A DNA stretch of 63,809 nt, filler included, from Octopus bimaculoides (lineage: Eukaryota): the NCBI RefSeq assembly GCF_001194135.2. It is 7 parts of 6 records of this genome, joined end to end, with 100 filler letters (N's around TTAATTAATTAA, not from the genome) between each part and the next. Parts side by side here need not be neighbours in the genome. Positions count along the whole stretch, not along the records: positions 3,119 to 32,656 come from NC_068984.1; 6 more parts are not named here. One strand, 5' to 3'. This document shows, one piece after another, positions 1 to 63,809 of this stretch (its first letter is position 1; each line of letters starts with the position of its first letter). A program made the position numbers and the translations under genes. The notes beneath the pieces were generated by a model. It was not told where the DNA came from, ran no database searches, and saw only the letters and a program-made list of their open reading frames with translations.

Positions 1-97
1 TTCAATCATCTTTTGGTTTGAACTTGAGAAAGACAGACGTTCTGTCGAAATGTTGTTAAAAAAATAAAACATCTAAAATCGCGCTCTTCGTTTTGAC

Positions 98-98
<1 letters not shown>

Positions 99-156
<58 letters not shown>
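99..156. repeat. (ATT)n microsatellite
   Basis: Visible pure tract. Confidence 0.95.
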
Positions 157-157
<1 letters not shown>

Positions 158-958
158 CAATTGTCCAACCAAATTACTCGCAGTTTTTAATTTATTATCT
201 TTATTGTTGTGGAAGCTGTTGTTCTCTTCTAAGTTCTCCCACATCGACTATATCTAAAAATCAAAGTCATTCCAACCGTGGCCAGCCTATTCATCTATGT
301 GCGGATTCCTGGTCGATAATAACCTACGTGTCATTTTCGAAGACAGTTACATGGGATTTGAAGGAGATTTGGCTGCTATTTTTAGCAGTTCAATCAAGTA
401 TTCAAGAACTTGTCTGCGTAGCTACTTCTTCGTTGTCTGGTCACTACGTCAAAGTATGAAGTGCTGCAGAGGCGTAAAATTCAGTATTCGTTACGTCATT
501 GAGTGCGTGCGTGTGTGTGCGTGTGTCAGTGTGTCACTGCACCTGTATTTGTGTACGTGCGTTTTTGCGTCTCTCAATGCCATTTTAGCCAGGAAAAGAA
601 TAAAAAAATATGAATAAAATAAAATAGAAAACGTAAACGGAGCTGAAAGTGTACGAAAGGATATGAATGATGGAGTGGAGGCTGGAGAGAATTAATGAAT
701 GAAAGAAATAAGGGAAAAAAGTCAAGACGGAAGAGGAGAATGAGTGAAGAAGCATCGATTCCATTGACATTGGCATCATAAACCGGGAAATTTGATCGCA
801 GACGTGTCTCGTTTCCTCACTCTGACGACAACAAATGCTTTTTTGGGGTTTTAATGAGCAGTTTAATGAGTATCAAGTATAGACATACAAGTATATTACA
901 ACATATATAAATACGTACATATGTATATATGTGTATATACATATATACATATGTATAT

Positions 959-990
<32 letters not shown>

Positions 991-1862
991 NNNNNNNNNN
1001 NNNNNNNNNNNNNNNNNNNNNNNNNNNNNNNNNNNNNNNNNNNNNNNNNNNNNNNNNNNNNNNNNNNNNNNNNNNNNNNNNNNNNNNNNNTAGATAGATA
1101 GATGTGGGGAATATTGAAGAACATATAAGTATGCACATATATATATATATACATATAAATGGTTGTGCCAGTGCAGATATGCACGTCCATGCGCACATGC
1201 ACTTACATGCACATACGCCTTCACATACGAATATATATTCATAACGATGTGCTTACAGTTACATACTTAAGTGAAGTTGCTGTATGAGCGTACTATGAAG
1301 GTGATGACCCCTTTCTTTAAGTGGTGCATCCATTGTGTTGTCTGTATTGCAATTAACTCGATCATAGGCAAGTTCAGAGTCCTTGCCAACCCCCGAACCC
1401 AATGCATAGATGTTATTGCTGTCCACCAAAATCATACCAGTGTCTCTTTAGTCACGTAGTTAAGAGCCGGAGCGTGTATACAGGTGTGAACGTGTCTATA
1501 AGTGCAAGCGTTATGACAAACCTGTGTAATTACATCACTGACAGTCAAAGCCAGTCACCTTCACGCCAACGGCAATACATTAATTTAACTCCAACCCATC
1601 ATGTCACTCTGTCTTCTTACTTTTCTACCATTACTATAACGTTTTCTGGTCTTCTAAAGTTGCCCAATTTGTATGATGTCTTCTTTCAAATTCGCTCAAA
1701 TCAAATGAGACCACGAAGGACCATGCTTAAACTGGTGCTAAACGACAGCACAAACTTCTGCACCTCCTTTAAACCCTTTTGCGTGGCACTCCTTTTAAAC
1801 GATTACCTTCCCCTCAAATTTCTGGGCTTGTGCCTATTGTAGAAAAGTTTATATAAGTGACA

Positions 1863-2075
1863 TAGGGCAGTGAGCTGTCAGAATTGTGAGCGCGCCGAAC
1901 AAAATGCTTAGCGGCGTTTCTTCTGCCTTTTTATATTCTGAGTTCAAATCTTGCCGAGGCCAACTTTGCCTTTCATAATTTCGGGGTCAAAGAAATTTGT
2001 GCCAGTCGAGGACTGGGGTTGATGTGACCAACTCCCCTCAAGTTTCAAGCGTTTTGCGTATAGCAGTAAGGAATA
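1863..2075 (+). mobile_element. SINE family A (tRNA-derived), diverged
   Basis: GAGCTGTCAGAATTGT.AGC...GAGTTCAAATC...GCCGAGG...TTTGCCTTTCAT. Confidence 0.8.
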
Positions 2076-2544
2076 TACTGTCTATCACTTACCTTATTCA
2101 ATGCGTTCGTCATTTTGTAAAACAGAACGGTATAATTTGAAGGAAATTTGGTTGCTATTTCTAGCAGTTTGGTTGACTCCTGACTGGTTGTTTCCATATG
2201 GTACCTAGAGATATCGTCGATAATCTCTAATATGTGAGTGTTTGTTTTTCCAGCTCATTTTTATTAACATCACTCTGTGTTTTGAACGATAATGTAAAGA
2301 AAGCAGAAAAGTAAAACAAACCCTCCTCATATTACGGTTTTAAGTGGTTTATTAAAATATGGCCACGACGAGCAATGGTGTATGATTCGGTAGCAACCTA
2401 TATCATGCTTTCATAAATGGTTTTAGGTGTCCATGGGGCGGCGAGCAGACATCGATACCCTCCTGTGTTTTTCGCGAAACTTGGGCACAACAGAACGTCG
2501 AATTTGTAACAAGAGAAGGGTGATGGCGACATACATACATGCAT

Positions 2545-2880
2545 ACATACATACATCCTGGCATTCCGTCGGTTACGACGACGTGGGCTCCAGTTTATCC
2601 GGTCAATTGAACCGCTCCTCGGGAAATTAACATGCAAGTGGCTGAGTACTCCACAGAAATACGTGTACTCTTAAAGTAGTTCTCAGGGAAATTCAGTGTG
2701 ACACAGAATGTGACAAGACTGGTCCTTTGAATTACAGGTACAACCAAATTTTGTCAGGTGAATGGGCTGAAGTCAAGTGAAATACAGTGTCTTGCTCAAG
2801 GGCGAAACGCGACACAAACAATCGAACTCATGACCTTATATGAACGTGAGTTGAATATTCTAACCACTAAGCCACGTGCA
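2545..2880 (-). mobile_element. SINE with family D-type head and family C body
   Basis: Head GTGGCTTAGTGGTTAG...GAGTTCGATT...CTTGAGCAAGACAC; body shares GTGGAGTACTCAGCCACTTGCA.GTTAATTTC with 11829-12266. Confidence 0.75.
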
Positions 2881-2956
2881 TTCACACGTGATTACATATA
2901 AACATGCACACGCACACACATACATATATACATTCATGCTTACATGCATGCATATA

Positions 2957-2987
<31 letters not shown>

Positions 2988-3018
2988 GTATATATATATA
3001 TATATATATATATGTATG

Positions 3019-3118
3019 NNNNNNNNNNNNNNNNNNNNNNNNNNNNNNNNNNNNNNNNNNNNTTAATTAATTAANNNNNNNNNNNNNNNNNNNNNNNNNN
3101 NNNNNNNNNNNNNNNNNN
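3019..3118. other. Assembly spacer N44-TTAATTAATTAA-N44 (artificial; also at 32701, 45682, 49305, 56155, 61717)
   Basis: Identical palindromic 12-mer with stop codons in all six frames, embedded in Ns six times; 44+12+44=100 counted at the first site. Confidence 0.95.
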
Positions 3119-3595
3119 GATGTGTTAATCCCCATGTGGGTACATGGAGTAAATAAACAATTAAATATAAAAATTAATAATTTCTTAAAGTATGTGTTAA
3201 TCCCCATGTGGGTACCTGAAGCAAATAAAATCATACCATAAACAATTAAATATAAAAAATAATAATTTCTTAAAGTATGTGTTAATCCCCATGTGGGTAC
3301 CTGGAACAAATAAAATCATAGCATAAACAATTAAATATAAAGTAACCGATATAATACATGGAGTAAATAAACAATTAAATATAAAAATTAATAATTTCTT
3401 AAAGTATGTGTTAATCCCCATGTGGGTACCTGGAGCAAATAAAATCATAGCATAAACAATTAAATATAAAAAATAATAATTTCTTAAAGTATATGTTAAT
3501 CCCCATGGAGTAAATAAACAATTAAATATAAAAATTAATAATTTCTTATAGCATGTGTTAATCCCCATGTACCCACACTTTGTGGACACCCTGTA
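3119..3595. repeat. Tandem array inside a Tc1/mariner-type MITE end
   Basis: Six GTTAATCCCCATG-anchored units (3124, 3196, 3281, 3410, 3495, 3557), ending in TIR-like CCCCATGTACCCACACTTTGTGGACACCCTG-TA. Confidence 0.7.
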
Positions 3596-3751
3596 AAGCG
3601 AACTAAGTAAAGCGAACTAAGGATTTATCTACCCAGTGAAGTATCTTGTAATTATTTATTTTAAAGAATTCTCTATGTTCCTTTCAATTCGATGTGGTGA
3701 GCTAGATCTGGATTATATCAGAGTGCTAATAAGGTACTTATCCGGATTCCA

Positions 3752-4052
3752 AGTCCCTATTCGGTTACTTATTCAATCATACCGAGTCCCTATTCGGTTG
3801 CTTATTCAATCATATCGAGTCCCTATTCGGTTACTTATTCAATCATACCGAGTCCCTATTCGGTTGCTTATTCAATCATACCGAGTCCCTATTCGGTTGC
3901 TTATTCAATCATATCGAGTCCCTATTCGGTTGCTTATTCAATCATACCGAGTCCCTATTCGGTTGCTTATTCAATCATATTGAGTCCCTATTCGGTTGCT
4001 TATTCAATCATATCGAGTCCCTATTCGGTTACTTATTCAATCATATCGAGTC
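3752..4052. repeat. 33-bp minisatellite, 9 copies
   Basis: AGTCCCTATTCGGTT(A/G)CTTATTCAATCATA(C/T)CG repeated with period 33. Confidence 0.95.
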
Positions 4053-5977
4053 ACCTGCTAAAGGTTCCCTTGTTGCCGGTTGCGGCTGTTATTATTTGGT
4101 CCTTAGTCATATGAATATAGACATTCAAACCATGACTTGACCATGTTGCCACTTTTGATACATAGAATATCCTGTACTACATTATCCAACGTGATATTTT
4201 TAAAGATTTGGTTTCTATTTCAATCAAGCCGAACTTCCTAGATTTTTGTTTTTAGTCATCGTTGGTTGAGGAATAACTGAATTGAATGCTATTCTAACAC
4301 AAGAACTGCTTCTTTCTATGGCAAATATATTATTGTTTCCAACAGTCAAGTTCCTTGACACATAATTAGATTGTTTTCATTTGGTTCCATTTTAGCGATA
4401 TTGAACTGAATAATATCCAGAACATTCCTTTTACTCTATGCGCAGTGAATGCAAAACCACATTATTCAACATGTACTTTTCTGAAAATTCAAAGTTTCCT
4501 TAAAAGAAGACTTGGCTGCTATTTCTAGATTGTTGAGCAAGAATGTAGATGTATTCTTGTTGGGTTAATCTATGTAAGTATAGCAGTTGACATAATTCAA
4601 CGCCGTTTGCAGCAGTAGTATTGTCACATATCGTTCACATTGAAGATGCTGTAAGCTTCTATAATCTTGCAATATGACAGAATTATTTTCCTCTCGTATC
4701 AAACCGTTTAAAATATCAACTTTAATATCTTACGTAAGCTTTATGACTCACTCTTTTTTTCCTACTGTTGCTCTCGCTTTACTGACTTTATTCCAGTCAT
4801 CTTCAATAAAAGAAATGTACTCACACACACGCTTACGCCCGCCCGCACGCACATATACATAAATATATGTATATATATATATATAATATATATATATATA
4901 TATTTAATATATATTCATAAATACATATATATACATACATATATAAACATATGCATCTATAAATACATATATATATACATATNNNNNNNNNNNNNNNNNN
5001 NNNNNNNNNNNNNNNNNNNNNNNNNNNNNNNNNNNNNNNNNNNNNNNNNNNNNNNNNNNNNNNNNNNNNNNNNNNNNNNNNNNNNNNNNNNNNNNNNNNN
5101 NNNNNNNNNNNNNNNNNNNNNNNNNNNNNNNNNNNNNNNNNNNNNNNNNNNNNNNNNNNNNNNNNNNNNNNNNNNNNNNNNNNNNNNNNNNNNNNNNNNN
5201 NNNNNNNNNNNNNNNNNNNNNNNNNNNNNNNNNNNNNNNNNNNNNNNNNNNNNNNNNNNNNNNNNNNNNNNNNNNNNNNNNNNNNNNNNNNNNNNNNNNN
5301 NNNNNNNNNNNNNNNNNNNNNNNNNNNNNNNNNNNNNNNNNNNNNNNNNNNNNNNNNNNNNNNNNNNNNNNNNNNNNNNNNNNNNNNNNNNNNNNNNNNN
5401 NNNNNNNNNNNNNNNNNNNNNNNNNNNNNNNNNNNNNNNNNNNNNNNNNNNNNNNNNNNNNNNNNNNNNNNNNNNNNNNNNNNNNNNNNNNNNNNNNNNN
5501 NNNNNNNNNNNNNNNNNNNNNNNNNNNNNNNNNNNNNNNNNNNNNNNNNNNNNNNNNNNNNNNNNNNNNNNNNNNNNNNNNNNNNNNNNNNNNNNNNNNN
5601 NNNNNNNNNNNNNNNNNNNNNNNNNNNNNNNNNNNNNNNNNNNNNNNNNNNNNNNNNNNNNNNNNNNNNNNNNNNNNNNNNNNNNNNNNNNNNNNNNNNN
5701 NNNNNNNNNNNNNNNNNNNNNTATATATACTGTTGTGTCTGAGGAGAGTCATTCTCTTTCAATTTAACACACTCACCGGTAAAACTTCCACTTATTTCCT
5801 TCTTTATTTTTCTAAAACTTTCGTTGCGTCTTGCAACCTTTTCAATACTTTTGACTCTACAGTTCTATATTTAGGAGATGAGGGATTATGTACATTATTT
5901 ACATTATTTACATTTGACGGATATATATAAATGTTATTCTTATATTTTTAAGCTTCGAAATCACTACCAAGAACCTC

Positions 5978-6021
<44 letters not shown>

Positions 6022-7569
6022 TGCGTGTGTGTATGTATGTATGTGTGCATATATTTATGCCTACATCTCTTTGAGAAGCTGCTCAAGAGCTAATAAGGGA
6101 ATAAACTATATCTCGGTACTTCATTTTTGGTATGAATTTCAAATATAAGACAAGTCCCTCCGCGAATTGAACCAGAAACACTACTCTAATTGCACTCTTG
6201 GTATATAACTTTGAAGCTTCGACAGAAAAATATTAATGAAGCCTTGCTAGAACATACATAAAAACACACAGAAAAGAAGCTTTAGTAAAAAAAAACATAT
6301 ACAAGCATTTGAACAAGCCTTTAAATTATATTATGAACACTGCTACACTAAAAAGAATCAAGCAAATAAAAACCTTTAAATATTTTAACAAACAATATCA
6401 ATAAGCCATTCTGAATCCGCAACCATAGAAAGCCTTTCACAGAGACCAATGCCAAAACAGATCAGAAAAATCCTCTAAATCATACGAGACATGCTATTCA
6501 ATAAGCATGATAAAAGCTAGCGCTGACCACAACATGGAAACTCTCAGACACTCATTCATAGTTGTACAAACATAGACACCCAAAAACTTCAAATCAAAAA
6601 ATATGTTTATAATGAATTAATCAGAAATCTAAATACGGCACACTAAAGAAACATCTATTCCTGATCAAATCAAAATTCCCAATAGACATTAGCAAAAGCT
6701 ACCCAAGCATGAAATACCATTTACAATATATATATATATATATATTTATAAAAACTCCTACGTAAATAAATACGTCCTTATGTAGTTTTACTGTTAAATT
6801 CCCTCATAAAGACGTCATTATGATTCACTCGCCTCCACCAAAACAAAATTCCCGTCTGCAGAATCACTTTACTGTGACAACAATATTTCCAAATACAAAA
6901 GAAACTTGACAAAACGCCCACGAACGCCCTTAATCATATCAATAGAGAAATTCAGACCAAGTAAAAAACAAATAAAAACTATACCTTTCCGTTTTCAACT
7001 AAACAAGGAAAATTACACCATGCTAGAAAAGAAAAAAAGAAAAAAGAAAAACCAAAGGCGGGGAAGAATAATTCCAACCAGTCGGCAAAGGCAAAAATCA
7101 GAGCAATAATCGAACACAGACNNNNNNNNNNNNNNNNNNNNNNNNNNNNNNNNNNNNNNNNNNNNNNNNNNNNNNNNNNNNNNNNNNNNNNNNNNNNNNN
7201 NNNNNNNNNNNNNNNNNNNNNNNNNNNNNNNNNNNNNNNNNNNNNNNNNNNNNNNNNNNNNNNNNNNNNNNNNNNNNNNNNNNNNNNNNNNNNNNNNNNN
7301 NNNNNNNNNNNNNNNNNNNNNNNNNNNNNNNNNNNNNNNNNNNNNNNNNNNNCATAATATGGTAAAAATTCGATATTAATTAATATCAATTTAATACCAG
7401 GAAACTAGCACATTAAAAGAATCAGAAGGTTCATGAAAAAACATTTTTGGAGATCCTAAAAAGATTATAATATATCTATATATATATATATATGAAATTT
7501 ACAGGAAAACAAAAGACGAAGACAGGTGCTAACGTTTCTGCCACCTAGCCGCCTTAATCAGGCTTATTT

Positions 7570-8297
7570 TTTATTTTTCAACATAGTCTTCTTTGCAGAC
7601 CATACGCCTTTCCCATCGGCGTTGCCGTGTTTTGGATCCCATTGGTGAAGACACTTTCATCCTGTTGCTTAAAGAAGTTATCAACAACAGACATGACGAC
7701 ATCAACACTGCGATACTGGTTCCCAGCCCAGTGTCTTTTTCTTATTGGGAAACAGATGATAATCGAATGGGGCCAAATCAGGAGAATAGGGAGAGTGGTC
7801 AACCAGTTCAAAGCCACACTCATGAACAGCAGCCATTGAAACCAAGGACTTGTGTGCGGAAGTATTGCACATGGAAGTAATCGCCTGCCGTCCATCACCA
7901 TGTAGTGTACACGATCAATGTTTCCAACGGTGGTGGCAGTTGCAGGACGTAAAATCCTTGGGTCATCTTCAAGACACTCCCTTCCATTCCTAAATTCAGT
8001 TGTCCCCTTTTGTACCATTGGAACTGGAGCGTCATCCGCTAATGTAGCAATCATGTCCGTATGAATGGCGTTGGGGGCTAAACCCTTTTTCTGCCGGTAC
8101 TTAATAGCATCACGATGTCAACTTTTGTCCATTTTCAAGTGAAGTCTCTACTCGTTACTTTTGAAGCCCTCTGTCAACGCTCAGATTTCAGAAACAAAGC
8201 AATAATTTATAAGAACTGAAATTATTGCAAACAAGATTTCACAAATCTAGCATCACTACTCCTTCATAGTCAACCTATGAACTTTTCAGCCCACCTT
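7570..8297 (-). mobile_element. Mariner (Tc1/mariner) transposon remnant, internally deleted
   Basis: N-terminal HTH region (IATLADDAP...EFRNGRECLEDDPR..RPATATT..NIDRVH.MVMDGRRL, ATG near 8132) is joined to C-terminal HPPYSPDLAPSDYHLFP-like and GNQYRS.D.V.S.VD.FF.QQDES-like sequence in shifted frames. A terminal-repeat-like GGGCTGAAAAGTTCATAGGTTGAC sits at about 8269-8293. Confidence 0.85.
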
Positions 8298-8327
8298 CAT
8301 TTGTGTGCGTGTATTTGTGTACGTGTG

Positions 8328-8386
<59 letters not shown>

Positions 8387-8804
8387 ATTTATACACATCT
8401 ACTTACATATACACACACACGAAACACACACATACACACAAACACAAACACGTGCATATGCAATTAAATATTAAATTATTTTCTTTCTAAAATTACGATC
8501 TATGTGTTTTGTTCGTGATTGGTTGTATATACAAGATTCAATGAAGAAGAGAAACGTTATATTACTTGTACATATATGTGTGTTGTATGCGCGCGAACGT
8601 GTGTGTTTGTGTTCCTTTGTGTGCTGTGCGTGTGTATATTTTTGTGTTTCTGCGAAATGCCATAATTTAAAATCAACAGGTAGCTTTTTGTCTTTAGTTC
8701 TTTTACATTTCTCGTTTTGAATACGAAATATAAAATTAACTGAAAATATATTTTTAACAAATTTTCAACAGAAATTTATAGTTTTATTTTGACCAAAATA
8801 ACTC

Positions 8805-9575
8805 GTCGTCGTCACGTATTCTACACCTGCAGCGCATTGATGACGCCACAATGAAAGTGTTCTCGATTAGGCACGTATTCTCCGGCTGCTTTGTCCCTTT
8901 TTTCCAACCAGCTCTTGATATTGTTCATCCATTGAGTTCTTTGACTGCCTCCTGGTCTACTGACGTCTACTCTTCCTTTCCTTTCCAAAACTCTGCTTCT
9001 TCGAATATGACCATAAGGTATGCAGATGATACTGCTTGCCCAGATGGAAGCAGAACAACTAGAAATGAAAAATAGAGTCAAGAAGGTATGAAATAGGTAT
9101 GATCTTTATCTCAACCAAATGTCATGGTAGTAGGAAAAGAGTAAGTAAATATTGGCATATATTCTTTACTATACTGAACATATGAACGTAATAGATGAGG
9201 TTTTGATTATTCACAATTGTTCAGAAATCGTCATTCACCTTCTTGTTGTAACATCCATTCATTTGTCTCATGATCCTTGTAAGAGACTCGTACCTTTCTC
9301 CTATACACCAGCATTACAAAAGCATTGATTATGGTCTCTTCAAATTTACTCCGAGTCCATTCTTCGCAGCCTTAAACGCCTATTAGACAAATGAGCGCCC
9401 GCACAAGCCTTGTTTTTCACTTAGTCGGGACACTTTAGCTGATCCACATGTTATTAAGCTTTTCCTTGGACGTTCTTGCCATGACAAGTCGTGTAATTTC
9501 TTTCTTACATGTGTATTCGTCAGAGATTTGGTCTCCAAGATACTTGTACAATTCAACCTGTTTGAGCCTTACACT
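8805..9575 (-). mobile_element. RTE-clade LINE 3' fragment(s), degenerate
   Basis: LKQVELYKYLGDQISDEYTCKKEI (about 9480-9565) and YGHIRRSRVLER.GRV...RPGGSQRTQWMNNIKSW (8821-9020) match RTE RT C-terminal motifs; short (GAC)n tail near 8805. Confidence 0.75.
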
Positions 9576-9617
9576 GCTCAGCATAGTAAAGTATATATGT
9601 CAATATATACTTACTCT

Positions 9618-9854
9618 AAGGCGGCGAACTGGCAGAAATGTGAGCACGCCGGGCGAAATGCTTAGGGGCTTTTCGTCTTTCTTTACGTCCTGAGTTCAAA
9701 TTCCGCCGAGGTCGACTTTGCCTTTCATCCTTTCGGGGTCGATAAATTAAGTACCAGTTACGCACTGGAGTCGATGTAATCGACTTAATCCCTTTGTCTG
9801 TCCTTGTTTGTCCCCTCTATGTTTAGCCCCTTGTGGGCAATAAAGAAATAAGAA
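9618..9854 (+). mobile_element. SINE family A, full length
   Basis: GGCGGCGAACTGGCAGAA...GAGTTCAAATTCCGCCGAGGTCGACTTTGCC...GGGCAATAAAGAAATAAGAA. Confidence 0.9.
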
Positions 9855-10175
9855 ATGTGAGCACGCCGGGCGAAATGCTTAGGGGCTTTTCGTCTTTCTT
9901 TACGTCCTGAGTTCAAANNNNNNNNNNNNNNNNNNNNNNNNNNNNNNNNNNNNNNNNNNNNNNNNNNNNNNNNNNNNNNNNNNNNNNNNNNNNNNNNNNN
10001 NNNNNNNNNNNNNNNNNNNNNNNNNNNNNNNNNNNNNNNNNNNNNNNNNNNNNNNNNNNNNNNNNNNNNNNNNNNNNNNNNNNNNNNNNNNNNNNNNNNN
10101 NNNNNNNNNNNNNNNNNNNNNNNNNNNNNNNNNNNNNNNNNNNNNNNNNNNNNNNNNNNNNNNNNNNNNNNNNNN

Positions 10176-10234
<59 letters not shown>

Positions 10235-10329
10235 CATGCACACACACATAATATATATATTTCTATTGCATAGTATATATGTGTGTATATATATGTATAT
10301 ATATATATATACGCACTCGCTTAGCATTT

Positions 10330-10406
<77 letters not shown>

Positions 10407-11074
10407 ATCTATCTATCTCTCTCTCTATATATATATATAGATAGATAGATATACGCACTCGCTTAGCATTTTCAGTTGTTCCCTTTTTGAGATCAGTTTT
10501 ATCAGCAATTCTTTTTTCTATCATTCGCTATTTCCTCCCGTTATTTTGATTTCCTATTAAAAAAACAAAACAAAAAACAAAAAACAAAAAAACAAAAATG
10601 AATTTTCTTCCCTCAATAGTTTTGTTTTGCATCCTACACTTGTCACCTGCAAAACACCAGAGATATTTTCATGAATGACAACGAAGGGTAAGGCCTACCA
10701 TGTTATTCCCTTATCGCATTAAAAGATGCTTTATATATCATTTTGGTTCCGCTCGCTATGAAACACATATGGCTAGGATTTTATCTACTCCATTCCTTAT
10801 ATTGGTGTTTCATTACAGGAAATAACTGCGAAACACAATACCGCCATCTCTGCCCGAATATCTTTCTCTTTTGTTTTTTAACATAGAGTTCTTATTAACG
10901 GATGTCATCTGTTTATTTTCCACAATTCTAATCATAATCTTTTATCCTTCTATTCTTAGAAGTTTCGTGATATGAATTATTTTTCTTCCTCTCATGTACA
11001 TATCCTAATTTTCGATTTTTCCTTTCTTTTAAGCATATTAAATTATAAAGAGTCTCAGTTTGAAATATCTTTAT

Positions 11075-11558
11075 AGGCGCAGGAGTAGNNNNNNNNNNNN
11101 NNNNNNNNNNNNNNNNNNNNNNNNNNNNNNNNNNNNNNNNNNNNNNNNNNNNNNNNNNNNNNNNNNNNNNNNNNNNNNNNNNNNNNNNNNNNNNNNNNNN
11201 NNNNNNNNNNNNNNNNNNNNNNNNNNNNNNNNNNNNNNNNNNNNNNNNNNNNNNNNNNNNNNNNNNNNNNNNNNNNNNNNNNNNNNNNNNNNNNNNNNNN
11301 NNNNNNNNNNNNNNNNNNNNNNNNNNNNNNNNNNNNNNNNNNNNNNNNNNNNNNNNNNNNNNNNNNNNNNNNGTCCCCCCAATATCGCTTGACAACCGAT
11401 GGTGGTGTGTTTATGTCCCCGGAACTATGCGGTTCGGCAAAAGAGACCGATAGAATAAGTACTAGGCTTACAAAGAATAAGTCCTGGGGTCGATTTGCTC
11501 GACTAAAGGCGGTGCTCCAGCATGGCCGCAGTCAAATGACCGAAACAAGTAAAAGAGT
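11075..11558 (+). mobile_element. SINE family B (middle in gap)
   Basis: AGGCGCAGGAGT head start; after the gap GCGGTTCGGCAAAAGAGACCGATAGAATAAGTACTAGG...GGCGGTGCTCCAGCATGGCCGCAGTCAAATGAC tail. Confidence 0.85.
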
Positions 11559-11828
11559 AATCGTTTCATTTTTGTTTTAAAGTTGTTAAATGCATGAGTT
11601 GCTAGAAAGGTCTCATGTGTATAGAGTTATGGAGCTATCAGTAATCTAATTTCTTTCATAGATTATCTATAATTTTGCAATAGAAATATTAATAAACGAA
11701 AGACTGAGTAAAGGAAATAAGATTGTGATGGAGATCAAAACCTTTTCCGTTGTAGTTCATTGTAGATTCAGTCCATAAATCCACATCTGTTTGCAAAGAA
11801 TCGATTTATTTCATTTTCCGTTTGTAGT

Positions 11829-12266
11829 GTGGAGGCGCAATGACCCAGTGGTTAGGGCAGCAGACTCGCGGTCATAAGATCGCGGTTTCGATTCCCAGAC
11901 CGGGCGTTGTGAGTGTTTATTGAGCGAAAACACCTAAAAGCTCCACGAGGCTCCGGCAAGGGATGGTGGCGAACCCTGCTGTACTCTTTCACCACACCTT
12001 TCTCTCACTCTTGCTTCCTGTTTCTGTTTTTGCCTGTAATTCAAAGGGTCAGCCTTGTAACACTGTGTCACGCTGAATATCTCCGAGAACTACGTTAAGG
12101 GTACACGTGTCTGTGGAGTACTCAGCCACTTGCACGTNNNNNNNNNNGTACACGTGTCTGTGGAGTACTCAGCCACTTGCACGTTAATTTCAAGAGCAGG
12201 CTGTTCCGTTGATCGGATCAACTGGAACCCTCGTCGTCGTAAGCGCCGGAGTGACTACAACAACAA
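11829..12266 (+). mobile_element. SINE family C, full length with TSD
   Basis: tRNA-like head (TGACCCAGTGGTTAGG A box, GGTTTCGATTCC B box), long body, (CAA)n tail, 10-bp TSD CGTTTGTAGT at 11819-11828 and 12267-12276. Confidence 0.9.
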
Positions 12267-12946
12267 CGTTTGTAGTTCATACGCTTGTTAAAGTTATGCA
12301 TAAAGTAATGTCAGTCTTTTCTTTAAATCTTTTCTCCCTTTTTCTTTTGTTATTTGTTTCACTCATTGGATTGCAAGCCATGCTGAGGCACCAACTTGAA
12401 AGAATTTGGTCGAAGAAATCACCCAGGGCTTATTTATTTTTCAAGTCTGGTACAATCTCTTTCTACCAAACCACTATATTACGGGGGGCGTAAACAAACC
12501 AACAACGGCTTTAAAGCGATGAGGAATCAAGACATATACACAGATACACACATACGCACACAGACACACACATACGCACATACACACACATATACACACA
12601 CATACGCTCATATACATTTATATGTATATACGATGGGCTTCCACGCAGTTTTCATTCACAAGGCACCCATCCATCTACGGCTACAGTAGAAGAAACTTAC
12701 TGAAGGTGCTGCGTAGTGGAACTTAACCCGAAACCACTTGTTACCTTAGTAAGCTTCTTAAACAAATAACTATTGAGATTAGTTTTCGAAAATCACTCTT
12801 ATATTATTGTAATTTAAAATTTTACTAGACTGAAAACTCAAAATTAATATATTACTATCTTGTAATCTAACATCTCGTATTTGAGGCCTCGGGGACCATT
12901 TACACAGTTTTAGTTTCTATTGCACAGCAAGCGTTATTTTTCAATA

Positions 12947-13160
12947 TACAGTAATCACTCGCCATATCGCGGTTCACTTATCGCGCCCTCAGCACATCGC
13001 GGATTTTTCTGGTTAATATATGTAAATTCATATCTCAGGTTCCTCAGCATATTGCGGGTTTCTGCAGCCGATAGGTATTTATATGGTTTTAGATGTTAAT
13101 TATACCTGTGGTAAAATAAGCCTTTTCACGTCTAAAAATTAATAAATTAATAAATAAAAT
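12947..13160 (+). mobile_element. pogo/Tigger-like MITE fragment
   Basis: Starts TA-CAGTAATCACTCGCCATATCGCGGTTCAC.TATCGCG, a Tigger-type terminal repeat with internal ATCGCG repeats; other end not seen. Confidence 0.5.
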
Positions 13161-13164
13161 ACAA

Positions 13165-13310
13165 GGGTGGTGAGCTGGCAGAATCGTTAGCACGTTGGGC
13201 CAAATGCTTTACAGTGTTTCGTCTGCCGTTTCGTTCTAAGTTCAAATTCCGCCGAGTTCGACTTCGCCTTTCATCCTTTCGGGGCCGATTAAATAATTAC
13301 CAGTTATGCA
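13165..13310 (+). mobile_element. SINE family A, 3'-truncated
   Basis: GGTGAGCTGGCAGAATCGTTAGCACG...GTTCAAATTCCGCCGAG. Confidence 0.85.
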
Positions 13311-14133
13311 CTTCCAAGCCGGACCCTCAAAGTAGCAGGAACGCTGGGACCGGTGCATTGCTGCGCAGGGTAACTATTTTGAAGGAGATAATGTTAAAAC
13401 TTGGGTAAATAAGTTGCTTTTTTTATTAAGCATGACTCGTCTGAGAACGTTTTGTTAAAAATATTCTTGGATCTTTTTTAAAACGGGGGCCACATTTTTC
13501 ATTAACGAAACACTTTGAAACTTGGAACACTGGTAGAATGTGTCATATAAAACATCTTTTTCTCTTAGTCTTCTTAAAAAAAAAAGAAATCCATAAATTA
13601 TTCCATGTTAAAGTTGTCGTATTTCTGTAATTTCAACCAATCACTGACGTCCATTCAGCCGATATACATTAAGTGCCGACTACATAAACAAACGATTCTG
13701 AAACAATTAACCCTAACCCTAACNNNNNNNNNNNNNNNNNNNNNNNNNNNNNNNNNNNNNNNNNNNNNNNNNNNNNNNNNNNNNNNNNNNNNNNNNNNNN
13801 NNNNNNNNNNNNNNNNNNNNNNNNNNNNNNNNNNNNNNNNNNNNNNNNNNNNNNNNNNNNNNNNNNNNNNNNNNNNNNNNNNNNNNNNNNNNNNNNNNNN
13901 NNNNNNNNNNNNNNNNNNNNNNNNNNNNNNNNNNNNNNNNNNNNNNNNNNNNNNNNNNNNNNNNNNNNNNNNNNNNNNNNNNNNNNNNNNNNNNNNNNNC
14001 CCTCACAAAATTTTGGTCACGCAATAACACTGAACTCGGAACTATGTGGTTGGGAAGCAAGCCAGTAAATAAATAGTAAAGAAGAGGAAAGAAGCAATGA
14101 AAATAGAAGATTATATGTCCAAGAGAGAGAAAC

Positions 14134-14188
<55 letters not shown>

Positions 14189-14805
14189 GTGGATCTTAAG
14201 TATCTACTTCAGCGAATTGTCATATGCATTATATTGTCACTTCACTAGTAGCGTTAACGAAAAGTATCAAGCCATGGACCAGAAAATTTGGATAAAATTT
14301 AATAAATAGGATATCATATTAAATTTCGAAGCGTTGTAAATGAATAAAGGAGGGTGTTACAGTTTGTAAACAAATGAGAATGACAGAATCCGATGCATTA
14401 TACACACCTTGTGTTAAGTTTGTTGAAATATTGGGCTGACAAATAATTTCGTTCGTTTTCTTTCTTTTCATTCATTTACTTTATCTTTAACAACATTAGT
14501 TTAAGTATCACGAAGAATAATTTTACTGTTGTATTTTATGGTATATTTTGTTGCTCTGTTCTTTCTCTGCAGATTTGTTTATCGTTTCTAAATCGTGGAT
14601 AATTTTTTCCTCGTTTCAAACAGATGGCTGCTGAGAAGGAAATAACGAACGAACCTATCTGACAGTTCAATATTTATTTAAGCTGATGATCGAATTTCAC
14701 GCTTTGTGATACTTCGTGCAATTTTTTTCTTTAAAATATATGATTTGTCATTGAAAGAAATATCGTTTATTCTACCACAACGAATAATTATTTCCAGGTA
14801 GTTTT

Positions 14806-15333
14806 AATTTTAAAGCCCACTAACTTAACTATAACTGCATATTAGCCTCGTTCAAATTAATATAAAAACGTTAAATAATTGAATCGTAAATGAGGAAAAT
14901 ATTGGTTTCAGATTTCGGAAAAAGACCCGCAATTTCGTAGGAGGAAGTTAAACGATTTCATCAACCCTAGTGCTCAACTGGTACTTCTTTTATCGACCCC
15001 AAAAAGATGAAAGGTAAAGTTGACCTCAGCAGAATTTGAGATGGACGAAACGCCGCTAAGCCTTTTCCCCGGCGTGCTAACGATCGTGCCAGCTCGCAGC
15101 CATGTTAATGAGAAAAAAATTGTATATATTTTTCATGACTTTATTTTAAAGCCCAGTAACTTAACTACAATTGCATATTAGCCTCGTTCAAATTAATATA
15201 AAAACGTTAAATAATTCAATCGCAAATGAGGAAAATTTTGGTTTCAGATTTTGGAAAAAGATCAGCAATTTCGTAGGAGGAAGTTAATCGATTTCATCAA
15301 CCCTAGTGCTCAACTGGTACTTCTTTTATCGAC
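14806..15333. repeat. Local direct duplication, about 190 bp (14806-14997 vs 15143-15333)
   Basis: High-identity direct copies, each including the SINE A tail. Confidence 0.85.
14900..15103 (-). mobile_element. SINE family A
   Basis: Reverse-complement match to family A head and body with an internal deletion. Confidence 0.75.
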
Positions 15334-15469
15334 GTCATGCTGGGGCAACACTATATGATAAGTGTACAGATCAGATTGTTTTATTGAAATAAAATAGGTA
15401 AATTGATAACCACAGAATACATTATCAAACACCTTGGAGAAAATTATATTTTTTTAAACACGTTTCATA

Positions 15470-15840
15470 GGACTGGGGCCAGCTAGAGCACTGCCTTGGA
15501 TGGTTTAGCTGACCAAATCAACCTCTACTTATTTTCAAAGTCTGGTACTTATTCTGTCGCTCTTCTTAAGCGAATCTCTAAGTTAGATGGGCATAACCAA
15601 ATCTACACTGGTTGTCAAGCGATGGAGTGTGTCTGGGTGGGAGCAGGGATCGGACAAACATTAACGCAAAGACACACACATACATAGAAATATATATGAC
15701 GGGCTTCTCCACAGTTTCTGTCAAAGAAATTTATTCATATTTCTAGACCAAGTGCTATAGCAGAAAATATTTTCCCAAGGTGCCTCACAGTGAGACTGAA
15801 CTCAAAACCTAAATAGTTACAAAGTGAGATTGTTAAATAC
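15470..15840 (-). mobile_element. SINE family B, diverged
   Basis: Reverse-complement similarity across tail, central microsatellite and head. Confidence 0.65.
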
Positions 15841-17124
15841 GTATTTATGCTTGCTGTTTATTAATTTTAAACGCTTTCTGGTTCTTAGTCCTCCATCTAA
15901 CAGTATAGTTTGCAGTTGTATGGAACATAATTATTTTATCAATGTGCAAGTAAAACATTTATAATAGAACTCGAAGTTATGTACCAAATCAAACAAATTA
16001 CTTTCTTCTATAGGCACAAGACCCGAAATTTTGTGGGGAGGGGGGCAGTCTGTTGTGTACTCAGCCACTTCGCATACTAAGTCAATGAGTTGATTACCCA
16101 GTTGAGCGCACAGTAGAATGCTTTCACGTTGAGCGTGACGTTTGAGTCCATCATCAATGTTTCGTTAGAAACTTGTTGCCTTGTGCCAAAATCGGAAACC
16201 ATATTTTTGTACAGGCTCAACACTGACTTTCCAGATTATTGATCAGTAACCTCTTATAATCCGTACTAATTTATGAGCAAGAACTTCGAATTCCCGCAGC
16301 CGCCAAAGCTTTATTGGTACTTTGCACAGGTTAGTACCTTGCTTAATACAGTTTTGATAAACATGTACCTTTTATACTAATATACGTGTACCTGTTATTT
16401 TATTTAATTAAAAGTAAATTTTATGTAAGTTTACTTTAGAGTGTGTTGGCTAAAATGACTTCATCTAATTCGGAAAATCAGTTATCCGAGAAAATCTTCG
16501 AAACCAAAAGTTCCAGAAAATCGATATTGTTCGGGATTAATTACCATTGTTATGAATTTGTTCTAACTTTAAGCTGTTAGTGTTTGTGCCGACAGATACT
16601 CAGTTCATTATCATTGCTTGAAAATTTATCGATGCTACAGTTTGTTAAATATCGTGAATAACATTGCCGATCATCAACTCGCTTTAAATGTATAAATATA
16701 TTTGTCGTTTATCCTACTGTCAGCTCCAATATATTGTTGATTTTACTTTATTAACTATCACGCACTGACAAGAAAATAATTATCCTTAAATAATACAAAT
16801 TCCTTTATGGATAATTGCGTTTATTGTCATTGTTGATAGCAACTTCTACAAAATTAACACCGTGTTTCACTAATAAACGTCATCTTAGTTTTAAGAGGAA
16901 AATATCGGCAAGGATAGAGTCACTAACTACTAAACTGCTACTACATTTTGACAGCTTTTAACAAGAATGCATTATTAGGAGATACAATAAAAAAATTGCT
17001 CTCAAAGCATCCGTATTCTTTAAAACCTCATATTTCTAAAGAATTTCAATTTAGCCCTTATTCTTTGAATTTGTTGTCTAATATTCTTCTGCTAAGAATT
17101 CTTACTAACCAACGACATTTTTTA

Positions 17125-17492
17125 TTTTATTCCTTTCTATTGGTTTCAGCCATTTGACTGCGGCCATGCTGAAGCACCTCCTTTTAGTCGAACAAATCGA
17201 CATCAGGACTTATTGTTTGTAAGCCTAGAACTTATTTTATCGGTGGTCTTTTTTGCCGAATTCTTAAGTAAACACACCAACATCGGTTGTCAAGCGATGG
17301 TGGGGGACAGATACACACAAACACACACACACACACACGCCAGGTTACTTTCGGTTTCCGTCTACCAAATCTACTCACAAGGCTTTGGTCGGCCCGACGC
17401 TATAGGAGAAGACACTTTTCCAAGGTGCCACGCAGTGGAACTGAACTCGCGACCATATGGTTGGTAAGCAAGCTACTAACCACACAGCCACA
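17125..17492 (-). mobile_element. SINE family B
   Basis: Full head-to-tail reverse-complement match. Confidence 0.9.
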
Positions 17493-17527
17493 GTTTTTTT
17501 TTATCACATCATTAAAAAAAATCTGTT

Positions 17528-17972
17528 AGAGTGGCTGTGTGGTAAGAAGCTTGCATTCGAACCACATGGTTCCAGGTTCAGTCCCACTGCGTAGCACCGT
17601 GGGCAAATGTCTTCTACTATATTCTAGGGCCGACCAAAACCTTGTGTGTGNNNNNNNNNNNNNNNNNNNNNNNNNNNNNNNNNNNNNNNNNNNNNNNNNN
17701 NNNNNNNNNNNNNNNNNNNNNNNNNNNNNNNNNNNNNNNNNNNNNNNNNNNNNNNNNNNNNNNNNNNNNNNNNNNNNNNNNNNNNNNNNNNNNNNNNNNN
17801 NNNNNNNNNNNNNNNNNNNNNNNNNNNNNNNNNNNNNNNNNNNNNNNNNNNNNNNNNNNNNNNNNNNNNNNNNNNNNNNNNNNNNNNNNNNNNNNNNNNN
17901 NNNNNNNNNNNNNNNNNNNNNNNNNNNNNNNNNGTGTGTGTGTGTGTGTCTTTATGTCTGTGTTTGTCCCCA
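17528..17972 (+). mobile_element. SINE family B (5' part; centre in gap)
   Basis: GAGTGGCTGTGTGGTAAGAAGC...GGTTCAGTCCCACTGCG...GGGCAAATGTCTTCTACTAT. Confidence 0.85.
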
Positions 17973-18116
17973 CTGAGAAACTCACCTTGCAACCATGTGA
18001 TCTCGGGTTCAGTCCGTCTGGGCAGTAACTTAGACAAGTGTATTCTACTGTAACCTGGACTGATCAATGTCTTATGACTTAATTTTGTGGACAGAAAATG
18101 TATGGAAGCCCATTGA

Positions 18117-18149
<33 letters not shown>

Positions 18150-18153
<4 letters not shown>

Positions 18154-18620
18154 GAGTTGTTAGGGTGAAGCATTTTGTGATATTACATGGAAGAAGCTTC
18201 TATAAGGCTGGAACAATGCAAGATGAGATATAGAGCAAGCAACAGACAGAAAACTAAACAGCGTTGGAGTTTTACCTTATATTTTTATATTTCGAAGTTA
18301 TGAGCCCTTCTTCAGGATATGTGGACAAGTAAGGGATGGAAAAAGGTCGTTTCGGAGACATGTGGGAGAAGGTGATATGCGCAGACTGGTGCTGTTACAG
18401 TAACTAATCTTATTTATGTAGCATATTACTATTATTTATAGCTGGTCTCCGTTTGTTGATAAGGAGATCCTCCATGATTCTGAGATTGCCTCTATTGTGT
18501 TGAGTGGCTCTGATAGATACCGTAGAATCCTGGGACCGGCACTTCTATGAGTGTTTTTTGATTAAAGTGTCTGTGTGCATGTGTTACTTGATGCAAACCT
18601 GCAGTTTTCTGTTGTTGATA
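18150..18620 (-). mobile_element. Penelope-like element 3' end and terminal region, degenerate
   Basis: Minus translation IRATQHNRGNLRIMEDLLINKRRPAINN (18425-18515) matches the GIY-YIG C-terminal L.I.E.L.I....P.IN; downstream CTGAAGA...CGAAA motif typical of PLE termini. Confidence 0.6.
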
Positions 18621-18654
18621 CCAATGCAGGATGTCTTATTTGATAATAATAACC

Positions 18655-18885
18655 CATTTCTTTTTTTTACTTTAGGCACAAGGCCTAAAGTAAAATATTG
18701 GTGGAGAGGGCTGGTCGATTACATCAACCCCAGTGCTCGACTGGTACCTATTTCATCAACTCCAAAAAGATGAAAGGCAAAGTCGACCTCGGCGGCATTT
18801 GAACTCAAAACATAAAGCCGGAAGAAGTACCACTAAGCATTTTTTTTTCTGATGCGCTAACGATTCTGACATTTTGTCGCCTTAT
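18655..18885 (-). mobile_element. SINE family A
   Basis: GATGAAAGGCAAAGTCGACCTCGGCGG.ATTTGAACTC on plus. Confidence 0.85.
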
Positions 18886-19549
18886 TTGATAATAATACTA
18901 ACGATAAAGAATAAATATTTCTACATCTTTTAACACTTTTCGATCTCCGGATGTCTTTTTGAGCAGTTTTATTATGATTAGCGAGGGAAAAATTACCAAA
19001 ATATTTAGCATCACAGAGAAATGATTATGCCGAAGACTAGTCAATAACAGTATAACAATTGAAACACTTAATCACAACAGTGTCTCATAGCGTACCACCG
19101 AATCGATTAGAACATTATACTGAAAGGAAAACATTTCCTTCTGTATATCAGATGGAAATATTTTCTGGATTCATATCGCCACTGGGAAATTAAGGAGCTC
19201 GTTGCGAAGAGAGAAATTACAACCTGTATATTCTGTATATTTTCTGTTAACAATTTTCCCAGTTACTTAGGAACTTGGTAAATTATGTTAATAAGAAATA
19301 GTGTAACTCTTTACTGTTATATTAACATCAGTTATTGTAGCATTTTCTGCCTCGAGTTAATATTAATTTAAAAAATCTATAATTGAAAAACTTTCCAATG
19401 TTTGCTAAACTGCTGCCATTAACTGCAAGAAACTGAAAATAAATACTTGTTTAAAAATTAAGTTGATAATTTTTTCAATTCGAAATGATTTCATAAAATA
19501 AACCTGACATATACTTACACGGAACCACAGATACACGTACGAACATATA

Positions 19550-19610
<61 letters not shown>

Positions 19611-19620
19611 NNNNNNNNNN

Positions 19621-19659
<39 letters not shown>

Positions 19660-20532
19660 ATGCGTGCGTACGTGCGTGACGCGTGTGTAAGCATAAATAT
19701 TTATTTGTACGATTCTATGTGTCAGTATGTTTGTAAGTATGAGATTGCTGGAATTACATTTTGAATGTGTACAATATCTATATTGCCTTCATTTATAATT
19801 TCCAATATTTTCTCATTTTCACTCTGGTTTATTAATATATTTTTCCATATCTTAAACTGTTGTACATACCCAAATGGTATATTACCATGCGGAAGCCTTC
19901 TAAGATATTTCCCTAAGCCAAGAGTTTTATAACCGTATTCCCAAAATATCTCATTTTCACTTCTTAAGTATGATTTTTCGATAGAAATACAATTTTATCT
20001 GCCTTAAAATTATCATATTTCTATTATTTGTTTGAAATGAAATAATTGAGAGACTGTAAAATAATTATTTAATGTATGAGAAATAAGTGTCGTTGGAAGG
20101 AAATATCTAGCGAATTCCAGTAAAAGAAATTCGCGACCTGGTTTCTATTCCCACTTGGGTCATTTCGTTTTAGTAAAGGTGTTACTGTCAGAGTGGCACA
20201 AATGCTGGCATTCTTTTATTCTGGCGCTTTAGTTGCTTATTTTCCATTTTTTCGTTGTTGGTCGACAGTATTGCAGAAAGAGTAACTTAACCACTTTTGT
20301 CGTGTTTGGGATGTTTCCACAACCAAGTGTCTTATCCCAAGTACACTTACCACTTCTCCACTCATGGATATGCCACGAAGGAAAGACAAGTCAATTCGTT
20401 CGCAGCATCCATGGAGCTGCAAGGCATGCTAAATATTGGTTAAGTATAATCGTACATATTTGCCTAAGAATCCCTCTCATCAGATTTTCTCTAGGAGTTT
20501 CCTCCCTCTGCCCGTTTTAAAAAATATTCAGT

Positions 20533-20691
20533 GAATTAACCCAAACGGTTGCAGAGGTTTGTTAGCATTATAGTGATTATGGTTCTTGCAGAGTAAGTCT
20601 CAATTTCTATTCCTTCAAACTTGTATTAGTCTGGTGTAACAAATGCCACGAATCCAGTAGTTGTCACGATGCAACATTTGCATGAAGTTAT
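20533..20691 (+). pseudogene. Possible first-PSI exon remnant of the same plexin-like pseudogene
   Basis: After aaaatattcag, translation ELTQTVAEVC*HYSDYGSCRVSLNFYS...VWCNKCHESSSCHDATFA*SY loosely matches the PSI1 pattern (VxxCxxYxxCxxC...WC...NKC...S.C...W.SY), with stops at 20563-20565 and 20683-20685. Degenerate. Confidence 0.35.
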
Positions 20692-21264
20692 ATTCTCTTA
20701 GGTGATCAGCTAAAGAGCTGAAGGGTCTCATCTCGCCTGGGTCTGTTAGGGTATCTGAGAGTGACCTTCTTCTAGAGACAATTCCATGACATGCAAATTG
20801 GCCTATAATTGGAACCCTGACAGGATCTATTTCTCAAGGTCAGAGTAGACCTGGGAAAGGTTGTAGCTAAGAAGGGGTTCCACATTAATCAAAACCCTGG
20901 CACTCTTGAATCAGGGCCCTATTAAATGATGTAATTTAACGTCGAACCTGTGACTTTAATTTTTTTCCACTCATTGCCCACTGTTAGTAAGAAATAATAA
21001 TTTTTCTCATTCACTCAAGTCTATATCAGTGAGGAGTCTGTACTTCGTTTGATTTGTCCTTTAATTATGTTATCAACTTTGGCAACATACATATTATACA
21101 TATAAAGTCGATCAATCGGGTGGAGTTGTTCAAGCGAGAAAAGGAAATAATATAATTGAATACCTTACGTCGTTTGGTCTTATAATTTACTACTAAATCA
21201 CAAAAATATAAGCAACAATAAAAAATAAATCACAGAATTGATGGACATAGAGACAGCACTGGAA

Positions 21265-21265
<1 letters not shown>

Positions 21266-21349
<84 letters not shown>
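21266..21349. repeat. (GA)n microsatellite
   Basis: Visible pure tract. Confidence 0.95.
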
Positions 21350-21353
<4 letters not shown>

Positions 21354-23119
21354 TGTAGTGTCAGTTGTAATTTGTGTACTTTCTTAGCAGACTGGGTTTT
21401 TTTTCTATTTACTTGCTGGGTCTGGGGGAAAGCCCAATGTCGATGACCATCGCAGGGGCTCCAAGACCGATAAGTATGATGCTAGTAATGCTCCTTTTGA
21501 TTCGTGTAAGCGAACACTTGCCGGTGAAACATGAACATTGGATGAATTCCAGAGGGACGTTACGTGAAGAAGTTGGTGGAGTGGTTAGTGCGGGGTTGGG
21601 GAGAGGGGTGGGGTAGACAAAACAAGGGTGATGAAAGGAAGCGAGGCAAAACGTGGGCCGGAATGCCTGTGTGGAGATGACACGAGCCCATCCATCTTTG
21701 AGAAGAAGAGGGCATTGCAGTAGGAGAAGGAAAGCCCCAGAGATACAGAGGAGACAGTGCTCCTGTCGCCTGAGGCTGGAGCATATCTGTGAGTAACTTT
21801 ATGTCAACCAGTCGTTTAACTCATTTCTCGACGCAGCAACACCACTGTAAGTGCAACAGCACCACCGTGAGAATACTGCACCATAGCAATCCTTATCTGA
21901 GTCTTGTATAATGTCGTTTATATAAATTCTAATCGTCGATCAATTGTGATATTATAAGTATGTGTAATAAAATCAATGCAAATGTATCTTAACCACATTA
22001 TAATTACAGTTTTGTCACCAGACGCAATATACTTACTTCAGAATTAATTTCATGTCCACTGCTTCAACGTGTTAATAGCTTGATCAGTGTTACGTCCGTT
22101 TAAGTAGGAGAGATAAGCGATTAAACAATCGGTGTGCCAATACTAACTATGGAAGTAAACTGTAATTGTGACTAACTGTAATTCTACTGTTAAACTGTAA
22201 CTAATAAAGCTGTAGAGAGACCTAAAAAGCTATAATCGTTATATTTGGGAAGATTCATAATTGAGGTCTATAAACACGCTCACAGTTGTTGTTCGTCTAT
22301 ATTTCACCCTTTTCTTTTCCAAAACAGTTGCTGTTTAATCATGTCCTCCAAAATACTTTTCACTATACCATTCTATAACCTTCCCAATGGGTGTACATTT
22401 TTTTTTATCTTCTCAAAGCTTGGTTTTGAGTTTCAAACTGAGATATAGTGATTATTATTCATAGCTTGATTGTTATGTTCGGGAAGAGTTGTAATTAATA
22501 CAGCTGTAAACAATTAATAATTAACTCTAATAAGCTTTATTTACGTATTGTTTATAAGCTATATTAAATTAAGACTCTTCCAAACTATAACAATGTTTGA
22601 TTTAACGAGCTGTTTCAGATGAAAATGTTTTTGCAGAATAAATTCAAAATCGAAAAAGAAAATGATATATGAATAGTTAATAGATAAACGTTATTCGATG
22701 CAACTTATTGCTTATTAAATAGTAAAACAGGAAAAAAAAAAAAAGAGAAATCTGTAGAAAATTATCATGGTGTGATAAAAATGATTGGAATTAAGTTAGT
22801 AGAAAATAAATAGTGGAACGAGAAATTTTTTTTTTTTAAATTTTACAAATGTATTCTAACTGCTGAGGTAAGAATCACGTTAAGTTCGTCTCATCGACAG
22901 ATGATGAAGTGAAAGTGAAAAAAAAAAGTATCTGTAAATATATACACATGTACAGACACATATACATATATTCATGTGCGCGTGCGCGCGTGTGTGTGCG
23001 TGCGTGCGTGCATGTGTGCGTCTGTGCATTGGTGTAGCGCATGTATGAAAGCGCTTGTGCGCCCGTAGATAATTATAGTTGCATGTGAAAGGTGTATATG
23101 CAGATCGATGCATATGTAT

Positions 23120-23166
<47 letters not shown>

Positions 23167-23208
23167 TCTATATCTATCTATCTATCTATCTATCTATTTA
23201 TCTATCTA

Positions 23209-23244
<36 letters not shown>

Positions 23245-23347
23245 TCTATCTCTATCTATCTATCTATCTATATGTATGTATGTATATGCATATACATACA
23301 TACATATATATACATATATATATANNNNNNNNNNNNNNNNNNNNNNN

Positions 23348-23383
<36 letters not shown>

Positions 23384-24895
23384 TGTATGTATACACACAC
23401 ATAAGCATAGATATATATGTTTCTATTTCTGCAATTATACGCAGGATTACGCACACGCGCACACAGCCGCGCGTACACACTCATGCAAACATCTACACCA
23501 ATCCACCCACACATTCGTAGTATTCTTGTCTGCGTCTTACAGTCTGTTTCTTTCTCTTTCTCTCTCTCTCTCTTTCTTCAATCTGTCTCTGTTTCTGTCT
23601 CTCTCACTCTCTCTCTTTGTATCTCTCTCTCTCTCTCTCTCTTTTTCTTTGCTTCTCTCCAAAGTTAAAAAGTTGTTAGCTGCATACTTTGAAAATGAAA
23701 CGTAATTTATGCAACAACAAAATAAATAAATAAAAACTATCCGTCTTTTATTGAATTTTCATTGTATTTTTTTTCTCTCCCTCTCTCTACCAATGCACGA
23801 CATAGAAACTGAATTAGATAAATCGCTATCACGCTATATGAAGCTGTTACGTGAGTTAACTTTTTAGGGATTTAATTAATGTTTTGAATATATCTTATCT
23901 ACTTCAGGAAGAGTTCCCAGTTGGATTACTGAGGGCTCATGTCAATTTGTTGGTAATTGATCAGTCATGAATGCAGTACATACCAAGTTATTTTTAGACT
24001 ATCAAATGTGCAATGAAAGCTCTAAGCGATTTTAGCAACATATTTCTACTCACACAAACCAACGTCTGAATAGTTTGATATTAAAAAACACATATATATA
24101 TATATACATATACATAAATGATAGCATTGTTTCCAAAGTTTATTTTAAACTGACTAAATTGGTAAGATGACTTATATATTTGGTGGTTTAATATTATAGC
24201 ACTTGATAAACTTACGTTTACTCTTTTAGTTGTTACATGACTAAGTTCCTTCGCAGATTATTAGTTAATTTTAACAGTTTTTATTGATAAAAATCGATGT
24301 TTTACACGAAAAAATAATAACTAAAATATAAACACTAACCTGTACACATGTTAAAACATGTCTGAATACGATATTTCAAAGTAACCAAATTTAGTTATTA
24401 GAATAGAGTAGCTAACGTGGAGAATTGTATGATATTACATAAGCTATAAAATGAAATTTTGATAATGCGAATTGAAAGATAAAGTGAACTACACAAGTGA
24501 AGATCGAATAATAGTTTGAGTTCTGCTTTGTATTTCAATATTTCGGGGTTGTGGCTGCTTCTTCATAACAAGTAGAGAAATTAGAGACATTGTAATATAA
24601 GGCAATCTATTAAAATACAAGGGAAAACTTCAACTGATGTTCTCTTTTCACTATTGTATTTCATCGCGTTGTTTCAGCCGTATCAATTTTCATATCTAAT
24701 GATTTAGTCAAATTACAGCTTTATTAGACGTATTTAATTGTAGTGTTTAGTTCATTATTCAGAGTAAATTATTAGTGAAAGATTATTTAGCACCGAATCC
24801 TGCTTCTAGATAAAACGAATCACATGCTTTTTCAAAAATCTCTCGTTGTTAGTTGCTGTTGTTATTACTGTTTAATTTCAGATCATCTCTGACAG

Positions 24896-25345
24896 AAGAA
24901 CTACAATAATGAGACGTTTCACTCATCTTGCATACATTGTATCCAGAGCAAGCTTCCTTGTAACTGGTGCTTCAAAGAATATTTATGCATCACAAACAGG
25001 ACGGAAAAACAGTTCAGATATTGTTCTTGGAAATGCCTATACCGGATCAAAATTATATCCACGGATTGAATAAGATTCAGCTGTCATATCTGTTGCCTCT
25101 GGTACTGAGGAAAGCGTTTCCTTGAAGGCAATGCGCTTAAAAAATTTCCAAACAGATATCAAATGTAAATTCAAACTGAACATGAAGTTACATGCCACTA
25201 AAATAAGCACAGACAAAATCGTTTCGGATCCAGTTTCATTTTCATATAAGTCATATTTTCATATCAGCCAGATGTTCCTTACTGAAATATCGAAATGTGC
25301 CACTTGAGATTACATGGGACTCCAAATTCAACAATGACAAGCCGT
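24896..25345 (+). pseudogene. Plexin-like exon remnant (PSI domain + following TIG-like domain), frameshifted and with an in-frame stop
   Basis: Manual translation. Frame from 24896 gives HSSCIHCIQSKLPCNWCFKEYLC (plexin PSI pattern CxxCxxSxxPCxWCxxxxxC). After a 1-nt shift in the A5 run (25005-25009): ENSSDIVLG...YPRIE*DSAVISVASGTEESVSLKAMRLKNFQTDIKCKF...VSDPVSFSY. After a second shift: RNVPLEITWDSKFNNDKP, resembling plexin-A LPVELTVVWNGxFNIDNP. TAA at 25071-25073. Acceptor-like AGs at 24880-24881 and 24894-24895. Confidence 0.7.
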
Positions 25346-25794
25346 CTTTATAGGACTACATTTTTGCTTGCTTTCTGCTTTTCACAAAATTGTAGTAAGA
25401 TTTAAGAGAAATATGGTTGTTATTTCTAGTTGGCTGCATAACGATGCAGAACCTTTCTCATTGGCTCATCTGTGAGGAACGTTTCTCAAGAAGGTATTTC
25501 ATGATTAATTATGTGATATGACATGTTGAAGCCTCATTTACGTAAGACAATTTGTATTTTTGCTTCTTTCTTTTCTTTGCTAATAATTAACACTAAAAAA
25601 ATCAAATCAAATAAAGAACAAAATAGCTTAAATGACTTCATTAAAATATTTTCAGACTGATACCCTTCAGCAGTGGTGACAGTGGGGGAAACTGAAATTA
25701 CACCAGACAATTAGTTATAGTTGCTGACGACTATTTGGCACCTTTGGTATCATATCACAAAAAGACTAAGAAATAGTAGTATAACCAATTGTTA

Positions 25795-26195
25795 AGTGTC
25801 GGTGTGAGGTAAGAGGTTTTGCTTGCCAAGCACGTAGTTCCAGGTTAAGTCCAACTGAGTGGCACTTCTACTATAGTCTTGGCCGACCAAAGTCTTGTGA
25901 GTGCATTTGCTAGACGGAAACTGAAAGAAGTCCGTTGTTTCTTTGTGTGTTTGTGTGTGTGTGTGTGTGTATGTGTGTGTGACTTTGTGTTTTTGTCCCC
26001 ACCACCACAGCTTGACGACCGTTGGTGCATTTATGTTCCCCGCATATTAGCTGTTCAGCAAAAGGGACAGAAGTGATAAGTGCCATTCTTGAAAAATTCA
26101 TAAGAATTGGGGTAGAATCGTTCGACTAAAATTCTTCGAGGTGCCCCAGCATGGTCGCTGTCTAATAACTGAAACAACTAAAAGATAAAAGGATA
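25795..26195 (+). mobile_element. SINE family B, diverged
   Basis: Head, GACGGAAACTGAAAGAAG, (GT)n, tail CCCCAGCATGG...ACTGAAACAA. Confidence 0.8.
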
Positions 26196-26367
26196 AATCG
26201 TTGTTATTTAATTATAGTCTTTGATAGATACAGACACAACTGTATGATTTGCAAGCTCTTTTGGTTTAGTTCTACTGTGAAGTAACTTGACAACTTTCTT
26301 TTCTACTTACCCAAGGTGCCATGTAGTGGAACTGAACCCAGAAACAGTATATATGTATATATATTGT

Positions 26368-26640
26368 GAAGGCGCATGTCTTAGTGGTTAGGGCGTTGCT
26401 CTCACGATTGCGAGATTGTGGGTTCTATTCCCATACCTGTCGTTGCGTTGTGTTCTTCAGCAAAGCACTTCATTTCACGTTGCTCTGCGATCATTTCGAC
26501 ATCTGACATGCGGCACCCAGTTGCACCTGTACAGGTAATTTCGACTTGGAGTGAGCTTATGTCTACGCAAACATTTGATCACTATAAACAAATCATCTGT
26601 GTGGTTATTCAGTAAGAAATTGTCGAATCCTTGTATGTCG
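26368..26640 (+). mobile_element. SINE, family D-type head
   Basis: GGCGCATGTCTTAGTGGTTAGGG...GGGTTCTATTCCC...TTCAGCAAAGCACTTCATTTCACGTTGCTC. Confidence 0.7.
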
Positions 26641-26659
26641 TCTAACGATGGGAGAATCC

Positions 26660-26817
<158 letters not shown>

Positions 26818-28051
26818 AAAGTCATTATTTAATGATTTATCGGTGGCCAGCGTACTGAAAAGACCATAATGCTAATATTTAGGTACAATCATACAGTATA
26901 ATTATAATAAGAGCGCTGAGACTACAACGCCTGTACACTAGAAGTAGTCCCCGAATGGTCCACAATCCATTTAAGTTATAACTCCATTACCACAAGGCTG
27001 TATGCGAGGAAAATGGACAGAAGGGATTTATAAAATATTGTGGACAACACTATATCTCAAGATTTCTTGGTTTACGATAGTAAAATCGTTTTCTACTCCT
27101 CAGTAGTGTAAACCGATCCTAAATAAATGAGACGTACATATACATATCACAAACACAGTCGTACAAATACGAGCATGTACATGTATTTCACATATATATA
27201 CAAAGCAAATTAACCATTATGGTCTTGCTAGTACGCTAGCCACAGATAAGTCATTAAATAATGACATTATCCTGTTTATGTATAAATATATATTAATTCA
27301 CTCCGTAAATATATTTGCTGCAGAATTATTCTGAGTAAGTAACCGCATGGCTGAAATGTACGTTCGGGATTTTGCTCCTACAGCATCCACTGATACCTGA
27401 TAACAACTGCGTAACCATATGATGCAAATTCCAGATTATGCTATTTTTGTTTGGAAGAAATTTTGTGTATATTACCTGGGGCGATGGTGCAAAACAGGTG
27501 ACTGGGGCAAAATGAGTAATTTCTAATTTCTCGTTATTTTCTTTGTACCTGTTTGAAACCATTATATTGCAAGGATTGCATCATCATTTTGTACTGTTGC
27601 ATCATCTTTGGGAGTATAAATTAGTCAGAATAGTTGTTGCTGTTGTTGTTGTTGTTAAAGATACGAGGGTTTGAAACATAATCAGATGACAGGTACTTTT
27701 TTCGAGATTTTTTATTCCTCATCTTTAACCCGATTGTAATTGGGGTTGCTAATAAAATATTCTTTTCTCTGTTGGATTCCAAATCATTTTTTTTCACACT
27801 CATGTCTAATTTGATAATTTTCAATTTTCAAAAAGTGATGTCTAAATTATGGCAAAATTAGTAATGACTAATTTCAATAATTTCTTCTCCTTAACTGCAT
27901 GTTGTGTAAACACATCAGAAATAGAGCTACTCCAGCAGATCGTGAAGAATCTATAAAGAATAATTTATGTTGAGTTTTTAGATTTAATCGAGTTGTGTTA
28001 ATTTCATATCGAATCCCATTTTTCCATGATTCTCCTTCATTCGACCAATAT

Positions 28052-28456
28052 CTTTTTACTTTTTTACTTGTTTCAGTCATTTGACTGCGGCCTTGCTGGA
28101 GCGCCGCCTTTAGTCGAGAAAATCGACCTCAGGACTTATTCTTTGTAAGCCTAGTACTTATTCTATCGGTCTCTTTTTGCCGAACCGTTAAGTTACGGGT
28201 ACGTAAACACACCAGCATCGGTTGTCAAGCGATGTTGGGGGGACACACAGAGACACACAAACACACATATATACATATATATACACATATATACGACGGG
28301 CTTCTTTTAGTTTACATCTACCAAATCCACTCACAAAGCTTTGGTCGGCCCGAGGCTATAGTAGAAGACACTTGCCCAAGGTGCCACACAGTGGGACTGA
28401 ACCTGGAACCATGTGGTTGGTAAGCAAGCTACTTATCACACAGCCACTCCTGCGCC
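28052..28456 (-). mobile_element. SINE family B, full length
   Basis: Near-consensus reverse complement from GGGCGCAGGAGTGGCTG to the AAACAAGTAAAA tail. Confidence 0.92.
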
Positions 28457-29023
28457 CACTAAAATTTTTGTTGCATTTCTGATATTTCTTGTGTCTAAGG
28501 ATAGATATTGATTTGTATGAGTATTTTTTTCAGTTGTGCTTCTGGAGAACTTAAAGAGGCAGATTTACCATATCTTGCGTTACTCATTTAGCCCCATCTA
28601 AATTGGTCTTTTATATGCTCAAAGAGAACGGTGATAATTTTCTGCAATAATGTTCTGAATATGTTATAGTGATTTTAATGTATTGAGAGAAAGGTAGTGA
28701 ACATTAAAAAAAAACAAAATGCAGTAAATGTTACTTACAATGCCCTACCATCTATCCAAAGAAGGAATAATTAACAGGCATTCGGTGCTTGTTACGAAAT
28801 GTAACCATAGATTTGGAAAAACTTTCAGTAAATACAGGAGAATGATTAATTATTTTAGTAGCATCTAATATCCATCTCGGAAAACTTCCAAACAGTATTT
28901 CAAAATTAAGTACCTAGAATATAATATAATATAATATGATATAATATAATATAATATAATATAATNNNNNNNNNNAATATAATATAATATAATATAATAT
29001 AATATAATATAATATAATATAAC

Positions 29024-29060
<37 letters not shown>

Positions 29061-29349
29061 AATGTAATATAATATAATATATGAATAGATACTGCATTTC
29101 GAAGAAATATACGTCAGTATATATGAACATTTGACTTTCGCTATATTTAATGCATGCATCTACACACCTTTATGTATACATGTATATGTAAATACATACA
29201 TATGTATGCATATATATATNNNNNNNNNNNNNNNNNNNNNNNNNNNNNNNNNNNNNNNNNNNNNNNNNNNNNNNNNNNNNNNNNNNNNNNNNNNNNNNNN
29301 NNNNNNNNNNNNNNNNNNNTGTGTGTATGTATGTATATGTATATATAGT

Positions 29350-29530
29350 TGAAATTTACAGGAAGAAAAGACGAAGACAGGTGTATGAATAACTAGCACG
29401 TGTAGTAGTTTGATGCTCAGGAAAGTGAGAAAGTTTCATTAAGGTTTCAAGCGTACGCTATTCAAGAGAAAGGAATAAGAGAAAATAAACAGAGAGAATG
29501 AAAACACTTGTGGATTTAGCTTCAAGGCAT
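29350..29530 (-). mobile_element. Penelope-type terminal-repeat-like fragment
   Basis: Reverse-complement similarity to 46915-47095 (gaaatttacagga.aaaagacgaagacaggtg...tttcaagcgtacgctattcaa). Confidence 0.45.
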
Positions 29531-29689
29531 GACAGAAGTAAGTAGACACCGTTATATCATTAAATTTTATCTAAATCTGAAATGATACATTCAAATTATT
29601 CATTGATTGTTATAATGTGAATACTTAATATTTAGTAGACATGTCCCTTGAATTTTTCAACGCAAGGATCTTATTAGGCGCGTTACTAA

Positions 29690-30660
29690 GCGATCATATG
29701 ACGAATATTCTCTTACGGAATTTCTCGCCAGGTTTCAAGCAGTAATCTCAAAAGATCTGGCTTTGAAGATGCTTTGTTGTTCTTCTTATGAAGTGTTTTG
29801 TCCATTACGTCCCAGAAGTGTTCAATAGGGTTTATATCTGGTGATTGGCTTGGCCATAGAAGCTTTTTAATACAATTCTCATCTAACAAATCTTGGGCCA
29901 TTTTAGCCGTGTGACAAGGAGCCCTTCTCCCATAAATAACGAGTCTTCTTTGGCCATTTCACCACTGGAGAAGATTTGGAGGAGTCCTTTCTTATTTTTT
30001 TACTGCTTACAAGGGACTACACACAGAGGGGACAAACAAGGACATACAAACGAATTAAGTCGGTTATATCGACCCCAGTGCGTAGCTGGTACTTATTTAA
30101 TCGACCCCGAAAGGATGAAAGGCAAAGTCGACCTCAGCGGAATTTGAACTCAACGTAACGGCAGACGAAATACCGCTAAGTATTTCGCCCGGCGTGCTAA
30201 CGTTTTTGCCAGCTCGCCGCCTAAGCTCGCCGCCTAAGCTCGCCTGGAGGAGTCCTTTCTGCAATATGGACACATTTGTCTGAGTTTATGTTTCCCTCAC
30301 ACTCCACCAGCTCTCCACCATCTCACTGGCCCAATCTTTTCTGCGCTTGATGTTGGCTTGTGGAAGATATGGCTTCCTTCTTGCTGCTCTGCCATAGTAA
30401 CCAAGTTTATGGAGATACCTGGCATCTGTTCTGGGACTGATATTAACTTGTTCTGCTATATCAGAAGACTTGTGACGAGTGCTATCCTCCACACCTCTCT
30501 TAACAAAGAGAAGGATCCTATCAGAAGGCCCTGGTTGATCTAGGTGAGGTGATATGGACTCCTTCTCTCTGGTGAATTGCGCAATCACTACATTAACTGT
30601 AGAAATCGGGACTATATCCATCTCCAGAATGACCCACAATACGGCTTCTTTGAAATTCAG
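29690..30660 (-). mobile_element. Tc1-family transposase remnant, interrupted by SINE A
   Basis: ISPRTDARYLHKLGYYGRAARRKPYL..ANIKRRKDWA (DNA-binding linker) and LLWPSQSPDINPIEHFWDVM (Tc1 WPxQSPDLNPIE motif). Confidence 0.9.
29993..30244 (-). mobile_element. SINE family A inserted in Tc1, 16-bp TSD
   Basis: TGGAGGAGTCCTTTCT at 29977-29992 and 30245-30260. Confidence 0.92.
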
Positions 30661-30842
30661 ACAGTTCCAAGGCCTCTTTTGTACATGGCGGGATTAAACA
30701 GTCACATATAGAACCTGAAACATAAAAAAATGTCTATTAATAAAAGATATACAGCTTTACAAGTGAGAATGAACATAAAACAATGTTTTATGGAGTGTCT
30801 ATTTACTTCCGTCGTGTCTGTACATATGTAAGTATGTATGTC

Positions 30843-30934
<92 letters not shown>

Positions 30935-31650
30935 NNNNNNNNNNNNNNNNNNNNNNNNNNNNNNNNNNNNNNNNNNNNNNNNNNNNNNNNNNNNNNNNNN
31001 NNNNNNNNNNNNNNNNNNNNNNNNNNNNNNNNNNNNNNNNNNNNNNNNNNNNNNNNNNNNNNNNNNNNNNNNNNNNNNNNNNNNNNNNNNNNNNNNNNNN
31101 NNNNNNNNNNNNNNNNNNNNNNNNNNNNNNNNNNNNNNNNNNNNNNNNNNNNNNNNNNNNNNNNNNNNNNNNNNNNNNNNNNNNNNNNNNNNNNNNNNNN
31201 NNNNNNNNNNNNNNNNNNNNNNNNNNNNNNNNNNNNNNNNNNNNNNNNNNNNNNNNNNNNNNNNNNNNNNNNNNNNNNNNNNNNNNNNNNNNNNNNNNNN
31301 NNNNNNNNNNNNNNNNNNNNNNNNNNNNNNNNNNNNNNNNNNNNNNNNNNNNNNNNNNNNNNNNNNNNNNNNNNNNNNNNNNNNNNNNNNNNNNNNNNNN
31401 NNNNNNNNNNNNNNNNNNNNNNNNNNNNNNNNNNNNNNNNNNNNNNNNNNNNNNNNNNNNNNNNNNNNNNNNNNNNNNNNNNNNNNNNNNNNNNNNNNNN
31501 NNNNNNNNNNNNNNNNNNNNNNNNNNNNNNNNNNNNNNNNNNNNNNNNNNNNNNNNNNNNNNNNNNNNNNNNNNNNNNNNNNNNNNNNNNNNNNNNNNNN
31601 NNNNNNNNNNNNNNNNNNNNNNNNNNNNTATATTATATATATATGTATAC

Positions 31651-31700
<50 letters not shown>

Positions 31701-32368
31701 TGTGTGTGTGAGAATTTGTCTGTCGTTTACTATTATGCCATGAGAATCAGTGTTTGATTCTCTGGACATTCGAAATCTTTTTAATTAATCTCCTGATTTA
31801 TTTCTTCAATACTAGAGAAGTAACACATTTTCACTTTTGTCTATCTAGAAAAATGTCTGTGTCTGCGTGTCTAAGAGAGTGGGAGAATATGATAGATAGC
31901 ATTAATAACAGTTCACACTCAGCAAAATGTAGGCGTAAATCTATGACCGACAAATCTAGATTAACACACAGCAATAATAAATTACACAGTGAATACAAAC
32001 TAGCGTGTCCAACTACCTTAATACACCAGAGCTGACATTGAATATTAGTGGATACAGAAAGAGCTTTTATCATAAATGTTTCCATTATTTGTGTGTTCAT
32101 TTATTTAATTATTTATTCATTCCTTTATTCGCTTGTTCTCTACGATCCATCATATTTCTTGACCAGCTTATTTGAATTTGTGATTTCTTATGTATTTGTT
32201 TATTCTTTAATTATGCTATGCGAATGAAGCGATAAGAACATTTGTGACGAAGGGTAAACATTCTTAGGAATACAAGCTAAGTCAGTAAATGGTTTTTATA
32301 CTTAAACCTGATGAGTAGAAACTTTGCCTTAATAGTATAAAAATAATGATGCAATATTTTGCTACACT

Positions 32369-32429
<61 letters not shown>

Positions 32430-32434
<5 letters not shown>

Positions 32435-32648
32435 CCTTTCTACTGTAGACACAAGACCTGAAATTTTGGGGAGGGGACTAGTCGATTACATCGACCCCAG
32501 TGTGTCACTGGTATTTAACTTATTGACCCCGAAAAGATGAACGGCAAAATCGACCTCGGTGGAATTTGAATTCAGAACGTAGCGACGGGCGAAATACTGA
32601 TAAGCATTTCGTCCCACGTGCTTACTATTATGCCAGCTCACCAACTTA
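32430..32648 (-). mobile_element. SINE family A
   Basis: Reverse-complement family A with (TAA)n tail tract. Confidence 0.85.
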
Positions 32649-32905
32649 ATAATAATNNNNNNNNNNNNNNNNNNNNNNNNNNNNNNNNNNNNNNNNNNNN
32701 TTAATTAATTAANNNNNNNNNNNNNNNNNNNNNNNNNNNNNNNNNNNNNNNNNNNNGTGTGTGTGTATCAATTATTCCATGAACAAGTGAATAACCCGCA
32801 TATATATCCAGCAGCATAATGACTTTTGCACCAGTATTATTTCGGATTCTTCCACTCAGATTCTTGCGAAGGGCGCACCAAGCACTTTAAAACAATAAAG
32901 ATACG

Positions 32906-32956
<51 letters not shown>

Positions 32957-33749
32957 ACACGCATATGCATTTATATACACATATTTAATTTATTCATCCA
33001 CGAACATACCACACGAACATACCACACGAACATACCACATTTAATTATGAATATCTTAATTGGAAAGTATATAAATGTCGCCCCCTTTTGGGTGTTTTGG
33101 TTTTGTATCTATTTCCGTATATTTTGGCACAAACGAAAGGCGGTGCTCCAGCATGACCGCAGCCTCTGGCTGAATCTAATAACAGAATAAAAGGCTGTGT
33201 GCTTTTTTACAAATTTGTACAAACGCGCGCGCGTGTGTGTACGAGCGCATATATATACGAAAGCGTATGTATGTATGTTTATGAGCTTGTGGGAAGAACA
33301 TGCCTGGTATGTATATATGTAAGTGTATCTATATATCTAAGTGTATGTGCATATATGTAACTGTATGTATATATGTAAGTGTACGAGTATTTGCGTATTA
33401 TTGAACAAAAATATCTGATGAAAAGTGGTGTTAATGGATGACGAAAAATCAAGCTTTGTATAATTAAAATTTTACTGAAAAATCCAATGAAATTTGAATA
33501 ATTTAAATGATAATTTTACACAGAGAAATTGGCTATAAGATTTCATGAGAAAAGACAGCGAAATTGCCGGGGTAGGGATCAGTCAGGCTCTCTCGATAGC
33601 GAAAATATTCTTGGATTAAAAATTAGTTAGAATCTGAAATGTAAATTGATTCATCCTGCATTTTGGTAAAAATATGAAATTTTAAACAGTAACCGGTGAC
33701 AGAGAAATATATCGTTAAAGAGGCTTCGTTTAAGTCCCCAAAACAGTTA

Positions 33750-33815
<66 letters not shown>

Positions 33816-33867
33816 CATCATCATCATTATTATTATTATTATTATTATTATCATTATTATTATTATT

Positions 33868-34087
33868 AAGGCAACGAGCGGGTAGAATCGTTAGTTAGCA
33901 CGCTGGGCGAAATGCTTAGAGGTATTTCGTCTGTCTTTACGTTCTGAGTTCAAATTCTGCCAAGGTCGACTTTGCCTTTTATCATTTCGGAGTTGATAAA
34001 TTAAGTGCCAGTTGCGTACTGGGGTCGATGTAATCGATTTAACCCCCTCCCCCAAAATTTCAGGCCTTGTGCCTGTGGTAGAAAGGA
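33868..34087 (+). mobile_element. SINE family A
   Basis: Head, B box GAGTTCAAATTC and tail GGCCTTGTGCCTGTGGTAGAAAGG followed by (ATT)n. Confidence 0.85.
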
Positions 34088-35181
34088 TTATTATTATTAT
34101 TATTATTATTACCATTAATTATATATACCACCACTAGCCATCGTATGGAGGGTAGAGGGTAGTAGTACACTCTGTGACGTCACAATCATATCAGAAAAAT
34201 GATTACAGTTTGACGATAGCTGAACAAATTGCCCTTTTAAACAAGCTAAACAAGGCAATTTACCGACTGCCCCCAACGCGAACGATATTATCAGATAAGT
34301 CACTTGCAATCGATTCTTTGGTGGAGGACACGATTGTTATATAATTATTTGTGTTATTCAATATTATATTTATTTATTTACTTTTTACAACCCCCTATTC
34401 CTTCTTTTGTCCCTTTTGTAGCCAGAATAACATCCGTTCTTGTTTCGGGTTGTTTTTTTTTTTATTTCTTTTTGTACTTTTTTAATCTAATAGATCTAAT
34501 GAAGATAACAAGCAAATAACATTTAATGGCTGGCTGCTAATGGCCTGGAAAATTGGGCTTATGTTTTGCATATTTATTTTTGGAAGCAAGCTCTGGAGTT
34601 CTGATGTTGTTGCTGTTGTTGTTATTGTTGTAACACACCCACCTCGATATCAAACGTGAAAGAACAGATCTTAACTCAGACACATTCTACCCCCACGACT
34701 ATCCCATCTGTCAATGTTACGGACAATCCAGTGAGTTCCTTCTGTATTTTAAATATTAGGATGTGATTTGAGGTAGATTTCACTGCTATTTCTGACGGCT
34801 TATGCGACTGTGTATACATAAATATATATACACAGTCACATATACACATATATATTTGCGTGCGTGCGTGCGTAAGTGAGTGAGTGTGTATATTGTGTTT
34901 GTCCATTTCTGTGTGTGCGCTTAAAGTCGAGTCGTTCATATCCCGCAGTTTAGTAGTTCGAAAACAAGAGCGCGATAAAAGAAGCATCAGCGTTAAGTAA
35001 ATACTGGTGTCGCTGTGATAAACTAATTCATTAAAGATGTTGTCTACGAATGATCGCATCCGATGATCGAAACCATTGTAAAGAATATCAGGAAAGGTAC
35101 AGAGTAATTTAGTTCTCAATACTTAGTTGTGATAAACAAAACCTCATAAAAATAGTAAAAACACTAATTTTTAAGAAAAAG

Positions 35182-35188
35182 AAAAAAA
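35182..35188 (-). terminator. Pol III oligo-T terminator of the tRNA-Ala gene
   Basis: A7 on plus (T7 on minus) shortly 3' of the tRNA, followed by a further T5 run. Confidence 0.65.
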
Positions 35189-35204
35189 CGGAGGTTTCTA
35201 CTGC

Positions 35205-35276
35205 TGGAGATGCCGGGGATCGAACCCGGGACAGTTTACTTGCGAAGCAAACGCTCTTCCGCTGAGCTACATCCCC
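35205..35276 (-). tRNA. tRNA-Ala-CGC: tRNA-Ala (anticodon CGC), 72 nt, intronless
   Basis: Minus strand reads GGGGATG TA GCTC AGCGGAA GAGC G TTTGC TTCGCAA GTAAA CTGTC CCGGG TTCGATC CCCGG CATCTCC A. All four stems pair, the G3:U70 alanine identity pair and discriminator A are present, A and B boxes are present, and a T7 run lies about 16 nt downstream. Confidence 0.85.
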
Positions 35277-35504
35277 AACCACAATGTACCAATCATTCTA
35301 ATTTTATTTATGATGCTGGTTTTATTTGTGTGATCGATAACGGCAAATGAATTGACTTTGTGTTATTAAACTATATGTTTGCCAAATTTTATGTTCGCTG
35401 ACGATGTCGTAATAACACCGAAACATGTAAAGAGTTTTCTGCCGACCTAGCTGAGATCATTAACAATCAAAATTTTATTGACTATTAATATTTTTTTCTA
35501 CATC

Positions 35505-35915
35505 GGGTGTAGGAGTGGCTGTGTGGTAAGTAGCTTGCTTACGAATCACATGGTTCTGGGTTCAGTCCCACTGCGTGGCACATTGGGCAAGTGTCTTCTA
35601 CTATTGCCTCGGGCCGACCAAAGCCTTGTGAGTAGATTTGGTAGACGGAAACTGAAAGAAGCCCGTCGTATATATGTATATATATATATATGTATGTGTG
35701 TGTATATGTTTGTGTGTCTGTGTCCCTCCAACATCGCTTAACAACCGATGGTGGTGTGTTTAGGTCCCCGTAACCTAGCGGTTCGGCAAAAGAGTAGATA
35801 GAGTAAGTACTAGGCTTACAAAGAATAAGTCCTTGGATCGATTTGCTCGACTAAAGGCGGTGCTCCAGCATGGCCACAGTCAAATGACTGAAACAAGTAA
35901 AAGAGTAAAAGAGTA
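35505..35915 (+). mobile_element. SINE family B, full length
   Basis: tRNA-like head, CORE-like segment TTGGGCAAGTGTCTTCTACTAT.GCCTCGGG, central (TA/TG)n, LINE-type tail with (AAAGAGT)n. Confidence 0.92.
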
Positions 35916-36345
35916 TCACAATTTTATTTATTTAATTCTGCATTAACATATCTATGTTCGCTGATGATGTCATAATAATAAAGAAACACATACGGAGTTT
36001 TCACTCCTCTTTGCTGAAATCATTAACGTTAGAGACTAATGATATGTTTCTTCATCACATCATTCTCTTTTTTTTTTAACCCTGAATTGAACCCGTCACT
36101 TTTCGCATCGAGGCGACCGAATTTTCAGCAGGGCGTTCAACGACTACTTTGTAATATTATTTATTTTGTTAATATCAGTTTGTCGTTGATGAGAAATCAA
36201 GATATTTCAAGAATAAAACCCAAATGAAATTCTCTTGTGTTCTTTGACGTCTCCTTTGTAAATGTTTCGCAATTTCAGACCTTTAGGAATTCCATTTGTT
36301 TTCCTTTCTTTAATGTCTGTGAACAAAGCTTTATTATTATTATTA

Positions 36346-36400
<55 letters not shown>

Positions 36401-36889
36401 CATCATCATCATCAACATCATTATTCAGTAGTCTTATTTTTATCACGTGCTTTCACTGCACTACCGAGCGCAGCTCTATGTGCCTTGGTTATGTGCTGTG
36501 GTTTGTTGTTATTTTCACTGTATTGAAAATGCTTTACGTAGGATGTGTGCGGTGCTTAGTGCTATTTGTTGTAATTTATATATATTCATAAGTCCTGGTG
36601 TTTTGGTTATACATATAAGTCTACATGTTTTTCGATCATACCTAATACACCTATTAATAGTATAAGGATTGTTTCTGTTTTAGACACCTTATTCGGGTTA
36701 TCCCTATTTTCAGATCTTTGTATTTTGAGAGATTCTCCGATTCTTTAAGAGATACATTGTCATCTGTTGGGATTGATACGTCGATTAGAAAACATTTTTT
36801 CTTGATGATCTCTGACAACTATATCCGATCTATTAGCCTTGATCTCTCTATTTGTGTGTATTGGCATATTCCAGTATGATTGCTTTATC

Positions 36890-37010
36890 ATTATTACCTT
36901 TACCTTAGCGAAGGCGGAGGTACTGTTTTCAGTCGTGTTTGTTTGTTTGTCCGTCCGTGGACAAGATATCTCAAGAACCGCTGGATGGATTCGGATAAGA
37001 CTTTCAGGGG
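36890..37010 (+). mobile_element. DINE-1/Helentron-associated (HINE)-like 5' fragment
   Basis: TTATTACC...CGAAGGCGGAGGT.CTGTTTTCAGTCG then a GTTT/GTCC microsatellite and AAGATATCTCAAGAACCGCTGGATGGATT, matching the recalled DINE-1-like layout. Confidence 0.55.
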
Positions 37011-37169
37011 ACCCTAATTATTTATTAATTATTTATTTCTCTAACTTCTATATATGCATCCTTTATTACAACCTTTAATGTTGCTGTGTCTCCCTTTTCT
37101 TGATGTAAACCCCGCTTGTTTTGTGTGTTGTATCTCGTCATTTGTTAGTGTCCTCTTGTGTTTACACCT

Positions 37170-37320
37170 CCGAAACTTAGCGGTTCGGCAAAAGCGCGCG
37201 ATAGAATAAGCTCCAGACTTTAGAAAAATAAATACTGGAGTCGATTCATTCGACTAAATTGATTCAAGGGCGGTACCCCAGTATGGCCGAGGTCTAATGA
37301 CAGAAACAAGTAAAAGATTG
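37170..37320 (+). mobile_element. SINE family B, 3' half
   Basis: CTTAGCGGTTCGGCAAAAG...GATAGAATAAG...GGCGGTACCCCAGTATGGCC...GAAACAAGTAAAAG. Confidence 0.8.
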
Positions 37321-37334
37321 GTTAATAATGATTT

Positions 37335-37527
37335 GAAATTTTTTCCACGGGGGTAGCTTGGGGGAGAGAATTAAGTAGACCCCAGGGCGTAACCGGTACT
37401 TATTTAATTGACTCCGAAGGGACGAAAGGCAAAGTCGACCTCGGAGGAATTTGAACGCAAAACGTAAAGACTGACGAAACACCGCTAAGCATTTCACCCG
37501 GTGTGCTAACGATTCTGCCAACTCGCC
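37335..37527 (-). mobile_element. SINE family A
   Basis: GAAAGGCAAAGTCGACCTCGGAGGAATTTGAAC...GTGCTAACGATTCTGCCAACTCGCC on plus. Confidence 0.85.
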
Positions 37528-37780
37528 AATTTCGTAAAAAGATTAGTTAATAGTGTTTTATCTTATTGCATGGGTATCTTTATTCCATAAATATTTCTGA
37601 ACCCATGATGTTGATGATGTTAACTACGGTTTCTGATTTTAGATGCCGGTCTGTACGTAACTGGGTTCAATTCCTACTACAGATGACTTTATCTACCGTT
37701 TCTTCGAAAGCTAATATATTTACTTTTCATCACTGAATTCCATCTGTAAATATAAGAAGAAAAAAAAGAGAAGCAGTTAC

Positions 37781-37855
37781 TGGTGACACTGTGGATTGAA
37801 CGCGGGACCTGTCACAGAAACAGAAATAAATGCTCAGCCAGGGAGCTACATCTCA
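37781..37855 (-). pseudogene. Degenerate tRNA-Ala pseudogene (duplicate of 35205-35276)
   Basis: Minus strand GAGATGTAGCTCCCTGGCTGAGC...GGTCCCGCGTTCAATCCACAGTGTCACCA aligns by eye to the tRNA-Ala. Stems and anticodon are destroyed; the A-rich terminator flank and upstream flank are also similar. Confidence 0.6.
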
Positions 37856-40733
37856 ACACAACAAATACTAATCGCTTTCTACTCGTATTTATTTTGTTAG
37901 TATCAATTTGTCATTGATGAGAAATCAAGATATTTGAAGAATAAAACTAAAAAGGAAATTTTCTTGTGTTCTTTGAGTCTCCTTTGTAAATATTCCGCAT
38001 TTACAAAGTTTTAGGAATATTATTTGTTTTCCTTTCTCTCGTCCTTCTTGTGCTGTTTGGGAACGAGCTTTTGTTTTTCTTAACGTGGTTCCTGAAAATG
38101 ATGTTTTAGCTCCAATTTATTTACCCAGGCATTCCAAGATTTCGAAATACCAGCCAAGTACCCCGGGCCGGTTTAATCGGCTAACTTCCTCTCATCAAAA
38201 TGTGTGGTCTTGACTCTTATATGGGAATCTGGCAAAAATGAGTAATCCTGCGACAGACCGGCGTCACGTCCCGTGGGTGAATATATGCGTCACCGAATCC
38301 AGGAAACCGCTCTCATAAACCTATGATCTTTTATTCTATTCTACTCTAGGCACAAGGCCCGAAATTTTGGGGGAGGGGGCCAGTNNNNNNNNNNNNNNNN
38401 NNNNNNNNNNNNNNNNNNNNNNNNNNNNNNNNNNNNNNNNNNNNNNNNNNNNNNNNNNNNNNNNNNNNNNNNNNNNNNNNNNNNTTTTTTTCTTCTGCTT
38501 ACTTATTCAACAGACAAGGCAACGTATTTTCCAAGTATTAACCTCTAATGATAAAATTTACCCCCAAAGATTCTGTGTAGCTGTAATTTAGAAAACTGAA
38601 CGAACATGCTGGATTAAAAACAGAGATTATGATTCGGTTCGAAAGGCACGAACATCAATTTATAATTTACGTCAGTGAGTTTAGAGTTTACGACTTAAAC
38701 CCTGTCAAAGTCGTCCTTTTTTGTCTTTTTCAGCTCTTCTGAATTAATAAGACATGCAAATACTGTAAATCCTCGTGGATTTTTTTTTTATAGAAGTCAA
38801 AAACTGAAATGTATTTGGCGTGTTCAGATTTATCTAGGTCAGTGGTGTATAGTCAGTTTTCGATCAGAACTATTTAACCCTGCCTGCTCTGTCTATCAGA
38901 TGTGAAGCACACACGGCGTCCACGTATCATATATGATACCCTCTCCCAATTTTTGCAACCACCTGAGTAACTTGTAACGTGTGAAAGGAAAGCGTTATAT
39001 AAATGGAGTGATTAGAATATTTTTCAAGATTTGTATATTTTTAATATTATTTACAAAGTTTATATATAATAATTGCTAGTGATTTAAATAACTCAGGCGT
39101 TGTTGGGAACAGAGTTACAATCTAAATGCATGCAGTATGAGAATCATTTTTCTCAGTGCCTGAATCGTACGTATTTAACTATAAAATAAATAAATGATCT
39201 TATTGTTTAACACGTCGTACTGATAGTTTTTGACATATTTTCATGTTATTTTCAGTTATATAAATGTGGTGTTATTCTAGATTTTTAGCACATAACTGGT
39301 TTATGACTTTTGTTTGAATGTTTTATACTTTTGCCTTGATTTTTATTTAAGTTCATTGTCATACAAGTAACACTGTCTTTTAGATACAAGTGAAGCGTGG
39401 TCATTAGAGAAATACTTTATTTTCTACTCAAAACTGCTGACTCTACAGCATTATTAATTTATATGAATTAATAAATAGATCTTCGTTTTAAAGTTCACTT
39501 GGTACTCGTATTGCGATAATCCAGAGTATAAAATGACGTTTTCCATTTATTTCTTGCATTTTGAAATGTTAACATTTTAAAGCCGAAGATAAACTTATTA
39601 TCACTTGGTTCGCGCGTGTGCGTGTCTGTGTGTGTGTGTGTATGCATACATTTTATATGTATTATATATTATATATCATATGCGTATATGTACGTGTGTG
39701 CGCGCGCACGTGAGAGAGAGAGCGAATTGGCAGCTGATAGGGAGATAAAACATTAGTTCTGGCGTCGGCGTTCAAATCCCGCCAAGACCGACTTTACTTT
39801 TCATTTTTTTAATAAATGAAGTACCAGCCTCGTACTACAATCATTTCTTCTTCTTCTTCTTCTTCTTCTTCTTCTTTTTCTTCTTCTTCTTCTTCTTCTT
39901 CTTCTTCTTCTTCTTCTTCTTTCGTTTCCTCGTTCTCCTTTTCCTTCTCCTCTCTGGATTATACCTGTAATTCAAGGTTCACATCGTAACCACGCTGATT
40001 CAGTTGGAGAATTATGCTAAAAGTTTTTTACATGTGTATGGAATACTCAGCCCACTTACACGTTAATTTCACGAGTCGGAATTCAATTAGTCGAGCAACT
40101 CATGTATCCATCGTCTAAACCGACGGAGAACCTGTCACCTCCCCTCCCCCACGTCCTCCCGGCCCACTTCATTATAATATGCAGAGGCCTTCGTCTTGCA
40201 ACGGATTGAACATGGGCAGCGTAATCTAATCCAGTCCAATCTTCACGTATTGTCATTGGCTTATCGACCACTTGCCGTTCGTTTTGTCAGTCACCACGAC
40301 CAAGAAATGTTATCAATGGCATAGTCTATTCCTTATTTACTTTTTGTTTTCTCCTAAACCACCCCGAGACCTCAAACACCCTGCCGTCCACCCCCGCAGC
40401 CACTGTATTGCGTCGAAACGTAGATTTCCTACCGACCGATCGACCAACCAGCCGACGCCTCTCTTTTGTTTTTTTTTTCTACTCTACCAGCAAATATTCT
40501 GTAGAAAAGACCAGATAAACGTAAATGCATATGCGCGCGCGCGAGCGTGTGTGTGTGTGTGTGAATATATGCATATTATTTAAGTGTGGAGTTACTATGG
40601 TTTGCTTGAAATCGCTTTTACATGCAATAAATGTTTGTTCAATCCGCCCTGCCTTTCCCTCTCTCTCTCCATTTCTATCTCTCTATCTCCCCCCCCTATC
40701 TCTCTCTCTCCCCCTATCTCTCTCTCCCCCCTA

Positions 40734-40764
<31 letters not shown>

Positions 40765-40852
40765 CATACCTTGGATTTCTGTGCATGAACGTGAACACGT
40801 ATTCATATACGTGCTTGCGTATGTGCGGGTGTGTATGTGAATGTGTAGCTGT

Positions 40853-40901
<49 letters not shown>

Positions 40902-40957
40902 AGTAAGTGCGTGTGTATTAAAGACCTCAGGGCATAATGTACGTATGATGTGTATTT

Positions 40958-41059
40958 ATCTTGAGCAAGTGTCTTCTACCATAGCCTCGGACCGACCAAA
41001 ACTTTGTGAGTGAATTTGGTAGACGGAAACTGAAAGAAGCCCATCGTATATATATATGT

Positions 41060-41108
<49 letters not shown>

Positions 41109-41293
41109 TATGTATATGTGTATACATGTATGTATGTATGTATGTATGTATGTATGTATGTATGTACGTATTATGTGGGCGTGGCTGTGTGGTAAGAAGC
41201 TTGCTTCCCAACCACGTCGGTTTCTTTTGCTGCACCGCTAAGTTACGGGGACATAAACACACCAGCGTCAGCTGTTAAGCGATGGCGGAGTGA

Positions 41294-41329
<36 letters not shown>

Positions 41330-41478
41330 TACCATATACGACAGCGACAGGTTTCTTTCAGTTTCCGTCTATCGAATCCACTCACAAGGCTTTGGTCGAC
41401 CCGAGACTATAGTAGTGGGACTGAACCCGGAAACCTTGTGGTTGGAAAGCAAGCTTCGTACCACACAACCACGCCTGC
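40958..41478. mobile_element. Cluster of SINE B pieces: body (+, about 40958-41050), head (+, 41177-41215), near-complete copy (-, 41216-41476)
   Basis: Direct and reverse-complement matches to family B. Confidence 0.8.
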
Positions 41479-41684
41479 ATATATACAAATTTGTGAATGT
41501 GTGCTTCAATCATATTAGTTTTCTTCTTTATTCTTTATTCTTCGTAATTTTCTCTTTTACTCTTTATACCCCACCACTCAACTTCACTCACTCCCCCTCC
41601 TCTTTTTCTATTATTTCCATTCTTTATTCATTACCTTTTATCATTTCTACAAAATCTCTCGAGTCACCACTATACCACTTCTCT

Positions 41685-41852
41685 CTTTTTCTCTCTCTCT
41701 CTCTCTCTCTCTCCTTCTCTCTCTCTTTCTCTCATCCTCCATGCATCTTTACTTCTTTGTTCTTCTCTCTTTGTCTCTCTCCCTATTTTCTCCCCATTCT
41801 CTTTCTCACACTTGTCTTAGTTTTCTCTAAGCCCTTCACAAACCAAACTCCC

Positions 41853-41935
<83 letters not shown>

Positions 41936-42091
41936 TCTCTCAGACACACAGACATACGCACACACACTCACCCCCTCGCACACAATTCCATTTCTATTTT
42001 CTTTCACACACACTCTCTTTCCTCTCTTTCACACACATACACACACACACACACAGATATTCACCTGTCCCTCTTCCTCTCTCCCTCACCC

Positions 42092-42150
<59 letters not shown>

Positions 42151-42350
42151 TTCGCACATCCTCCTTTTTTCCTTCTTCCTCTCTCACACACGCACACGCA
42201 TTTTCCTTTCTTTTTTCCTTTTTTCTTCTTTTCTTTCTCTTTACACACACATACATTACCTTTCTTCCTCTCTCTCTACGTCTCTCTCTCACATACACAC
42301 ACACACGCGCGCACACACACATGCACACAAACACACACACACAAACACAC
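41685..42350. repeat. Long (CT)n/(CA)n low-complexity cluster
   Basis: Pyrimidine-rich plus strand with multiple dinucleotide tracts; source of the spurious 343-aa ORF. Confidence 0.9.
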
Positions 42351-42661
42351 GCACCTCTCCACGACCCAAATTGTACCTCACTCATTAATGCTCCCCGATC
42401 TATCTGTCCCTTATCTCTTTCTGTTCAGCTTCCCCTAAAGTGGTAATCAACCAAATATGTGTAACCAGGTGGGAGCTGTCAAACCCTATTCCCTACTGGA
42501 AAGGATTAAGGGCGGAGCCGGCATGCCGAACGTACTGGGGAATGTCACCGGAAGTCGCGCCCTTTCAAAATGCTTTGTAACTTCCCAACTTTTGTTTGTA
42601 CGACCATCTGCTTATACACATGTATATAATCACGTATGTATACATATAAAAAGCAAACATG

Positions 42662-42747
<86 letters not shown>

Positions 42748-42872
42748 CACATACACACGCGCACTCATACATATATATTTACATATCCACATACATATTC
42801 ACACACATTATATATATATAATTGTGTGTGTGTGCGTGTGTGTATGTATGCAAGTATGTATGTATTTATATT

Positions 42873-43028
42873 AGGCGCAAGCATGGCTCTGTGGTAAGAA
42901 ATTTGCTTCTCAACCACATGGTTCCGGGTTCAATCGCACTTCGTGGGCAGGTGTCTTCCACTATAACTTCGAACCGATCAAAGCCTTGTGAATGGATCTG
43001 TTAGACGGAAACTGAAACAAGCCCGTCC
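42873..43028 (+). mobile_element. SINE family B, 5' half
   Basis: AGGCGCAAGCATGGCTCTGTGGTAAGAA...GACGGAAACTGAAACAAGCCCGTC. Confidence 0.85.
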
Positions 43029-43394
43029 TCTGTGTGTGTGTGTGTGAAGAAGTAGAGCCCCATTTTGTCGTAGAATTAAGGTGACTTGATTATTGAATGC
43101 CGGCTACAGTCAGTGCCAAAGCATTAGCTTTGTCGTGGTGGCGTCGATAACGAATGGACTAATTACACGACCATCTTGGATACCTACCCTTATAGAAACA
43201 CCTAGGCTGTTGACGCCCTTTTCAACCACTTGATGTCGATTATTATTGACATAACAGACAATATTGTATACATTTTACACGGCCATCCAGTATGAAAATC
43301 ACTTCATTGGTTCATATAATTGAATTTAGATGGCGTTCATATTTAGCCATCAATTTGTTCACAAATAATCTCAGGCACCGATCGAAGTTGTCTT

Positions 43395-43554
43395 AGGTGT
43401 GTGGCTGTGTGGTAAGAAGCTTGCTTCCCAACCACATGGTTCCGGGTTCAGTCCCACTGCGTGGCACCTTGGGCAAGTGTCTTCGATTATAGCCTCGGGC
43501 CGACCAAAGCCTTGTAAGTGGATTCGGTAGACGGAAACTGAAAGAAGCCCCTCT

Positions 43555-43555
<1 letters not shown>
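43395..43555 (+). mobile_element. SINE family B, 5' half
   Basis: GTGGCTGTGTGGTAAGAAGCTTGCTTCCCAACCACATGG...CCTTGGGCAAGTGTCTTC. Confidence 0.88.
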
Positions 43556-43604
<49 letters not shown>

Positions 43605-43654
43605 TATGTATGTACGTATGCCTGTTCGCCACCTCGTAGACAGTAAAAAATAAT

Positions 43655-43882
43655 TCATTCTACAAAACCTGAAATTTGGTGGAAGATGTTGTCGATTACA
43701 GTGATTCCGGAGCTCGACTTGTGCTTATTTTTGGCGACCCCAAAAGAATAAAAGACAATATTGACCTAAGTGGAATTTGAACTCAGAACGTTCACACGGA
43801 CAAAATACCACTATGCATTTCGCCCGGCGCGCTAACAAGTCTACCAGCTCACCGCCATAAGCTACCAGCTCACCGCCATAAG
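43655..43882 (-). mobile_element. SINE family A, diverged, duplicated 5' end
   Basis: GGAATTTGAACTCAGAACG...CATTTCGCCCGGCG.GCTAAC...CCAGCTCACCGCC on plus. Confidence 0.75.
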
Positions 43883-44046
43883 CTACAAAATAATATAACC
43901 ACTATCATAGTGTATTAAAACAGCTCGACATGTAGAGCATGTCTACAAATATCTACAAATACGCGTTTTTGGAGAGATATATTTACACACATAAATGTAC
44001 TATGCACACACGTATACATACATACATACATACATACATACATACA

Positions 44047-44552
44047 TGATGGCCGTCCACTCGTGACCGAAGAAGACCATTGCCAACCTTTCAGGAACAT
44101 TGTGCGCTCTAGGACTAACTTATATTTTGCATTTGCGGCTCCGTTGGTGGTTAATGAGCCTTGCTCTTGACAAGCATACACGACTGCAAACATTGCAGAC
44201 CAAGCTTTCTCCATTCACTATACGAGCCGTGCGCTTTCGGGCAGCTCGCTTAAGTTCTTCATGCTGGATATGTGCTCTCTAAAAAAGTGTTGATCCCCTC
44301 CTTAACCTGCTTCCTCCATCTGTTGCGATAACAGGCATTGTTCTCCCAGTCAGTGTCCTGCATATCACAGGCCTTTAATGAGGACTTGACACAGTCCTTA
44401 AATCGCAGCCTTGGTTTCTGCCGGAGTCTCCTTCCATTCACAAGTTTTCCATATAGCATCTGCTTAGGAATCCTGCTATCCTTCATTCTAATAAGGTGTC
44501 CAGTCCAACGTAACCGCTGCTTGTGCACCATTGCCTCAATACTCAAGATATC
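44047..44552 (-). mobile_element. RTE-clade LINE 3' end (5'-truncated)
   Basis: SIEAMVHKQRLRWTGHLIRMKDSRIPKQMLYGKLVNGRR..QKPRLRFKDCVKSSLK, then in a shifted frame CNVCSRVCLSRARLINHQR (C-terminal CCHH-like knuckle), 3' UTR and (TATG)n tail. Confidence 0.9.
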
Positions 44553-45258
44553 ATACATGCATACATACATACATACATACATAGCGTTTATACCGTTTAC
44601 TGTTTAAGCGAACTTCAGTTCCTTCAGACGATGTTACAACTTATACAAATGCATAACTCTCTAACTTACTACCGTTGACTGTTAACCGCGTGTAATTAGC
44701 ACCGTATATATCACATTAGCTAGCACCACTTAACGTCAACATGCATAACAGACTCACGGGTTTAACATAGCATATTTCACATTGCTCAACATAAAATGCT
44801 TAGCAAAGCATACGCCACCCCCACAGATTCCAGAATATCTTGAAAGCAAATTCCTATTCTTTCCTCCATTGATGAAACAACTCAGAAAATGTCATAGTCT
44901 TTCCAGATCACGTGAAAGAGAGCATTTCTTTGAACATAAAAGACGAGTAGCCGCAAATTCTTTCGTGGGTGTGAAGTTCATATTCACTAAAGAATTAGTA
45001 GCAAGTATTTTCCTTAAAGAAACATTTAACAGATTCGTATACCTTTCCACACAGTTCAAGATCTTTTCTAAGAATGGACAGTTCAGTACAATGCATTTAG
45101 TAATCGAGTTCGCATGAGATCAAGGTAATAGAAATCTATTTGAGCGAACAAACTTTTGCCAGCACTTGAGTGGAAAATACTTCACAATGATGTACTCATT
45201 GGAATACATAACTGTCTTTTTCTTGAATGTATAGAGTGTGTGTGTGTGTTAATATATA

Positions 45259-45349
45259 CTAGCAGAAATACCCGGCGTTGCCCGGGTTAAAGAGAATAAT
45301 GAAATCTAAAAACGCCGTCTAGACTACGCATCATCTTTATATATAGAGA
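45259..45349 (-). mobile_element. 91-bp non-autonomous mini-Helitron
   Basis: 5' TC(TCTATATATAAAG), subterminal hairpin ACCCGG-GCAACG-CCGGGT, 3' CTAG; inserted between host A and T with no TSD. Confidence 0.75.
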
Positions 45350-45468
45350 TGTATATAAACACACGCACCCAAACACACGTATATATATGTATATCAATAT
45401 AAATATATGAAAGTCAATGAAGTTTCGTAAAAGAAGGTGATCATGTACATACTTTCTTGCTGTTGTGA

Positions 45469-45637
45469 TTATAACACCTCATTGTAAACTATGTTCCTTG
45501 TTTTCCCTTGTGGAGCATATACAAATAGGTCTTTTGTTGCTGCCCACTCTTGAGCAGCCAACATACAGTTGTCCATGTGAGAAGCAGGGCTCTTCCAAGA
45601 GAAGACCAGCTACAGACAGTGTTTGACCCTGATATTT
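45469..45637 (-). mobile_element. Helitron Rep/helicase C-terminus remnant
   Basis: KYQGQTLSVAGLLLEEPCFSHGQLYVGCSRVGS, then after a 1-nt shift KDLFVYAPQGKTRNIVYNEVL* (PIF1-like helicase motif VI and the typical Helitron end). Not in the ORF track; runs into a gap. Confidence 0.85.
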
Positions 45638-46129
45638 NNNNNNNNNNNNNNNNNNNNNNNNNNNNNNNNNNNNNNNNNNNNTTAATTAATTAANNNNNNN
45701 NNNNNNNNNNNNNNNNNNNNNNNNNNNNNNNNNNNNNAGGGTGTAGCTAGAATTCTGATCGTATTTCTTCTTCAGAACTATCAATTGGGGCTTACATCAG
45801 CTCTGCTTTGTGTGAGAGAGAGAGAGAGAATAAAAAAGAAAGGCTGGCGCTAGTTTCTATCTATCACTGTATTTCTGTCTCATATATAGTGTTTGATCTT
45901 TGTTATTTATTTGTATTTATACATCTGTGAAATGGTATTTTCTCCAATAGTCCTGCTTTCTAAATGAGAGAGGGGGCAAGTGGTGTCAGTGGGGGTGGAG
46001 TGTTAGTGTAGCAAAAAGCGGTGGTATAATCAATGAAATGATTGGAAAGGGAGAGATGCCGGGTAGATGGCTTGGTAGATGACGGTGAGAAAATGAGGAA
46101 GAAATATGACCAACTTATCGCAACCCAAT

Positions 46130-46515
46130 TTACCCACACAGCCACCACTTTCTTCCTTTCGGCACATCAAAAATGTCTCTCACGGCTAGTAAAAGTGTCT
46201 TGCTCAAGGACGCAATGCGCCGCCAAGAGTCGAACTCCACATTTTTAAATAGCCAACATGTGCTCGATAAAGATCGTGAGCCGAATGCGCTAACCACTAG
46301 GCCACGTTGCTCCCGTTCACTCGGGTGGCAAAAATATGTAGCACCTGTCGTATTTCAAAGGGCCAGCTTTGTCCACACTCTGTGTCTCGCTGAATTTCCC
46401 TGAGATCTACGTTAAGGGTACACGTGTCTGTGGAGTACTCAACCACATGCACGTTAATTTCACGAGAGGGCTGTCCAATTGATTGGATCAACTGGAACAC
46501 CCGTCGTAACCAAAA
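46130..46515. mobile_element. SINE fragments: D-type head (minus, about 46130-46305) and C body (plus, about 46340-46515)
   Basis: GTGTCTTGCTCAAGG...CTAACCACTAGGCCACG, and GGGTACACGTGTCTGTGGAGTACTCAACCAC...GGATCAACTGGAAC. Confidence 0.7.
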
Positions 46516-46864
46516 GAGAGCTAATAGTATACACACACAATTCCCTCTTACGGTAAAAAAAAAAAAGTTTAAAAGCGCCATATCTGTCCAGTGTTGCAAC
46601 CTGTTGGATTCCCAGACATCAATGTTTCTAAGCTCTTCAGTCGTTATCAATGGGAAATACCGAAGAGAGGCAACTCTGGACAGACCTAATTTGTCAATGT
46701 TGCTCCAGGGACCGACCTCCAAGGTCGTCAAAGATTACAGTAATATCAGTGGCAAGCAGTATTTAGGCCAAGCGAACTTTAGGTTAGTTAAAATATGATT
46801 GTAACATATTTCAACCTCTAAAGACAAATTCACTGCAGTTACCGTGGAGAAAAAAATTATCTCT

Positions 46865-46905
<41 letters not shown>

Positions 46906-46914
46906 CATTCGCCG

Positions 46915-47091
46915 TGATAGATCACTAGCCACTAAACCTTTTTAATTTTCTTTCCCCGTTTATTCTGTGTTCCTTTCTGTCGAAGAGCGTAGACTCGAAA
47001 CGTAAAATACTTTCTCACTTCCCGAGCGTTAAATTAATACATCTGTTTGTTGTTTACACACCCGTCTTCATCTTTTTTTTTTTGTAAATTC

Positions 47092-47095
<4 letters not shown>
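46915..47095 (+). mobile_element. Penelope-type terminal-repeat-like fragment between (TA)n tracts
   Basis: GAAGAGCGTAGACTCGAAACGT...ACACCCGTCTTCATCTTTT...GTAAATTCTC; related sequence occurs inverted at about 29350-29530 and 7494-7523. Confidence 0.5.
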
Positions 47096-47142
<47 letters not shown>

Positions 47143-47875
47143 CACCGCGCTGTCATTGTCACTACCAACACGTCATTGTATCTCTCTTGACATTAACGTG
47201 TCTGTCTGTGTCTCTGGTGAATCTCTACCTTGCAGATCAGTAACTGAACGATTAATTAAAAGCAATGATTGAACACCTAAATGTATAAACGAATGAGTGA
47301 ACAAACTAACGACAGGGTAACTGAATGAATGAATGAAGGTATAAGTACTGGAAAGAGTTAACGAATAAAAGAGTAAAACCACGGTGTCTGTGCATGGGCC
47401 AAAGAACGAATATTATCTTGCTCACTAAGACGAATTAGCTGAAAAATGTGCAGATATATGATATGGTGGATGTCGACTCGTGTGCGAATAAGTCCACTTC
47501 CTAAACGCACTAAGTCCGCGCGAACGTTCCGAGGGTCAAAGACTTCCTCGTGCGTGAATTTGTTTCGAGTGAATAAAGTGGACCTACGTTTCAGCGCAAT
47601 CAGCCCTAACGTCATTGGCACAACTGAGGTTGAGATGAGCAAGAACCAACTACACTTCAAGTTTTTTTACTTTCTTCAGAAGGAAGTTCTAATGAGAAAT
47701 AACGGTCCTTCGCTCTTAGTGGTTCACATGCTAGTTAACCCACGGCTGGGACCCTAACGGGTGTAGCTATTCTGGGTCAGAATAGACCTGAGGGAAAATG
47801 GTGGCTAAGAGGTGGTTCCACACATCTCGAAACCCAAGTCTCCTTTACGGGATGAAGTTTAAAATCGTACCCAGG

Positions 47876-47917
<42 letters not shown>

Positions 47918-47934
47918 AGTTAGGTATGTGTGTG

Positions 47935-48110
47935 TGAAGGCATGTAACTTAGTCGTTAGGGTTTTTGTACTCGATATCGTAGGTTCGTGATTTCGATTCC
48001 TGGGTTGGGCCGTGCGTTGTGTTCTTGAGCAAAACACTTCATTTCACGTCGCTCCTATCCACTCAGCTGTAAATGGTTAACCCGCGACGGACTGACGCCC
48101 CGTTCAGAGA
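47935..48110 (+). mobile_element. SINE, family D-type
   Basis: TTAGTCGTTAGGG...TTTCGATTCCTGG...GTTCTTGAGCAAAACACTTCATTTCACG. Confidence 0.65.
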
Positions 48111-48661
48111 TGCGCGCGCACACACACATATCAATACACCCATAATTATTTCTTTTCTCTTTTTATTCAGTCTACACATTAAGACATGAGGCGCTGAACA
48201 TTGTTACATGTGACCCTGTCATGTACTGCATTATGGCTTGAAACTGCTTTCAAAATATACTCCGATGCATTCGATCTTCTATACATTCTGTGTTCACCAT
48301 ACATCTGTTCTGGCTTTTATACACTCAGTATTTCTCTGTGGGTGTATACATACATGCATAATGTATGTGTGAATGAACGAATATCGGGCGAAAGGACCAG
48401 AATTTCTTTCTCTTTCTAACGTTCTGTATTCAATTTGATGTTTGTGTTGTTTTAATCACAATTGTCGTCGTCATCATTATCGATATCTTTCTCCATTATA
48501 GTAACTCACTCCGCCTTCGCCGCCATCACACTGAAAAGTCCCAGGCTTTCTCTTCACCCCTGTGTCCATCTTATTTTCTACCCACTCATTTATCTCCCTG
48601 TGGTCACCTCTCTCCATTACCTCCCTTGTCATCGGCTCTCCAAGATCTACAACACCCTCCT

Positions 48662-48709
<48 letters not shown>

Positions 48710-49059
48710 CAGTTTTCCTCAACATCAGCAATTACCCTCTCCACCTCCTCCATTGGGTACAAAGAGAAACCCTTTCAGAGCCGATCACCATTTTTATTTT
48801 GTTAGTAAAAAGGAAAGAAATTCTGATTTCATTGACGACCAACGCTCCCACCTCTTCCACCTACATATTGTTCCTTAACACGCTCACGTTTATATGTGTG
48901 TGTGTGTGTATACATCCATCTTTCATTTCTGGTCTCTCCTCTCCCATTCCTTCATTTGTTGGAGAACCGTATCTGTCCTCTCCTCCTCCTCTTGTTCAGC
49001 ATTGTTATTACTGTCACATTGTCACCTACTAATGGTGACACTTTTCCCCCACCAGCCAT

Positions 49060-49069
49060 CCATCTATCC

Positions 49070-49140
<71 letters not shown>

Positions 49141-49260
49141 CGTCTATCTATCTCTCTCTCTATCTATCTATCTGTCTATCTATCCGTCTATCTATCTCTC
49201 TATCTATCTATCTATCCGTCTATCTATCTCTCTATCTATCTATCTATCTATCTATCTATC
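49060..49260. repeat. (TATC)n tetranucleotide tract
   Basis: Visible; similar tracts at about 8328-8385, 10331-10410 and 23165-23270. Confidence 0.95.
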
Positions 49261-49383
49261 NNNNNNNNNNNNNNNNNNNNNNNNNNNNNNNNNNNNNNNN
49301 NNNNTTAATTAATTAANNNNNNNNNNNNNNNNNNNNNNNNNNNNNNNNNNNNNNNNNNNNATATATATATATTATATAAGTTG

Positions 49384-49650
49384 TATTACAGGAGAGTAAG
49401 ACACATACTGAAAACTGAACTCGAATCCAAAACTCGCATCGAAGCTTGGCACTACCGCTAGCCCAATACAATTATAACATCATCAATTGGAATCTTACAG
49501 ACCTCCAACGCCTGGATAAGAAGACGGGAAAATTGCTAACTTATAAGAAGATGCACCATTCAAAAGCAGAAGTTAATCGTCTGTACCTACCTAGAATTAA
49601 TGGGGAACGCTGAATGATGCAGGTAGAACTGTGCTATAAGACCTCCGCAA
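49384..49650 (+). mobile_element. R4/Dong-like non-LTR retrotransposon RT C-terminal fragment
   Basis: YYRRVRHILKTELESKTRIEA, then (shifted) LALPLAQYNYNIINWNLTDLQRLDKKTGKLLTYKKMHHSKAEVNRLYLPRINGER* matches the recalled INW...LDRKTRKLLT...HHPKADV.RLYLPR..GGRGL motif. Confidence 0.75.
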
Positions 49651-51798
49651 CACCAACGAAGAAGGACTTACCTAGTACAGACGACAGGGTGTTGCAGCTT
49701 GAGTGTAAATACGAACAAGCAGACCGGGTGACACATACTACAAAATAGGACATGAAACTTATAATAGTTCACGTTAAATCATGTGTATATCAAATGGTAT
49801 TTATGCTCACTAGGTGGTGGAAAGTTTTCTTGGTGCAAGCAATAATGAAGAAGCACACACACATACATATGTGTGCCTGTGTGTACGTGTACACAGGTAT
49901 ACGTGTATGCACATATATGAAACAAAGCTAAAATTGGAACATGAACGTAAAAGGCAACAACTAAAAATCCGGAGAATTTGACGATACAAAAATATTTTGT
50001 ATCGTCTAAATGTCCGGTTGTTTCGTAATCGCCTGTTACGTTCTTGTTCCATTTTTGAATTGTATTTTGATTTATATATACATATAGCGGCGTACGTACA
50101 ATTTTGGTCTCTTATATTTATGTGTGTGTGTGTCTATATGTGTGTGTGACTGTGAGTAAGTGTTTGTGTGTATGTGTATGTGTATATATATATGCTATAT
50201 GGTAATCTTACGTAAGTCTGCTCTGGGAAGAAACGTTGTCACATTTCAGAGTACAGTATTTTCCCCTTTCATTTGGCGCATTTTATTGAACCAGTCAGAA
50301 TATTTTTCAATAGTTTCATGCACTTTTTAAATGGAAATACTGCAGATATTAAACCCACCTCATTATACCAAAGTGAATGTTGATTTTTTCAATAAAATCA
50401 AATTTAACCCTTAGTAGTAGTTGCAAATACGTTAGAAGATGCATGGTTTTCATTATACTGGCTACATTTTAACGGTGACATTACTCTCGATAAATTTCCT
50501 ATAACCAGTTTTGTTAATATTCACCGTTAACATAGTTATTCAGTACATATGGGGATATTTGCTTATTTTAAGTCCACCAGTGTGTTGCGCTGCATATGTT
50601 CAACTGGCTTCGATGAATCTAGTAAAAGGAAGGATTTTTAATCTTATTTATGGGGGTATAGAAATATTTTCAGCCTTTCATTCATCCCTATTCGAATTAT
50701 ACCTTCAGTAGATTGTCTTATTTCTTACGCTTAAACATATTAGTTTATACATGCACATACACCACTTCCAAAGGAGGAATTCTTCCAGCAATCATTTTTA
50801 TTCTCCTTTTCGTATTTTCTGCCTTTTCGACATTTTCAGAATATTGTTTAGCAGGATATAAGTGCCAAGTAACACATTAATTTTTTTGCAATGGCATTTG
50901 AGAATAACAAACCCGTCAATACAACTTGGCAAGACAGATATGATACGTATGACGGCGTTTCTTCAAGTTATGTTTACATGTGCATAAAACAACGACTGTA
51001 TATCACAGTAAGGCATTACTAGCACATTATAGAATTATCAACCAGTGGCGTTTGTGTCATTAGAGAAATTGTCGGAAAATAAATTTCCAAACTCGTAACA
51101 CAAACTTTAAAAATTTCAATAACGATTACGAATTTAACTCTTATATTCAGCACTTCATTATGTTTACATATAAAGAGGTACCTACATAGGCACACAAATA
51201 TGTATATCGTTCTGTTTGCATACATGTGTATCTCTCTAACCACCGAGACGCATATGCACACGTATGCGCAAACATAGAGGCACACACAAGCGGGCGCACA
51301 CACATGTCCACAGATGCACACACATGCGCACACATGCACACACATGCACACACATATATGCAGGTACAAATAAAGTTGTCTCAAATGTTACAGTGTAAAT
51401 TGTTTCTGCGCAACAATTATCAAATAGGATTCGTGTAAAAAGGTCGGGAAACATTTAAATATTATTAATTAAAAAAACACGAATGGAATTTAAAGTTATG
51501 TATTCACTTACACTCTATAGCTATCTATCTATCTCTCGATATATATATATATATATANNNNNNNNNNNNNNNNNNNNNNNNNNNNNNNNNNNNNNNNNNN
51601 NNNNNNNNNNNNNNNNNNNNNNNNNNNNNNNNNNNNNNNNNNNNNNNNNNNNNNNNNNNNNNNNNNNNNNNNNNNNNNNNNNNNNNNNNNNNNNNNNNNN
51701 NNNNNNNNNNNNNNNNNNNNNNNNNNNNNNNNNNNNNNNNNNNNNNNNNNNNNNNNNNNNNNNNNNNNNNNNNNNNNNNNNNNNNNNNNNNNNNNNNN

Positions 51799-51860
<62 letters not shown>

Positions 51861-54641
51861 CATATATATGAGTGTGTTTGTGTGTGTATCTACACGCATA
51901 CACAAAGACATACGTACCACATGTGTATAGATACATGCATATATGTGGGTGTGCGCGCGTTCGTGTGTGTGTGCGTGTATGTGTGTTACATCTGTGTTTC
52001 TATGTATAATTGTTATTTTTATTAATGCTAATGCCCATTTATTCGTTAGCATTAATAAAAATGTGATGTATGTGGTAAAGGTAATAAAGAAGATACGCTT
52101 ATACCATCTTTTACTATTTCGAAGAATTAATTCTTGCATATTAAAATGTTTCGGATGTTCTTTTGAACCAATCCATTTTGAAGTTGACATGATATTTAAA
52201 ATTTATTTGCAGAGAGATCGACCTTCTCGACATTTGAAACTCTTTTATTCGTTCTGTGAAATAGTGAACAAAATATATAAATTCTAATTTATGTGTTACA
52301 TTAGAGTATCATCTATCTCACTGTCAAATAAGTACTATGGAATTAAGATGAAAGTAAAAAGAATTGAAATAAACTACGTGTATGAAATGGTTTTGAGTGT
52401 GTGTGTGCGTAAGTATATACATTTCACATCACCTTTATAACTACATATTCTCACTGAGCTTTGAAACATCTTTTTACATACTCTATCTTCAGATTCAAAA
52501 ACATGAGACAAGGCGTACGGTGTTTTGTTTCTGTCTCTTTTAATATCGTCTATGATCATTTGAAAGAGTGTTCCCATAATATTTCTCCATTATTTTTCTA
52601 TTTCCTTGCAACCATAAGAATGAAAGGTGTTCGTCTGTGTTTCCTTCAATCTTCGTCTGGTATGTATCTTAAGTAGCTGCTGTGTTCATCCTAGCATCTA
52701 CTTATGTATAACTACTTGCTCAGATAGCATATATGTTTGTTATGCGTTGCCTGAAAATTCTAATTGAACCAGCATGCACGATACAGAGATATACTTGTAA
52801 ATAAAGCATACAATAAATTTACATCACATTGTTCCTGTTCTCTAAGCAACACCAAAACCTAACGTTTAAAACCAAAAAGCAAACGCCATGACTCATGGTA
52901 GATGAAATATATGTCTGCCATGTAAATTACGGGCGAACCTGGTATACGTGTGCCTATATACCTATGAAAATAACAGGCTTTGCTCTTCCTGAAACTACAA
53001 AATGCCAAAGATTTTCCTCATAATCTATTATTAATGTTTCAATAAAACAATCTCACCAAGTCAGAAATGTACAATACTTTCGTGATAGCTAACAACTGTG
53101 ACCTTGCTAGCAGGCCGCTCCTCAGTAGCCATGTCCAACTGAACGGCTAATTTTGAGCATTTTATGCCATAAACGCCTTATTTGAAAATACAATATTCAT
53201 GTTGAATTGATGATCTAAAAGGATGATCTAGAATGGCAGGCATATCCTTGTACAGTCTTTCTCACTACTAGTAATATTTCTTATTTCTTAATTCTATTCT
53301 CTTTCGTAGCTCACTATCTCATTTTTCACTCCTTGAAAGTGACGTCGAGTGACTAGTAAACGGTACACATCCACATTTCCTGCATAAGTTGTCTCTACAA
53401 ATTTTAATCCTACCGTTTACATAGCATTTAGTCAGAATTATAGATCTATGTTATACGTTTCTGGTTATACGGCGTCTTCAATCGGTAGATGGAAATCATA
53501 TGGGCGGATTTTTATGCTAATCCCCCTCTCACATTCCACTTTTCGTAAGCCAATAAACCATGTATCCACTATACCATCCCGGTCGACACGTTACAGTGAA
53601 GATTTGAAATTTCAAAACATCTTGTATACTTGAATTCGGGGCATACATGACCATGACACGGACGGCAGCTTCGTGCTGCTGTTCATTTTGAAGTCTACTG
53701 TGTTACTATAATTATAGAGAAATATTTTCCAAATATCGAAGCTTTCGCCTTTCTCAAAGAACGCTTCAATTTCACTCGATGAAAATGGAAGAATGCTATA
53801 CGTTACAGATTTCTGGCAGGTTCCATAAAGTAAACAGCATGCACATGCTAATTACTGTGATGATTGAGACAACTAAATGAATCACACTAATGTTACAAAG
53901 CATCTGATCTAAATTCCAAGTCCACACTGGGGTTTACACAATTATTTAGAATGAACTTAGTTCAGTCAGGTTGAGCGGGGATTAAATTCCAATGTATTCT
54001 TACAATGGACAAATATTAACATGGTCCTTCAGATGTGAACTGCACTAAAATGAAGTATCTGTCATTGCATTATTGCTTTCACTTTGAAAACATCTACATC
54101 AAGCGGCCGTTATTCACGAATTTTTCAAACAGCCGTGATTGAAGACAATTGGCCAATGCTCTTANNNNNNNNNNNNNNNNNNNNNTGTGTATGTGTGTGT
54201 GTTTGTGTTGAAGTTTCTGGTGATATTCTACAATATATTTCTTTAATAGTTACAACCTTATTGGGGTTTATTTCTAATCTTTGTCTGAAGCATGATTCAT
54301 CTTGAGGCGGAATATACCTAATAATTTATCAGACTAGAACACATAATTTATACACAACATCAGTAACTGAATGTAGCATTTCATGTTATCTAGATCTATA
54401 TATCGTTCTTCTGATGACGGGAATGATGTGAATATACATAAAAAAAACACTCTGCAAATAAAAAAAATAAAGATAAAAACAAATACAATAGCACAAAATA
54501 ACAAAACTAATTCTTATTATCATGTTTTAGTGTGATCATAGTCTTAGTATTGACAGCAAAAGTTTTGTTTCGGTGTCAACATATTCGATAAAATATTCAT
54601 AATATTCATACTCCAGAGACAAAGTCCAGCAAATGTTTTCC

Positions 54642-54678
<37 letters not shown>

Positions 54679-56210
54679 NNNNNNNNNNNNNNNNNNNNNN
54701 NNNNNNNNNNNNNNNNNNNNNNNNNNNNNNNNNNNNNNNNNNNNNNNNNNNNNNNNNNNNNNNNNNNNNNNNNNNNNNNNNNNNNNNNNNNNNNNNNNNN
54801 NNNNNNNNNNNNNNNNNNNNNNNNNNNNNNNNNNNNNNNNNNNNNNNNNNNNNNNNNNNNNNNNNNNNNNNNNNNNNNNNNNNNNNNNNNNNNNNNNNNN
54901 NNNNNNNNNNNNNNNNNNNNNNNNNNNNNNNNNNNNNNNNNNNNNNNNNNNNNNNNNNNNNNNNNNNNNNNNNNNNNNNNNNNNNNNNNNNNNNNNNNNN
55001 NNNNNNNNNNNNNNNNNNNNNNNNNNNNNNNNNNNNNNNNNNNNNNNNNNNNNNNNNNNNNNNNNNNNNNNNNNNNNNNNNNNNNNNNNNNNNNNNNNNN
55101 NNNNNNNNNNNNNNNNNNNNNNNNNNNNNNNNNNNNNNNNNNNNNNNNNNNNNNNNNNNNNNNNNNNNNNNNNNNNNNNNNNNNNNNNNNNNNNNNNNNN
55201 NNNNNNNNNNNNNNNNNNNNNNNNNNNNNNNNNNNNNNNNNNNNNNNNNNNNNNNNNNNNNNNNNNNNNNNNNNNNNNNNNNNNNNNNNNNNNNNNNNNN
55301 NNNNNNNNNNNNNNNNNNNNNNNNNNNNNNNNNNNNNNNNNNNNNNNNNNNNNNNNNNNNNNNNNNNNNNNNNNNNNNNNNNNNNNNNNNNNNNNNNNNN
55401 NNNNNNNNNNNNNNNNNNNNNNNNNNNNNNNNNNNNNNNNNNNNNNNNNNNNNNNNNNNNNNNNNNNNNNNNNNNNNNNNNNNNNNNNNNNNNNNNNNNN
55501 NNTATATATATATATATATATATGAGTGTATGTGTGTATATGTATGTAGAAATATACATGATTAGATACACTCAGAAACATTTGTATCCACATTTCTATG
55601 TATATACAAAAGAGGTAGTGTACGTGTTCGTGTGTGGGTATGTGTGTGCATGTGTGTGTGTTTTCGTGCGTGTATGTGTGTTTGTACTGGTCTCTTTTGT
55701 GTGTAATTTCAAGATATCAAAAAGCAGTAAGAAGAATTAAATTTTCTTAACTGCCCAATACCTACAATGGGCATACGTTAAAAAACAAAAGCAAAAGTAT
55801 ATCAGTTTATCTAGATTTGCAGCGGCAAATACACAGAATCATACAGAAAATTACAGTTGATAAAACAAAGACATTATTCTAAACCTATCATACAATTCCG
55901 ATAACCCAACAAATAAGTTTTCTCGACCTGTGCCTAAAAGCTACTTTCAAATTCGAAATCTCTAATATAAACAAAAATATAACAATGTGCACCGTATAAC
56001 CTATATGTGTATATAGTTATACGTCCATGGCTTTTCTCTGTGCGTCCAAGTCTGTGTGTATATATAAATATATATATATACACACATATATGTGTGGGTA
56101 CATATATATANNNNNNNNNNNNNNNNNNNNNNNNNNNNNNNNNNNNNNNNNNNNTTAATTAATTAANNNNNNNNNNNNNNNNNNNNNNNNNNNNNNNNNN
56201 NNNNNNNNNN

Positions 56211-56253
<43 letters not shown>

Positions 56254-56395
56254 TATAAATATATATTCATACATATGCATACATACATACAAATATATAT
56301 ATATATATACACATACATATAAATATATATACATACATACATACAAATAAATATACATACAAATATATATACATACATACAAATATATGTACATA

Positions 56396-57307
56396 CATAT
56401 GGATCAAAAAGTCATGTTGACTCTATGGAAGACATTTGTTCTGAGCCGCCTAGACTATTGCTCTCAGTTGTGGTCACCACACAGTGTCAAGCAGACAGCG
56501 GCGAGTTGGCAGAAACGGGCGAAATGCTTAGCGGTATTTCGTCTGCTGCTACGTTCCGAGTTCAAATTCCGCCGAGGTCGACTTTGCCTTTCATCCTTTC
56601 GGGGTCGATTAAATAAGTACCAGTTGCGCACTGGGGTCGATGTAATCGACTTAATCCCTTTGTCTGTCCTTGTTTGTCCTCTCTATGTTTAGCCCCTTGT
56701 GGGCAACAAAGAAATAAGAAATAAGAACTCGAGGCAATTCAACGTCACTATACAAAAAAGATCGCCACAGTCAAACAGATGAACTACAGGGAGCGACTGA
56801 AGGCACTAGGTCTCCACTCCCTGGAGCGCAGGCGGGAGAGATATGTAATAATATACATATGGAAAATACTGGAAGGACTGGTACCAGACTTTGGCATCAA
56901 GTACTACAAGAATGCCTGCACAGGTCGTCACTGCATGGTACCAAAGGTGCCGTCCACTGCATCTCACATAAGAACGAGGTACTGCAACAGCCTCAGTTTC
57001 AGAGGACCTCAGCTCTTCAATGCCCTGCCAAAACATTTGAAAGACCTGCAAGACATGGATATAGAGGTCTTCAAGACAAAACTCGACGCTTTTTTCTCCA
57101 CGATACCAGACGAACCAATGGCTCGAAATGAGACACAGTTTAGGGCAGCGATGTCAAATTCTCTTATACACCAGATGTGCCATCAAAACTCTTGATTGGA
57201 CTATATCAGGTGGAGGAGAAGAGCCATGCAAGGAACGTGAAGAGAGCACAGCATAAAGACGGAAAGTCACGGTGGTGCTCCAGCATGACCACAGCCACTT
57301 GGCTGAA
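56396..57307 (+). mobile_element. CR1/L2-group LINE 3' portion, interrupted by SINE A
   Basis: MLTLWKTFVLSRLDYCSQLWSP...ELEAIQR..TKKI...NYRERLKALGLHSLERRRERYVIIYIWKILEGLVP...FRGPQLFNALPK...FKTKLD; 3' UTR ending in the conserved stem-loop tail. Confidence 0.9.
56500..56723 (+). mobile_element. SINE family A inserted into the LINE coding region
   Basis: Near-consensus body and AAGAAAT tail, sitting inside codon GC|A of the LINE frame. Confidence 0.9.
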
Positions 57308-58484
57308 NNNNNNNNNNNNNNNNNNNNNNNNNNNNNNNNNNNNNNNNNNNNNNNNNNNNNNNNNNNNNNNNNNNNNNNNNNNNNNNNNNNNNNNNNNNNN
57401 NNNNNNNNNNNNNNNNNNNNNNNNNNNNNNNNNNNNNNNNNNNNNNNNNNNNNNNNNNNNNNNNNNNNNNNNNNNNNNNNNNNNNNNNNNNNNNNNNNNN
57501 NNNNNNNNNNNNNNNNNNNNNNNNNNNNNNNNNNNNNNNNNNNNNNNNNNNNNNNNNNNNNNNNNNNNNNNNNNNNNNNNNNNNNNNNNNNNNNNNNNNN
57601 NNNNNNNNNNNNNNNNNNNNNNNNNNNNNNNNNNNNNNNNNNNNNNNNNNNNNNNNNNNNNNNNNNNNNNNNNNNNNNNNNNNNNNNNNNNNNNNNNNNN
57701 NNNNNNNNNNNNNNNNNNNNNNNNNNNNNNNNNNNNNNNNNNNNNNNNNNNNNNNNNNNNNNNNNNNNNNNNNNNNNNNNNNNNNNNNNNNNNNNNNNNN
57801 NNNNNNNNNNNNNNNNNNNNNNNNNNNNNNNNNNNNNNNNNNNNNNNNNNNNNNNNNNNNNNNNNNNNNNNNNNNNNNNNNNNNNNNNNNNNNNNNNNNN
57901 NNNNNNNNNNNNNNNNNNNNNNNNNNNNNNNNNNNNNNNNNNNNNNNNNNNNNNNNNNNNNNNNNNNNNNNNNNNNNNNNNNNNNNNNNNNNNNNNNNNN
58001 NNNNNNNNNNNNNNNNNNNNNNNNNNNNNNNNNNTGGTCCTTTGCTTTCTTCTTTCTTATGTGTGTCCCTCCTTGCTAATGATCAGCCATTTTGTATTTT
58101 GTATTCCTATTGTATGTGTTTACGCATGCGTATCCCTCTACGTGTGTCTATGTTTTGTAAGTGCATGTGTGTGTATGGGGAGTGCCTGTATTATCTATAT
58201 CCTCCGTTAATACATGTTCGTTTATTTTATTTTTGTTTTGTTTTTATTCTTTATTTATTTGTTCATGTGCTTATACCTGCTTCTTTTTTGCTTGTTTTCT
58301 TTTTGTATTTAATTTAATTTTGTTAACGTATGTAGTATTTAATTCCATTTGTTTATCTATGTATTATATTATATTTTGTTCATATTGTTATCAGTTTATG
58401 GGGAATTTATTGTCATATGTTGTGGTTTGTTGGGGTGTGTGTGTTAGTGTTCCATTCCAGTTTCCTATTCAGGCTAGGGTTATC

Positions 58485-58745
58485 TTCTATTGTGTGTAGC
58501 TTCTGTAATTTGTCTAAGTGCTGCGTCTGTTCTATGTGTGGATAAGATTTTAATTTCTATGTTGTTGAGTGAGCCTCCGTGTTCCTGTTCAGCATGCTGG
58601 TACAGAACTGATGAGCTCTTCTCTTCCTTAAGTTCCCTCCAATGTTCATTTACCCGTTCTCCTATGCTCTGTGCTGTTTCCCCTACATACTTCGTTGTTT
58701 TGTTACATCTTATACTATAGACCACATTTCTCGTTTTACAGTTTG
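58485..58745 (-). mobile_element. Penelope-like element, GIY-YIG fragment (second, different copy)
   Basis: CKTRNVVYSIRCNKTTKYVGETAQSIGERVNEH...LYQHAEQEH...IKILS...LRQITEA. Confidence 0.85.
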
Positions 58746-58804
58746 TTTGTGGGCTAAATCTACATACATACATAGTATGTATGTATGTATCTACATACAT
58801 ACAT

Positions 58805-58850
58805 ACTAAATAAAACGTGAAAATAAGATTAAGTTGGAATTTCTTTCAAT

Positions 58851-58900
<50 letters not shown>

Positions 58901-58942
58901 AAAGAAATTCCAACTTAATCTTATTTTCACGTTGTATTTAGT
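58805..58942. repeat. 48-bp inverted repeat (1 mismatch) flanking a (TA)n tract
   Basis: Left arm 58805-58852 is the reverse complement of 58895-58942. Confidence 0.9.
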
Positions 58943-59489
58943 CATATAATAATATAATATCATTAATGAGAGAATATGAAATGTCCATTCTGATTGAACT
59001 AGTATTTTCATGCATTAAACTATGCACTCTTCAGGTTCATGTAGTAGTGGTGACAGTTATGTTTTACAATTTGCAACTGTGGTAAGATGGCTAAATTGTG
59101 TGCCTTAAATACACGTGTATAGACTCCAGAATGTTAATTTTTGCAAACTGTATTCTGACCAATCAGTTTGTGATCTTACTAAATTACTTAAGTTGGTTGG
59201 TGTTTGGTTTAGGTGTCACGGTTTGCTGAACATGTCAAGAGACCTGCATTTTCACCCTGGCCAAAGCAGTAATTGTTGGGCTATTTTTAGAAATGTTGTA
59301 AGCAACATTTCTACTGTTGGTGGTGGTGGTAGGTGTAGCTGTGGTAGTAGAACTTTAAACCCCAAAATAAGATAATTTTTACTGACTTTTCTCTTGACTT
59401 AACTAGTATTTTCTCCTGCTATTATCATAATGAGTACCATTAGTATTGTGGTTGTTGTTAGTGATCGTAGCAGTAGAAATAGTCCCTCT

Positions 59490-60040
59490 AAGTATTAGTA
59501 TTATTGTTTATTTATCTTGGGTTGGAATTTATTAATAAAGTTCTTTACTCTGATTTTTCTTTCAATTTCACTTGGACTATGTAGTTTGTAGAATGGAAAT
59601 ATTATAAACATTTTCCAACTGCATGTTGCTAGACAGTTACTCAAAGGTATCTGACAGACATCTGGGTCTCTAATTTGCTGTTGGTGCTCACGTGAATATT
59701 CTGATAGTGCATTTCCAGTCTGACCTACATATAGTTCTTCACAATTTGGGCATTTGATGCAGTAAATTAAACTTCTGCTTTTGCAGTTCATATCTGCATT
59801 CGTGAATATTTTTCTGGCTTTTGTCTTCATATACTGGCTGGTATGTATGAATTGGTATTTGCCACATTGGCTATCATTGCATTTAGATACTGTGAATGAT
59901 TGGTCTTTGTTACTAAGGTCAAACTTTACCTTTGTTAATAAATTTTTCAAGTCTTTAGGTTGTCTTTTACTAAGAAACATAGCTTGATCTGTGGTTATAT
60001 CTTTTAATTCATTACTCTGAGCAATGATTGGTAGATAAAA
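59490..60040 (-). mobile_element. Penelope-like element, GIY-YIG endonuclease region
   Basis: ORF 59501-59980: KC...C...NCKSRSLIYCIKCPNCEELYVGQTG...REH...ER...E/K.FI.KFQPKIN. Confidence 0.9.
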
Positions 60041-60069
60041 CTGACCATAAATGAAGTTGACACAGACTC

Positions 60070-61610
60070 AGCTGCTGGCCCTGAAATCAGGCAAACGAGT
60101 CCTTGCAAAACCACTGCAGCTTCTTTTTTAGAGCTTTCTTGCAAGAGCTAAGCTCCCAGACAAACTGAAGGAAGGGATAATATGCTCGATCCATAAGGGA
60201 AGAAGCAGAGATGCTAAAGATTATCTCTCTGACCTCACACATCAACAAAGTCATGGAATGAATAATCCGCAAGAAACTAATCGCGTTCATTGAAGAAAAT
60301 GACTTGCTGACTGACACCCAGCATGGATTATGACCAGGTAGAAGCTGCCTGACACAGCTCTTGCAACACTATGACTGGGTGTTAAAACAGCTGCTAAACA
60401 ATTCAAGTGTGGATGTGATATATCTTGACTTTACAAAAGCCTTTGCTAAAGTCAGCCATGGTATGATACGTCAGAAAGTGTATGATCTCAGTATAGTGAG
60501 AAAACTTGGGGAGTGGCTGCACAACTTTCTAAAACACAGACGTCAGGCAGTGGTGGCCAATGGAGCCACCTTCAAGGAAACAGAAATAGCAAGTGGTGTT
60601 ACACAGGGCACTGTTATTCATAGTGGCCTTCTCAGGCATGCCCTCAGCTGCTTAGATAGCTATGCAGATGACACAAAAGTCTCTCTCAGACAATACTGCA
60701 CATCTGTAAATTGAGTTGGATGCAATATACAGGTGGGCTGAGGACAACAACATGCGGTTTGATGCAGGAAAATTCCAAACCCCATGCTACTAGCACACAA
60801 AACTGAATGACATGCAGACAGGATACATTTGTCTAGGAGGAATTGCAATCCCTGAATCAAAATCAGTGTATAACCTGGGCATTGATATGAGCAATGATGC
60901 ATCTTACCAAGTGCATATTATCAATTTGGTAATAAAATGCAGATGGCTAGCTGGATGGATCCTCTGAACTTTCAAAATAAGAGAAAAGGACACAATGATG
61001 GTCCTTTGGAGGGCATATGTCCTTAGTCGCTTTGACTACAGCTGCCAACAATGGTCACCGCACAATATAAAATTAATGGTTGAACTTGAAGTAATCGAAC
61101 GAAGTTACACAAAGTAAATCGTCTCAATACAAAGTATCAATTACTGGGAAAGAATGAAAATATTAAAATTCTTCTCTCTAGAACAAAGGAGGGAAAGATA
61201 TGCAGTCATATACATATGGAAAATCCTGGAAGGCCTTGTACGAGTTTTGGCATTCAAAGTTACATAAATAGCAGAATAGGGTGCCACTGCATAGTGCCAA
61301 AATCCCAGTATTTCCATCAAAATACAGGACAAAATACTGCAACAGCTTGGGTTCCAAAGGTCCACAGCACTACAATGTCAGAGAGACCTGCATGGTGTGG
61401 AAGTGGGTGTCATCAAAACAAAACTCGATCTCAGCTTGTCAATGATTCCAGATGAGTTTACCGCACTACAGGAAATACATATGAGGGTAACAGCATCAAA
61501 CTCCCTCATTCACCAAATGCCACACAACAGAGGAGGTTTCAAATAATAGTGTAGCACAGCCAACGGTGGTGCCCCAGCATGATCGCAGCTTTGAAGCTGA
61601 AAGAATTTAA
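60070..61610 (+). mobile_element. CR1/L2-group LINE, degenerate RT region to 3' tail (same family as 56396-57307)
   Basis: QHG..PGRSCLTQLL.HYD...VDVIYLDF.KAF.KV.H, SGV.QGTV, YADDTKV (60661-60680), SLEQRRERYAVIYIWKILEGL; many stops and frameshifts; 3' tail at 61564-61605. Confidence 0.9.
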
Positions 61611-61637
61611 AGATTTATATATAAATATATATGCACG

Positions 61638-61672
<35 letters not shown>

Positions 61673-61772
61673 NNNNNNNNNNNNNNNNNNNNNNNNNNNN
61701 NNNNNNNNNNNNNNNNTTAATTAATTAANNNNNNNNNNNNNNNNNNNNNNNNNNNNNNNNNNNNNNNNNNNN

Positions 61773-61811
<39 letters not shown>

Positions 61812-61817
61812 CATACA

Positions 61818-62225
61818 TGGCGTGGTTGTGCGGTAGGAAGCTTGCTTCACAACCACATGGTTCCGGGTTCAGTCCTACTCCGTGGCACCTTCGGAAAATG
61901 TCTTCTACTATAACCTCGAACCGATTAAAGCCTTCTGAGCGGATTTGGTAGACGGAAACCGAAAGAAGCTCGTCATGTATACATATGTACATATCTATGT
62001 ATGTGAAACTTTGTGTTTGAGTTTGTCCCCCACACCATCACCATCACCACTACCGCTTGACAACCAGTGTTGGTATGTTTACCTCTCCATAGCTTAGTGG
62101 TTTGGTAGCACATATGGACAGAATGATTATTATGCTTTAAAAATACTGCAGTGATTCATTCGAAAAAATGTTCAAGGATATGTCCCAGCATGGCCGCAGT
62201 ATAATGACTGAAGCAAGTAAAAATG
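61818..62225 (+). mobile_element. SINE family B, diverged full length
   Basis: Head to CCAGCATGGCCGCAGT...GACTGAAGCAAGTAAAA tail. Confidence 0.82.
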
Positions 62226-62699
62226 AGAGACAAAAAATATAGATATGTGTACGTATGTGTGTGGGCGCTTATACGCGACCAGATATTCACTCTACAAGAG
62301 GTCGTGAAAATATTGATTATTCATAAGAGGTGTACATGCCGAGGAAGGTTTTGCTATAGTTTGGAATTAGTGGAAATGTTTTCGCTGCAGTAAAAGTCAT
62401 GGGAAAGAAATCACCTTATGAACTATAACGTGGTGAGGAGAGGAAGCTAAATATTTGAATTAGTTGTTCATGCATCGTTTGGACAAGAAAGCAGTCCGAT
62501 CCGAAAAGCAAACAACTATTGTAGTAGAGTTTGAAAATGTATAGTGTGGGTACATGTATATTATCCGAAGGCTGGAGTACATTGATAGACATTTATGTAC
62601 CTCCCGTCTGTAATTCAACAAGTAATACTCTCAGTCATTCACCTACCTTTCTTTCTATTGAGTTCTTTTGAAAAAAACTTATTATTACGGTATTTCTAT

Positions 62700-62902
62700 G
62701 AGGTGGTGATCTGGCAGAATCGTTACCGCGTCGGGCGGTATTTCGTCTTCCGCGACGTTCTGAGTTCAAATTTCACCGAGGTCTATTTCTGTCTTTCATC
62801 CTTTCGTGTTCGATAAATTAAGTACCAATTGCGTGCTGGCGTCGATCTAATCGATTAACCCCTTCCCTCAAAATTTCAGGTCTTGTGCCTATAGTAGAAA
62901 TG
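62700..62902 (+). mobile_element. SINE family A
   Basis: GATCTGGCAGAATCGTTA...GAGTTCAAATTTCACCGAGGTC...GTGCCTATAGTAGAAA. Confidence 0.85.
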
Positions 62903-63459
62903 TTTATTGATATTTTGATATGAAGTTAGAAATACATCTTCAATATCTGAGTTATTTATTTTCAACATCTTTTTATCTGCAAAAATTATTCAATGTGAAA
63001 CTATATTTTCAATTGATTTAAAAGAATGAATTGATCTTTCACAACAACGTATGTTTAAGTATTCCATTGAATAATGGTGTACTTAATACGCTGAGGAATA
63101 TTGCGAGAAATCTCTGAAAAATGCCAGAGAAAAAAATTATTCTTTATGCTGATATAATTCTTGGCGATATCAACCACTCTTCCTATATATGGAAGTGGAT
63201 TTTCTATAGACATCAGAATACATCTGTAATTGTCATTTGCAGAGTTATCTCCCCGAAGATCTCCACAGAAAGGGACGAAGCTGTATGATGTATGACATGT
63301 CAACTATTATCCTTTCTTTATGTTTCTTAAGAACTTGGCTTAGCAATCTACAAGATATTAAACTATATTTCATAAGAATACAGTGGGTAACAAAAATCTG
63401 TATTGAAATATATTTTCTTAACAAACGACAAAACTAAGATATTTAAAACTTTCACGTTA

Positions 63460-63809
63460 TCTATACTATATATAAAACAGAGGTGTGTGTGTAATCGCTT
63501 TTCACGTGAAAACGGCTTCACTATTTACTTCCATACTTGTGATACATAAATAATTTGACCTCGGATAAATCTTAGGCTCTTCATTTCATTTTTTAAATCT
63601 CTAATTAAAAATAAATAATATTGCTTTATATTTAAGATTCACTTCTTTAAAAAGGTTTCTCAATGTCAACTTCCGGTACGGACGTGAAAAAACGGCGACG
63701 TCTCTCACTCTCTACTACGATCAATTACTGAAACACATATTTACGAAGTTCATAAATTTCAATATTCCGTACAAGATAGTTTTTAACGTGCTTTTATTTA
63801 TACGCTTTT
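63460..63809 (+). mobile_element. Probable non-autonomous Helitron 5' portion (runs off window)
   Basis: A|TCTATACTATATATAAAAC followed by a (GT)n patch, a typical 5' end; 3' end not visible. Confidence 0.45.

What the first reader, a model, noticed from the sequence alone, without database searches (positions are those of the whole stretch)
24896..25345. Hidden plexin-like exon (PSI + TIG) broken by frameshifts and a stop
Seen: three short frames on + read HSSCIHCIQSKLPCNWCFKEYLC, then (removing one A from the run at 25005-25009) ITNRTENSSDIVLG...YPRIE*DSAVISVASGTEESVSLKAMRLKNFQTDIKCKF...IVSDPVSFSY, then RNVPLEITWDSKFNNDKP. Knowledge: plexin ectodomains have a second PSI domain (HSSCxxCVxSxxPCxWCxxxxxC) followed by CPxI..VxxGxxxxIxL...CxF...CD...F.Y...VxWxGxFxIDNP, in this order and with similar spacing. 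Inference: a dead plexin copy. Several expected cysteines are one base from Cys (TAT at 25056, AGT at 25011). The ORF track shows only a meaningless 61-aa piece, so automated annotation would miss it.
Basis: partly seen in the sequence, partly recalled or inferred. Interest (0 to 1): 0.75.

Follow-up and report, generated by a model that had tools for sequence, protein, structure and literature searches.

The report
Dead plexin-A1 gene fragment in octopus DNA
This is a broken, non-functional 430-base copy of part of the octopus plexin-A1 nerve-guidance receptor gene, most likely copied from spliced mRNA rather than being a hidden exon; it is an ordinary pseudogene fragment.

Summary
The plexin assignment holds. 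The mended peptide passes Pfam's cut-offs for PSI_PlexinA-B and the plexin TIG_2 domain. Its best match among 1.8 billion proteins is octopus plexin-A1 (E 1e-52), residues 648-779, and 84% of in-register codons are identical.

The intact protein is 100% identical across three Octopus species in this stretch. The window copy carries:
- a TAA in place of Tyr698;
- three frame-shifting insertions of 1, 17 and 8 nt;
- a 6-nt deletion;
- 19 missense changes, including two lost structural cysteines.

It is therefore dead, not an assembly error. No other plexin part lies in the 29.5-kb piece.

I disagree with calling it an exon. The copy runs uninterrupted across four positions where plexin-A genes of a brachiopod and/or a catfish carry introns. 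Octopus keeps the brachiopod intron positions at all four sites I could test from protein models, including HSS|CMHC, which the window reads straight through. A processed (mRNA-derived) pseudogene fragment, cut short at both ends, is the best reading (about 0.65).

Interest is low.

The parts
24920..25003 (+). Block 1: HSSCIHCIQSKLPCNWCFKEYLCITNRT, matching plexin-A1 residues 648-675 (the cysteine knot of PSI2). It includes the equivalent of the ancestral exon junction HSS|C, within the Ser650 codon (24926-24928), just before Cys651 at 24929.
   Evidence: Frameshift-aware alignment to O. bimaculoides plexin-A1 P0015. Pfam PSI_PlexinA-B above its cut-off. Intron position taken from Lingula and catfish loci and from the N-terminus of P0026.
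25004..25004 (+). Frameshift 1: one extra base, either G25004 or equivalently one A of the 25005-25009 run. The parent reads ..NKT-KNSSD.., while the window reads ACG G AAA AAC AGT.
25005..25247 (+). Block 2: KNSSDIVLGNAYTGSKLYPRIE*DSAVIS...IKCKFKLN--MKLHATKISTDKIVSDPVSFSY, matching residues 676-758 (end of PSI2 plus most of IPT2/TIG_2). Lesions: Cys693 to Tyr (TAT, 25056-25058); Tyr698 to stop (TAA, 25071-25073); a two-codon deletion (Gln735, Asp736) between 25181 and 25182; Cys751 to Ser (TCG, 25224-25226). Equivalents of ancestral junctions lie at 25052|25053, 25142|25143 and 25238|25239.
   Evidence: tblastn gives 82% identity over 84 aa. Per-codon table. Pfam TIG_2 hits.
25248..25264 (+). 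Frameshift 2: a 17-nt insertion, AAGTCATATTTTCATAT. It looks like an imperfect tandem duplication of the preceding TCATTTTCATAT.
25265..25282 (+). Block 3: QPDVPY, matching residues 759-764 (EPDVPY), back in the first frame.
25283..25290 (+). Frameshift 3: an 8-nt insertion, TGAAATAT, which carries a TGA stop.
25291..25344 (+). Block 4: RNVPLEITW (residues 765-773), followed by a degenerate tail DSKFNNDKP that is only loosely like GPNERPLDN. Detectable homology ends here.
   Evidence: No significant homology further downstream or upstream of 24920.

Best explanation
Window 24920-25344 (+) is a non-functional relic copied from the plexin-A1 gene of an octopus. It covers only residues 648-779 of the roughly 1,874-1,890-residue receptor: the second PSI domain and the second IPT/TIG domain of the ectodomain.

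It most likely arose when a piece of spliced plexin-A1 mRNA was reverse-transcribed and inserted into the genome (a processed pseudogene). The copy was either incomplete from the start or was later trimmed at both ends. With no promoter, no start codon and no selection, it has since drifted. It now carries one nonsense codon, three frame-shifting insertions (1, 17 and 8 nt), a 6-nt deletion and 19 amino-acid replacements, two of them in disulfide cysteines. It does nothing for the cell.

Shown here: plexin-A1 origin, the extent of the copy, every lesion, and the absence of the rest of the gene from the piece. Inferred: that the template was spliced RNA, from intron positions in other animals and from octopus protein models; and that an intact parent gene sits elsewhere in the same genome.
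For: Origin
- Pfam PSI_PlexinA-B and TIG_2 score above their curated cut-offs.
- The best of 1.84 billion proteins is XP_036358669 plexin-A1 of O. sinensis (E 1e-52). Its cluster includes O. bimaculoides, O. vulgaris and Argonauta plexin-A1.
- 104 of 124 in-register codons are identical.

Dead
- The intact region is 100% identical in amino acids among three Octopus species and about 90% identical to Argonauta. The window copy has the stop, the frameshifts and the cysteine losses listed above.
- Pfam scores fall from 60.7 to 40.5 bits (TIG_2) and from 36.4 to 25.7 bits (PSI) relative to the parent.

Fragment
- tblastn with full-length plexin-A1 finds nothing else in 3119-32656 at E<1.
- The flanks show no significant homology and no Pfam domain.

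Processed
- The Lingula plexin-A2 gene has introns at VHRS|CTSC, before ..QRPGPENCPRIE, at KAMALH|DF, at AME|FAY and at NIQ|VKVYKC.
- Catfish has introns at THSM|CLSC (same phase 2), NASE|LCPQL, QNRS|YVY and GIK|VHLYKC.
- Octopus matches Lingula at all four sites that protein models can test:
  - the end of P0025, after CQKT;
  - the end of P0024 and start of P0013, at TLEN|KCSL;
  - the partial O. bimaculoides model P0026, which starts exactly at Cys651;
  - the one-residue Gln1063 isoform difference, which falls on Lingula's 1144|1145 boundary.
- The window reads F-H-S-S-C-I-H-C, then K-L-Y-P, L-K-N-F and V-S-F-S-Y without interruption.
- The parent gene spans 627 kb in O. bimaculoides and 567 kb in Argonauta, which fits a gene with many long introns.
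Against: The exon-intron structure of octopus plexin-A1 could not be read directly, because no DNA is served for genes longer than 100 kb. Arthropod and nematode plexins carry this region as one exon (P0011 and P0006), so intron loss does occur in some lineages.

There is no poly(A) tail, no target-site duplication and no 3' part of the mRNA next to the copy. A classical LINE-made retrocopy would normally keep its 3' end. The species of the window is not known, so the presence of an intact parent in the same genome is inferred rather than shown.
Confidence: 0.65

Rival explanations
1. A DNA-level (non-processed) duplicate of one genomic plexin-A1 exon with a little flanking intron. It would sit either elsewhere in the genome or as a decayed tandem copy inside the 627-kb parent gene. 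This is essentially the reader's 'hidden exon'.
For: Only one block of the gene is present in the piece. A good-looking acceptor (pyrimidine run plus tttcag) ends at 24881. Arthropod and nematode plexins do hold this region in one exon. The average intron of the parent (about 20 kb) would put neighbouring exons outside the window.
Against: This needs octopus to have lost four consecutive ancestral introns, while it keeps all four that can be tested. The partial model P0026 starting exactly at Cys651 would then be a coincidence. The acceptor-like site lies 38 nt upstream of the first homologous codon, and the sequence between shows no significant similarity to the parent.
Confidence: 0.25
2. 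A live plexin exon, or the true orthologue in a poorly assembled octopod genome, whose frameshifts and stop are sequencing or assembly errors.
For: The piece is a draft with 12 N gaps. One lesion lies next to an A5 run.
Against: The 17-nt and 8-nt insertions, the TAA substitution, two cysteine replacements and 16% amino-acid divergence do not look like assembly errors. The parent protein is invariant among three Octopus species here. A-to-I RNA editing cannot repair frameshifts.
Confidence: 0.02
3. A fragment that has been put to a new use. It could be a poison or alternative cassette spliced into plexin-A1 transcripts, or a source of antisense or small RNA that regulates the parent gene.
For: Nothing direct. 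AG and GT dinucleotides with fair context exist around it: tttcag at 24881, GTAAGA at 25392 and AAG|GTATTT at 25493. The genomic position relative to the parent is unknown.
Against: The annotated isoforms of O. sinensis and O. bimaculoides differ only at residue 1063 and in the cytoplasmic part, never in this region. The decay pattern is that of unconstrained sequence.
Confidence: 0.04

Closest known systems
Octopus plexin-A1 (XP_052823911 O. bimaculoides; XP_036358669 O. sinensis), residues 648-779, the PSI2-IPT2 part of the ectodomain
   Same: Collinear, with 84% identical in-register codons and the same Pfam domains in the same order. It shares the octopod-specific absence of the seventh PSI2 cysteine (NSSD).
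   Different: It covers only 7% of the protein. It carries a stop codon, three frameshifts, a two-codon deletion and two lost cysteines. There is no Sema domain, no transmembrane segment and no cytoplasmic GAP domain anywhere in the piece.
Processed (retrotransposed) pseudogenes of multi-exon genes, including truncated fragments
   Same: Homology to a spliced message runs across several inferred exon junctions. The copy has no introns, no promoter or start codon, and shows neutral decay.
   Different: No poly(A) tract or target-site duplication is visible. The 3' part of the mRNA is missing as well as the 5' part, so the copy is an internal fragment.
Mouse Plexin-A2 PSI2-IPT2 crystal construct (PDB 5l74) and Drosophila PlexA (6fkm)
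   Same: The mended peptide aligns end to end with 5l74 (residues 3-142). Its PSI motif matches 6fkm.
   Different: Only about 30% identity, and the window copy cannot be translated into a folded module.

Membership tests
Plexin ectodomain PSI2-IPT2 module | Pfam PSI_PlexinA-B (PF24479) hit at or above its gathering score | tested here: met
   25.7-27.7 bits against a cut-off of 25. The intact parent scores 36.4.
Plexin ectodomain PSI2-IPT2 module | Pfam TIG_2 (PF18020, the plexin TIG domain) hit at or above its gathering score, directly after the PSI domain | tested here: met
   27.8-40.5 bits against a cut-off of 23.4. The order and spacing match plexin-A1 residues 648-779 and PDB 5l74.
Plexin ectodomain PSI2-IPT2 module | Full set of the parent's conserved disulfide cysteines | tested here: not met
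   Cys693 to Tyr (25056) and Cys751 to Ser (25224).
Functional plexin gene | Uninterrupted reading frame | tested here: not met
   TAA at 25071, TGA at 25283, and insertions of 1, 17 and 8 nt.
Functional plexin gene | Sema domain, further PSI/IPT repeats, transmembrane segment and cytoplasmic GAP domain encoded nearby | tested here: not met
   tblastn of the 1,883-aa plexin-A1 against the whole piece finds nothing else at E<1. The parent's introns average about 20 kb, so absence from 29.5 kb is weak evidence on its own.
Processed pseudogene | Lacks the introns of the parent gene | tested here: inconclusive
   The copy is continuous over four positions that are introns in Lingula and/or catfish. 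Octopus protein models agree with Lingula at all four testable sites, including HSS|CMHC. The octopus genomic DNA was not obtainable.
Processed pseudogene | 3' poly(A) tract and flanking target-site duplication | tested here: not met
   Homology stops at about residue 779. Only a loose A-rich patch lies about 250 nt further on, at 25594-25635, and no flanking direct repeat was found.
Processed pseudogene | Disabling mutations and decay relative to a constrained parent | tested here: met
   20 of 124 codons are changed, against 0 differences among three Octopus species in the parent.
Duplicated genomic exon (non-processed pseudogene fragment) | Homology bounded by the parent's splice sites, with intron homology in the flanks | not testable with these tools
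In the window, no AG directly precedes the first homologous codon.

The most novel reading that the evidence does not exclude
The fragment lies inside or next to the 627-kb plexin-A1 gene and is still transcribed. It would act as a stop-containing 'poison' cassette, or as a pseudogene-derived antisense or small RNA, that tunes plexin-A1 expression in the octopus nervous system.
Probability: 0.03. Interest if true: 0.45.

Novelty: new member of a known kind. Interest (0 to 1): 0.12.

Why it matters
It matters little. The fragment shows that octopus genomes hold unannotated, decayed pieces of a key axon-guidance receptor gene. Such pieces can mislead homology-based annotation and gene-family counts.

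If the mRNA origin is confirmed, it adds one example of retrocopying in a cephalopod genome. If the same insertion is found or absent in other Octopus species, it gives a neutral marker for dating. No function is expected.

Tried and rejected
- Word-indexed protein searches found nothing. I tried the mended peptide and a 201-aa stretch of the parent itself, so the index evidently misses these proteins. The exhaustive HMMER search was what worked.
- Fetching the octopod parent locus failed. The gene range is too long for P0015 (627 kb) and P0020 (567 kb), and P0026 and P0013 are not on record.
- Exact look-ups of three window ORFs, meant to place the window in a named assembly, found no record.
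- A possible continuation into PSI3 (25429-25493, VGCITM..WLICEERFSRR against ICLTM..WCENKCSIRS) looked tempting. It scores no better than control segments: p about 0.035 without frameshifts, and no excess at all with the frameshift-aware aligner. I rejected it.
- An upstream continuation into the previous exon (..FVSVNFTFFDCNV) is not significant.
- Pfam on all ORF fragments of 30 aa or more on both strands of 23650-27400 found nothing. There is no reverse transcriptase or transposase next to the copy.
- Rfam and tRNA scans of the piece found nothing.
- The bacterial promoter and terminator scan is irrelevant for an animal genome.
- A literature search for plexin, octopus and pseudogene found nothing on this.
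- Repeat searches show no direct or inverted repeats framing the fragment, only microsatellites and SINE-like copies.

Full report
**What is there**

The piece (3119-32656) is AT-rich animal DNA of about 32% G+C. It has 12 N gaps and many microsatellites. The only listed ORF there is the 61-aa piece at 25122-25307.

**Is it plexin?**

Yes.
- A frame-mended 153-aa peptide hits Pfam PSI_PlexinA-B (25.9 bits; 27.7 for the first frame alone; cut-off 25). It also hits TIG_2, 'TIG domain found in plexin' (31 bits; cut-off 23.4).
- Against PDB sequences, the best matches are Drosophila Plexin A and mouse Plexin-A1, -A2 and -A4. The alignment covers the whole PSI2-IPT2 construct 5l74.
- An exhaustive HMMER search of 1.84 billion representative proteins gave 12 hits. 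The top hit, at E 1.1e-52, is a 1,883-aa protein.
- That protein is plexin-A1 isoform X4 of Octopus sinensis. Its 90% cluster also holds plexin-A1 of O. bimaculoides, plexin-A-like models of O. vulgaris, and plexin-A1-like of Argonauta hians.

The window is therefore octopod DNA and the parent gene is plexin-A1.

**Anatomy of the copy**

I ran a frameshift-aware alignment to O. bimaculoides plexin-A1 and checked it codon by codon. It gives four in-register blocks separated by three insertions.

| Coordinates | Content |
|---|---|
| 24920-25003 | residues 648-675 |
| 25004 | one extra base |
| 25005-25247 | residues 676-758, with a two-codon deletion at 735-736 |
| 25248-25264 | 17-nt insertion, an imperfect tandem duplication |
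| 25265-25282 | residues 759-764 |
| 25283-25290 | 8-nt insertion carrying a TGA |
| 25291-25317 | residues 765-773 |
| 25318-25344 | degenerate tail |

In the blocks, 104 of 124 codons encode the parent's residue. Nineteen are missense and one is TAA in place of Tyr698. Two of the missense changes remove cysteines: Cys693 to Tyr at 25056 and Cys751 to Ser at 25224.

Intact octopus and Argonauta plexin-A1 also read NSS there.

**Is it dead?**

Yes. The intact protein is identical residue for residue in O. sinensis, O. vulgaris and O. bimaculoides from residue 613 to about 830, and about 90% identical in Argonauta. Against that constraint, 16% replacement, a stop and three frameshifts mean relaxed selection. 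Insertions of 17 and 8 nt are not the kind of error a short-read assembler makes.

Pfam scores are about a third lower than for the parent: TIG_2 40.5 against 60.7 bits, and PSI_PlexinA-B 25.7 against 36.4 bits.

At 14 sites where Octopus and Argonauta differ, the copy has the Octopus residue at 11. It therefore derives from the Octopus-type gene.

**How much of the gene is present?**

Only this stretch.
- tblastn with the full-length protein finds no other segment in the piece at E<1.
- The sequence upstream of 24920 does not resemble the preceding residues of the parent beyond chance: score 30, controls 25.4 +/- 4.3.
- Downstream of 25345, a PSI3-like string at 25429-25493 does not beat controls.
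- The flanks carry no Pfam domain on either strand.
- The flanks are not repeated elsewhere in the piece, apart from a SINE-like element starting at 25795.

**Exon or cDNA?**

The parent gene spans 627 kb in O. bimaculoides and 567 kb in Argonauta, and its DNA could not be fetched. I used two other plexin-A loci instead.

In the Lingula anatina gene (L001), the region is split by introns at these positions, with canonical GT/AG sites:
- VHRS|CTSC, with the Ser codon split TC|A;
- before ..QRPGPENCPRIE;
- KAMALH|DF;
- AME|FAY;
- NIQ|VKVYKC.

A catfish plexin-A2-like gene (L002) has introns at these positions:
- THSM|CLSC, in the same phase;
- NASE|LCPQL;
- QNRS|YVY;
- GIK|VHLYKC.

At least three of these introns are therefore ancestral to bilaterians.

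Does octopus keep such introns? Four positions can be tested from protein models, and all four agree with Lingula:
- An O. bimaculoides model (P0025) runs off into non-plexin sequence after CQKT.
- O. vulgaris models end and start at TLEN|KCSL.
- The partial O. bimaculoides model P0026 begins exactly at Cys651, that is, after HSS.
- The one-residue Gln1063 isoform difference falls on Lingula's 1144|1145 boundary.

The window reads TTT CAC TCA TCT TGC ATA CAT TGT (F H S S C I H C) in one piece. It is likewise continuous at the equivalents of 691|692, 721|722 and 755|756. The simplest reading is that the template was spliced mRNA.

The pyrimidine-rich tttcag at 24876-24881, which suggests an exon start, lies 38 nt upstream of the first homologous codon. 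It is probably a coincidence in AT-rich DNA.

**Caveats**

- Arthropods and nematodes carry this region as one exon, so loss of the introns in octopus cannot be excluded without the DNA.
- The copy lacks a poly(A) tract, target-site duplications and the 3' part of the message. It is an internal fragment, either born incomplete or trimmed later.
- I put 0.95 on 'decayed plexin-A1-derived pseudogene fragment' and about 0.65 on the full statement including the mRNA origin.
- The species of the window is not established. An intact parent in the same genome is inferred, because an octopus is unlikely to do without its plexin-A.

**Comparison with known kinds, and verdict**

This is an ordinary pseudogene fragment: a new, unannotated member of a very well-known kind. 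It has no predicted function. The most novel reading not excluded is a transcribed poison cassette or regulatory RNA tied to plexin-A1. It has no support here, and I rate it at about 3%. Interest is 0.12.

Noticed in passing
window 29716-30693 (-): Remnant of a Tc1/mariner-type DNA transposon. ORF fragments hit Pfam DDE_3 (29716-29958, 37.6 bits) and HTH_Tnp_Tc3_2 (30289-30693, 34.1 bits), and are broken between them.
   Followed up: partly
window 7581-8117 (-) and 13154-13405 (+): ORF fragments that look like decayed mariner transposase. From memory they show a ..SPYSPDLAPFDYHLF.. motif and a ..ERWDRCIAAQGNYFEGD.. C-terminus. Of these, the 7581-8117 (-) fragments and the 13154-13405 (+) fragment were scanned and gave no Pfam hit at E<=0.01; the fragment holding the ERWDRC.. 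C-terminus motif was not scanned.
   Followed up: partly
window 25795-26195; 28049-28448 (inverted); 17307-17650; 11373-11556: Copies, 70-78% alike, of an interspersed repeat of about 400 nt. It resembles the abundant octopus SINE as I recall it. Short pieces also lie at 26305-26346 and 12695-12734.
   Followed up: partly
window 3153-4052: Tandem repeats at the start of the piece: units of 85, 129 and 62 nt at 3153-3569, and a 33-nt minisatellite with 9 copies at 3752-4052.
   Followed up: no
proteins P0015, P0001 and P0020, residues about 645-695: Intact octopod plexin-A1 lacks the seventh cysteine of PSI2 (..CTTNKTKNSSDIV..). That cysteine is present in Lingula (DCLRD), vertebrates (DC/SC) and Drosophila (ENC). 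Argonauta also lacks the fifth (NWC becomes NWY). This points to a lineage-specific change in the disulfide pattern.
   Followed up: no
L001 7553-7690 / 9749-9886 and 48598-48684 / 48857-48979: The Lingula plexin-A2 locus holds near-identical tandem copies of two exons with identical flanks. One copy ends in an N followed by a poly-C run. This is probably a haplotype or assembly duplication rather than alternative exons. The MetaClust model P0004 repeats the first exon in its protein.
   Followed up: partly
proteins P0002 (Parthenolecanium corni), P0003 (Aricia agestis), P0007: Insect proteins made of tandem repeats of the plexin PSI2-IPT2-PSI3 unit (period about 230 aa, up to six units), with no recognisable Sema domain in the part seen. 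This is a stand-alone array of plexin ectodomain modules.
   Followed up: no
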